Source: Pyrinomonadaceae bacterium
Lineage (GTDB): Bacteria; Acidobacteriota; Blastocatellia; Pyrinomonadales; Pyrinomonadaceae
Reading direction: 5' to 3'
NCBI GenBank assembly: GCA_035462935.1
Contig: DATHTS010000296.1
Coordinates: 1 to 30,652 of the forward strand
DNA: 30,652 nt
Part shown: positions 1-30,652 of the stretch, one piece after another
Layout of the letters: every line of letters begins with the position of its first letter
Position numbering within the stretch: the first letter of the stretch is position 1
Made by a program: the position numbers and the translations under genes
The notes under the pieces: model-generated
Told to the model about the DNA's origin: nothing
The model's database searches: none
The model's input: only the letters and a program-made list of their open reading frames with translations

Positions 1-1
1 C

Positions 2-895
2 AAAGCCATCAAGTTTTACGAGCTCGCCGTCGCTCTCGATCCGAATTACGCTCTGGCTCATATAGCGATTGCCGAATATTACGTTTTTCTCGGAATTCAC
101 TGCATCATCCCGTTTGCTGAAAGCAGCCGTTTGGCTAAAGAAGCGGCGGAAAAAGCGGCGGCGATTGATCCGACCTGCGCCGACGCGCAAGCCGCGCTGG
201 GCATTGCCGCCATCAATTATGATTTCGATTGGAAGGCGTCTGAAAATTATCTGCTTCGCGCCATCGAAATCAATCCAAATTCGATTTTAGCGCACAATTG
301 GTATCAGGCTTTGCTTCTTCAGACCGGGCGTTTTGATCAGGTAATGGAGGAACTCGACCGCATTTTTCAGCTAAACCCGGATGCGCTTCTCAGTCTTCAT
401 TATCTGGCTTGGGCGCATTACCACTCGCGGCGTTTTGACGAATCAATCGAAGTTCACCGCCGGATGCTTTCAAGCGAGCCGCTTTACGCCTGGGGACGCT
501 TAACTTTTAGCTGGGCGCTGAGAAGCGCGGGGCAGCGCGAAGAAGCCTTGACGCAAGCGCAAAAAGCTATGGAATACTCAACCGGAAACTTGATGTATCC
601 GACCGCGCTTGCCGCCGCGCAAGCCGAAGCCGGGCTGCGCGAAACCGCGCTTGAAACGTTGGAAAAAATCAATCAAATGGCGAAAACAAAATACGTTTCG
701 CCATTTATGCTCGCCATCGTTTATTGCAGTTTGAAGGATAAGGAACGCACTTTTGAGCAGCTTGAAAAAGCTCTGGACGAAAAAGATGTTTGGGCTGTCT
801 GGCTCGGAGTTGATCCGCAGTTTGATTTGATTAGAAATGATGAGCGTTATCAGGATTTGCTGCGGCGGATGAACCATCCTCTTGCAGAAAGTTAA
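2..895 (+). CDS. TPR-repeat protein, C-terminal part (5' end outside window)
   Basis: The frame of ORF 131..895 is open back to base 2 (KAIKFYELAVALDPNYALAHIAIAEYY...). It has repeated TPR-like helices (A..LDP..A.A; RAIEINPNS; RIFQLNPD) and ends WLGVDPQFDLIRNDERYQDLLRRM, typical of kinase/wHTH-TolB-TPR proteins. Confidence 0.85.
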   Translation, partial: KAIKFYELAVALDPNYALAHIAIAEYYVFLGIHCIIPFAESSRLAKEAAEKAAAIDPTCADAQAALGIAAINYDFDWKASENYLLRAIEINPNSILAHNWYQALLLQTGRFDQVMEELDRIFQLNPDALLSLHYLAWAHYHSRRFDESIEVHRRMLSSEPLYAWGRLTFSWALRSAGQREEALTQAQKAMEYSTGNLMYPTALAAAQAEAGLRETALETLEKINQMAKTKYVSPFMLAIVYCSLKDKERTFEQLEKALDEKDVWAVWLGVDPQFDLIRNDERYQDLLRRMNHPLAES

Positions 896-1007
896 TTTAA
901 TGCTTTGTAAAATCTCAGTCGCAACCGAAATGACTACACCTTAACACTTTTGGTAAAATTCAAAAGACCAATCCGCAGAAGAAAACAGAAAATCAAAAGG
1001 GAGAAAA

Positions 1008-2603
1008 ATGAAAATCATTGATCGCCGCCAATTTTTGGAAATCACCGCGCTCGGAAGCGCTGCCGCCGTTATGAGCAAAACAAAAAAAGTGTCGGCGCAG
1101 ACAGACGCCGATTCATTTGAATTGGAAGAAAAAACCATTCTCGAATTGCAGGGAATGATGCAGAGAGGCGAGATTACCGCCCGCGAAATCGCTCAAAAAT
1201 ATTTGGACAGGATCAGAACGGTTGATAAAAAAATCAACTCGATTATCGAAATCAACCCGGACGCTCTGCAAATCGCCGAAAGGCTCGACGCCGAGCGCAA
1301 AGCGGGAAAAGTTCGCGGCAATCTTCACGGCATTCCCATTATTCTTAAAGACAATATTGACACGGCGGACAAAATGAAAACGACTGCCGGAAGTCTCGCT
1401 TTAATGGATGCGCCGACGCCGAAGCGCGACGCTTTTCTGGTTGAACAACTGCGAGAAGCGGGCGCAGTGATTTTGGCGAAAACAAACCTGAGCGAATGGG
1501 CGAATTTCCGCTCGACCAGTTCGACAAGCGGCTGGTCAGGTCGCGGCGGGCAAACGCGCAACCCGTATATTTTAGACCGCAACGCCTGCGGTTCTTCGAC
1601 CGGTTCGGGCGCGGCAATCGCGGCGAATCTGGCGGCGGCGGCAATCGGCACGGAAACCGACGGCTCGATTGTCTGCCCGGCTTCCGTCACCGGGATTGTC
1701 GGGTTAAAACCGACGCTCGGTTTGATTTCCCGAAGCGGCATTATTCCGATTGCCCATAGCCAGGACACGGCGGGACCGATGACGCGCACCGTTACGGACG
1801 CCGCTATAGTTCTAAACGCAATGACGGCGGTTGACCCGCGCGATTCGGCGACTGCGCAGAATAAAACAAAGGCTGAAAAGGATTACACCAAGTTTTTGCA
1901 GGCGGACGGCTTAAAGGGCGCGAAAATCGGCGTCGCCCGCGATTATTGGGGCAAAAACCCGGAAGTTGATAAGTTGATGAATGCTCAGCTCGAAGTTTTG
2001 AAACAGCAGGGTGCGACATTAATTGATGCGAAATTTCCGAATCTCGAAAAAATCGGCGATGCCGAATTTGAAGTTTTGCTTTATGAATTTAAAGCCGATC
2101 TGAACAAATATCTCGCCGAAAGAAATGCGCCGCATAAAACATTGAAAGATTTGATCGAGTTTAACGAAAAAAACAAAGACCGCGAAATGCCTTATTTCGG
2201 TCAGGAGATTTTTCTACAAGCACAGGAAAAAGCGGATTTGGACGACCGCGCATATCGTCTGGCTCTGCTGCAATCCAAAGTTCTGACGCAGGATAAGGGA
2301 ATTGACGAGGTTATGGATAAAAACTCGCTGGACGCGATTGTCGCGCCTTCCAACGCGCCGGTTTGGACGATTGATCTGGTAAACGGCGATTGCGGAGGCA
2401 ATTACATTTCCAGCTCAACACTGGCAGCGGTTGCGGGCTATCCGAATATCACCGTTCCAGCCGGTTTTATAAAAGAATTGCCGATTGGCATTTCCTTTTT
2501 CGGACGGGCTTATTCCGAACCGACGCTGCTCAAAATCGCTTATGCCTTTGAGCAGGCAACGAAAGCCCGTAGAAAGCCGAAATTTCTGGCGAGCATCAGT
2601 TAA
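1008..2603 (+). CDS. Amidase signature family enzyme with Tat signal peptide
   Basis: Motifs ILKDNIDT, CGSSTGS and GTETDGSIVCPAS (Lys-cisSer-Ser triad pattern). The N-terminus DRRQFL...VSAQ is a twin-arginine signal. Confidence 0.92.
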   Translation: MKIIDRRQFLEITALGSAAAVMSKTKKVSAQTDADSFELEEKTILELQGMMQRGEITAREIAQKYLDRIRTVDKKINSIIEINPDALQIAERLDAERKAGKVRGNLHGIPIILKDNIDTADKMKTTAGSLALMDAPTPKRDAFLVEQLREAGAVILAKTNLSEWANFRSTSSTSGWSGRGGQTRNPYILDRNACGSSTGSGAAIAANLAAAAIGTETDGSIVCPASVTGIVGLKPTLGLISRSGIIPIAHSQDTAGPMTRTVTDAAIVLNAMTAVDPRDSATAQNKTKAEKDYTKFLQADGLKGAKIGVARDYWGKNPEVDKLMNAQLEVLKQQGATLIDAKFPNLEKIGDAEFEVLLYEFKADLNKYLAERNAPHKTLKDLIEFNEKNKDREMPYFGQEIFLQAQEKADLDDRAYRLALLQSKVLTQDKGIDEVMDKNSLDAIVAPSNAPVWTIDLVNGDCGGNYISSSTLAAVAGYPNITVPAGFIKELPIGISFFGRAYSEPTLLKIAYAFEQATKARRKPKFLASIS

Positions 2604-2618
2604 AACTTCGCTTTATTA

Positions 2619-3359
2619 ATGAAAAAAGAGCGCATAGACAAACTGCTGGTTGATCTCGGTCTGGCGGAATCACGCACAAAGGCGCAGGCTTTAATAATGG
2701 CAGGCGTTGTTTTGGTCAACGAACAACGCGTCGAAAAGCCTTCGCAGGAATTTTTCGGCAATGAAAACATCAGAATCAAGGGCGAAAGTGCCGAAACCAA
2801 ATACGTCGGACGCGGCGGGCTGAAACTCGAAAAAGCCTTGGGAGATTTTCAAATTCGCGTCGGCGAATATGTTTGTCTTGATGTCGGCGCTTCCACAGGC
2901 GGTTTTACCGATTGTCTTCTGCAAAACGGGGCGAAGAAAGTTTATACGGTTGATGTCGGAACAAATCAATTGGATTGGAAACTTCGTAATGACGAACGAG
3001 TTGAGGTTCGGGAAAATGTCAATGCCCGGCATCTAAAACCGGAAGATTTTCCCGAAAAATTCGATTTGATTGTGATGGATGTTTCCTTCATCTCGGTTAC
3101 AAAAATTCTGCCTCCGCTTGTTGATCTTTTAAAAGATAGGGGAAAAATTATTACTCTGATAAAACCGCAATTTGAAGTAGGAAAAGGCGAAGTGGGAAAA
3201 GGCGGAATTGTTCGAGATGCTGAAAAACATGACCGCGTCATTTCTGAAGTAAACGATTTTGCCGAAAAAATCGGCTTAAAAATTTCCGGTGTAATTGATT
3301 CACCGATTTTGGGTGCCGAAGGGAATAAGGAGTTCTTGGCTTTGTATGAAAAAGGTTGA
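2619..3359 (+). CDS. tlyA: TlyA-family rRNA 2'-O-methyltransferase (S4 + FtsJ-like domains)
   Basis: KERIDKLLV S4 start, YVGRGGLKL, LDVGASTGGFTD SAM motif, DVSFIS, LIKPQFE, SPILGAEGNKEFL. Confidence 0.95.
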   Translation: MKKERIDKLLVDLGLAESRTKAQALIMAGVVLVNEQRVEKPSQEFFGNENIRIKGESAETKYVGRGGLKLEKALGDFQIRVGEYVCLDVGASTGGFTDCLLQNGAKKVYTVDVGTNQLDWKLRNDERVEVRENVNARHLKPEDFPEKFDLIVMDVSFISVTKILPPLVDLLKDRGKIITLIKPQFEVGKGEVGKGGIVRDAEKHDRVISEVNDFAEKIGLKISGVIDSPILGAEGNKEFLALYEKG

Positions 3360-3528
3360 ACGTAGAACCGAAGGCAAAGAAAAATTTGTCGAGGGAGTTG
3401 ATTATTATTTTGAAAACGGCTTGATGGTTTTAACTGAACATTTTCTTATCAAGCGCGGCTATTGCTGCGAAAACGGGTGTCGGCATTGTCCTTATCCAAA
3501 AGAAAAGCGAAAAACTCAAAAATTATAG
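3346..3528 (+). CDS. Small Cys-motif protein (DUF5522-like), 60 aa
   Basis: ATG at 3346 follows AAGGAG (3327-3332) and overlaps the tlyA end by 14 nt. Sequence DYYFENGLMVLTEHFLIKRGYCCENGCRHCPY. The track ORF start at 3295 is probably too long. Confidence 0.8.
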   Translation: MKKVERRTEGKEKFVEGVDYYFENGLMVLTEHFLIKRGYCCENGCRHCPYPKEKRKTQKL

Positions 3529-3972
3529 AAGAAAAGTCTCCAGCTCCTGTTTTGGTTCTGCTGATATATGCGTTTCGACAAATGTTTCCGGTTTTGGCGC
3601 GCGGGCAATTGTAACCGGAACTTCAACCGCGCAGCAAACAACATCAACAAGGTTTTCATACTCCTTCTGCATCGTATCCTGGGAAGCCAGCCATATAAGC
3701 GTATCCTGTAAAATGCGTGCTGCGTTATCGTCTTCCGGTTCGACGATTTTATAATGCATCCATTTGCCCTCGCGCCTTGCTTCCACAACGCCCGCATTTC
3801 TCAAATACGCAAGATGCCGCGAAATTTTTGGCTGGCTCTCGCCCAAAACTTCCGTGAAAAAGCAAACGCAAATTTCATCCTGGCGCATAAGATTTAGCAG
3901 ACGAAGACGAGTCTTATCGGCTAGCGCCAGAAACAAAGTTTCCATATCTGATAGGATTTTTTCACTGCTCAT
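3523..3972 (-). CDS. arsR: ArsR/SmtB-family metalloregulatory repressor
   Basis: LADKTRLRLL, EICVC, SQPKISRHLAYLRNAGVVEARREGKW wHTH. It is divergent from the arsI-arsC operon. Confidence 0.9.
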   Translation of the reverse strand: MSSEKILSDMETLFLALADKTRLRLLNLMRQDEICVCFFTEVLGESQPKISRHLAYLRNAGVVEARREGKWMHYKIVEPEDDNAARILQDTLIWLASQDTMQKEYENLVDVVCCAVEVPVTIARAPKPETFVETHISAEPKQELETFLL

Positions 3973-4005
3973 ATAAAAAAAATATCACAAAATCGTATTT
4001 TTGTC

Positions 4006-4034
4006 TTGACAAATCATTTTAGCAAGAATATATT
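4006..4034 (+). promoter_or_regulatory. sigma70-type promoter of the ars operon
   Basis: TTGACA (4006-4011), 17-nt spacer, TATATT (4029-4034). Confidence 0.65.
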
Positions 4035-4042
4035 TGTCTTAA

Positions 4043-4064
4043 CATATACGTCAAAACGTATATG
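4043..4064. promoter_or_regulatory. Putative ArsR operator (9-4-9 perfect inverted repeat)
   Basis: CATATACGT-CAAA-ACGTATATG lies just downstream of the predicted -10 box, between divergent arsR and arsI. Confidence 0.65.
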
Positions 4065-4089
4065 AAATTCAAAACAATGGAGCAATTTT

Positions 4090-4542
4090 ATGAAAACACA
4101 TGTTTCTTTAAATGTTAAGGATGTCGCGCAGAGCGTCGAGTTCTACAAAAAAATGTTTGGTATCGAACCGTTCAAGTTGAGATCGGACTACGCGAAATTT
4201 GATGTCGCTAACCCGCCGCTTAATCTTTCAATGACTCAGATTTCATTTGAAAGAGGCGGCTCGCTTTCGCATCTCGGCTTACAGGTCGAATCAACCGAAG
4301 AAGTTCTGGCAATCGGCAAGCGTTGGGTTGAAAATGGATTGACTACGCTGGACGAGATGAAGACCGATTGCTGCTACGCGCTTCAGGATAAAACCTGGGT
4401 GCAGGACCCGGACGGAAATCGCTGGGAAGTTTTCACGGTTCTGGAAAATACCGAGGGAATCGAGAATGCGGCTTCCGCTTGTTGCGCCCCGACGGAAAAA
4501 ACGGTTAGCATTACAAGTTCTGCAAAAACTTCTTGCTGCTAA
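4090..4542 (+). CDS. arsI: ArsI/CadI-family VOC dioxygenase (C-As lyase)
   Basis: VOC fold pattern with putative Fe ligands (KTHV, SHLG, WEVF) and the diagnostic vicinal-Cys motif TDCCYALQDKTWVQDPDGNRWE. Located in an ars context. Confidence 0.88.
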   Translation: MKTHVSLNVKDVAQSVEFYKKMFGIEPFKLRSDYAKFDVANPPLNLSMTQISFERGGSLSHLGLQVESTEEVLAIGKRWVENGLTTLDEMKTDCCYALQDKTWVQDPDGNRWEVFTVLENTEGIENAASACCAPTEKTVSITSSAKTSCC

Positions 4543-4551
4543 TCAAAACAA

Positions 4552-5727
4552 ATGAGCGAAAAATCTTTTTCAACTTTGACAGTTCACGCGGGCGAAGATT
4601 TGACGGAAAACCACGGCGCGGTTTCCGTTCCGATTTACAATGCGTCAGTCTTCGCCTTTTCCGATGCCGACACAGGCGCGGCGATTCATAATCATCAAAG
4701 GGAAGGTTATTTTTACGGGCGTTTGGGAAACCCGACGCAAACGGCATTGGAGAGAGCAATGCGCGAGCTTGAAAATGGGGAGGACGCGCTGGCGTTCGCT
4801 TCGGGGATGGCGGCGGTTTCGGCGGCGGTTTTGACGCTGGTAAAATCAGGCGATCATATTGTCGCGCCAGACTCGATGTATTCGACGACGACGAATTTTT
4901 TTAATGAATTATCCGAAAAATTCGGAATCGAAACGACTTTCGTTGATGCGGTTGATGCGGAAAATTATGCTGAAGCGGCAAGACCGGAAACAAAGATTTT
5001 CTGGCTTGAAACACCTTCCAATCCGCTTTTGAAAATTACGGATATTGAAGCGGTTGCGAAAATTGCCAAGGAAAAGAATATTAAAACGATTGCCGACAAC
5101 ACTTTTGCCACGCCGTTCAATCAGCGTCCGCTCAAACTCGGAGTTGATCTTGTCATTCACAGCGCGACGAAATATCTCGGCGGGCATAGCGATTTAACCG
5201 CCGGTTTGATTGTCGGGAAAAGGGAAATTGTTGAAAAAGCCAGATTACACACAACAAAACTTTACGGCGGAAATATCGCGCCGCAAACGGCTTGGCTGGT
5301 TTTGCGCGGGATAAAAACTTTGGCTTTGCGGATGGAAAGGCATAATCAAAACGCATCTGCAATAGCGAATATGTTGTCCGCTCATCCGAAAGTTAAAGCC
5401 GTTTTTTATCCGGGACTGGAAAAACATCAAAATCATGAAATTGCCGCAAAACAAATGAAAGGCTTTGGCGGGATGGTCGCGTTTGATGTCGGTGGAACTG
5501 AAAACGGAAAAAATCTGGTTAATAATGTCGAGATTTGCACTCTGGCAACATCGCTCGGCGGTGTGGAAACGATTATTCAGCATTCGGCTTCGATGACACA
5601 CGCTACGCTTTCACGGGAAGACCGCCTTAAAGCCGGAGTTACTGATGGTTTGATTCGTTTGTCAGTTGGCATTGAGGATGAAAAAGATTTGATTGCGGAT
5701 TTGGAGAACGCTTTAAATCAAATTTAG
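4552..5727 (+). CDS. PLP-dependent trans-sulfuration enzyme (cystathionine gamma-synthase/lyase, methionine gamma-lyase family)
   Basis: YGRLGNPT, FASGMAAV, ETPSNP, DNTFATP, HSATKYLGGHSD (PLP Lys), SLGG, RLSVGIE. Confidence 0.92.
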   Translation: MSEKSFSTLTVHAGEDLTENHGAVSVPIYNASVFAFSDADTGAAIHNHQREGYFYGRLGNPTQTALERAMRELENGEDALAFASGMAAVSAAVLTLVKSGDHIVAPDSMYSTTTNFFNELSEKFGIETTFVDAVDAENYAEAARPETKIFWLETPSNPLLKITDIEAVAKIAKEKNIKTIADNTFATPFNQRPLKLGVDLVIHSATKYLGGHSDLTAGLIVGKREIVEKARLHTTKLYGGNIAPQTAWLVLRGIKTLALRMERHNQNASAIANMLSAHPKVKAVFYPGLEKHQNHEIAAKQMKGFGGMVAFDVGGTENGKNLVNNVEICTLATSLGGVETIIQHSASMTHATLSREDRLKAGVTDGLIRLSVGIEDEKDLIADLENALNQI

Positions 5728-5730
5728 AGA

Positions 5731-6402
5731 ATGAATTTAGCGCGAAAACTAACGGCTGAGTTTTTAGGCACGGCTGGATTGCTGGCGGTTGTCGTCGGTT
5801 CGGGAATAATGGGCGAAAATCTGGCGGGCGGAAATGTCGCTATCGCATTGCTGGCGAACACCATTGCGACGGGCGCGGGTTTAGCTTTTCTGATTTTGAG
5901 CTTTATTGATATTTCGGGGGCGCATTTTAATCCGGCGGTAAGTTTGACTGAAGCTTGGCGCGGAAGTTTGAGCTGGCGCAATTGCTTGTTTTATCTGCAA
6001 GCGCAGATTTTGGGTGCTTTCGCCGGTGTCGGATTAGCAAACTTGATGTTTGAACTGCCGGCTTTTTCCGCCTCGACAAAAATCAGAGCCGGAAACGCGC
6101 AATTTTTAAGCGAATTTGTGGCAACATTTGGATTGATTGCCGTTATTCAGGCGGGAATTAAATTTCGTCCGAATTTAATTCCATTTATGGTCGCCAGCTA
6201 CATAACTTCGGCTTATTGGTTTACGAGTTCAACATCTTTTGCGAATCCGGTTGTAACTTTGGCGCGTTCGGCTTCGAATACTTTTGCCGGGATAAATCCG
6301 AAAAATATCCCGTCGTTTTTGATAGCGCAGCTTCTCGGCGCATTTGCGGCAACTTTGGTTTTCGGCTGGCTTTTAAAGGATGAGGAAATAGAAAATGTCT
6401 GA
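5731..6402 (+). CDS. MIP-family channel, ars-operon aquaglyceroporin (AqpS-like)
   Basis: About 6 hydrophobic segments with SGAHFNPAVS and TSSTSFANPVVT loops. Overlaps the arsC start. Confidence 0.88.
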   Translation: MNLARKLTAEFLGTAGLLAVVVGSGIMGENLAGGNVAIALLANTIATGAGLAFLILSFIDISGAHFNPAVSLTEAWRGSLSWRNCLFYLQAQILGAFAGVGLANLMFELPAFSASTKIRAGNAQFLSEFVATFGLIAVIQAGIKFRPNLIPFMVASYITSAYWFTSSTSFANPVVTLARSASNTFAGINPKNIPSFLIAQLLGAFAATLVFGWLLKDEEIENV

Positions 6403-6823
6403 AAAAATCTTAATACTTTGCACGGGAAATTCCGCTCGGAGCCAAATGGCGGAAGGGTTATTAAAATATATCTGCCGAAGTGAATATGAAGTTTTCAGCG
6501 CCGGAACAAAGCCTTCGGCTGTGCGCCCGGAAGCGATAAAAGCTTTGGCGGAAATCGGGATTGATATTTCCGGCAATCGCTCGAAATCGGTTGACGAGTT
6601 TGCAAACGCGGAAATTGATTACGTTTTAACGGTTTGCGACAACGCGCAGGAAAATTGCCCGTATTTTCCTGCGAAAACAAAATTGATTCATCAAAGCTTT
6701 GAAGACCCGGCGACGGTTGAGGGAGATGAAGAAACTCGTTTGAAAGCCTTTCGCGCCGCGCGCGACCAAATTAGGACTTATTTGGAAGAAACATTTCTTC
6801 CAATGGTTAAAGCAAATAAATAA
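6395..6823 (+). CDS. arsC: Thioredoxin-type arsenate reductase (LMW-PTP fold)
   Basis: P-loop LCTGNSARSQMAEG, CX6C pair TVCDNAQENCP, FEDPA. Confidence 0.9.
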   Translation: MSEKILILCTGNSARSQMAEGLLKYICRSEYEVFSAGTKPSAVRPEAIKALAEIGIDISGNRSKSVDEFANAEIDYVLTVCDNAQENCPYFPAKTKLIHQSFEDPATVEGDEETRLKAFRAARDQIRTYLEETFLPMVKANK

Positions 6824-6833
6824 AGCAAACTGC

Positions 6834-6862
6834 TTGAGATTTTATTGAATCCAAAGTAACAT
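6834..6862 (+). promoter_or_regulatory. Possible sigma70-type promoter for the IscA/HesB gene
   Basis: TTGAGA (6834-6839), 17-nt spacer, TAACAT (6857-6862). Confidence 0.35.
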
Positions 6863-6934
6863 TGAAATTAATGTAAAGATTTAGTTTAGGCTAAATCCGA
6901 CAAATATTTAATAAGGAGAATTTAATATAAAAAT

Positions 6935-7291
6935 ATGGCAGCAGTAGCAGCACCGTCCGTTGAATTAAACGTAAGTTCAGCGGCGGCGGAAGAAGTGAAA
7001 AAATTTATGGCGAACGAAGAAGATTTACCGGAAACGGCTGGTCTTCGCGTGCGCGTCGTTCCGGGCGGATGTTCGGGATTTCAATACAGCCTGAATATAG
7101 AAGAAGAATCGCGGCAAGGCGATTTCATCGTTGAAGAACACGGCGTCCGGCTTTTCGTTGATATGTTCAGCGCGCAGTATCTGAACGGCGTAACGATTGA
7201 TTACACATCGAATATGATGGGTTCGGGCTTTACATTTGAAAACCCGAATGCGACCGGCGGATGCGGATGCGGTTCTTCGTTTACGGCTTAG
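6935..7291 (+). CDS. A-type Fe-S cluster carrier (HesB/IscA/ErpA family)
   Basis: LRVRVVPGGCSGFQY and ENPNATGGCGCGSSF motifs. Confidence 0.95.
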   Translation: MAAVAAPSVELNVSSAAAEEVKKFMANEEDLPETAGLRVRVVPGGCSGFQYSLNIEEESRQGDFIVEEHGVRLFVDMFSAQYLNGVTIDYTSNMMGSGFTFENPNATGGCGCGSSFTA

Positions 7292-7352
7292 TGTTTTGGG
7301 AAAAAATTAACTGTACGCGGATATTGAAACTCAGCGTTCATGCGGTTTTTAT

Positions 7353-7389
7353 AAAAGATGAAGGCAATTTGTCTTCATCTTTTTATTTT
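7353..7389 (+). terminator. Intrinsic terminator after the IscA-family gene
   Basis: AAAAGATGAAGGC-AATTT-GTCTTCATCTTTT stem-loop (one G-T pair) followed by a T-rich tract. Confidence 0.65.
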
Positions 7390-7541
7390 AAATAATGTTT
7401 GGAAATTAAACATCAAAACCGCGTTACAAAAAGATAGATTTATCGGTGAAATTTGTTATGATTGGAAAGCAAACGTTTATTTAATCTGAATTAACCTGAG
7501 AAAAAACATCTCATTCAATTTATAAAAGGAAGACATTTCAA

Positions 7542-9524
7542 GTGGAAGAAATTTTTGGCAAAAACGGGCTGATTGCGAAATATCACAGGGAATACGAATA
7601 TCGCGCCGGGCAGATCAAGATGGCGGAAGCCGTTTTGCGGGCGTTTGAGAATAAGAAACATCTCATCGTCGAAGCGGGAACCGGCACGGGCAAAACTCTG
7701 GCTTATCTCGTTCCGGCAATCGCGGCGGCGCTCGGCAAAAACAAGCGCGTGATTATTTCGACCGGCACGAAAAATTTGCAGGAGCAATTGATGGAAAAAG
7801 ACATTCCTTTTCTGCAAAAGGTTCTGCCGAAAAAATTTACCGCCGCTTCGATGAAAGGGCGCTCGAATTACGCCTGTCTTTACCGGATAAAAAAAGCGGA
7901 AACCCAGCCGATTCTCGAAGGCTTGGACGAGATGGATTATTTCGATGAAGTTCGCCATTGGTCGAGAGATTCGGAAACCGGCGACCGCGCCGAACTCACT
8001 GATTTACCGGAAAACATCTCGTTTTGGTCGAGAATCAACGCTAAATCGGAAACCTGTCTCGGACAGAAATGCCCGGATTTCGAGCCGTGTTTTATCACCC
8101 GAATGCGCGAACGCGCCGAGGATGCCGACATCGTAATCGTCAATCATCACCTTTTCTTCGCCGATTTAAATGTTCGCGGCAATCAATACGGCAAAGTTCT
8201 GCCTGATTACGGCGCTGTGATTTTTGACGAGGCGCATCTGATAGAAGACATCGCCGCCGATTATTTCGGTTTTCAGATTTCAAATTTTCAGATCGAAGAA
8301 TTAGCCCGCGATTCCGATATATTGCCGATAACCGACACGATTGCCGTCAGAGATTTAACAAAAATCGCTGCCAAGATCGTCGGCTTGGCAGACCAATTCT
8401 GGGTGCGCTTTGTTCAAACGCGCAGTCAGGAAGGCAGATTTCCGCTTCTTCCAAACGCCTTCGCGCAAAAGACTCACAGGGGCGAAATTCAGCCGACGCC
8501 GCTTGGCGAAGCGTATTTCGCTTTGGATTCGGCTCTGGAAAGAATGGAAACGGCGCTGGACGTTCACGCCGAAAAAGTTACGGAAGCCGAGAGCCTTCTG
8601 CGCCGCGTGCGGCAGACACGATTCGATCTCGATTTTATCTGCACGCAAGCCGAGAAAAATTACGTTTATTGGCTTGAAAAACGCGGCAAGGGAATGTTTC
8701 TCCGCGCTTCGCCGATTGACGTTTCCGCCCTGCTTCAGGAAAAGCTTTTCGACAAAACAGAAACGGTCGTTTTAACCAGCGCGACGCTTTCATCGAGCGG
8801 AAAATTCGATTTCATCAAAGACCGCTTGGGCTTGGACAACGGCAAAACCGAAACGCTGCTCGCGCCTTCGGCTTTCGACTATCAAAAACAATCGGTCATT
8901 TATATTCCGAAAGCGATGCCCGACCCGCGCTCGCCTGAATACACGCAGGTCGCGGCAAACGAGATCGTCAAAATTTTGCAGGTAACAAGCGGACACGCTT
9001 TCGTTCTCTGCACAAGCAATTCTTCAATGAACGCGCTTTACGAACTCGTTTCGATGCGCGTCAATTTCCCGTGTCTCGTGCAAGGCTCGATGTCAAAAGC
9101 CGGACTTCTTGACCGCTTCAAAAGCACGAAAAATGCTGTCCTTTTCGCCACATCTTCATTCTGGCAAGGCGTTGACGTGCGCGGCGAGCAGCTTTCCTGC
9201 GTCATCATTGATAAACTGCCCTTCGCCGTCCCGACTGACCCGATTGTCGCCGCGCGAACGCGCTTTATTGATGAAAATGGCGGCAAATCGTTTTTCGATT
9301 ATTCCGTTCCGCAAGCCGTAATTACTCTGAAACAGGGAATCGGGCGTTTGATTCGCAGCAAGACGGACAGAGGCGTGATTGCTATTTTGGATACAAGGCT
9401 GAGGACAAAATCTTACGGCAGAGATTTTCTAAATTCTTTACCGCAAACGAAAATTACGGCAGAATTAAAAGATGTAGCGCAGATGTTTAGCGGAGGTGAA
9501 GCGAATGCAGGCAGTTTTAGATGA
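7542..9524 (+). CDS. DinG/YoaA-family Fe-S ATP-dependent DNA helicase
   Basis: Q motif (YRAGQ), EAGTGTGKT, KGRSNYAC, CLGQKCPDFEPC Fe-S cysteines, DEAH, TSATL, WQGVDV, QGIGRLIRS. Confidence 0.95.
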   Translation: MEEIFGKNGLIAKYHREYEYRAGQIKMAEAVLRAFENKKHLIVEAGTGTGKTLAYLVPAIAAALGKNKRVIISTGTKNLQEQLMEKDIPFLQKVLPKKFTAASMKGRSNYACLYRIKKAETQPILEGLDEMDYFDEVRHWSRDSETGDRAELTDLPENISFWSRINAKSETCLGQKCPDFEPCFITRMRERAEDADIVIVNHHLFFADLNVRGNQYGKVLPDYGAVIFDEAHLIEDIAADYFGFQISNFQIEELARDSDILPITDTIAVRDLTKIAAKIVGLADQFWVRFVQTRSQEGRFPLLPNAFAQKTHRGEIQPTPLGEAYFALDSALERMETALDVHAEKVTEAESLLRRVRQTRFDLDFICTQAEKNYVYWLEKRGKGMFLRASPIDVSALLQEKLFDKTETVVLTSATLSSSGKFDFIKDRLGLDNGKTETLLAPSAFDYQKQSVIYIPKAMPDPRSPEYTQVAANEIVKILQVTSGHAFVLCTSNSSMNALYELVSMRVNFPCLVQGSMSKAGLLDRFKSTKNAVLFATSSFWQGVDVRGEQLSCVIIDKLPFAVPTDPIVAARTRFIDENGGKSFFDYSVPQAVITLKQGIGRLIRSKTDRGVIAILDTRLRTKSYGRDFLNSLPQTKITAELKDVAQMFSGGEANAGSFR

Positions 9525-9825
9525 AATAATTGAAAAAACTCGAAGCTTAACAAACGAGGAGCGTGATGAATTAATCCGACGTTTGCAGAAACAAGCGGAA
9601 ACGAGCAAATCTAACGGCGGAAAAAATCCCAGTCCGAATATTGAATGGCTGAAAGAACACCGCGACGAATATGCCGGAAATTATGTTGCTTTGAAAGATG
9701 GTGAACTTATTGCTGTAGGCAAAACAATCAAAGAAGCGGATTTAAGGGCAAAGGAAAAGGGCGTAAAAAATGCGTTTTTGCATTACATCGTAGCCGAAGA
9801 TGAGGAGATTTGGGGCGGTTGGTAG
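9505..9825 (+). CDS. Small hypothetical protein with DUF5678-like C-terminal domain
   Basis: GGAGGT RBS at 9492-9497 sits 7 nt before ATG 9505. The motif EWLKEHRDEYAGNYVALKDGELIAVG resembles DUF5678 proteins (from recall, not searched). Confidence 0.75.
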   Translation: MQAVLDEIIEKTRSLTNEERDELIRRLQKQAETSKSNGGKNPSPNIEWLKEHRDEYAGNYVALKDGELIAVGKTIKEADLRAKEKGVKNAFLHYIVAEDEEIWGGW

Positions 9826-10233
9826 ATGACTCACATACTCGAATTTGAAAAACTTGTTCGTTATGATTCCGGCAAAAGTGGAATCTCAATAAACGTTCAA
9901 GTGCGCTCAGGACAAGATTCGACAACTTTTGAAGCAAAGATAGACACAGGCTCAACCTATTGCATCTTTGAACGGATTCACGGCGAAAAATTAGGAATTG
10001 AAATCGAGTCGGGATTGCGCGAAAGCATAAGCACGGCAAGCGGCTCATTTTGGGCTTTTGCTCATCAAATTACTTTAGTTTTTGAAGATTACGAATTTGA
10101 TTCGACCGTGTATTTCGCACAAGACGAAAATTTTAACCGCAATGTTCTCGGCAGACACGGTTGGCTTGACCGGGTGATTATCGGCATTAACGATTACGAT
10201 GGGAAACTTTACTTAAGTCGTTATGAAAGCTAA
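9826..10233 (+). CDS. Retropepsin-like (clan AA) aspartic protease
   Basis: AKIDTGST catalytic motif and downstream NVLGRHGW (hGh motif). ATG directly abuts the upstream TAG. Confidence 0.85.
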   Translation: MTHILEFEKLVRYDSGKSGISINVQVRSGQDSTTFEAKIDTGSTYCIFERIHGEKLGIEIESGLRESISTASGSFWAFAHQITLVFEDYEFDSTVYFAQDENFNRNVLGRHGWLDRVIIGINDYDGKLYLSRYES

Positions 10234-10257
10234 AGAGTTACAGCAGGCATTTTTTTA

Positions 10258-11055
10258 TTAATCCTTTTTTATCATCTGACAATTGCCCGGAGATGTTTCC
10301 ATTGATTTGCGAAACTGCTTATAAAAACGGCTCAAATCGTTGTAGCCGACATCCTGCGAAACATTTATTATTTCCTCACCTTTCGCCAATCTGAAGGTCG
10401 CGTCGGCGATGCGAATTTGATGAAGATAGGCGCTCGGAGTCAGATCGTAATCGCGTTTGAATTGGCGGGTGAGATGCTCGTGCGAAACGTTTAGCCGGGC
10501 GGCGATGCGGGCGATGGATGGATAAATGTGATAATTTTCATCAATCAGGCGTTTGGCTTTGAGAGAAAGCAGGGAAGGTTTTGGATTAAGTTCGACCGAT
10601 TGGGGGTTTCTACCTGTTTTCAAAATCTCCCTTACTTGTGCTGCGCCGGAAAAGGATTCGGTAAAATCCGTTTCAAATAAAAGCGGCGCGATTGGGAATT
10701 CTTCGGGCAAAAAATCCTCTGCGGCAATTCCTCGCGTTTTGCCTTTTACTTGTTTGAAAAAGGGTTGAGAAATTGTAAAAGGAGGATAGAAAATTCCGAA
10801 GCGTTTTGTTTTCGGGGAAATTTTTTCAGCGCCTCGAACAAAAAACAATTCGCCCGCTTCCAATTCGTAAAGCTCAAACAGCCAGGCGGCGCAAAGAACA
10901 ATCTTCACGCTGAAATCTTCTTTTATTTCTAATTGATCTTCAAAATAATACGCGCCGTCGGGTAAGAATTCGGTTTTACGGCGCGTTAAAATTCCGCCGT
11001 CTTCGGTTTCGGCTTGAAAGCTGGATTTGTCCGAACTGAGTTGTTTGATTTCCAT
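10258..11055 (-). CDS. AraC-family transcriptional regulator
   Basis: IARIAARLNVSHEHLTRQFKRDYDLTPSAY and VGYNDLSRFYKQFRKSMETSP double HTH. Confidence 0.9.
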   Translation of the reverse strand: MEIKQLSSDKSSFQAETEDGGILTRRKTEFLPDGAYYFEDQLEIKEDFSVKIVLCAAWLFELYELEAGELFFVRGAEKISPKTKRFGIFYPPFTISQPFFKQVKGKTRGIAAEDFLPEEFPIAPLLFETDFTESFSGAAQVREILKTGRNPQSVELNPKPSLLSLKAKRLIDENYHIYPSIARIAARLNVSHEHLTRQFKRDYDLTPSAYLHQIRIADATFRLAKGEEIINVSQDVGYNDLSRFYKQFRKSMETSPGNCQMIKKD

Positions 11056-11073
11056 TTAAACCGACTGAAGCGT

Positions 11074-11526
11074 TTATTTTAGATTTTTAACCATCTCAAC
11101 CTGTCTTCCCGCCGCTGCGGTTTTCTCAACTCCGGTTTTCCGGTAGCCTGATTTTTCATAAAAATCCTGTCCGGTAACGCTTGAATCCACCCGGATGGTT
11201 TTAATTCCGCCCCGCTTGGCAAAATTTTCGATTTCCTCTAACAATTTTCTGCCGATTCCTTTTTTCTGATATTCGGGAAGAACGAAAAACGTTAATAATT
11301 CCGCTTCTTCAATCGCCGCCGTTCCGACGATTTTATTATCCGCTTCCGCCACCAGACAAAATCTTTCCCGGTTAAGCTGTAGAATCTTATCCGGCGAAAA
11401 ATAGTCAATCAGCGGCTGTAAAATTTCGGGAGAATAATCCGCGCTGTTTGAAGCTTTCATCGTTTGCCGGATGACAAACGAAATCGCCTCCGCATCTTTC
11501 GGCTCGAATTTTCGTACTAAAACCAT
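11074..11526 (-). CDS. GNAT-family N-acetyltransferase
   Basis: FFVLPEYQKKGIGRKLL acetyl-CoA motif and AQDFYEKSGY-type end (GQDFYEKSGY). The likely start is ATG 11526 rather than 11580. Confidence 0.88.
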   Translation of the reverse strand: MVLVRKFEPKDAEAISFVIRQTMKASNSADYSPEILQPLIDYFSPDKILQLNRERFCLVAEADNKIVGTAAIEEAELLTFFVLPEYQKKGIGRKLLEEIENFAKRGGIKTIRVDSSVTGQDFYEKSGYRKTGVEKTAAAGRQVEMVKNLK

Positions 11527-11548
11527 AGCCAGACTTTTTTCAGACGAG

Positions 11549-11667
11549 GAAATTAGCCCGTGAATAACGCTAATGAACACGAATTTCTTGAAATCAAATA
11601 ATTACTTTATTTGTAAAATCCTTTCTCTTATTCGCGTAAATTCGCGCCGATTCGCGGGCTAATTTTC
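11549..11667. repeat. Palindromic intergenic element with 10-bp periodic arms (MITE/REP-like)
   Basis: AATTAGCCCGTGAAT (11551-11565) versus ATTCGCGGGCTAATT (11650-11664) is an inverted repeat with 1 mismatch. ATTCGCG occurs at 11630, 11640 and 11650. Confidence 0.7.
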
Positions 11668-11688
11668 TTATCTCGAACAGAGCGCAGA

Positions 11689-12210
11689 TTAGGTTTTCTC
11701 CTTAAAGGGAAGCGGCGGCGGTTCTTCGCCCTCTTTCGGATAATCCTTGTTCAGGCTGTCGTAAATGCCGATAATCTGACCGATCCATTTTTTCGCGCCT
11801 TCATTGTTCGGGTCTAACTTCAAAGCGCGGCGGTAATCGCCGAGCGCCGAAGCGTATTGCCGCGCTTCGGTCAGGGCAAAACCGCGTTTGTAATAAGCTT
11901 CAGCCAGAGCCTTTTTCGCGGCTTCGTCATTCGGCTTTGAATTCAATTCCTTCTCGGTTTTGGCGATTTCCGCGTCAAATTCTTTTGTGTCAATCGGATC
12001 GCCGCTCTGCGTCCACTTGGTTTTGCCTTCAGATTTGGCAGCCGGAGGCGTTTGCCCCATTTTCGGGTCGCCCGAATGCGCCGTGACCGTCATGGTGTTG
12101 CTCGGTGTCGTCACATTGGAAACAGCGGTATTGGCAACCGGCTGCGGCTGAGATTGGCTGCAACTGATAAAAGCTAAACTAAATAAACTAATTGCTATAA
12201 TCTTTTTCAT
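11689..12210 (-). CDS. TPR-containing lipoprotein
   Basis: MKKIIAISLFSLAFISC lipobox from ATG 12210, then a P/T/Q-rich linker and TPR-like AEAYYKRG...ALKLDPNN. Confidence 0.85.
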   Translation of the reverse strand: MKKIIAISLFSLAFISCSQSQPQPVANTAVSNVTTPSNTMTVTAHSGDPKMGQTPPAAKSEGKTKWTQSGDPIDTKEFDAEIAKTEKELNSKPNDEAAKKALAEAYYKRGFALTEARQYASALGDYRRALKLDPNNEGAKKWIGQIIGIYDSLNKDYPKEGEEPPPLPFKEKT

Positions 12211-12225
12211 TTTAAAAAATAAATA

Positions 12226-12360
12226 AAAGGAACGCCAGCATCTTGCTGGCAAAGATTGCGTCAGCAATCTAAATGTGCTCGTTTTTATTCAATCTTGAAT
12301 AAACCTAGTCGTTTGTGAACGCTTGTGCGTTCATTGCCAGCAAGATGCTGGCGCTCCTTT
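12226..12360. repeat. Inverted pair of REP-like palindromes (BIME-like) with internal hairpins
   Basis: AAAGGAACGCCAGCATCTTGCTGGCAA (12226-12252) and its reverse complement at 12334-12360 differ by 1 mismatch in 27 nt. Each contains the hairpin GCCAGCA-TCT-TGCTGGC. Confidence 0.8.
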
Positions 12361-12365
12361 ATCTG

Positions 12366-14327
12366 TTAATTCTCAATATACGGGCGCGACTGTAAAATAA
12401 AAATCTGACCTTTTTGATAGCCCCATTCGATGTCCTGATCCTTTTTATTGCCGAATAATTTCTTGATTGCAAGCGCGGCATTGACCAAACTTCGCGCCGT
12501 TGCGTCAGTCAGCACTCTTCTTTCAACGGAAATAGGCGTTTCTTTCAAACCGCCGTTTTCGTCAAATTTGATCTCCGTTTCCTGATTTGAACGAGTTAAA
12601 ACCTGAACGGAATTCGATTTCGGCGTGAACAGAATCTGTTCGGGAATCCTCTCGCCTTTGCTGCTGCCCTCGCCGCCGACGACCTGGATGTTATGCCCGC
12701 GCGTCGCCGCGATATAAACCGCTCCTTTGTTTTCTTTATCGAACGGATCTTTCGTAATCATCACACCGCCGTTATCCATATTCACGCCGATTTGGATAAA
12801 AACGCCCATATACGTTCCGCGATGGTCTATAAAATTGCGCTCGCGGGTGTCGTAAGCATCGAAATTCCAGAGCGAAGCCCAGACGGTTTTCACCGCTTCG
12901 ATAAGTTTCTCTTCTTCCTTAACATTCGGAACGGTCGTGTAAAGTCCCGCGCCTGAAAAATTCGGCATATCCTCGGCGTTTGAAGAACTGCGGACGAAAA
13001 CGCCTTTTCCGCCGAGTTCGGTTCGCCATTTTTTGATAATTTCCGCTTTCAATTTTTCGTCAAACTCGGCGTTTTGAATCTCCTGGCGAAATTCTTCGAG
13101 CTTTTGCCGCCGGAAGCGCGGGTTATGCACAAAATCATATTCGATCATCAAATCGGCGATTTTATCGTCGAGATCGTGTTTATGCATAAATTCGTAGTAG
13201 TAATGAAAGGGAATCGAAAAGCCGTCGGGAACGGTAATGTTTGGAATTTTCGCGTTTGCCACCTCGCCCAAATTCGCGGCTTTCGCGCCGTAAGCGATGC
13301 TGTCTTTTTTGCCGATTTGTCTCAGCGCCGCCAGCCGCGTTATTTCCAGATTCGACGGCGGGGCTTTGAAAACCTTTCCTTTCTCCTCTTCCGCCGCGCG
13401 CCATTTATCCAAAACTTGCTTGTCGGCGAGTTTTATTTTGTAATCGGTCAGAGTGGTTTCAAACTCGACCCACCAGGTATCGTATTCCTTGAAGAGTTTG
13501 TCGGCGTCCTTAATGTAAGCGTTCGGAATACCCCAGCCTTTCGCCAGAATGTTGATGTGCGAAAGCGGCGAACTCGGTTTGGCAATAATAATTCCGGCAA
13601 CCGGCGGCAGATTTTGTGGAATTTCCTTCAAAACGATAATCTCGTTGTAGCCGATTTCCACCGTGTCGTCGAGCTTGTCAATAATATGGACGCGACCGAC
13701 GCCGCGAGCCGCGTTGAGCGCGAGATATTCCTGATTTTTTGAGATTTCGTCGGATGTTATGCGCTCGATGTCGAGATTAGCCGACAGCTCATCCTGTCGA
13801 ATCGAGTTCGGCTTGAAAGCGACCGGCTCGTGAAAAGTTTTATTGATAATATCGTAAGTCAGTTTAATTTGCTGGGCGGGAATCATATCGCCTTCCCAAA
13901 ATTCAAACGTAAACGCTTCGACCGTTTTTTGCCACGCGATTGTCCCGACGATAAAGCGCCGGTTTTCATTAATGTAAATGTTCTCGAAAAGATTTTCGCC
14001 TTTTAGAACGAGATAATTCCCGATTAAAAAATCCTTGTGAAAACGGTATTTCTGCGAATTGACGTAATAAATCTTGTTCTTGTTTTTGCGGTCAATCACA
14101 AACATCGCGTGCGGCAGAGCGTAGGGTGTATCCTTGTGATAAACCCGCGAAATCCGGTCGAAATCTTCCTGCGATTTTATTGCGGTCAAAAACCTGTCTT
14201 TGGCGTCCGGTTTAGTGACAGTCGCGTCTTTTGGCGCTCGTGTAGGCGAAGGTTTGCGCGTCATTTGAGCAAAACCTGAGATTGTAAAACATAAAATTAA
14301 AAGTGAAATTAAACTAATTTTTTTCAT
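12366..14327 (-). CDS. Exported PEP-synthase/PPDK-like protein (phospho-His swivel domain + ATP-grasp domain)
   Basis: Signal peptide MKKISLISLLILCFTISGFAQ from ATG 14327. Swivel motif GIIIAKPSSPLSHINILAKGWGIP. ATP-grasp motifs YGAKAANLGEV, VPDGFSIP, VRSSSNAEDMPNFSGAGLY, DIEWGYQKGQIFILQSRP. Confidence 0.85.
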   Translation of the reverse strand: MKKISLISLLILCFTISGFAQMTRKPSPTRAPKDATVTKPDAKDRFLTAIKSQEDFDRISRVYHKDTPYALPHAMFVIDRKNKNKIYYVNSQKYRFHKDFLIGNYLVLKGENLFENIYINENRRFIVGTIAWQKTVEAFTFEFWEGDMIPAQQIKLTYDIINKTFHEPVAFKPNSIRQDELSANLDIERITSDEISKNQEYLALNAARGVGRVHIIDKLDDTVEIGYNEIIVLKEIPQNLPPVAGIIIAKPSSPLSHINILAKGWGIPNAYIKDADKLFKEYDTWWVEFETTLTDYKIKLADKQVLDKWRAAEEEKGKVFKAPPSNLEITRLAALRQIGKKDSIAYGAKAANLGEVANAKIPNITVPDGFSIPFHYYYEFMHKHDLDDKIADLMIEYDFVHNPRFRRQKLEEFRQEIQNAEFDEKLKAEIIKKWRTELGGKGVFVRSSSNAEDMPNFSGAGLYTTVPNVKEEEKLIEAVKTVWASLWNFDAYDTRERNFIDHRGTYMGVFIQIGVNMDNGGVMITKDPFDKENKGAVYIAATRGHNIQVVGGEGSSKGERIPEQILFTPKSNSVQVLTRSNQETEIKFDENGGLKETPISVERRVLTDATARSLVNAALAIKKLFGNKKDQDIEWGYQKGQIFILQSRPYIEN

Positions 14328-14580
14328 TATTCTTATCTTCTTTTCCTTCGGGCAATCGGCGTTCAAACCTTGCTAATTCTCTTTCGACCCAAAGTTTTGT
14401 TTTATCGCTTTCGGCTTGGAGCGCATAAACCAGCACATCTATTTTTGCCGATTGTTGATTGACGATTTCTGATAAATGGGTGACATCTCGCCGCAAATTT
14501 TCAACGTCTTTTTCGAGGCGATCAACCCTGGAGGTAACCGTGAAAACCTTTGTCAAAAGGTCAAATAATTTCTCCAACAC
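14314..14580 (-). CDS. Small coiled-coil hypothetical protein (88 aa)
   Basis: GTG start lies 1 nt after the upstream TAA, and the 3' end overlaps the next ATG by 14 nt. Heptad-like VDRLEKDVENLRRDVTHLSEIV. Confidence 0.6.
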   Translation of the reverse strand: MLEKLFDLLTKVFTVTSRVDRLEKDVENLRRDVTHLSEIVNQQSAKIDVLVYALQAESDKTKLWVERELARFERRLPEGKEDKNNEKN

Positions 14581-14581
14581 T

Positions 14582-14812
14582 TTATTTCTCCAAAGAAATT
14601 TCCAAATTAGCCAAACGCTTAGAAACCCCTTTCATTATTTTTTCGGCTTCGTCAAGATTTCGCCTTGTTTCCTCGCGCATTTTGTCTATTCTCGCATCGC
14701 GTTCCGGGCTTTCCGCTTCCATTCTTCGCAGAATCTCTAAAGTCGCGTCTAAAAGTTTTTCAAAATCTCTCGCCTGATTTTCGCTCATCTCGAAAGTAAC
14801 TGTATTTGCCAT
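14582..14812 (-). CDS. Small helical hypothetical protein (76 aa)
   Basis: GGAG RBS-like sequence upstream of the ATG. Charged helical sequence, coupled to the 88-aa ORF. Confidence 0.65.
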   Translation of the reverse strand: MANTVTFEMSENQARDFEKLLDATLEILRRMEAESPERDARIDKMREETRRNLDEAEKIMKGVSKRLANLEISLEK

Positions 14813-14879
14813 ATCTCTAAACTCCTTTCGCCCTTATTTTACGCTATTTTCCGTCAAATTTCATTAAATAATTAAATCT

Positions 14880-16160
14880 TTAGCTCGCCGCTCGCGCTTT
14901 CGGTTTCTGCAAAATCGCCTCAATCGCGTCACACGCGGTTTCGGTTCCGCGCTCGGCTTCTACGATGCGTTTTGCTTCGAGCGCGTTTGATTTGTAGCTT
15001 AAATCTGCGAGTATTCTCTGTAGTTTTTTCGCCGCATTTTCCGCCGTATAATCATCGCGGGAAATTGTTTCGGCAACGCCGACGCGCTCGCATCGCGCAG
15101 CATTATCGGGCTGATCGTGGCTGTAAGGCATAATCAAATGCGGAACGCCCGCCCGCAAAACTTGAGCCGTTGTGCCGACTCCGCCTTGATGAACGACCGC
15201 CGCCGCTTTCGGAAAAACTTGCGAATAAGGGGCGTAATCAAACCCGACGATGTTTTCATCCAAACCTTTCGGCGGCTCGTTATAAACGCCGTAAAGCAAA
15301 ACGGCGCGGCGATTCAAAATGCGGGCGGCTTTCGCGCTTTCCTCGAAAAAATTTCCCGCATCCATCACGGCGGCGGAACCGAGCGTGAAAACAATCGGCG
15401 GCTCGCCATTTTCCAAAAATTCCGTCAAACCTTCGGGCATTTTGCCGAGATCGTCTTTCCCGTCGTAAAAGCAAAATCCGGTTTGCAGCGTCGGGCTGTG
15501 CCAATCGGGCTGCGGTTTTGAGAGAACTTTGGAAAACAGCGCGAGATGCAGCAAGTTTGAATTCTTACCGAAAAACACGGGATCGTGATTTTCATCCAAA
15601 CCGAGCGAGCGGCGAAATTCCCTGTAAGGCTCGAGCCAATCCCGAATCGTCCAACTCATCAGCTTGAAAATTCCCTGATGAAAACCGACCGGCAAAAATC
15701 TGAGATGCTCATACCATTGCGCGGTCGGATAAACGTTCGGGTCGTGCGCGGAAAAAAACGAAATCGGCGCGAGGCTGGTCGAAATCCATTTGATTCCCGT
15801 TTTCTCGACAACCGATTTTGCGACGTAAATAATCTCGCCCGTAATCAGCAAATCGGCGTCTTCGACCGCCTTCATTACGTCCTCATACATCGCCTGCAAA
15901 TTCGGCATTATAAGCTCGCGCAAAATCGTTTCCGTTCCCTTTTTGGCATCCATCAGCAATTTGCCGAACTCGCGGTCTTCCGGCGAAACAGTTGGGCGAA
16001 GAGGCGAGAGTTCAAACCCGAGCGATTCGATTTTTTCGCGGTAAAATTCCATCACGTTAAAAACGACATCGTGCCCGCGCCGCCTGAGTTCAAGACCAAG
16101 CGCGATCTTCGGATGCAAATCGCCGAGTGAGCCAAAGGTTGATAAAACGATTTTCGACAT
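14880..16160 (-). CDS. GT1-family NDP-glycosyltransferase (rhamnosyltransferase/sterol GT-like)
   Basis: STFGSLGDLHP N-terminal motif, VFTLGSAA, VVHQGGVGTTAQVLRAGVPHLIMPYSHDQPDNA. Confidence 0.9.
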   Translation of the reverse strand: MSKIVLSTFGSLGDLHPKIALGLELRRRGHDVVFNVMEFYREKIESLGFELSPLRPTVSPEDREFGKLLMDAKKGTETILRELIMPNLQAMYEDVMKAVEDADLLITGEIIYVAKSVVEKTGIKWISTSLAPISFFSAHDPNVYPTAQWYEHLRFLPVGFHQGIFKLMSWTIRDWLEPYREFRRSLGLDENHDPVFFGKNSNLLHLALFSKVLSKPQPDWHSPTLQTGFCFYDGKDDLGKMPEGLTEFLENGEPPIVFTLGSAAVMDAGNFFEESAKAARILNRRAVLLYGVYNEPPKGLDENIVGFDYAPYSQVFPKAAAVVHQGGVGTTAQVLRAGVPHLIMPYSHDQPDNAARCERVGVAETISRDDYTAENAAKKLQRILADLSYKSNALEAKRIVEAERGTETACDAIEAILQKPKARAAS

Positions 16161-16175
16161 AAAACTTTAAATAGA

Positions 16176-16255
16176 GAAACAACGGATTAACGTAAATTTA
16201 CACGGATTATTAAATTTAATAAAATCTGCGAAAATCTGTGCTAATCCGTTGTTTC
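16176..16255. repeat. 80-bp palindromic element with 10-bp periodic arms
   Basis: Perfect 14-bp terminal IR GAAACAACGGATTA/TAATCCGTTGTTTC, with a central perfect palindrome TTATTAAATTTAATAA (16207-16222). Confidence 0.75.
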
Positions 16256-16274
16256 AAACCTCTTTCATCCGAGC

Positions 16275-16466
16275 TTATCCGTTTTCATCTGCGGTTTCAT
16301 TTTCTCTTTGCCGCATCCTCTCTTTCACCTGAAACCGGTAACTTATAAAAAAACAAACCGAGCCGACCACCGCCGAAACAAACGCGCCGTCCGCATTTCC
16401 TCTCCACAAAAAAAATGCGGCGACTCCGATCAGAAGCGCCGAGAGGATTTTAAAGGTCAATTCCAT
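16275..16466 (-). CDS. Small two-helix membrane protein (63 aa)
   Basis: Two hydrophobic segments followed by a charged tail. Co-oriented with its neighbours. Confidence 0.6.
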   Translation of the reverse strand: MELTFKILSALLIGVAAFFLWRGNADGAFVSAVVGSVCFFISYRFQVKERMRQRENETADENG

Positions 16467-16544
16467 ACCTCTAAAGTTTAATTATTCGAGAGCTTAATGT
16501 AAATAGCCGCTCTCTAAACTCGGGATTTATTCATTCTCAGGCAA

Positions 16545-16672
16545 GCGGGGGCAAGCCGCCCTTCCCAACCTGAAATTTGTTTTGCCTTGAATGTTTAATT
16601 GCGGGCGGATAAGCCGAAAAAAGACAAGTTGGATAAATTGGCAGGTCAGGAAGGGCGGCTCTCTGCCCCCGC
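16545..16672. repeat. Second inverted REP-like pair
   Basis: GCGGGGGCAAGCCGCCCTTCCCAACCTG (16545-16572) versus the reverse complement of 16642-16672, GCGGGGGCAGAGAGCCGCCCTTCCTGACCTG: 2 mismatches plus a 3-nt indel. Confidence 0.7.
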
Positions 16673-16698
16673 TGATTTTGAAAATGAATAAACTCCGG

Positions 16699-17148
16699 CT
16701 AAACTTCACGTTTCCATTCCTCGACTACAAACTCGCCTTTTTCGTCAATCCAAACATAGAAAAGCTCATCGAAACCTTCGGCATAACTCGGCAGTTCAAG
16801 TTTCCCGAAAGTCGCTTTTACGCCTTTTTCAACAATTCTCGCTTTGCCTTCGCGCTGCGCGTTTCGCCTCAGAGCGTCCTTTAAATTTGCCCGGAAATAA
16901 TAGCCGATGACGCGGAAGTGATAAAACTTGGCGGGTAAAATATATCTCTGACGGTCTTCTGCGGTGGGATTTGTATTATCAACAACAAATTTTTGTTTTG
17001 CTTCAAAGCAGGCGGAAACCAGCAATCTTTCACGATGCCGCGTGCGGAGCATATCAAGATTGATGCGGATGTGCGTTTCGTAAAACTTCCGTTTGTAGAA
17101 GGTTGATTTTCCGCTGCCCTGAACGCCGATGAAAATTACGGCTTCCAT
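16699..17148 (-). CDS. P-loop kinase (AAA_33 / polynucleotide-kinase-like)
   Basis: FIGVQGSGKST Walker A, VVDNTN, RNAQR lid-like motif, EGFDE end. Confidence 0.8.
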   Translation of the reverse strand: MEAVIFIGVQGSGKSTFYKRKFYETHIRINLDMLRTRHRERLLVSACFEAKQKFVVDNTNPTAEDRQRYILPAKFYHFRVIGYYFRANLKDALRRNAQREGKARIVEKGVKATFGKLELPSYAEGFDELFYVWIDEKGEFVVEEWKREV

Positions 17149-17151
17149 TTT

Positions 17152-18087
17152 TTATGTTTCTCTGATTTCCTCCCGCGCGATGTCTTCCGCTAATTTCTGC
17201 TTGCGGTTTCTCTTTAAAAAATAACGAACCAGCAGATAAATCGGCAGAACGATAAACAGCAAAAAGGGCAAAAGCCCGATGAAAAGCGTGACTAAAACGA
17301 GAAGAAAATTGAGCGCGAAGTTAAAACCGGTGCTGACTGCTTCTTTAAGCTGGTAGAAAAAGCCCGAAGAACTGGTCGAAAAAGCCTGCGGAGTTTGAAT
17401 GCGGATTTTAATGGTCGAAAGGCTCGTCTGATTCTCCAGAAAACGCAGGCGACCTTCGATCTGCTCGATTTCCGTGCGGACGTTTCCCAATTCTCTCTGC
17501 ACATTCAAAGCGTCCTGCACCGAATTTGAACGCTTCATAATCTCCAGAAACTGTTCTTCAAGCGCCTTTTTTGCCCGCAAACGCGCCTGAACGTCAACAA
17601 ATTCTTCCGTTACATCTTTTCCCTCGATTGTTTCGACAATTACGCGGCTTGCCGTCGGGCGAATTTCGTTCAAAGTTTCATTGAATTTTTCAGCAGGAAC
17701 GCGCACGGACATTGAAACCGTATCCCGTGTTGTAACTTGGGAATTACTGCTGTTTTGTGTGGATTGGATAACAAAACCGCCTTTGCTTTCAACAATCGCA
17801 GCGATTTTCTGCTGCGTTTCTTCGGGCGTATTGGATTCGAGTTGTAAATCGGCGTTGCGGATGATTTTTCGCTCGGTTACGGTCGGCGGAGTTTGATTAT
17901 TAGCGGATTGCTCGAGCGAGACCTGTTGAGGCGGGGCGCTCGGATTATTTGCGACCTTTTCGCGGCTTTGAGTAACCGAATCGCTCTGTTCTATTGAACT
18001 TGGCGTATTTGTCGCTTGCTCACTTGCCGCAGAACAGGCGGTTAATGAAACAAATAGAAGAAACACAGTAAACTTGGCTTTTTTCAT
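17152..18087 (-). CDS. DUF4349-family lipoprotein
   Basis: Lipobox SLTAC, ERKIIRNADL, VRVPAEKF, DVTEEFVDVQARL, coiled coil, C-terminal TM. Confidence 0.88.
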   Translation of the reverse strand: MKKAKFTVFLLFVSLTACSAASEQATNTPSSIEQSDSVTQSREKVANNPSAPPQQVSLEQSANNQTPPTVTERKIIRNADLQLESNTPEETQQKIAAIVESKGGFVIQSTQNSSNSQVTTRDTVSMSVRVPAEKFNETLNEIRPTASRVIVETIEGKDVTEEFVDVQARLRAKKALEEQFLEIMKRSNSVQDALNVQRELGNVRTEIEQIEGRLRFLENQTSLSTIKIRIQTPQAFSTSSSGFFYQLKEAVSTGFNFALNFLLVLVTLFIGLLPFLLFIVLPIYLLVRYFLKRNRKQKLAEDIAREEIRET

Positions 18088-18132
18088 ATTCTCTCCTAAA
18101 TCAAAAAATTTACGACCATAGAACGTAATTCA

Positions 18133-18759
18133 TTAACCCGCCTTGCGTGCAACTTCCTTGAAACTCTCGCCGCGAAAAAGCGCGCGAATGCCTTTGAATA
18201 AACGACTGATGGCGCGAAAAACCTTCGGCGCGAACCAGACGAAGAAAATTAGAAATATGATTAAAACAATTGCTATCAAAATTGGCGCGACGACGGCAAG
18301 AATTGCGCCGATAATCGCCAATACATCTTCTGCAAGAGACAAAGCCCAATTTGAAACCGGTTCGGGCGAAAGATTCGCTCCGGCGCGAAGCGCGGCTTTC
18401 GTCCCGTGCGAAGATAAAGCCAAACCGCCGCCGAGCAAAGCCGCGATAACGCCGACGCTCGCATCCATCTCGTTCGTCGCCGAATACGCGACAATCGCGC
18501 CCGCCGGAACGCGGATAAACGTATGAATCACATCCCAAACGCTGTCCACATACGGAATTTTATCGGCGAAAAATTCGATTAAATAAAGAAATCCGGCAAC
18601 GCCGATTATCCACCAGTTATCGAGAACGTCTAAACCACCCGGCAGTTTCGTCGCGCCGAATTTCTGCAAAAGTCCCAGAACCGTCACGGTCGCATAAAGA
18701 TTGATGCCGGAAGTCCAAGCCGTTCCCAGCGCCAAACTCAACGTCGAAAACCATTCCAT
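18133..18759 (-). CDS. DUF4126-family membrane protein
   Basis: AWTSGINLYAT, IEFFADKIPYVDSVWDVIHTFIRVPAGA, SPEPVSNWALSLAED. Confidence 0.88.
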   Translation of the reverse strand: MEWFSTLSLALGTAWTSGINLYATVTVLGLLQKFGATKLPGGLDVLDNWWIIGVAGFLYLIEFFADKIPYVDSVWDVIHTFIRVPAGAIVAYSATNEMDASVGVIAALLGGGLALSSHGTKAALRAGANLSPEPVSNWALSLAEDVLAIIGAILAVVAPILIAIVLIIFLIFFVWFAPKVFRAISRLFKGIRALFRGESFKEVARKAG

Positions 18760-18778
18760 CGCAAATTCTCCTTTTATT

Positions 18779-18846
18779 TAACATTTATCATTAAACATTA
18801 AACAAAAAACGAGTGATAAATGATGAATGTTCAATGATAAATGTTA
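18779..18846. repeat. Palindromic element with heptamer-periodic arms
   Basis: TAACATTTATCATTAAACATT (18779-18799) versus AATGTTCAATGATAAATGTTA (18826-18846), 1 mismatch. Units TGATAAA/TGATGAA/TGTTCAA/TGATAAA. Confidence 0.7.
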
Positions 18847-20187
18847 CTCTTCCTCTTCCTCATTTCCGTCGCGCTTAATACCGAATTTTTCCAGCCGATA
18901 CTGCAAAGTTCGGAACGTTAAACCCAATAATCTAGCCGATTTCGTAATGTTGTAATCCGTCCGTTCCATCGCCTGCATAATCAAGCTGCGCTCGACATCT
19001 TCAAAATTCACGCCTTCCGCCGGGAGTTTGAAAATATCGCCGGAAGCGGCGGTGGAAGTTTGATTGAGCATTTCGGGCGGTAAATCTTCCGGTGTGATTT
19101 TATTGTCTTCGCACAATAAGCTGGCTCGCTCGATTGCCGATTCCAATTGGCGGACGTTGCCCGGATAATTGTAGTTTTCCAAAATGCGTTTGGCTTCCGC
19201 GCTCAGTTCGATCTGACGGTCGGTGCCGCGCGTGTGTTTTTTTATAAAGTAATCAATTAGAAGTTGGGTGTCCGAGCTTCGTTCGCGCAGCGGCGGGATT
19301 TCGATGGAAAGAACGTTCAGGCGATAATATAAATCCTCGCGGAAACGCTTTTCTTCAACCATTTTCAGCAAATCACGGTTGGTTGCCGTCACGACGCGCA
19401 CATCAATATCAATTTCCTTCGTTCCGCCGACGCGCCGGATTTGTCTTTCCTGCAAAGCGCGAAGCAATTTTGCCTGTAAGGAAACATCGAGTTCACCGAT
19501 TTCATCCAAAAACAAAGTTCCGTTATCGGCAACTTCAAACAAGCCTTTCTTTTCAGCAACCGCGCCGGTAAACGAGCCTTTCTCGTGTCCGAATAGCTCG
19601 CTTTCGAGAAGATTTTCGTTAATCGCGGCGCAGTTTACGGCTTGGAAAATCTGGTTTGAACGCGGGCTGTTTTGGTGAATCGCGCGGGCAATCAATTCCT
19701 TTCCCGTTCCCGATTCGCCGCGAATCAAAACCGTCGAATTCGATTTGGCGACTTTCAAAATCAGCTTTTTCACCTTGTCCATTTCCGGTGAAGCGGAGAC
19801 GATTTCCGCGTCGAGCGTGGAAAGCTTATTTAGGGCGCGGGAAATTGTTTCAAGCAGCTTTTCGCGGTCGTAAGGCTTCTGCAAATAATCGAACGCACCG
19901 AGCCGGAGCGCGTCAACCGCCGAATCTACCGAACCGTGCGCCGTTAAAAGGATGACGATGATTGATTTGTCAAAATTCGTCAGTTCCTTCAACAAATCCA
20001 GCCCGCTCATCCCGGTCATTTTCAAATCGGTCAAGACCAGATCGAAACGCCTGTCAGCGACAAATTTCAATGCCGCTTCACCGGAACTCGCGGTCGTCAC
20101 GTCGTAGCCTTCGCCCGACAAAATCATCTCCAAAATCTCGCGCTGAGATTTCTCGTCATCTACAACTAAAATGCTTTTTCTTGCCAT
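18844..20187 (-). CDS. sigma54-dependent response regulator (NtrC family: REC-AAA+-HTH_8)
   Basis: LVVDDE, LTDLKM (phospho-Asp), GESGTGKE, ESELFGHEKGSFTGA, LFLDEIGEL, FREDLYYRLNV, YPGNVRQL, C-terminal HTH. Likely start is ATG 20187. Confidence 0.95.
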   Translation of the reverse strand: MARKSILVVDDEKSQREILEMILSGEGYDVTTASSGEAALKFVADRRFDLVLTDLKMTGMSGLDLLKELTNFDKSIIVILLTAHGSVDSAVDALRLGAFDYLQKPYDREKLLETISRALNKLSTLDAEIVSASPEMDKVKKLILKVAKSNSTVLIRGESGTGKELIARAIHQNSPRSNQIFQAVNCAAINENLLESELFGHEKGSFTGAVAEKKGLFEVADNGTLFLDEIGELDVSLQAKLLRALQERQIRRVGGTKEIDIDVRVVTATNRDLLKMVEEKRFREDLYYRLNVLSIEIPPLRERSSDTQLLIDYFIKKHTRGTDRQIELSAEAKRILENYNYPGNVRQLESAIERASLLCEDNKITPEDLPPEMLNQTSTAASGDIFKLPAEGVNFEDVERSLIMQAMERTDYNITKSARLLGLTFRTLQYRLEKFGIKRDGNEEEEE

Positions 20188-20357
20188 AAAATTTCTCTTG
20201 TATTTTAAATTCAATCGTAGTATAAACAAATTTGTAAATAAAGCCTGTCAAATCCACTGAAACTCCCGAAGAAGCTTTCTTCCCTAGCTTCAGGCTTTTC
20301 ACTCGCCTTTATTTACCTGGGAAAATTAAACATCAAATTTTTTTGGAGGTAAGATAA

Positions 20358-21363
20358 ATGAACAAAAAAAAACAACTTAGCGTTATTTGCGCTGCTCGCC
20401 ACAGGGCTTTTCAGCCTATTTACAATTAGCATTTCAGCGCAAAATAAAGTTTCAATTACAACTGAAAAATCAACCAGAACTAACTTGGGCGAAAAATTTG
20501 TAATGCCCTCAAGTATTATGGTTGGTAATGCTGTCTTTGATAACTATTTGAAAGTTGCTTCATTATCAAGAAACAAAAGGGCATCTGTTTTCAGCAAATT
20601 TTCAAATGAGGAGAAAGCAACTTTTATTAAAGTTAATTTGGCTTTGCAATTAGTCAAGCGACCAAATATAACAAAAGAGCAACAAGAATTTGTTTTAGAC
20701 GCAATCTCAAAAGTTTCTGCCGATATTTATGAGAACTCTGATGCCGAAAAAGCAAGAATGAATGAACAAAATGGTCGTGAGATTGAAAACAGAGCACTAG
20801 GACTCTTTGCTTATAAAGAATTGGGTGATTTTATTGAACCTTTGATGTCAAATAAAGATCAGGAAGCGGCGCTTGTGCAAAAATATCAAGATTTGCTTAA
20901 GAACGGAGATTCGACCAGGAGAAAAATCGCCAAAGAAATGCCCGTTAACGACAGAGTAAATATTTGGAAAGTTCAACTGGCGTATCATCTGGCAACAGGT
21001 AAGTTTTCAAAAGTTCAAAAGGCATTTATTTCAGAGTGGCTGATATCGCTCTCACCTGAAACCTTTGAATCACGCGCGAATCTTACCGCAGAAGAGGAAG
21101 CCAAAGCCCTCAAATCTTTAGAATCTAAAATATTTAGTGTCTTCACTAGAGAAGAAGGATTTGCAATTTTCATGACAATAGGTATCCAGGAAAGTATACC
21201 TGATGATCCTATTGATCCTATTGAAGGTGGTTCTTGTAATTGTCGGTGGTATTGTTGCGCATCGGGAAATTGTGCGGGCGGTTGTACCCACAAACCGAAT
21301 AGGTGCGGACCTTTTGACGATTGGGAATGTACCGGCAGGTGTGAACATCCCTCAGATCATTAG
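20358..21363 (+). CDS. Exported fulvocin C-related bacteriocin-like precursor; frameshifted in an A9 run (20364-20372)
   Basis: GGAGGT RBS then ATG 20358. Removing one A joins it to the frame of ORF 20485..21363, giving signal peptide MNKKNNLALFALLATGLFSLFTISISA-Q. Two helical repeats follow, then a C-terminal 9-Cys segment. The family assignment is from recalled motif similarity. Confidence 0.7.
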
Positions 21364-21378
21364 GAAGACTCGAAATTT

Positions 21379-21410
21379 ATGAAAGGGTGGGAAGCCCTTT
21401 CATTTTATTT
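21379..21410 (+). terminator. Intrinsic terminator-like hairpin between the precursor and TlpA genes
   Basis: ATGAAAGGG-TGGGAAG-CCCTTTCAT 9-bp stem followed by TTTATTT. Confidence 0.6.
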
Positions 21411-22271
21411 ATGAAATTCAAATCAATTTTAATTGCCTACTTTGCATTGCATATTCTGTTATTTATTAACGGAAAACTCGCGCCAAATATAAAATGGAAT
21501 TTTGTCGGCAGTTTTCTTGTCTGTTGCTTCTTTACAATTTTTTGTATTAAGAAATTTAATGACGGAAAGCCGACTTTCAGGGTTTTGTTCACCTTAATTC
21601 TGCTGAGATTATTGCTTTTAGGCGGATTGGATTTATATGTTCGTTTAGCGGAAGATTTATATGGTTCTCCTATTTTAATAATTGCTTTGCTCGGCATTAT
21701 TTCCGGCTTTTTTTATCTTAGGCTAAATAGTCCTTTTAATTTAGCCCCCTTTGTGTTCAGTTCTATATTTGTGGCTTTTATGTTTTTTCAAGGCTGGGAT
21801 TATTATCAGCATAAATTACATTACCAAAGTTTTACGGGTAGAGTAGAGGCATTTAAATTGCAACAAAGGATTGAAGGAATTGATGAAAAAGGCAATCGAA
21901 TTGATAATCAATACTTTGAAAACAAAATTTCATTACTCGATTTTTGGAATACAAAGTGTGGGATTTGTTTTGAAAAATTCCCTCAGTTACAAACCTTCTA
22001 CGATAAATATAAAGATGATAACTCGATTATTATTTATGCTATAAATAAGCCAATTGAGGAAGATACACCAAAGACTGCTTTTCAAATAATCAAAGAAAAA
22101 GGCTACACCTTTCCCGTTTTGCTGCCGATTGATCAGGAACTGCCCGAAAAATTCGGTGTCGAAGGTTACCCTACAACTTTCGTTATCAATCAAAATAGTC
22201 AAATTGTTTTTAAAGGCGATATTTCAGGCGCAGTTAAAATGGTTGAGGAATTAAAATTAAACTCTCGGTAA
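21411..22271 (+). CDS. Membrane-anchored TlpA/ResA-family thiol-disulfide oxidoreductase
   Basis: About 5 N-terminal hydrophobic segments, LLDFWNTKCGIC (CxxC at 21957-21968), GYPTTF cis-Pro loop. The 3' end overlaps the convergent kinase by 15 nt. Confidence 0.88.
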   Translation: MKFKSILIAYFALHILLFINGKLAPNIKWNFVGSFLVCCFFTIFCIKKFNDGKPTFRVLFTLILLRLLLLGGLDLYVRLAEDLYGSPILIIALLGIISGFFYLRLNSPFNLAPFVFSSIFVAFMFFQGWDYYQHKLHYQSFTGRVEAFKLQQRIEGIDEKGNRIDNQYFENKISLLDFWNTKCGICFEKFPQLQTFYDKYKDDNSIIIYAINKPIEEDTPKTAFQIIKEKGYTFPVLLPIDQELPEKFGVEGYPTTFVINQNSQIVFKGDISGAVKMVEELKLNSR

Positions 22272-23810
22272 CCTTACAGAAAATTTCGTTCCTTCATTCA
22301 ACTTTGATTCAACCTCAATCGTGCCGTTATGATCTTCAATAATTTTCCTGACAATTGCCAAACCCAAACCTGTTCCAGTTTCTTTTGTGGAAAAATACGG
22401 CTCGAAGATTTTCGACAAATTTTCTTCAGAAATCCCCGCGCCGGTATCTGCGACTTCAATTTTAACAACATTTTCATCCGGCGAAACGGTTACGCTCAAA
22501 TTCCCGCCCGTGTTTTCCATCGCCTGCACAGCGTTAATAAAAAGATTGCTGAAAACCGAACGCAAAACTTCCGGGTCGCCCAAAATATTCGGAACATTTT
22601 CGCGCTCGACGAGGCTGATTTTTACGTTCTGCTCTTCGGCTTGCGGTTCGATAATTCGTAAAGAGCTTTCGACAACTCTTCGCGCTTCAATCGGCTGCAT
22701 ATCCAATTTTAAGGGGCGCGAATAGCGCAGGAAATCGGAAACCTGGCGGTTGATTCGTTCGACTTCTTTTTTAAGCTGTTCGGTCAGTTTTTCAAACGTC
22801 GCTTGTTTTTCCGGTTCTTCCGGCGTGAATTTCGAGCGCAGATGGTCGAGCGTGAGATTAATGTAATTTAAAGGATTGCGGATTTCGTGGGCGATTGCGG
22901 ACGCGAGCCGACCGACGACCGCCGATTTTTCGGCTTCCTGCAGCTGCGCTTCGAGTCGGCGCGACTTTTCCAGTCCGGCGGTCATTTCGTTAAACTGCGA
23001 AGTCAACCTGCCCATTTCGTCGGTTCGCCCGGATTCGGGAACGCGCACGCGCAAATCGCCTTCCGCCACGCGCCGCGCCGCTGTTGAAAGATTGGCAATC
23101 GGGCGCGTGAAACGCCAGACGAGATAAAAAGTTATCAGCGTTGAAGCCAGCAAAATGGCAAGCGTGTAGATCAAAGGCTGCGCGGCGCGAAAAGCCGTCG
23201 CGCCTTTTTCCGATCTCAAAACAACCATTACATACCAGCGTCCTTCACTGGTCTGAATTGGAATGACGTGCGACTCGCCTTCGATTTCAATTGCTTCGGC
23301 GGAATTAATCTCTTGTCCTTGATTGGTTTCGGGCGGAACTATTTGCGGTTTGACGCTGCTGCTTCCCGGAAGATTCACGTTCGGAAAATGCTTCAGGTCT
23401 TCGCCAAGCCGGGTGCCTTCGGTCGGAGGCGGCAAATTTTTCAAGTCCTTCAAATTCAAATAAACCGGCTTGCCGTCTTCGCCGGTGGTCGGAAGATAAT
23501 CGGGATTGAGACTGTCCCAAATCTGCCATTCATCGTTAATAACTATAATGTCCTTGATGCGTACATTGAAATTTTCGTCAAAATACGTCTGTCCTTCGCG
23601 GTTGATGATATCCTTCATATATTCCTGCGAAGTCAAACCGCTGATGGCGAGCGCGATTCCCGACAAAATAGCTTGCTCCTGCATTTCGCGCAGATCGTTG
23701 TTTTCTTCCTGCGTTTTGTAGTTCAAATAAAACTGGATGCCGAGCGTGATAATTAAGAGAAACGCCAGAATTACCAGCAGCTTGCCGCGAAATGTGTTGA
23801 AGAAATTCAT
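22257..23810 (-). CDS. Membrane sensor histidine kinase (periplasmic sensor-HAMP-HisKA-HATPase)
   Basis: Two TMs, HAMP (RTDEMGRLTSQFNEM), H-box AIAHEIRNPL, N-box NLFINAVQAM, DTGAG, FEPYFSTKETGTGLGL. Likely start is ATG 23810. Confidence 0.95.
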   Translation of the reverse strand: MNFFNTFRGKLLVILAFLLIITLGIQFYLNYKTQEENNDLREMQEQAILSGIALAISGLTSQEYMKDIINREGQTYFDENFNVRIKDIIVINDEWQIWDSLNPDYLPTTGEDGKPVYLNLKDLKNLPPPTEGTRLGEDLKHFPNVNLPGSSSVKPQIVPPETNQGQEINSAEAIEIEGESHVIPIQTSEGRWYVMVVLRSEKGATAFRAAQPLIYTLAILLASTLITFYLVWRFTRPIANLSTAARRVAEGDLRVRVPESGRTDEMGRLTSQFNEMTAGLEKSRRLEAQLQEAEKSAVVGRLASAIAHEIRNPLNYINLTLDHLRSKFTPEEPEKQATFEKLTEQLKKEVERINRQVSDFLRYSRPLKLDMQPIEARRVVESSLRIIEPQAEEQNVKISLVERENVPNILGDPEVLRSVFSNLFINAVQAMENTGGNLSVTVSPDENVVKIEVADTGAGISEENLSKIFEPYFSTKETGTGLGLAIVRKIIEDHNGTIEVESKLNEGTKFSVRLPRV

Positions 23811-23990
23811 AAATACGGTCTTTTGATAAAATTTTTTCAAAAAAACTTGATTTACAGCCGTTTTGAATGTTATAGTCTTTTTCAGCTTAGAAGCAAATTT
23901 TGAAAGATTCGGTTTTCCCCAAATAATCGGGTTTTTTTGCTCTTCCCGAAAGCATTCCAGAAAATTCAATTTTAATGAGGTAAAAAAGCG

Positions 23991-25694
23991 ATGCTAAAAG
24001 CCCCCGTCAAGTGTCTTTTATTGACTTTATGCGTTATCGGTCTTTTATTTGCCGACGTTTCCGCTCAAGCGAAAAAGCCCATTAGTAAGAAGGCGGAAAA
24101 GACGGCGAAAGATGCCAAGAAAGAAAGCAAAACAGCCAAAGATAATAAGTCAGCCGCCAAAGATAGTAAATCCGCCAAGGATAATAAATCTGCTAAAGAC
24201 AGCAAGTCTGCCAAAGATAATAAATCTGCTAAAAACAGCAAAGAAACCGCAAAAGACAAAAACGCCAAAGACAAGAAAGATACCAAACAAAAACCTGCCA
24301 CTGCCAAACAGACCGAGCTGAACCGAAAGGAAGCCGAAAAGCGCAAAGCCGAAGAAGCCAAGCGACGCGAAGCCGAGGAAGAACGTCGGCAGGCGATTTT
24401 GGCTGAGCAGCGACGGCGTGAGCAAGCGCGCCGCGAAGCCGAAGCTAAAAGACTCGCTTTTGAACGCTCGCTTCGCACCGAAACGGTAGAAAATATTGTC
24501 GGCGATAAAACCGAGGGCGAAGATTTACAGATTCGCCGCGCCGCGGTCGAGGCTCTGGGAAACCGCGCGGGAACGGTCGTCGTGATGGAAGCGCAGACCG
24601 GAAAAGTTTTGACTGTCGTTAATCAGGATTGGGGAATCCGTAAAGGCTTTAAGCCGTGTTCGACTATTAAATTAGTAACAGGCGTTGCGGGCGTAAACGA
24701 AGAATTGATTGATGAGGAGGGAAATCTTAGAAAACAGTCTTTTAAAATGAATCTGGATGACGCGCTCGCTTATTCCAACAACAGCTATTTTCAGAAAGTC
24801 GGGACGAATCTCGGCAGCGGCAAGATGATTTCTTATGCGAAGGCTTTAGGTTTAGGCGAGCAGACGGGGATCAATGCCGAGGGTGAAACGGACGGAAAAC
24901 TGCCTTACGGTAATGAAAACGCGCGTATTTATTCGCACGGCGACGATTTTGAAGTAACTCCGCTGCAGCTTGCCGTGATGGTGTCCGCGATTACAAACGG
25001 CGGAAAATTGGTTGTGCCGCAAACGCCGCGCAATGCTTTTGAAAAAACGAATTTTCGCGGAGCGATGCGCCGTGAAGTAAATCTGCCGAAGAAAACTTTG
25101 CAAGGCGTAATGGCTGGAATGCTTGGCGCGTCGGAATACGGAACGGCGAGACGCGCCGCAAATCCGGGTTTGACCATTGCCGGGAAAACCGGCTCGTGCA
25201 TCGGGCAGGGAACCTGGGTCGGGCTTTTCGCTTCGGTCGCGCCTGCCGTCAATCCGAAATACGCGGTGGTTGTAATCACCCGCGGGCAGTCGGAGCGCGG
25301 AAAATTTGCCGCCGCCATCGCCGGAAAAATTTATCAGTCGCTGCGACCGCGTTTTGAAGAAAAGAAAGGCGAGATGATTGCCGCAGTGCCGCTTGAGATC
25401 AAGCCGAACCGCAAAATCAACGCTCAGACTTCCGTTAAACTCGATGAGGGTGAGGGCGAGGATTCCGACGACGGCGACGCTTTGAAATCAAAACCCGCCG
25501 CGAAAAAAGGCGAAACGCGCAAAACGGAACAAAATCCAACTCCGAAAACAGAGAATCGGAAAGAAAATGCTTCACCGCTTTTCTCGCCCGTGATAATTGA
25601 TTACAAAAGAGACGTGCCCGACGAGGTCGAAAGCCAAAAGGAAAAGCCCGCGGAAGTTAAACCGCAAATTACGCGCCCGCGCGTGGTGAATTAA
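23991..25694 (+). CDS. Exported penicillin-binding/transpeptidase-domain protein with low-complexity N-terminus
   Basis: Signal peptide (..VSAQ), SxxK (CSTIK), SxN (YSNN), KTG (GKTGS), VTPLQLA. Lys/Ala/Asp repeats and a charged coiled coil precede the catalytic domain. Confidence 0.88.
   Translation: MLKAPVKCLLLTLCVIGLLFADVSAQAKKPISKKAEKTAKDAKKESKTAKDNKSAAKDSKSAKDNKSAKDSKSAKDNKSAKNSKETAKDKNAKDKKDTKQKPATAKQTELNRKEAEKRKAEEAKRREAEEERRQAILAEQRRREQARREAEAKRLAFERSLRTETVENIVGDKTEGEDLQIRRAAVEALGNRAGTVVVMEAQTGKVLTVVNQDWGIRKGFKPCSTIKLVTGVAGVNEELIDEEGNLRKQSFKMNLDDALAYSNNSYFQKVGTNLGSGKMISYAKALGLGEQTGINAEGETDGKLPYGNENARIYSHGDDFEVTPLQLAVMVSAITNGGKLVVPQTPRNAFEKTNFRGAMRREVNLPKKTLQGVMAGMLGASEYGTARRAANPGLTIAGKTGSCIGQGTWVGLFASVAPAVNPKYAVVVITRGQSERGKFAAAIAGKIYQSLRPRFEEKKGEMIAAVPLEIKPNRKINAQTSVKLDEGEGEDSDDGDALKSKPAAKKGETRKTEQNPTPKTENRKENASPLFSPVIIDYKRDVPDEVESQKEKPAEVKPQITRPRVVN
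24135..24245 (+). repeat. Coding 18-bp tandem repeat (AKD[N/S]KS hexapeptide, about 6 copies)
   Basis: GCCAAAGATAATAAGTCA / GCCAAAGATAGTAAATCC / GCCAAGGATAATAAATCT / GCTAAAGACAGCAAGTCT / GCCAAAGATAATAAATCT / GCTAAAAACAGCAAAGAA, with one extra GCC after the first unit. Confidence 0.85.
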
Positions 25695-25725
25695 TCGAAT
25701 TTATTAAAAAAAATCTAGTTTCTTT

Positions 25726-25753
25726 AAAAAGCGGTGAAATTTCACCGCTTTTT
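25726..25753. terminator. Perfect 28-bp palindrome, intrinsic terminator
   Basis: AAAAAGCGGTGAAATTTCACCGCTTTTT lies 31 nt after the PBP-like gene stop. Confidence 0.8.
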
Positions 25754-25969
25754 TGCTTGACACGCGCTGAAAACTTGCGTGATTATCTATATTTCTGCGA
25801 AACTTGCATTTAAGTAGAATTATGAATCGAAACAGAGTCTTGCCGCCAAGAAAGTCTTGCAACTTTTTTCTGGCTCGAAACATCTGAATTTTCGCAAAAG
25901 GCGGAAACTTTGATTAATCAGTTTCTTATTTTGAGATAACAGTTATATACGCTTGGAGGAAATAAACGA

Positions 25970-27235
25970 ATGAAGAAATTTTTTAGAGTTTTGGTGCTTG
26001 GTATCCTAACGGTCGCGTTTGCCGCCGCTGCAATTGTGCCGACTTTCGCTCAAAGTCCGGCAGAGGAAAAACGCAAACTTTACGATACCTATATTGAAAA
26101 TTATCAAGGTAATGAGGCGCAGCAGAAAGTTGCTCTACAGGCGGCGAAGGACTATGTTGCAAAATTCGGTGCCAACCCGGAAGATAAAGAACAGGTTGAC
26201 TACTTTAAAGAAGCCATTGCCACGATTGAAGAGGGATTGAGGAAAGCTAAAGCGGCGGCTGACGCTGCAGCTGCAGCTAAAGCAGAACGAGCAAGGGTTG
26301 ATGCTCTTTACAAACGATTTGACACAGCTACTCAAAAAGAAGTAGCCGCTGACGCTTATGCCGCGGGTAAAGAAATTCTAGCTTCCGAACCGGAATTCCT
26401 TGATGTCTATATCGTTCTGGCGACAATGGGCTATGACGAAGCCGTTAAGCAAAACGATACCTACAACCCGCAGGCAATAGATTATGCGAAAAGAGCCATT
26501 CAATTAATCGAAGCAGGTAAACCGTCGGTTTCCAAAGCTTACGGCGCGTATGGTTATTCTTACAAAACAAAAGAATTTACGACTGAAGCGCAAGCGAAAA
26601 GTAATGCGCTCGGCTGGTTGAACTACAATATCGGCTACATTATGTTCTACCGCCAGAAAAATAGAAAAGACGCGCTGCCGTATATTTATAAAGCGACGCA
26701 GTTTGATTCGGGCGTTAAGAAATTTTCCGACCCTTACCGGATGATTGGCGAATATTATTTTGATGAAGTCGCCCGTATTGATAAAGAACGCCAAGAAAAA
26801 ATTAAAGCCAATAATAATGAAGACAATGAAGAAACTCTGCGTCTTCTGGCTGTGGAAAAAGGAAATGCCGACCGCGCGATTGACGCATACGCCAGAGCAT
26901 ACGCGCTTTCTAAAGATAACCCAGCCGCGACAAAAGAATATAAGGATATTCTCTATGCGCGTTTGAAAAGCCTTTACACCTTCCGTCACAACAACACAGA
27001 TGGAATGGATTCATTAGTTGCTTCGGTAATGAACAGACCGATGCCGAATCCGACCACGGAAGTTACGCCGGTGGTTGAAGAAAAAACGACTAACACAAGC
27101 GCAACAACGTCAACGACGACTTCGACAACAACTCCAAGCACGAAGCCTGCGTCAACGGCGACTACGACGCCGGTTAATTCCAGCACCAAAACTTCAACTA
27201 CTACCACAACCCCGAAAAAACCGCGCAAACGGTAA
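25970..27235 (+). CDS. Exported helical (TPR-like) hypothetical protein with Thr-rich tail
   Basis: GGAGG upstream, signal peptide ending TFAQ, TPR-like helices (AIDYAKRAIQLIE; AIDAYARAYAL), C-terminal T/S/P-rich tract ending KKPRKR. Confidence 0.85.
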   Translation: MKKFFRVLVLGILTVAFAAAAIVPTFAQSPAEEKRKLYDTYIENYQGNEAQQKVALQAAKDYVAKFGANPEDKEQVDYFKEAIATIEEGLRKAKAAADAAAAAKAERARVDALYKRFDTATQKEVAADAYAAGKEILASEPEFLDVYIVLATMGYDEAVKQNDTYNPQAIDYAKRAIQLIEAGKPSVSKAYGAYGYSYKTKEFTTEAQAKSNALGWLNYNIGYIMFYRQKNRKDALPYIYKATQFDSGVKKFSDPYRMIGEYYFDEVARIDKERQEKIKANNNEDNEETLRLLAVEKGNADRAIDAYARAYALSKDNPAATKEYKDILYARLKSLYTFRHNNTDGMDSLVASVMNRPMPNPTTEVTPVVEEKTTNTSATTSTTTSTTTPSTKPASTATTTPVNSSTKTSTTTTTPKKPRKR

Positions 27236-27265
27236 CTTTTCGCCGGTAGTCTTTTGAACAAACCT

Positions 27266-27307
27266 GAAAGTCGGACGTAAAATAAAAAGCGTCCGGCTTT
27301 CTTTTTT
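27266..27307 (+). terminator. Intrinsic terminator
   Basis: GAAAGTCGGACG/CGTCCGGCTTTC stem (one G-T pair) followed by TTTTTT. Confidence 0.65.
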
Positions 27308-27335
27308 GAATGGATTTTTTATAAGATTAACGGTA

Positions 27336-28064
27336 ATGTCGCGCAGTCTTGCTCAACTCGAACAAGTTATTGGCTATAAATTCGCTAATCTCGCTTTACT
27401 TGAACGCGCCGTTACGCATCGTTCCTGGGCTTACGAACAACTGCCGGTAGGCGACGAAACGGCAATTCGTGACCTGCATAACGAATCGCTGGAATTTGTC
27501 GGCGACGCTGTGCTTGGTTTGGTAGTCGCCGAGCATCTTTTTATAAAAAACCCGGAGATGAGCGAGGGCAATTTGACGTTGATGAAACACCATTTGGTCA
27601 GCACGGGAACGCTGGCGCAAGTGGCGCAAAATTTGAAATTAGGCGAATTTATGCGTGTCGGGCGCGGCGAGGAAAAAACCGGCGGAAGGCGCAAGCAGGC
27701 TCTTTTGGCAGACACGCTGGAAGCCGTTATCGGCGCGGTTTTTTTTGACAGCGGTTATGTCGCGGCTCGCGCTTTTATCGCCCGCGCTTTTGTCGAAGAA
27801 CTTCGCGCCGCTTCGCCGACGACTTCGATTGATTACAAAACCTTGCTGCAAGAAACTCTGCAAGCCGAAAGACGCATCGCGCCGGTTTATCAAGTAGTCG
27901 AAACGGAAGGACCGCCGCACGACCGGACATTTTTCGTTGAAGCGGTTTGGGACGGCGGCAGAGTTCGCGGAAAGGGAAGCTCGATAAAATCCGCCGAAAT
28001 GCAGGCGGCGAGCTTAGCCCTAAAAGTGCTGGAAGAAGAGCAGGATTTAAACGAGGATTTATAA
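27336..28064 (+). CDS. rnc: Ribonuclease III
   Basis: AVTHRS, NESLEFVGDAVL, ADTLEAVIGA, dsRBD DYKTLLQE...GPPHDRTF...AEMQAA. Likely start is ATG 27336. Confidence 0.95.
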   Translation: MSRSLAQLEQVIGYKFANLALLERAVTHRSWAYEQLPVGDETAIRDLHNESLEFVGDAVLGLVVAEHLFIKNPEMSEGNLTLMKHHLVSTGTLAQVAQNLKLGEFMRVGRGEEKTGGRRKQALLADTLEAVIGAVFFDSGYVAARAFIARAFVEELRAASPTTSIDYKTLLQETLQAERRIAPVYQVVETEGPPHDRTFFVEAVWDGGRVRGKGSSIKSAEMQAASLALKVLEEEQDLNEDL

Positions 28065-28085
28065 ATTGAAATTTTTGACGAATAT

Positions 28086-28892
28086 ATGAGTAAAAACGAA
28101 AAGGAAATTAAAAAAGAATCAAAACCCATCGCCCCGCCGAAATCAACCGCGCGTGAATATTTTGAATCGTTTGTCGTAACGCTGATAATGGCGATTTTCG
28201 GGATGACGTTTATCGTCCAAGCCGTAACAGTCCCGACCGGCTCGATGCAGAACACGATTCTGATCGGCGATTATCTGCTGGTCAATAAATTTATCTACGC
28301 GCCCGGCGGCAATCCCGTTCCGCTCCTGCCGCAGCGCGAAATAAGACGCGGCGACATTATCGTTTTTAAATATCCCGGCTTTCCCGACAATAAAGCGAAA
28401 GTTGAAGACGACGGCGGCATTCCGTATCAAATCAATTTCGTCAAGCGCGTGGTCGGATTACCGGGCGACAAAATCGAAATCCGCGACAATCAGGTTTTTG
28501 TCAATGATCAACTTTTGCCCGAACACCGCGTTATCGGGGATGCCGCGACGAGGGACGCGGCTCTGACGACCAAAGAGTTTGAAGAACGTCAAACCGGTCA
28601 AAGTTACGATGTTTATTATTCGCAGCGGTCAATCACCAGATCAGGACAGCGCGATTACCCGTTTGCCGGTGAAGGAGAACCTTATACTGTGCCGGAAGAC
28701 AGCTATTTTGTTTTAGGCGACAGCCGCGATCAGAGTTTGGACAGCCGCTATTGGAGCGTCGTTCCGCGCAGCTTGATAATCGGGCGGGCGATGCTCGTCT
28801 ATTGGTCGTGCGACCGCGCCGGCTCAAACGGCAGCTTCTTCGGCTGTCTGACGCATCCGCGCCTTGAGCGAATCGGAAAAATGATTAAGTAA
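28086..28892 (+). CDS. lepB: Signal peptidase I
   Basis: N-terminal TM, VPTGSMQNT (Ser), FVKRVVGLPGD (Lys), YFVLGDSRDQSLDSRYW. Confidence 0.95.
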   Translation: MSKNEKEIKKESKPIAPPKSTAREYFESFVVTLIMAIFGMTFIVQAVTVPTGSMQNTILIGDYLLVNKFIYAPGGNPVPLLPQREIRRGDIIVFKYPGFPDNKAKVEDDGGIPYQINFVKRVVGLPGDKIEIRDNQVFVNDQLLPEHRVIGDAATRDAALTTKEFEERQTGQSYDVYYSQRSITRSGQRDYPFAGEGEPYTVPEDSYFVLGDSRDQSLDSRYWSVVPRSLIIGRAMLVYWSCDRAGSNGSFFGCLTHPRLERIGKMIK

Positions 28893-28957
28893 AAGTTAAA
28901 GGGCAAAAGTAAAAGGGCAAAAGGAAAAAATAAAAAATTTCTTTTGCCTTTTAACTT
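28891..28957. repeat. Palindromic element with heptamer-periodic arms
   Basis: Units AAAAGTT-AAAGGGC-AAAAGTA-AAAGGGC-AAAAGGA. AAGTTAAAGGGCAAAAG (28893-28909) versus CTTTTGCCTTTTAACTT (28941-28957), 1 mismatch. Confidence 0.65.
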
Positions 28958-28985
28958 GGAAATCTTTTAGCTAATTTTACATTTA

Positions 28986-29879
28986 ATGAATCTTAAGTTT
29001 AACGAAGAAGTTTCCGCCGCTTTGCAAAACAAAAAGGCGATTGTCGCGCTGGAATCCACCGTCATCGCTCACGGATTGCCTTATCCGCAAAATGTTGAAA
29101 CCGCGCGAGATTTGGAAAATATCGTCCGCGAAAACGGCGCGACTCCGGCGACGATTGCCGTTTTTGGAGGGGAATTCTGCATCGGGTTAAGCGAAGATCA
29201 AATCGAACGGCTTGCCGCCGGTAAATCCATCCGTAAAATTTCCCGCCGCGATTTGCCGATTGCCGCTGCCAAAAAGCTAAACTGTGCGACCACCGTTGCG
29301 ACAACTTCGTTTATCGCGCACCGGGCTGGAATAAAAGTTTTTGCAACGGGCGGAATCGGCGGCGTTCATCGCGGATTTTCAGCGGATGTTTCGGCGGATT
29401 TGCCCGAATTGGCTCAAACGCCGATTGTCGTCGTCTGTTCGGGCGCGAAAATCGTTCTGGATTTACCGGCGACGAGAGAATGGCTCGAAACAAACGGAAT
29501 AACCGTTCTCGGCTGGCAGTGCGATGAAATGCCCGCATTTTATTCAAGAAAAAGCGGTTTGCCGGTTGATGAACGGGTTGAAACGCCGGAAGAAGCCGCG
29601 CAAATCGTTCGGGCGCGTGACGAATTAAATCTAAAAAACGCGGTCCTTCTGACAGTTCCCGTTCCCGAAGAATTTGAAATTGAAGCCGCAGAACTTGAAA
29701 CAATTTTAGCTAAATCGCTCGAATCAGCCGAAAACCAAAACATCAAGGGAAAAGAAATCACGCCTTTCCTGCTCGCGCAAATGGCGGAAAAAAGCGCGGG
29801 GAAAACTCTGCGGGCAAACATTTCTTTATTAAAAAACAACGCGAAGATTGCGGCACAAGTCGCTTCGCAGCTAATTTAG
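28986..29879 (+). CDS. psuG: Pseudouridine-5'-phosphate glycosidase
   Basis: VALESTVIAHGLPYPQN, ATTVATT, VFATGGIGGVHRG, DVSADL, SGAKIVLD, GKEITPFLL. Confidence 0.95.
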   Translation: MNLKFNEEVSAALQNKKAIVALESTVIAHGLPYPQNVETARDLENIVRENGATPATIAVFGGEFCIGLSEDQIERLAAGKSIRKISRRDLPIAAAKKLNCATTVATTSFIAHRAGIKVFATGGIGGVHRGFSADVSADLPELAQTPIVVVCSGAKIVLDLPATREWLETNGITVLGWQCDEMPAFYSRKSGLPVDERVETPEEAAQIVRARDELNLKNAVLLTVPVPEEFEIEAAELETILAKSLESAENQNIKGKEITPFLLAQMAEKSAGKTLRANISLLKNNAKIAAQVASQLI

Positions 29880-29935
29880 CCGCGAAAATTCACAAAAGAC
29901 TCAAAAAAGTTTTGTAAGCCTCTTGTCTTTTTCAG

Positions 29936-30652
29936 CTATTTTGCCTGAGCCTTGCCCATTTTCTCTTTCAGCGCGTCAAGCCGTTTTTGCGCTTCTGCAA
30001 ATTCCCCGGATTTCGGAAATTTTTCGACAATCTCCCGCCAACTCGCTCCGTCATAATGAAAATTTTTCGTGTCAGGATTAAACAAAAAGACTATGCCGAG
30101 CTTCCGGTAACGGTCAAGGCTGACAAAATTCAAATAAAAGCTGTGCAGCGGAGCGCCGGAAGCCGCCATTTCTCGCCGATCAAGCCGTCGCGTGGCATCA
30201 CGCGATAATCTGACGGCGGTCTCCTCAGCCAAATCCCCGAAAAGCAGCAAAATTGCCGGGCGAAGCGATGAGTTCGGGTAAATTTCAAGAAATTTTACGG
30301 CAATCTCTATCTGGTCGAATCCGTTTGAAGCCTGAATGAGCTTTGCCATCCGCTCATCGTCGCCGCGGCGAAAATTCCCGAAAACCGCTTCCGACTGAAC
30401 CCACCCGTAATTATTCGGCGGAGCGGAAACGCGGTAAAATGTAACGCCGTCGGCTTGTCTGGTTTCAAGGATTTGAACCTTCCTTCCGCGCTGCATTCTT
30501 TGAATTGACGGGGCGAAAAGGCTTGGTTTAAGGCGCAAAACGGATAAAAGCTCGTCAATGACAATAGCCGTATTTCCCGTTTCCGCCGGTTTTTGGCTGG
30601 CGGGTGTGGTTCTTGATTTTAGAGCAACACGGCGTTTCTGAGCTTCGAGATT
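29936..30652 (-). CDS. Hypothetical protein with SH3b-like domain and helical C-terminus (5' end outside window)
   Basis: The frame is open from base 30652 (NLEAQKRRVALKSRTTPASQKPAETGNTAIVIDELLSVLRLKPS...). SH3b-like segment ends YRVSAPPNNYGWVQSEAV. Confidence 0.75.
   Translation of the reverse strand, partial: NLEAQKRRVALKSRTTPASQKPAETGNTAIVIDELLSVLRLKPSLFAPSIQRMQRGRKVQILETRQADGVTFYRVSAPPNNYGWVQSEAVFGNFRRGDDERMAKLIQASNGFDQIEIAVKFLEIYPNSSLRPAILLLFGDLAEETAVRLSRDATRRLDRREMAASGAPLHSFYLNFVSLDRYRKLGIVFLFNPDTKNFHYDGASWREIVEKFPKSGEFAEAQKRLDALKEKMGKAQAK

Follow-up and report, generated by a model that had tools for sequence, protein, structure and literature searches.

The ars operon of a soil acidobacterium encodes, between the genes for the C-As lyase-type protein ArsI and an MIP-family channel, a PLP enzyme that matches neither canonical methionine gamma-lyase nor the cystathionine lyases and synthases; by sequence, its clade is a new branch within the methionine/cysteine lyase family. 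This new branch may break down arsenic-containing amino acids. The operon was found in the window, the whole stretch of 30,652 nucleotides that was analyzed, which derives from a Pyrinomonadaceae MAG; public runs containing the stretch were of soil DNA only, with no RNA runs among them. Open reading frames and family scans place a divergent arsR first, followed by arsI, the Cys/Met-family PLP enzyme, the MIP channel and arsC:

3523 to 3972, minus strand: arsR, divergent ArsR/SmtB repressor (Pfam HTH_5, NF033788, translation)
4006 to 4034, plus strand: sigma-70-like promoter of the arsI-PLP-MIP-arsC transcript (TTGACA, 17 nt, TATATT; 11/12 matches)
4043 to 4064, strand not applicable: candidate ArsR operator, a perfect 9-4-9 inverted repeat (100% complementary pair)
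4090 to 4542, plus strand: arsI, C-As lyase-type VOC dioxygenase (NF041414, 172.2 bits against a cut-off of 116)
4552 to 5727, plus strand: gamma-family (Cys/Met metabolism) PLP enzyme of 391 aa, P0001 (PF01053, 497.6 bits)
5731 to 6402, plus strand: MIP-family channel with NPA and NPV motifs (PF00230, 87 bits; translation)
6395 to 6823, plus strand: arsC, thioredoxin-coupled LMWP-type arsenate reductase (PF01451; TIGR02691 at 126.7 bits, under the cut-off of 174)

The spacing of the four forward genes (9 nt, 3 nt and an 8-nt overlap) had been given in a preliminary description of this DNA and is exact by ORF coordinates. The single ArsR operator predicted there likewise corresponds to one promoter and one perfect palindrome, both within the arsR-arsI intergenic region. 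The candidate operator reads CATATACGT-N4-ACGTATATG and lies directly 3' of the -10 box, while the promoter of arsR runs on the other strand from 4054 to 4027 and overlaps the arsI-side promoter. A scan of the window revealed no terminator-like site between arsI and arsC. Among relatives, an alignment of 37 ars-linked intergenic regions shows conserved -35 and -10 blocks, and a pattern matching the promoter is present at 35 of 39 ars-linked loci versus 0 of 44 ars-free loci. Palindromes of the candidate-operator type, with the consensus ACATATATGT-N4-CGTATATGA across ars-linked loci, were found in 34/39 ars-linked and 3/44 ars-free intergenic regions. The translated ArsR of the window carries an E-I-C-V-C-F-F site in its DNA-binding helix and a C-terminal V-V-C-C pair. 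When the 39 ars-linked relatives with an ArsR hit are compared with the 44 ars-free ones, the CVC site is retained in 38 of the former and one of the latter, and the CC pair in 37 and none, respectively. We conclude that arsR and arsI-PLP-MIP-arsC make up one predicted ArsR-controlled unit. The PLP gene sits in it as an ars-operon gene would, co-directional, tightly spaced and 3' of both a Cys-bearing ArsR and a conserved candidate operator, and the arrangement is not due to chance, since the same order recurs in dozens of species-level genomes. Downstream of arsC lies erpA (6935-7291), which may be read through from the ars unit because the sole strong terminator is at 7353-7383; we left it out of the unit because its adjacency to arsC is not conserved among relatives.

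The partners of the enzyme are those of arsenic detoxification. Residues H4, H61 and E113 of the window ArsI, together with C94-C95, match the metal triad (H5/H62/E115) and the substrate pair (C96/C97) of the Bacillus enzyme (PMC12607644). It is the only ArsI found in the 86%-complete assembly, and its activity remains a prediction since the NF041414 model also covers CadI. The MIP protein, also the only one found in the assembly, is AqpS-like in its fold, its two NPA-type motifs, its ars-operon position and its interchangeability with Acr3: MIP genes occupy the same place in the operon at 15 related loci and Acr3 genes at 25. No Acr3 was found in the window assembly, and the channel is likely the exit for As(III). 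ArsM was not found in this genome either.

The enzyme matches PF01053 at 497.6 bits (gathering threshold of 27), with residues 7-388 covering profile positions 1-380 of 381, and scores under every NCBIfam equivalog cut-off. Its best solved relative is L-methionine gamma-lyase (EC 4.4.1.11; Citrobacter freundii and Pseudomonas putida; PDB 2RFV and 1GC0), matched over the full length with E = 5e-125. The two share the fold-type-I gamma-family architecture and a catalytic set that is complete in the window enzyme: the PLP lysine, the Asp at the pyridine nitrogen, the stacking Tyr, the alpha-carboxylate Arg, the Tyr/Arg phosphate clamp and the Ser beside the Lys. K207, D182, Y110, S204, R369 and Y55 are invariant in all 91 clade members, and R57 is kept in 85 of the 91. 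The chemistry is probably gamma-elimination as well.

The determinants of specificity tell these enzymes apart. Methionine gamma-lyase has a Tyr-Gly-Cys loop and a Lys240-Asp241 pair (PMC11568061). The window enzyme reads D-S-M-Y110-S-T-T-T in translation, with Y-S-T where the Citrobacter freundii enzyme has Y-G-C, which bears out the earlier remark that an MYSTT loop replaces the usual YGG or YGC; the loop of the Lys-Asp pair is shorter by one residue and has no Asp. Thr takes the place of the Val that precedes the catalytic Ser, and His that of the lid Phe. With TIGR01328 (L-methionine gamma-lyase) at 485.5 bits, below its cut-off of 549.7, and with both the YGC loop and the Lys-Asp pair absent, we rejected an identity as L-methionine gamma-lyase. 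Cystathionine gamma-lyase and gamma-synthase (human CGL, PDB 2NMP; E. coli MetB, PDB 1CS1; and the paralogue on contig C602 of the same genome) belong to the same Pfam family. In human CGL, E59, R119 and E339 hold the distal half of cystathionine (PMC6073527), and the aligned positions are F54, N115 and T333 in the window enzyme. These identities were also rejected, given the absence of the three specificity residues and scores of 443.7 and 420.8 bits with the best models, under their curated cut-offs of 594 and 513. The paralogue on C602 is a canonical YGG enzyme of 46% identity that covers housekeeping, so the enzyme of the operon is not a sole transsulfuration enzyme that merely happens to sit there.

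The altered pocket positions are His46, Ser111, Thr112, Asn115 and Thr333. At least 93% of clade members carry H46, T112, T333, Q245 and Q343, a clade signature that is rare elsewhere. Alignment to solved relatives assigns these residues to three places: the Tyr loop, the vicinity of the catalytic Ser339, and the mobile lid, which corresponds to residues 46-61 of the Citrobacter enzyme. The M-Y-S-T-T loop is present in 110 of the 119 closest metagenome relatives, and 76% of 187 non-clade relatives carry Gly at the position equivalent to T112. The aligned residues show a predicted substrate pocket that has been remodelled, with the hydrophobic and acidic specificity residues of the methionine and cystathionine lyases giving way to polar hydrogen-bond donors.

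In the tree of the enzyme, the clade is a discrete group with a support of 100 and a long stem. A search of 1.84 billion representatives recovered a single 50%-identity cluster for it, at 580 bits, with the next full-length single-domain relative at 396. The clade is present in 90 of the 219 Pyrinomonadaceae genomes searched, and no clade-level match was found in other families of the class. Ars genes are present at 45 of its 91 loci; arsI lies directly upstream of the PLP gene in 40 of these 45, and arsC is present in 40 of them. The three deep lineages are all ars-linked, and one of them has arsI-PLP-MIP-arsC amid other chromosomal neighbors. The most parsimonious history on the tree is an origin of the clade within a Pyrinomonadaceae ars operon. 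Outside the clade, no ars neighbors were detected around 63 more distant relatives or around 8 hits of the class search at 53% identity or less, and none were seen around a Holophaga relative. The nearest outgroups, a clade of about 52% identity and an acidobacterial paralogue, have housekeeping or unrelated neighbors that are uninformative on the ancestral role.

The linkage is nevertheless far from strict. The preliminary description had called for an ars-linked clade enriched for arsI: a discrete clade with linked basal branches and arsI upstream was indeed recovered, but 46 of the 91 loci have no ars structural genes, only the PLP enzyme and an ArsR-like regulator in which both arsenic-binding Cys sites have been lost. 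The enzyme and its signature residues persist equally at these loci. Conversely, 20 ArsI loci elsewhere in the family (10 from genomes lacking the enzyme and 10 from genomes with an ars-free enzyme locus) all have arsR and arsI without the PLP enzyme, with arsC in 19 and a recognized transporter in 16; across the class, 298 of 401 genomes have ArsI, and most of these lack the enzyme. To describe the gene as 'hard-wired' into an arsenic operon was thus an overstatement. Two of the 20 enzyme-less loci lie at the same TlyA locus, and the TlyA-GlpK locus is found in three states: ars genes with the enzyme, ars genes without it, and the enzyme without ars genes. The tree requires at least nine changes between ars-linked and ars-free states. 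A single derived lineage uniting all ars-free loci was rejected by the AU test (p = 9e-5), for a group defined after the tree had been seen. The divergence of the PLP gene relative to its housekeeping neighbor TlyA is 1.06 in ars-linked and 0.98 in ars-free loci, similar ratios that indicate that the gene is maintained in ars-linked loci behind the arsenic-sensing repressor.

We tentatively propose, as the favored of several readings though not a probable one, that the enzyme gamma-eliminates an arsenical amino acid such as arsinothricin and thereby feeds ArsI and the channel. The most likely substrate would be an amino acid with a polar, arsenic-bearing gamma-substituent, either pentavalent arsinothricin or hydroxyarsinothricin; the earlier suggestion named 'reduced' arsinothricin, but chemically the pentavalent form is better suited to gamma-elimination. 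The substrate would form an external aldimine on K207, and the C-gamma-As bond would break with the electron pair leaving on arsenic, so that As(V) would depart as methylarsenite, or in the case of hydroxyarsinothricin as arsenite, and the carbon skeleton would exit as 2-oxobutyrate and ammonia. ArsI, encoded directly upstream, would convert methylarsenite to As(III), which would leave through the MIP channel (Acr3 in relatives), with ArsC channeling arsenate to the same exit. Trivalent arsenic released in this way would bind ArsR as well and switch on the operon.

A lyase for arsenical amino acids would fit both the polar pocket and the logic of the operon, and methionine gamma-lyase is known to gamma-eliminate sulfoxide analogues (PMC4717258). 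If the proposal holds, its functional analogue would be ArsN1, the arsinothricin N-acetyltransferase of ars operons, an enzyme of unrelated fold that acetylates rather than breaks down its substrate. ArsN1 was an amino-acid-modifying ars-operon enzyme whose role was puzzling until arsinothricin was identified and the enzyme proved to act on it (PMC6465285). ArsN1a was found above cut-off in none of the 219 Pyrinomonadaceae genomes, against 9 in other families, a complementary pattern that is confounded by phylogeny and for that reason lends weak support only to functional replacement. The literature searched on methionine gamma-lyase or cystathionine enzymes in ars operons, and on arsinothricin in connection with degradation or pyridoxal, contained no description of such an enzyme. 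We know of no precedent for C-As bond cleavage by a PLP-dependent enzyme. That the clade degrades arsinothricin-type antibiotics, and so performs the first PLP-dependent C-As cleavage, distinct from acetylation by ArsN1, is a proposition we hold as doubtful. Arsinothricin is itself pentavalent and would not release ArsR, a point against the arsenical reading. Against it also stand the 46 ars-free loci, their Cys-less regulators and the ars operons of the family that lack the enzyme.

A role in sulfur metabolism is somewhat unlikely. The enzyme would be a homocysteine or cysteine desulfhydrase, or another sulfur amino-acid gamma-lyase, that supplies H2S, persulfide or thiols under arsenic stress, products that would capture As(III) or methylarsenite, or restore thiols consumed by arsenic. 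The typical reactions of the family yield H2S, methanethiol or cysteine, replacement of the Glu equivalent to T333 in human cystathionine gamma-lyase increases H2S production from Cys (PMC6073527), and a useful sulfur enzyme would survive local loss of ars genes, as at the 46 loci. However, the determinants for methionine (YGC, Lys-Asp pair) and for cystathionine (E59, R119, E339) are all absent, and a generic supplier would need no clade-specific remodelled pocket in a genome that already has a canonical paralogue. The operon contains no other sulfur-assimilation genes, and no such ars gene was found described in the literature searched.

The linkage to ars genes could also be purely historical, if a duplicated gamma-lyase for a non-arsenical gamma-substituted amino acid (methionine sulfoxide, sulfone or sulfoximine, homoserine esters, or canavanine-like compounds) had been inserted between arsI and the transporter gene and had retained a role that has nothing to do with arsenic. 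The three states of the TlyA-GlpK locus, which show free separation of the enzyme from the ars genes, the repeated state changes with rejection of a single ars-free clade, and the equal retention of signature residues at ars-free loci all agree with such a history, which we regard as unlikely. The deepest lineages are ars-linked, and the change of the pocket falls on the stem branch along which the gene joined the operon; moreover, the arsI-PLP-MIP-arsC cassette has stayed whole against another chromosomal background. Purifying selection acts on the gene in 45 genomes in which it lies behind an arsenic-sensing repressor and a conserved candidate operator, a position that would silence any function needed without arsenic. 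Gamma-replacement, in which As(III) or an arsenic-thiol nucleophile would be added to an activated homoserine to give an arsenical amino acid or conjugate in the manner of cystathionine gamma-synthase or O-acetylhomoserine sulfhydrylase, is highly improbable: it is common in the family (synthase and sulfhydrylase models match at 370-440 bits), with an arsenite nucleophile it would formally run the proposed elimination backwards, and phospho- or acyl-homoserine could fit the polar pocket, but the operon has no homoserine-activating gene, methyltransferase or amino-acid exporter, and the partnership with ArsI and As(III) exits indicates breakdown and not synthesis.

Apart from the enzyme, the operon has an ordinary ars backbone: an ArsR with Cys sites, ArsI, an ArsC of the thioredoxin type and an exit by way of a channel or Acr3. 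Operons of the arsR-aqpS-arsC type are known from Sinorhizobium meliloti and those of the arsR-arsI-acr3-arsC type from Bacillus (PMC4435449, PMC6138428, PMC12607644). The latter type also occurs in the same acidobacterial family. Unlike these operons, that of the window has a gamma-family PLP gene between arsI and the transporter gene, and unlike methionine gamma-lyase the enzyme is encoded in an ars operon. Genes for a membrane protein with a Cys-Cys tail and for a dioxygenase of the TauD family are further additions in some relatives.

To our knowledge, every ars gene characterized so far serves an arsenic-related function. The precedent of ArsN1 teaches that an odd 'amino-acid' ars gene may betray an arsenical natural product not known before (PMC6465285). 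In the present case, an entire gamma-family PLP clade was apparently born in an ars operon, with its pocket rebuilt from hydrophobic and acidic to polar. Action on arsenical amino acids would represent a new C-As cleavage chemistry, a new route of resistance to and degradation of arsinothricin-type compounds and a new step in the way abundant Acidobacteria cycle arsenic in soil, while a supplier of sulfide or thiols would represent a new accessory logic for ars operons. The 45 ars-linked and 46 ars-free loci constitute a natural comparison set.

The PLP enzyme is encoded within a compact ars operon in which arsI, the enzyme gene, the channel gene and arsC are spaced by 9 nt and 3 nt and then overlap by 8 nt, a layout that had been proposed in the preliminary description and is borne out by open reading frames and family scans. 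The operon and its control region comprise the following features:

3523-3972, (-) strand, arsR, divergent (ORF listing and family scans)
4006-4034, near-consensus promoter between arsR and arsI
4043-4064, perfect 9-4-9 palindrome between arsR and arsI
4090-4542, arsI (NF041414, 172 bits; cut-off 116)
4552-5727, Cys/Met-metabolism PLP enzyme (PF01053, 497.6 bits)
5731-6402, MIP channel (family scan)
6395-6823, arsC, LMWP-type (family scan)

The ArsR carries a C-V-C site in its DNA-binding helix and a Cys-Cys pair at its C-terminus, and residues H4, H61 and E113 of ArsI, together with C94-C95, match the metal triad and substrate-binding pair of the Bacillus enzyme (PMC12607644). No terminator-like site was found across the arsI-to-arsC stretch of the window. 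A gene for an ErpA/IscA-type Fe-S carrier (6935-7291), a neighbour not conserved among relatives, lies 111 nt past arsC. Read-through from the ars promoter may reach it, because the single strong hairpin resembling a terminator (14 pairs, 7353-7383) sits beyond it. The host is a soil MAG from the family Pyrinomonadaceae (Acidobacteriota); one ArsI and one MIP were found in its 86% complete assembly, where no Acr3 was found and neither ArsN1a nor ArsM appeared above cut-off.

The PLP enzyme retains the full gamma-family catalytic set (K207, D182, Y110, S204, R369, Y55 and R57), and its top solved relative is the methionine gamma-lyase of Citrobacter freundii (E = 5e-125). Identity as a methionine gamma-lyase was rejected, the NCBIfam equivalog model scoring 485.5 bits against a cut-off of 549.7; every other NCBIfam equivalog cut-off was missed as well. 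The hallmarks of methionine lyases, Y-G-C and a Lys-Asp pair (PMC11568061), are missing: the loop reads Y-S-T instead of Y-G-C, and the Lys-Asp loop lacks the Asp and is shorter by one residue. In the human cystathionine enzyme the distal half of cystathionine is held by E59, R119 and E339 (PMC6073527), which are replaced here by F54, N115 and T333. The host genome encodes, on a different contig, a canonical Y-G-G paralogue that is 46% identical and clears a cystathionine gamma-synthase equivalog cut-off, and the operon copy is therefore an additional, specialised enzyme.

The preliminary description had asked whether an ars-linked clade of this enzyme exists, and trees revealed a discrete clade with a support of 100, a long stem branch and three deepest lineages that are all ars-linked. 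Among 1.84 billion representatives at 50% identity, a sole one groups with the enzyme (65% identity, 580 bits), the next full-length single-domain relative scoring 396 bits. A search of 401 genomes of the class Blastocatellia placed the clade enzyme, always in single copy, in 90 of 219 Pyrinomonadaceae genomes; no clade-level homologue was found in other families of these 401 genomes. A sister group at about 52% identity lies in another family. The M-Y-S-T-T motif recurs in 110 of the 119 closest metagenome relatives. When 91 clade members were compared with 187 other relatives, 13 positions were conserved in at least 90% of the clade and at most 8% of the others, several of them within documented active-site elements. 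These include I45, H46 and N47 in the mobile N-terminal lid (residues 46-61 in the Citrobacter enzyme, ordering upon ligand binding; PMC9307983), S108 and T112 of the Tyr loop together with S111, I242 and Q245 beyond the Lys-Asp loop, and T333 immediately N-terminal to the catalytic Ser; methionine lyase has Val at the position of T333, and human cystathionine lyase has Glu339. Overall, the alignment shows hydrophobic or acidic residues giving way to neutral hydrogen-bond donors, and such a pocket would suit a polar gamma-substituent, probably an oxo-bearing one.

Neighbourhoods were fetched at about 5 kb per side for all 98 class-search hits and scored by tblastn with the window's own proteins, a procedure that very divergent ArsR or ArsC could escape. 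Ars structural genes accompany the enzyme in 45 of 91 clade loci (window included), with arsC in 40, Acr3 in 25 and MIP in 15. The preliminary description had asked for neighbourhood counts with arsI: the gene is found immediately upstream, in the same orientation, in 40 of these 45 (40 of all 91). The remaining 46 loci lack ars structural genes and usually read TlyA, ArsR-like regulator, PLP gene, GlpK. With the same queries no ars genes were seen near 63 relatives from many phyla at 50% identity or less, nor near 8 class-search hits at 53% or less.

The Cys state of the regulator follows this split almost perfectly. C-V-C is present in 38 of the 39 ars-linked loci with an ArsR hit versus 1 of 44 ars-free loci, and the C-terminal Cys-Cys in 37 of 39 versus none of 44. 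Palindrome and promoter are kept in 34 and 35 of the 39, respectively; these forms are essentially missing from ars-free loci, which retain a related CATAT/ATATG-rich palindromic site (judged by eye) and regulators with the relic states C-V-N, C-V-S, C-V-F, C-V-Y and C-V-A. Cys-less ArsR-family regulators still adjoin the PLP gene upstream in ars-free loci (e.g., L164, L168, L177, L205-L210).

The enzyme had been described as hard-wired into the operon, which is too strong. Of the 401 class genomes, 298 have an ArsI homologue, and among these are members of genera that lack the enzyme (in one such genus, 34 of its 39 genomes); these tallies include four unpublished genomes (G130, G199, G358, G374), none with a clade locus, and the conclusions do not depend on them. 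By hand count, ArsI is encoded elsewhere in 35 of the 46 genomes that hold the enzyme in an ars-free locus. All 20 ArsI loci fetched away from the enzyme had arsR and arsI and no enzyme, with arsC in 19 and a recognised transporter in 16; two lie at the same TlyA locus. The 10 that come from genomes whose enzyme locus is ars-free all form complete operons of arsR, arsI, Acr3 or MIP, and arsC. On these counts, the enzyme is an optional module placed between arsI and the transporter gene.

One deep lineage (64-66% identity) has arsI-PLP-MIP-arsC in a different chromosomal setting, with no TlyA or ArsR nearby in three of its four members. Ars-free loci are nested at several positions of the tree, requiring at least 9 state changes; their grouping as a single clade was rejected (AU p = 9e-5), the group having been defined only after the tree was inspected. 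The simplest reading is that the clade originated inside an ars operon and that local ars genes were then lost repeatedly, the enzyme and an arsenic-blind regulator being retained. The enzyme in ars-free loci is not decaying: divergence relative to TlyA is 0.98 versus 1.06 in ars-linked loci, and signature residues are retained. One copy of the enzyme has an in-frame TGA. The clade locus L089 preserves a decaying ars operon, with truncated arsI (89 aa, no Cys pair; 4289-4558) and arsC (107 aa; 5519-5842), an ArsR whose Cys sites are lost, and an intact PLP gene (79% identity).

The operon is most coherently, if tentatively, read as a breakdown pathway in which the enzyme would gamma-eliminate an arsenical amino acid such as arsinothricin. 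In gamma-elimination the bond electrons go with the leaving group, and on chemical reasoning pentavalent arsinothricin would release methylarsenite, a step for which we know of no precedent. The remaining carbon skeleton would yield 2-oxobutyrate and ammonia, ArsI would then remove the methyl group, As(III) would exit via the channel, and the released trivalent arsenic would induce through ArsR. Methionine gamma-lyase does gamma-eliminate sulfoxide analogues (PMC4717258), and ArsN1 is a precedent for arsinothricin selecting for dedicated ars genes (PMC6465285). A supply of sulfide or thiols by the enzyme is a less likely role, against which stands the fact that every known determinant for sulfur substrates has been lost. 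That the enzyme is a passenger of unrelated function appears less likely again, since 45 genomes keep the gene under purifying selection downstream of a repressor that senses arsenic; a gamma-replacement role is improbable, and a small share of the probability falls to none of these readings. In the literature searched, no paper was found that counts a gamma-family PLP enzyme among the ars genes.

Further genes recur in ars-linked loci. A multi-span membrane protein of 184 aa, which matches nothing in Pfam or NCBIfam and has Lys-Cys-Cys as its last residues, occurs directly 3' of the PLP gene in 10 of 45 (L010:5424-5978, L014, L018), with Acr3 or MIP on its other side; the vicinal Cys tail suggests binding of trivalent arsenicals, and the protein is possibly an organoarsenical permease. 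A TauD/TfdA-family Fe(II)/2-oxoglutarate dioxygenase gene (113 bits) between arsI and the PLP gene (L010:4414-5427, with a counterpart in L018) faintly resembles gamma-butyrobetaine and trimethylaminoethylphosphonate dioxygenases, and hints at more organoarsenical chemistry in such operons. An HhH-GPD glycosylase-like gene recurs within or just after ars operons (L013:7176-7886, L015, L089, L125, L127, L153, L196, L201, L257), directly 3' of the PLP gene in 5 of 91 loci; several clade loci have the order arsI-PLP-glycosylase, and in one operon without the PLP enzyme the gene directly follows arsI. Finally, in some PLP-adjacent ArsI proteins (L009:5438-5998, L013:5410-5988, L015:5411-5989) about 22 extra residues are inserted behind the first beta-alpha unit, and the tails are longer and rich in Cys.

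Follow-up and report, generated by a model that had tools for sequence, protein, structure and literature searches.

We found that a gene located at positions 12,366..14,327 on the minus strand of a 30,652-nt window (the whole stretch of DNA that was analyzed) belongs to a large and well-conserved family of dikinases with an ATP-grasp domain. The members of this family have intact catalytic residues and appear, by several signs in their sequences, to be placed outside the cytoplasm. We propose, with modest confidence, that the product is an exported three-domain His-swivel dikinase. As its most likely acceptor we regard a polymer or glycan that is extracellular or belongs to the extracytoplasmic envelope. 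In the textbook view the periplasm and the cell surface contain no ATP, and the known phosphorylations of the envelope use lipid-linked or other donors. If active outside the cytoplasm, such an enzyme would imply either useful extracellular ATP (or another nucleotide) or a new donor chemistry, and its product would be a new phosphorylated component of the envelope or the matrix. A full-text literature search on exported bacterial dikinases retrieved no paper describing them; the ATP-grasp protein described in PMC11957051 is cytoplasmic.

The gene is intact, with 653 codons and a stop, and the 653-aa product is read from the ATG at 14,327. The mechanical ORF starts at the in-frame TTG at 14,366, while the homologs share the start beginning with MKK that is given by the ATG. 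The order of the parts is a signal peptide, a low-confidence tail, an N-domain, a swivel domain and a C-terminal PPDK_N ATP-grasp domain. The structure of the protein predicted by AF2 had a pLDDT of 89.8.

The Sec-type signal peptide (aa 1-20; 14,268..14,327, minus strand) was recognized by reading the sequence and by heuristic conservation. It has the classic layout: an MKK n-region, a short hydrophobic core and a conserved small-x-small site followed by Q, with the cleavage predicted in G-F-A-Q between A20 and Q21. A crude signal heuristic was positive in 115 of the 120 close homologs, in 51 of the 60 distant full-length ones and in 106 of the 120 members of a separate Bacteroidota branch. 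When applied to the 23 other ORFs of the window, the same heuristic was positive for eight, seven of which are evident membrane or exported proteins. In most of the heuristic-negative homologs the annotated sequence starts only at the cleavage site or immediately behind it, which suggests mis-called starts. The position after Q21 is occupied in the homologs by M, L, V, A, Y or P; no internal Met is conserved and, therefore, a start downstream of the hydrophobic segment, which the first-pass annotation had kept as an option, was excluded.

Signal peptides are kept down to about 30% identity. Apart from the Bacteroidota branch, they occur in Acidobacteriota, a cluster of Leptospiraceae and further distant relatives of unestablished taxon; several signals of the distant relatives are of the lipoprotein type and one is Tat-like. 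Thus, both the Sec-type signal proposed in the first-pass annotation and its conservation across homologs, which that annotation had suggested checking, were confirmed at the level of the heuristic. We also observed that the mature protein has no Cys residues compared to 5.4 expected (Poisson 0.004), and that among the 120 close homologs 100 have no Cys and 19 have exactly two. In some relatives the enzyme is joined to fn3, Calx-beta, Ig, cadherin or Big_9 domains; others bear a T9SS Por_Secre_tail, an LTD domain or an EF-hand domain. Given the conserved export signal, the enzyme is expected outside the cytoplasm, and the predicted export is supported by four independent signs in the sequences: the signals, the Cys pattern, the extracellular fusion partners and the T9SS tails.

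The swivel phospho-histidine domain with its linker helix (aa 196-315; 13,383..13,742, minus strand) was delineated by fold alignment, conservation and alignment of the catalytic His. The histidine at the catalytic position, His257, is encoded at 13,557-13,559 in an S-H context, exactly where the first-pass annotation had put it. It is invariant in 50 relatives (26-78% identity), within P-S-T-P-L-S-H-x-N-L-L-A, so the possibility of a non-conserved His, considered in the same annotation, was dismissed. His257 aligns with the catalytic T-S-H histidine of PEP synthase 8a8e. A conserved phospho-acceptor His on a swivel domain, general to the His-swivel dikinases (PEPS, PPDK, RPH and GWD), is therefore present. 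The Pfam match of PEP-utilizers to this protein was weak (E 0.26, 11.4 bits vs the cut-off of 23.1). At E<=1 the same model was found in 18 of the 50 relatives, with 2.8e-4 as the best E; GWD1_pHisD matched nine of the 50 (best E 9.4e-4).

The PPDK_N ATP-grasp nucleotide-binding domain (aa 330-653; 12,369..13,340, minus strand) was identified by Pfam, by invariant columns and by structure alignment with PEPS and RPH. The match to PF01326 covers aa 347-650 with E 2.4e-51 and 175.4 bits, well above the gathering cut-off of 27, which makes the protein a member of this Pfam family and bears out the C-terminal position claimed earlier for the ATP-grasp domain. The set of 50 relatives, reaching down to 26% identity, has nine invariant ATP-grasp residues (K349, R446, S447, E452, D453, E563, D632, E634 and Q646), with all nucleotide-handling positions kept, and the motifs G-x-K, V-R-S-S, E-D, D-I-E-W and Q-S-R are invariant as well. 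The invariance of His257 and of all nine ATP-grasp residues supports the predicted catalytic competence. The ATP-grasp domain forms the end of the protein, and no Pfam match to the PEP-utilizers_C barrel was found in the protein, in agreement with the earlier statement that a PEP/pyruvate-binding barrel is absent.

At the N-terminus, the first-pass annotation described a domain of about 190 aa that it did not recognize. The lack of recognition held, while the extent had to be changed: the mature protein begins with a 23-aa low-confidence tail (aa 21-43; 14,199..14,267, minus strand; pLDDT 54-59), which is followed by a fold of about 150 aa, the N-domain (aa 44-195; 13,743..14,198, minus strand). 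The disordered tail carries the motif Q-x-x-R-K-P-S-P-T-R in 106 of the 120 close relatives and in nine of the 60 distant ones; no member of the Bacteroidota branch has it. The N-domain, presumed to bind the acceptor, is confidently folded in the AF2 model (pLDDT 94.9). Its His97 (codon 14,037-14,039) is invariant, D147, G128 and F56 are conserved at 90-92%, and D79 and R123 at 84%. His97, Asp147 and Arg123 are candidate catalytic or binding residues.

The structure prediction and fold search that had been recommended for this domain gave a confident fold with no relative in the PDB. The best Foldseek match had E 0.64, and VIA-align against 48,161 chains did not rise above the noise level (best Z 4.1). 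In the libraries of predicted structures (AFDB clusters and ESM Atlas), clear matches were mainly the N-domains of other PPDK_N proteins; the rest were a few shorter proteins without a PPDK_N Pfam domain and one VCBS-repeat protein. A feature search of the Atlas with the N-domain gave scores <=0.80 and serves as a lead only. The N-domain accompanies the His/ATP-grasp module in at least five phyla.

The top Swiss-Prot fold match of the whole protein was Arabidopsis PWD (Q6ZY51, E 1.2e-30), colinear over aa 194-650. GWD likewise ranked at the top of this search. The fold alignments to GWD1 and GWD2 span aa 194/200-650/651, while those to PEPS and RPH cover only aa ~328-650. The GWD-type domain order recognized in the first-pass annotation is thus upheld by colinear alignment over the His and ATP-grasp domains. 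In GWD1 and PWD, as here, an acceptor part is followed by the phospho-His domain and then by the C-terminal ATP-grasp domain, and a part of the bacterial family shares the L-S-H-V-x-L-R-A-type His motif of GWD and PWD. The domain order and the dikinase mechanism of GWD1, with its beta-phosphate relay, are described in PMC13553574, and the same relay is presumed for the present protein. On the other hand, the protein has no Pfam match to a CBM (neither CBM45 nor CBM20 is present), no GWD central domain and an N-domain of another, unassigned fold, about 150 aa long. Homology of the N-domain to the starch-binding or central domains of GWD was considered and rejected, as the fold alignments begin at aa 194-200. 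Identity to GWD and PWD over the aligned part is 18-20%, compared to 24-30% of the ATP-grasp domain alone to PEPS and RPH; by sequence, the ATP-grasp domain is closer to PEP synthase. Moreover, the protein is bacterial, about half the size and predicted to be exported, unlike the plastidial GWD and PWD. The resemblance to GWD is one of architecture, not of family membership.

With PEP synthase the protein shares a homologous ATP-grasp domain (PDB 9dae, E 1.1e-24 with the single sequence; 8a8e, 9e-67 with the family profile) and a homologous swivel domain in which the catalytic His is aligned. However, the order in PEP synthase and PPDK is reversed (ATP-grasp, His domain, TIM barrel), and the present protein has no PEP/pyruvate TIM barrel and does have a signal peptide. 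The scores against the NCBIfam PEPS models were 165 and 154 bits, far below the cut-offs of 598 and 740. A cytoplasmic PEP synthase was a further option named in the first-pass annotation; it was rejected, also in the version with a mis-called start, on account of the conserved upstream signal, the missing barrel, the reversed order and the low scores. Judged from the sequence, this protein is not a PEP synthase.

RPH, too, is a three-domain dikinase with a swivel His, its acceptor is other than pyruvate, and 5hv1 ranked first among the PDB fold matches of the ATP-grasp domain (E 6e-23). Relatives of RPH include PigC, RedH and YvkC. In RPH, however, the order is ATP-grasp, acceptor domain and C-terminal His domain, and the enzyme is cytoplasmic. 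Against the NCBIfam RPH model the protein scored 123 bits vs the cut-off of 999, with only the ATP-grasp domain matching. The public annotations of the homologs include “pyruvate, phosphate dikinase”, “PEP synthase” and “rifampicin phosphotransferase”. The last of these names is unsupported, given the different domain order of RPH and the score, and names of all three kinds would mislead metabolic and resistome inference.

The dikinase gene was present in all 61 sampled Pyrinomonadaceae genomes (60 of 60 genera), mostly as a single copy and with no interrupting stops, as well as in seven of the nine genomes that represent the remaining families of this class. In the samples from other classes of Acidobacteriota it was almost entirely missing. 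The gene thus has core status in Pyrinomonadaceae, and it probably serves a housekeeping role.

Downstream of the dikinase lies a gene for a TPR lipoprotein (11,689..12,210, minus strand; start ATG at 12,210, signal ending in F-I-S-C). It was found directly downstream on the same strand in 68 of 85 related loci, and was not found beside the dikinase in the other families of the class. Complex prediction for dikinase aa 22-653 with TPR lipoprotein aa 36-192 gave no answer (score 0.00). In the stretch that separates the stop codon of the dikinase gene from the TPR gene, a 19-nt palindromic hairpin occurs in two copies of opposite orientation (12,335-12,353 and 12,233-12,251, within 12,233..12,353); the second copy resembles a terminator, since it is followed by a T-run on the minus strand. 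On the other side of the dikinase are two small coiled-coil ORFs on the minus strand (14,314..14,812), of 76 aa (14,582-14,812) and 88 aa (14,314-14,580). The 88-aa ORF overlaps the dikinase start by 14 nt, as it does in loci L004 and L005. Both ORFs are optional in the locus, being present in only 12-13 of the 85 related loci.

Many Pyrinomonadaceae loci have all or some of a block consisting of a sigma-54 regulator, DUF4126, DUF4349, GT1, the dikinase and the TPR gene. None of these neighbors was found beside the dikinase in the other families of this class, in Leptospiraceae, at two loci of unestablished taxon or at a giant-protein locus. We therefore take the synteny to reflect lineage inheritance, and an interpretation of the gene context as a functional operon was rejected.

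By analogy with established dikinases, we infer that ATP is the donor and that the phosphate is transferred to an acceptor other than water. The protein would be exported by Sec across the inner membrane, with its signal cut between A20 and Q21, and the C-terminal ATP-grasp domain would bind Mg-ATP. The beta-phosphate would then pass to His257 on the mobile swivel domain, with AMP leaving and the gamma-phosphate freed as Pi. Finally, the swivel domain would deliver its phosphate to an acceptor that has a hydroxyl group and is bound by the N-domain specific to this family. Charging of the enzyme in the cytoplasm before export is ruled out by the Sec route, and we know of no ATP source outside the cytoplasm. 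The TLC ATP/ADP translocase (PF03219) was not found in the genome carrying the gene (86% complete) or among the genes called at nine related loci, and gave one weak match in the 61 family genomes. A specific acceptor is favored over water by the folded and conserved N-domain, its invariant His97 and polar cluster, and its co-inheritance with the catalytic module across at least five phyla. The N-domain has no characterized relative and thus gives no pointer to a particular acceptor.

Still, water could be the physiological acceptor, given that phosphate transfer to water occurs in GWD too. As the first-pass annotation had already proposed as an alternative to a phosphotransferase, the protein might then be an extracytoplasmic converter of ATP to AMP and 2 Pi (a “water, water dikinase”) that uses stray ATP from lysed cells; both phosphates would go to water, the gain would be scavenging of phosphate and nucleotides or removal of extracellular ATP, and the N-domain would be regulatory or structural. 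GWD1 is documented to pass phosphate to water as well (PMC13553574), the catalytic residues are conserved, the N-domain comparisons point to no acceptor, and for a soil organism lysis-derived nucleotides are a resource. Nevertheless, we regard this explanation as unlikely: the task needs no three-domain swivel machine, as simple phosphatases and nucleotidases perform it; an accessory scavenging enzyme would not usually be encoded by a core gene of one class; and an N-domain with invariant His97 that is co-inherited across phyla argues for a specific bound substrate. The family is frequent in lineages that live attached to surfaces or as predators, such as Myxococcota and Bacteroidota with T9SS-tailed members of the family; giant adhesin-like fusions occur too, and PPDK_N is among the frequent domains in the giant proteins of predatory Omnitrophota (10.1101/2023.11.21.568195). 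These observations would fit a secreted effector that acts where ATP is plentiful, either within prey or competitor cells or on the contents leaking from them. Its effect would be to use up their ATP or to phosphorylate one of their components, and the exported lipoprotein encoded after the dikinase in most loci would be its immunity or docking factor. However, polymorphic effector-immunity pairs are distributed otherwise than this mostly single-copy, syntenic gene found in every family genome, the lipoprotein neighbor is not found beside the dikinase outside the family, and there was no T6SS or contact-dependent-inhibition delivery gene among the Pfam-annotated window genes around the dikinase. 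An effector role is, in our estimate, improbable.

Since ATP-grasp enzymes are otherwise cytoplasmic, we also considered a cytoplasm-facing protein with an uncleaved N-terminal anchor, or a non-catalytic binding module of dikinase descent. The latter is at odds with the invariance of all catalytic residues. The former does not agree with the n-h-c layout, in which a short h-region and a conserved cleavage site stand in place of a long transmembrane anchor, nor with the lipoprotein and Tat-type signals of the relatives, their fusions to extracellular modules and a T9SS tail, or the pattern of zero or two Cys. We judge both versions very unlikely.

Returning to the exported dikinase with a polymer or glycan acceptor, a wider interpretation is possible, and we offer it tentatively. 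In Blastocatellia the protein may be one of the core enzymes of the envelope, and it may typify a multi-phylum group of extracytoplasmic ATP-dependent dikinases whose target is a polymer of the envelope or the extracellular space, much as starch is the target of GWD. It is also conceivable that the plant starch dikinases obtained their catalytic module, with His before ATP-grasp, from this bacterial family. Should this be true, diderms would keep a usable pool of ATP, or a phosphoryl-donor supply so far unrecognized, outside the cytoplasm. To judge from public names, the class includes cultured members; related MAGs are labelled Aridibacter and Chloracidobacterium. With the gene universal in the sampled genomes of the family and cultured members apparently available in the class, the question of an extracytoplasmic dikinase is directly testable. 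The reads matching the dikinase-like sequence came from soil-metagenome DNA runs only.

The longest ORF over the locus on the minus strand spans 12366-14366, and reading from the ATG at 14327 gives the dikinase-like gene (12366-14327), coding for a 653-aa protein, P0001. This start yields an MKK... N-terminus common to 120 homologs (62-82% identity). Residues 1-20 read as a classic Sec-type signal: the n-region is basic, the hydrophobic core carries no charge, and G-F-A precedes a Gln. A Pfam scan placed PPDK_N, the nucleotide-binding ATP-grasp domain of dikinases, at aa 347-650 (E 2.4e-51) and gave a sub-threshold match only for the PEP-utilizers mobile domain (aa 240-268). The same scan found no PEP/pyruvate barrel and left ATP-grasp as the C-terminal end, in agreement with the first-pass annotation. 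The NCBIfam models of PEP synthase (PEPS), rifampin phosphotransferase (RPH) and PigC/RedH matched P0001 via the ATP-grasp domain only, with scores far under the cut-offs. Exported homologs, P0016, P0024, P0076, P0078, P0308 and P0329 among others, carry the public names "pyruvate, phosphate dikinase", "phosphoenolpyruvate synthase", "pyruvate, water dikinase" and "rifampicin phosphotransferase"; none of the four is supported by domain content or the NCBIfam cut-offs.

The AlphaFold2 model of P0001 (pLDDT 89.8, pTM 0.87) was built with A1, an alignment of 50 full-length relatives at 26-78% identity. Along the minus-strand product, the model shows a low-confidence tail (aa 21-43, nucleotides 14199-14267), an alpha/beta N-domain (aa 44-195), a swivel domain with a linker helix (aa 196-315) and the ATP-grasp domain (aa ~330-653). 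Among the Swiss-Prot AlphaFold models, the top match was the phosphoglucan water dikinase (PWD) of Arabidopsis, with E 1.2e-30 over aa 194-650, followed by rice PWD and the glucan water dikinases (GWD) GWD1/GWD2 of Arabidopsis, potato and Citrus, whose alignments likewise began at aa 194 or 200. PEP synthases, RPH, YvkC and PigC, on the other hand, aligned only from about aa 328, and the PDB fold matches covered the ATP-grasp domain only. GWD1 has the order CBM45, CBM45, central domain, His domain, ATP-binding domain (PMC13553574). The proposal of a GWD-type order thus held, as the plant enzymes align over both the His domain and the ATP-grasp domain. Since identity to PWD/GWD was 18-20%, compared to 24-30% to PEPS/RPH over ATP-grasp alone, we claim an architecture in common with GWD but no place within that family.

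In A1, 25 columns were invariant. They include His257 of the swivel domain, His97 of the N-domain and the ATP-grasp residues K349, R446, S447, E452, D453, E563, D632, E634 and Q646. The phospho-His had been assigned to codon 13557-13559, which is exactly that of His257. Its context is P-S-T-P-L-S-H-x-N-L-L-A, with L-S-H-V-N-L-R-A around the His in part of the family, and a phmmer alignment set it on the catalytic T-S-H His of PEP synthase 8a8e. The motifs G-x-K, V-R-S-S-x-x-A-E-D, D-I-E-W and Q-S-R-P align to PEPS and RPH. When each member of A1 was scanned with Pfam, PEP-utilizers matched in 18 of 50 (best E 2.8e-4) and GWD1_pHisD in nine of 50 (best E 9.4e-4). Because the catalytic residues are kept and relatives match His-domain models, P0001 looks like a competent enzyme and not a relic.

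The N-domain modeled alone reached pLDDT 94.9. Searches for a solved relative gave no meaningful match (Foldseek best E 0.64), and in an exhaustive VIA-align run against solved structures the highest Z was 4.1, below the 7-8 typical of unrelated models. Clear matches in the AFDB clusters and the ESM Atlas were mainly N-domains of other PPDK_N proteins; the rest were a 201-aa stand-alone protein, a VCBS-repeat protein and proteins of 324-451 aa without a PPDK_N Pfam match. Most conserved positions are aromatic; besides these there is a polar set of D79, the invariant H97, R123, E142, D147, S175 and Q178. Position and conservation suggest an acceptor-binding or transfer domain. Within the preceding tail, the predicted mature N-terminus bears the motif Q-x-x-R-K-P-S-P-T-R-E-P, kept in 106 of 120 close homologs and, among the distant representatives, in the nine closest, one of which stands for the Leptospiraceae cluster; the Bacteroidota branch lacks it. 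Possible readings are a sorting signal, a propeptide or a Ser/Thr site at which the enzyme itself acts.

Export signals were scored by a crude heuristic, which looked close to the N-terminus for a basic residue and, behind it, a stretch of 12 or more uncharged residues containing a hydrophobic core. It was positive in 115 of 120 close homologs, 51 of 60 distant full-length ones and 106 of 120 members of a separate Bacteroidota branch (Chitinophagales, Saprospiraceae, Cytophagales), which bears out conservation of the signal peptide. Among the other ORFs of the window it was positive in 8 of 23, seven of these being evident membrane or exported proteins. Most homologs that failed begin at the cleavage site or just past it. 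Signals of distant relatives included some of lipobox-like type and one that was Tat-like: P0207 has a twin-arginine-type start, S-R-R-A-V-L-T-S-L-G-A-G, in place of a Sec signal. Judging by this start, it would leave the cytoplasm folded and so could exit already loaded or phosphorylated.

Mature P0001 has no Cys, compared to 5.4 predicted (Poisson P ~0.004; other window ORFs have 0.86% Cys), and the 120 close homologs have zero in 100 cases, exactly two in 19 and one in a single case. Such a pattern is expected for proteins folding in an oxidizing compartment. In giant relatives of 1,000-3,200 aa, this module adjoins fn3, Calx-beta, Ig (AIR9-type), cadherin and Big_9 domains. Among the Atlas clusters that combine this N-domain with PPDK_N, the T9SS C-terminal sorting domain occurs (in 23% of a Bacteroidota cluster), while others have LTD (73%, Myxococcota) or EF-hands (55%, Planctomycetota). 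Signals, cysteines, fusions and sorting tails are four independent lines that agree on probable export of P0001, and a cytoplasmic location seems unlikely.

The closest named homologs came from Pyrinomonadaceae, Aridibacter, Blastocatellaceae and "Chloracidobacterium" MAGs; the source genome is itself a soil-metagenome MAG (976 contigs, 86% complete). With P0001 as query at E <= 1e-50, the gene was found in 61/61 sampled Pyrinomonadaceae genomes (60/60 genera), or 59/59 without two unpublished genomes, G017 and G032. It was mostly single-copy and never stop-interrupted. A phylum-wide sample had it in 19/19 genomes of the family, 7/9 of other families of Blastocatellia and 1 of ~271 of other Acidobacteriota classes. 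Outside the phylum, one 42%-identical cluster belongs to Turneriella/Leptospiraceae, and structure-based clusters extend the family to Myxococcota, Bacteroidota, Verrucomicrobiota and Planctomycetota. A library of 50%-identity representatives held 639 proteins at E <= 1e-30.

The mechanism we propose is the established chemistry of PEPS, RPH and pyruvate, phosphate dikinase. From the observed anatomy and conservation we infer every chemical step: the ATP-grasp domain would bind ATP, the beta-phosphate would pass to His257, AMP and Pi (from the gamma-phosphate) would depart, and the swivel domain would swing the phosphate across to an acceptor held by the N-domain. GWD chemistry also stands behind this scheme (PMC13553574). 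The main rival is transfer to water, making the enzyme a scavenger that converts ATP to AMP + 2 Pi; on that reading the N-domain would be regulatory or structural, whereas its conservation, with the invariant His97, argues for a specific bound substrate. A secreted-effector role is less likely, the gene being a mostly single-copy core gene of the family, unlike polymorphic effector-immunity pairs. So is a cytoplasmic or non-catalytic role, with the export evidence and the intact active site pointing the other way. As for the supply of ATP, a TLC-type ATP/ADP translocase (PF03219) was not found in the 86%-complete source genome or among the genes called at those related loci that were looked at, and gave one weak match across the 61 family genomes, though the dikinase is in all of them; this candidate supplier fails for the clade. 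Our literature search turned up no paper describing exported bacterial dikinases built in this way. PPDK_N was named, without analysis, among frequent domains of giant Omnitrophota proteins (preprint 10.1101/2023.11.21.568195). A dikinase is a known kind of enzyme; what sets this one apart is its probable location and its N-domain.

A recurring Pyrinomonadaceae block comprises a histidine kinase, a sigma-54 response regulator, DUF4126, a DUF4349 lipoprotein, a GT1 glycosyltransferase, the dikinase and a TPR protein. By Pfam, its upstream members here, all on the minus strand, are the DUF4349 lipoprotein (17152-18087), the DUF4126 membrane protein (18133-18759), the sigma-54 response regulator (18844-20229) and the HAMP histidine kinase (22257-23969). 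Parts of this regulator/DUF block stand upstream of the dikinase in many genomes of the family; GT1 is upstream in 59 of 85 loci, and the TPR gene directly downstream on the same strand in 68. None of the block's neighbors was found beside the dikinase at six loci from Blastocatellia outside Pyrinomonadaceae (one, with flanking ORFs scanned, had unrelated genes), nor do they stand beside it in Leptospiraceae, at two loci of unestablished taxon or at a giant-protein locus. Because the neighbors are not kept outside Pyrinomonadaceae, we read the synteny as probable lineage inheritance. The TPR protein, with its true start at ATG 12210 and a lipoprotein-type signal ending in F-I-S-C, may be a partner of the dikinase.

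The stretch from GT1 to the dikinase holds two small coiled-coil ORFs of 76 and 88 aa (14314-14812, minus strand), of which the second runs 14 nt into the dikinase gene. Only 12-13 of the 85 related loci have them, always at the same position; neither has a signal peptide, and their Pfam matches are all sub-threshold. The dikinase-TPR spacer holds two copies of one 19-nt GC-rich palindromic hairpin (12233-12251 and 12335-12353) in opposite orientation, ~100 nt apart; on the minus strand, the downstream copy and then a T-run just precede the TPR lipoprotein ATG, a terminator-like arrangement. Shortly before the GT1 start at 16160 there is an inverted repeat (16176-16255) whose 33-nt arms are 79% complementary and flank a 14-nt spacer. 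Elsewhere in the window, an amidase at 1008-2603 on the plus strand (Pfam Amidase, E 1.9e-103) has the twin-arginine-like N-terminus R-R-Q-F-L-E-I-T-A-L-G-S-A-A-A.

Follow-up and report, generated by a model that had tools for sequence, protein, structure and literature searches.

Fulvocin C, from Myxococcus fulvus, is reportedly a peptide of 45 amino acids whose sequence was determined in 1981. The family named after it is already established, though it now amounts to an automatic annotation label. The literature searched contains no account of how fulvocin-type peptides are made, and the part of it on fulvocin reports neither a pairing with a thioredoxin nor an A-tract switch. Among other toxins, the precursors of cone-snail peptides combine a conserved signal and pro-region with a variable mature peptide on a fixed Cys frame. 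The loci of bacteroidetocins (class IIf, Bacteroidales) encode a separate five-TM protein and a thiol oxidoreductase, both of which are needed for toxin activity and neither of which gives immunity; the peptides carry a 15-aa GG leader and leave through a C39-peptidase ABC exporter (PMC6671954). Gram-positive bacteriocin loci are also reported to encode their own disulfide catalyst, namely BdbA/BdbB for sublancin and PedC for pediocin PA-1 (PMC4919988, PMC6391423, PMC4336743). Finally, simple-sequence contingency loci, where phase variation arises at homopolymeric tracts, have been described mostly in host-associated pathogens and for surface structures (PMC2831843, PMC1891110).

We analysed a stretch of 30,652 nucleotides from a Pyrinomonadaceae bacterium (the window). 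On balance, two adjacent genes within it probably form an accessory cassette, complete in itself, that makes a disulfide-knotted toxin peptide of the fulvocin C family for export by Sec, with an A-tract as its gate. The features of the locus are as follows.

18844 to 20187, minus strand: NtrC-type sigma54-dependent response regulator, divergent from gene 1 and located before the cassette in 16 related loci
20312 to 20339, plus strand: candidate sigma70-type promoter of gene 1, with a -35-like TTTACC (20312-20317), a 16-nt spacer and a -10-like CAAATT (20334-20339)
20345 to 20349 and 20358 to 20360, plus strand: ribosome-binding site GGAGG and start codon ATG of gene 1, both kept in all aligned loci
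20362 to 21363, plus strand: main frame of gene 1
20362 to 20442, plus strand: region coding for the signal peptide in the frame of the main ORF, a typical Sec-type sequence, conserved
20364 to 20372, plus strand: A9 homopolymer tract; with A8 the ATG would be in phase with the main frame, and the gene as written is OFF
20539 to 20898, plus strand: helical repeat 1 (residues 60-179 of the protein, P0001), which yields the second stretch matching NF033852
20899 to 21192, plus strand: helical repeat 2 (residues 180-277)
21193 to 21234, plus strand: variable acidic/Pro linker (residues 278-291)
21235 to 21363, plus strand: Cys-rich tail and stop codon, with eight invariant Cys, a CG and one extra Cys
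21379 to 21410, plus strand: intrinsic-terminator-like hairpin and T-rich tail (10-pair stem, 5-nt loop), running up to the gene 2 start codon
21411 to 21824, plus strand: N-terminal five-helix membrane domain of gene 2, belonging to no named family
21825 to 22271, plus strand: periplasmic ResA/TlpA-like thioredoxin domain of gene 2, with CGIC at 21957-21968 and a cis-Pro loop, YPTT
22257 to 23969, minus strand: sensor histidine kinase (HAMP, HisKA, HATPase), converging on gene 2, the two ends overlapping by 15 nt

The mechanism we propose for this cassette is as follows. Gene 1 would encode a pre-pro-protein made of a signal peptide, two helical repeats (the conserved part, acting as carrier or pro-domain), a variable linker and a warhead of about 40 residues. 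Eight Cys of the warhead would pair into four disulfides, and its remaining residues would diversify fast. Gene 2 would be an inner-membrane protein of five helices with a ResA-like CGxC thioredoxin domain on its periplasmic side; there it would form or reshuffle the warhead's disulfides while the precursor exits the Sec channel, and it may also shield the producer. The terminator hairpin between the genes should hold precursor transcripts above those of the partner. The toxin gene would be gated by a hypermutable A-tract four bases after the ATG, with A8 as the ON state and A7, A9 and A10 as OFF states, or leaky ones via slippage. Since the genome's A9 is an OFF state, the locus as assembled would yield little or no exported precursor, and its partner gene is intact.

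When the A-run is read as A8, gene 1 encodes 334 amino acids. A sequence-only reading of this DNA had described a repaired protein of about that length, its repeats, its Cys tail and a CxxC partner, and all of these are present. By its sequence, the bridged N-terminus, (MN)KKNNLALFALLATGLFSLFTISISAQ, reads as a typical Sec signal, and fifty-seven full-length homologs share it; in the window this encoded signal is off-frame relative to the sole start codon. Homology between the two helical repeats is genuine, in the register proposed earlier (hhalign probability 97.8%, E 1e-12, 98 columns). Only profile comparison reveals this duplication, which BLASTP of repeat 1 against repeat 2 did not detect (E 0.74). 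The AF2 model of gene 1 has a pLDDT of 83.7 and a pTM of 0.81. Foldseek against the PDB returned no fold relatives at E<=0.001, and a profile search of PDB sequences returned nothing under E 0.1.

Relatedness to fulvocin C had also been predicted, and gene 1 does match the NCBIfam profile NF033852 ('bacteriocin fulvocin C-related protein') with 83 bits (cut-off 35) and an E of 3.9e-23. The best stretch runs from residue 186 to residue 328 over profile positions 1-150, which is the full profile, and a six-frame search of the genome with NF033852 gave 71.9 bits. By this family profile, gene 1 shares with fulvocin C a C-terminal 8-Cys domain and the helical module that precedes it. It differs in the duplication of the helical module, a ninth tail Cys, the pairing with a 5-TM thioredoxin, the embedding between a kinase and a regulator, and the A-tract gate. 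The searched papers that mention fulvocin describe none of these traits. We found 110 close homologs, and 774 clusters of homologs in all (50%-identity, E<=1e-3). Every homolog found carries the C-x-C...CG...C-x3-C tail, and tail motifs of the type CxCS..SD(W/Y)C...GCG...C are common to them.

Within the tail of gene 1, nine Cys fall within 36 residues (C292 to C327). Eight of these and one Gly (C292, C294, C298, C304, C308, C315-G316, C323, C327) are invariant among thirty-four aligned homologs, and the extra one is C299. The odd count that had been pointed out earlier is present but not peculiar to this tail: all full-length close homologs have eight tail Cys plus one right after the signal peptide, whereas the window's clade lacks the post-signal Cys and has an additional tail Cys (CC) instead. 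One relative has an in-frame TGA in its tail, and selenocysteine is unlikely there, as the codon aligns with a Trp of other homologs and not with a Cys.

The repeats have a mean pairwise identity of 55-59%, compared with 24% for the linker and 26% for the tail at its non-Cys positions. A conserved helical part followed by a hypervariable tail on a Cys framework fits the layout of pro-domain and warhead suggested by the sequence-only reading. The design is analogous to that of cone-snail toxin precursors, where the signal and pro-region are likewise conserved and the mature peptide is hypervariable around fixed Cys; the two are unrelated in sequence and organism, and no common descent is implied. 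The proposed cleavage 'near GG' did not hold up. Only the small clade to which the window belongs has the GG, and no part of the protein is less conserved than the linker, which shows no common motif. We infer that the warhead is toxic and is released by proteolysis; given a linker with no conserved processing motif and a cassette with neither protease nor exporter, the protein may also act uncleaved.

The product of gene 2 (21411-22271) combines five TM helices with a ResA/TlpA-like thioredoxin domain in the periplasm. Translation most likely begins at ATG 21411 and not at GTG 21387, judging from the hairpin terminator, which fills 21379-21403, and from the orthologs, which all open with M-K/E-F-K/Q-S-I-L at this ATG. 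The Pfam families AhpC-TSA (49.5 bits, cut-off 26) and Redoxin (47.1, cut-off 26.6) both match, and phmmer against ResA/TlpA-type thioredoxins gave an E of about 1e-11. In the AlphaFold model (pLDDT 83.7), five TM helices are followed by a thioredoxin fold whose best structural matches are ResA, DsbE, StoA and SdbA (Foldseek E 2e-8, target TM 0.74-0.80). CGIC and YPTT are invariant in nineteen orthologs, and orthologs keep the motif FW.T.CG.CF.KFPQ along with the YPTT loop.

The partner had earlier been named a TlpA, which does not stand: it scores 16.5 against the NCBIfam TlpA equivalog NF047696 (cut-off 230), and it has five TM helices, not one anchor. The score against the ResA model NF002854 is likewise too low (54.9, cut-off 170), and gene 2 is 'TlpA-like' by fold only. 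A thioredoxin fold, a CxxC and a cis-Pro loop are common to gene 2 and ResA, CcmG (DsbE), TlpA, StoA and SdbA. Unlike these single-anchor proteins, gene 2 falls under every NCBIfam equivalog cut-off and has the active site CG(I/V/L)C. It is also linked to a toxin gene, whereas the ResA/CcmG/TlpA-type proteins are linked to genes for cytochrome c or copper centres. A redox relay of the DsbB, VKOR or CcdA kind in the membrane domain was rejected, as this domain has no conserved Cys and no Pfam match. The TM part gave no structural match, and an Atlas hint of a likeness to MauE was weak (score 0.54).

That the thioredoxin-fold partner is dedicated to gene 1, as the sequence-only reading had supposed, agrees with its position directly downstream of the gene 1 homolog in twenty-one of twenty-four close loci and in two of six distant ones. 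Members of the family with such a partner behind them include one with two modules and 10 Cys and a distant one with a single module; the latter's partner is 38% identical to gene 2 over the TM and Trx parts. One locus (L011) carries two cassettes in tandem, FUL-TLP-FUL-TLP. The hairpin between the genes (-15.1 kcal/mol, z -3.1) has counterparts with a T-tract at the same intergenic place in all twenty-one loci compared, with differing sequences. As a terminator, it could mean that the two genes are transcribed separately.

The cassette resembles a bacteroidetocin locus in that a Cys-containing peptide toxin lies beside a five-TM protein and a thiol oxidoreductase (PMC6671954). In the window these two accessory functions are one polypeptide, and the 5-TM domains are likened by description. 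The window's precursor differs from bacteroidetocins in having a Sec signal and a pro-part of about 250 residues with no exporter encoded; neither the cassette nor the gene tables for related loci show a transporter, which a class IIf locus would require. The locus is also like those of sublancin and pediocin PA-1 in having its own disulfide catalyst. Those systems differ from the cassette in using other folds and partners, ABC export and separate immunity genes, and their peptides have two disulfides compared with the four proposed for the warhead here.

Gene 2 could instead be mainly an immunity protein, with its membrane domain and thioredoxin intercepting incoming toxin, for example by reducing its disulfides. 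We consider this unlikely. In its favour, the thioredoxin domain of gene 2 is nearest to the ResA/CcmG-type reductases. The partner gene is intact, with none of eleven A/T runs out of frame, and this includes five loci where the toxin gene is OFF; its retention is equally well explained by frequent return to ON or by leaky OFF alleles. Four of six distant family members have a small polytopic membrane protein downstream that lacks a thioredoxin domain and resembles classic immunity genes. Against this, the thioredoxin domain is highly conserved and the warhead hypervariable, and in bacteroidetocin loci, the only tested analogue, both accessory proteins are needed for activity and neither provides immunity (PMC6671954). 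We favour a role in maturation, in which gene 2 would act on the warhead's disulfides in the direction we infer, by forming or reshuffling them. A dedicated oxidase is not obviously needed, given the ResA/CcmG-like domain and the genome's own VKOR, DsbA-like and DsbD-like genes.

The A9 run places the ATG one base off the long frame 20362-21363. A tract of A8 is in frame, and A7, A9 and A10 are out of frame. We checked the DNA of fifteen loci; five have A8, and ten independent assemblies are out of frame (eight A9, one A10 and one A7). A contig that is about 97% identical and comes from a different soil sample has A8, one A fewer than the window. Using gene calls as a proxy, twenty-five of eighty-two homologs (about 30%) were OFF, and these were scattered over the tree.

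Alternatively, the A9 run might mean nothing for regulation and reflect either a mistake in sequencing or assembly or the beginning of ordinary gene decay. Tract lengths were read from assembled contigs (the form in which all 22 runs with the sequence are kept), the source sample has a depth of only about 5x, and its Logan contig does not count as independent of the window. However, the same kind of out-of-frame tract occurs in nine other independent assemblies, one of which is labelled 49x coverage. As controls we used A/T runs of at least eight in the same contigs: none of 11 in the partner gene and none of 14 elsewhere among the ORFs of these loci breaks the frame, and the tract differs from both (Fisher, p = 7e-4 for the partner gene, 2e-4 for the other ORFs). 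Decay has some evidence of its own, as relatives carry irreversible one-off lesions in gene 1 (a 17-nt duplication, a 1-nt deletion and a TGA), so that some OFF states may be decay and not switching. Moreover, this genome favours AAA for Lys (25377 AAA, 8536 AAG), so that codon usage by itself turns a KKNN motif into an A8 run. Yet every DNA-checked out-of-frame allele has a single continuous gene 1 match or a complete gene call downstream, and OFF and ON states are spread over the tree as shuffled labels would be (21 state changes, compared with 20-24). Taking both sides together, error or decay is a rather improbable explanation of the tract.

We return to the A-tract as a gate, where a 5' tract has a frame-changing length polymorphism among close relatives, as is characteristic of a contingency locus. 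As in such loci, near-identical strains have a mononucleotide tract of unequal length in the 5' coding region, and the frame switches with it. This case is unlike most of them in coming from a soil acidobacterium, in concerning a secreted toxin precursor, and in being known from a comparison between strains. The switching may be adaptive.

In most loci the cassette sits between the same sensor kinase and sigma54-type regulator, and in the orthologous loci the regulator has the Pfam domains Response_reg, Sigma54_activat and HTH_8. The cassette is an accessory element, patchily present at this one site. In a genome of the same genus (G001) the kinase and regulator adjoin with a 9-nt gap and no cassette, and in two more genomes the junction holds other inserts, an OmpH-like gene and an IS element. 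Four loci (L002, L011, L054, L056) carry the cassette away from the kinase-regulator pair. Across twelve loci, cassette GC is 0.34-0.43 and that of the flanks 0.44-0.55, a drop of about 11 GC points. The fulvocin-type family was present in four of thirty-six genomes of the bacterial family and in five of 300 from the phylum.

A putative sigma70-type promoter lies upstream of gene 1, where TTTGCC/TTTACC and TAAATT boxes are kept at the promoter position in an alignment of sixteen upstream regions; a consensus promoter scan did not list it. The flanking NtrC-type regulator had led us to expect a sigma54 promoter, but 20188-20357 contains no match within two mismatches. Matches to the sigma54 -24/-12 elements across the window are at chance level, and the conserved GGC...TTTGC boxes upstream of gene 1 have the wrong spacing for sigma54.

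These data bear on a further alternative, in which the product of gene 1 is not a toxin and instead assists the flanking two-component system, either as a ligand (periplasmic or secreted) or as an accessory factor, much as a peptide signal would, its redox state being set by the thioredoxin. The shared location would suit this idea, as would the conserved divergent control region common to gene 1 and the regulator. We regard it as quite improbable, because the kinase and regulator do occur unsplit without the cassette, their junction accepts other inserts, the cassette also occurs elsewhere, and gene 1 has no sigma54 promoter. The hypervariable non-Cys positions also suit a weapon more than a cognate signal. 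TlpA is known to serve ScoI and CoxB, and the high Cys density of the tail, with a partner from the TlpA/ResA superfamily, might by comparison suggest a metal-binding module for copper or zinc served by a TlpA-like reductase; this is very improbable, as the tail has no conserved His, Met or Asp ligands and varies at all its non-Cys positions, its family is named after a disulfide-rich bacteriocin, and the cassette is an AT-rich accessory element, often in the OFF state.

If the toxin cassette is as we propose, it offers a compact and testable answer to how these peptides are made, namely by a pair of genes, export through Sec and a membrane thioredoxin reserved for the task. The family is large, with its hundreds of clusters, and is diversifying at the warhead, and so could be a source of stable disulfide-rich antibacterial scaffolds from soil phyla that are hard to culture. 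The tract polymorphism suggests that soil Acidobacteria switch toxin production by a simple-repeat mechanism known from pathogens, and it bears on the upkeep of costly weapons in natural populations. It is also a warning to annotators, as it is because of the tract that roughly the proxy's share of these genes are called as truncated proteins with no signal peptide. A broader hypothesis, possible but doubtful at this point, is that such loci represent widespread Sec-exported bacterial 'knottin' toxins resembling those of cone snails, with a conserved chaperone-like pro-domain, a hypervariable four-disulfide warhead, maturation by a fused 5-TM/thioredoxin protein and, in Pyrinomonadaceae, population-level bet-hedging by a reversible poly-A switch within the codons of the signal peptide; free-living soil bacteria would then have a contingency locus that serves warfare between bacteria.

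The PADLOC defence-system models did not match the locus, and Rfam had no match in 18500-24200. By eye, the class of warhead seems to co-vary with the class of the partner's membrane domain; we did not count this as evidence, since the two genes are inherited together. The ORF call for the regulator extends to TTG 20229, and its orthologs begin with MARKSILVVDD.

Two plus-strand genes occupy positions 20358–22271 of the window, which is the entire 30.6-kb contig from a metagenome-assembled genome that is 86 per cent complete. Among named organisms, its nearest relatives are Pyrinomonadaceae (Acidobacteriota). The first gene begins with the following features:

20358, plus strand: ATG of gene 1, with a GGAGG ribosome-binding site
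20364–20372, plus strand: run of nine A's
20362–21363, plus strand: long frame (protein P0001), starting one base off the ATG register

As written, the ATG frame ends after twenty-three codons. Reading the tract as eight A's joins both frames into a protein of 334 amino acids (MNKKNNLALF...), and fifty-seven full-length homologs begin the same way. The sequence-only reading had assigned this protein to the fulvocin C-related bacteriocins, and an HMM search bore this out (83 bits against NCBIfam NF033852, 'bacteriocin fulvocin C-related protein', cut-off 35). The match falls in two stretches, and the better one (residues 186–328) spans the full 150-position profile; the family unit is thus one helical module plus a Cys tail, and the gene 1 product carries the helical module twice. 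Profile–profile comparison placed the two repeats in the register first proposed (residues 60–179 versus 180–285, probability 97.8 per cent, E 1e-12), a duplication that BLASTP alone did not detect. AlphaFold2, run with thirty-four homologs, gave a confident model (pLDDT 83.7, pTM 0.81) with an all-helical body and a small strand-containing tail, for which neither Foldseek nor a profile search among PDB sequences found a solved relative. The family is large: when 1.84 billion representatives were searched with the module profile, 774 clusters matched at E ≤ 1e-3. The number of helical modules in their members ranges from one to three, and the tails are of the type CxC...C...C...C...CG...C...C, nearly always with eight Cys and sometimes with ten.

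Across thirty-four aligned full-length homologs, mean pairwise identity was 59 and 55 per cent in the two repeats, 24 per cent in the linker, and 26 per cent in the tail with the shared Cys set aside. Within the tail, eight Cys and one Gly never vary. This is the pattern that would be expected of a conserved pro-domain or carrier joined to a fast-evolving, disulfide-framed warhead. The suggestion that cleavage occurs near the GG of the linker found no support, as GG is limited to the window's own small clade and the linker has no conserved motif. All fifty-seven full-length close homologs with an eight-Cys tail have an extra Cys about fifteen residues past the signal peptide (C-S/T-G-E-K-F-V-M-P). 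This residue is absent in the window, P0004, and L058 (protein P0005), whose tails have a CC doublet instead, so that the total stays at nine (one plus eight in the homologs, zero plus nine in the window's clade). Comparison with the homologs places the swap as follows:

20482–20484, plus strand: N-terminal site of the Cys swap
21256–21258, plus strand: tail site of the Cys swap

The swap happened only once in evolution and so gives no more than a hint of a role for an unpaired thiol. In another locus, L006 (1800–1925), the tail reads SCNCR-TGA-WCSS..., with TGA where other homologs have Trp and the remainder of the eight-Cys tail intact beyond it. The public protein P0036 terminates at the same residues, and P0047, from a second, unrelated homolog cluster (six members), likewise terminates at ...CDCR. 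The TGA is either a site of read-through or a nonsense mutation from TGG that has arisen repeatedly.

The sequence-only reading had repaired a frameshift in gene 1. The shift lies in a hypermutable A-tract whose length differs among relatives. The tract has eight A's and is in frame in five loci checked at the DNA level (L019, L024, L026, L028, and L004, the last from the unpublished genome G020 alone), and ten independent assemblies carry an out-of-frame tract. It is nine A's long in eight of them (the window, L012, L014, L015, and L058–L061); L020 has ten, where nine would be in frame, and L016 has seven. When L058–L061 were translated, all four had an intact signal peptide within the shifted frame, and the other out-of-frame loci each gave one unbroken protein match from query residue 1 or 2. 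A different soil sample yielded a contig with about 97 per cent identity to the window; its tract is one A shorter and in frame.

These alleles were read from contigs, with a depth of about 5x in the source sample; to control for assembly error, we looked at A/T runs of eight or more within those contigs. None of fourteen such runs in other ORFs breaks the frame, compared with 10/15 gene 1 tracts (Fisher P = 2e-4). Nor does any of eleven runs in gene 2 (0/11, P = 7e-4), including five from loci with an out-of-frame gene 1. All eight gene calls starting at an internal 'MP' that we checked in the DNA were out-of-frame tract alleles; with such a start as the proxy, the off state applies to 25 of 82 complete homologs. 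A tree of these eighty-two requires twenty-one changes between on and off, against twenty to twenty-four with shuffled labels, so the off alleles are scattered tips rather than an inherited pseudogene clade. AAA is the preferred Lys codon of the genome, so selection for mutability is not required to explain the tract. The nine-A alleles may also be leaky, since runs of this length cause slippage in transcription and sliding of ribosomes.

Relatives also carry other, one-off and irreversible gene 1 lesions. One is a TGA in L013 and L006; the others, which arose independently, are as follows:

L003, 2215–2295, minus strand: 17-nt tandem duplication
L028, about 1219: 1-nt deletion
L005, about 1890: mid-gene shift
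L029, 6654–6686: mid-gene shift

Gene 1 is often silenced, and by more than one route. Gene 2 is intact in L003 and L005, L029 lacks it, and L028 stops short of its position. Four loci (L004, L006, L009, L010) come from G020; the observations in L006 and L009 are matched by P0036 and the public record behind L013.

A dedicated thioredoxin partner had also been proposed, and the pairing is conserved. Reading loci from genomes and metagenomes by tblastn, we found a five-TM thioredoxin gene directly 3′ of the fulvocin-like gene in twenty-one of twenty-four distinct close loci with sufficient downstream sequence (one of the twenty-one rests on L004); the exceptions are L002, L029, and L032. L011 has a tandem pair of cassettes, and L013 has a second, divergent copy of both genes. 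Among six distant family members sampled, two (L054, L056) have the same partner, and in L056 it adjoins a single-module precursor and is 38 per cent identical across both domains. In the other four, the next gene encodes a small protein that lacks a thioredoxin domain. Three are polytopic membrane proteins; the remaining one, of 93 aa, is predicted to have a signal-like segment and a hydrophobic one at its C-terminus. The membrane proteins (L049 4689–5351, L052 3895–4308, L053 5165–5557) have about two to four predicted hydrophobic helices and no Pfam family, and are possible immunity or export partners.

A GC-rich hairpin and T-rich run separate the two genes in all twenty-one loci inspected, with varying stem sequences (−15.1 kcal/mol and z −3.1 in the window). 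It may be an attenuating terminator that holds the precursor transcript in excess. Because the hairpin fills 21379–21403 and all orthologs begin at the equivalent ATG, the most probable start of gene 2 is ATG 21411 and not GTG 21387.

Gene 2 had been called a TlpA oxidoreductase. The thioredoxin fold stands, with Pfam AhpC-TSA and Redoxin both above their cut-offs, but the TlpA identity does not, as the gene scores far below the cut-offs of all NCBIfam equivalogs (ResA, StoA, DsbE, TlpA). In the model (pLDDT 83.7), five TM helices precede the thioredoxin domain, which by the positive-inside rule would face the periplasm. Only this domain aligns in Foldseek, with best matches to ResA, DsbE, StoA, and SdbA, and sequence searches likewise place it with these relatives. 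Across 17–19 orthologs, there is no variation in the motif FW.T.CG.CF.KFPQ or the cis-Pro loop GYPTT. The TM domain, present in one copy in this genome, matches no named family, and since it has no conserved Cys among the same orthologs, we rejected a DsbB, VKOR, or CcdA-type relay. The host genome encodes its own VKOR, DsbA-like, and DsbD-type genes (DsbB was not found at 86 per cent completeness); oxidizing and reducing routes for recycling the domain both exist, and the predicted fold is compatible with either direction of reaction. Gene 2 orthologs also carry their own T8–T9 and A8 runs in Phe- and Lys-rich TM segments (e.g. L004 2104–2112, L024 7186–7202, L061 1159 and 1425).

On balance, we lean towards a model in which the precursor would be exported by Sec, the membrane-anchored thioredoxin would form or reshuffle four warhead disulfides, and, until release, the conserved helical repeats would function as pro-domain or carrier. 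The warhead would act against competitors, with the A-tract setting the fraction of producing cells. The main rival is that gene 2 is an immunity protein. It gains some weight from loci in which gene 1 is off but gene 2 still reads in frame, and from the small membrane proteins downstream of distant family members. Against it, the bacteroidetocin locus has a separate five-TM protein and thiol oxidoreductase that are both required for toxin activity, and neither confers immunity (PMC6671954). That locus is the best experimental analogue, its two functions appearing fused in gene 2; PedC and BdbA/BdbB are other precedents for bacteriocin loci with their own disulfide enzyme. The family already has a name, and bacteriocins encoded with a dedicated disulfide enzyme have been described before. 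In the searchable literature, which most subscription journals lie outside, we found no account of the tract switch, of Sec export combined with a duplicated pro-domain, or of a partner in which five TM helices and a thioredoxin are fused.

At most loci, the cassette is flanked by the same divergent NtrC-type regulator and the same convergent histidine kinase. The same-genus genome G001 (L043) has no cassette at this site, and its adjacent kinase and regulator genes lie 9 nt apart. The junction holds an OmpH/Skp-like gene in G002 (L041 2844–3374) and an IS-type transposase element in G003 (L042 3052–3918). Cassette GC is 8–13 points (about 11 on average) below the flanks in all twelve loci measured, and the family is present in just 4/36 same-family and 5/300 phylum genomes. 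The varied junction contents, low GC, and patchy presence mark the cassette as an accessory island, retained in some genomes only, at a junction that varies. In L058, an OmpH gene follows the cassette. Using tblastn, we identified four loci in which a remnant of the regulator (its first ~46 codons) separates gene 2 from the kinase:

L012, 7921–8055: regulator 5′ remnant
L015, 6914–7054: regulator 5′ remnant
L024, 7948–8061: regulator 5′ remnant
L031, 952–1035: regulator 5′ remnant

The remnant shows that the regulator's 5′ end was duplicated as the cassette entered the kinase–regulator operon, and it marks the insertion as old; the window has lost it. No sigma54 promoter was found upstream of gene 1, where a sigma70-type-looking −35/−10 pair is instead conserved near the ribosome-binding site, so the link shown to the two-component system is positional only. 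Elsewhere in the window, a penicillin-binding transpeptidase gene (23991–25694) has a Lys-rich, near-repetitive stretch (KDNKSAKDSKSAKDNKSAK..., 24080–24330) behind its signal sequence.
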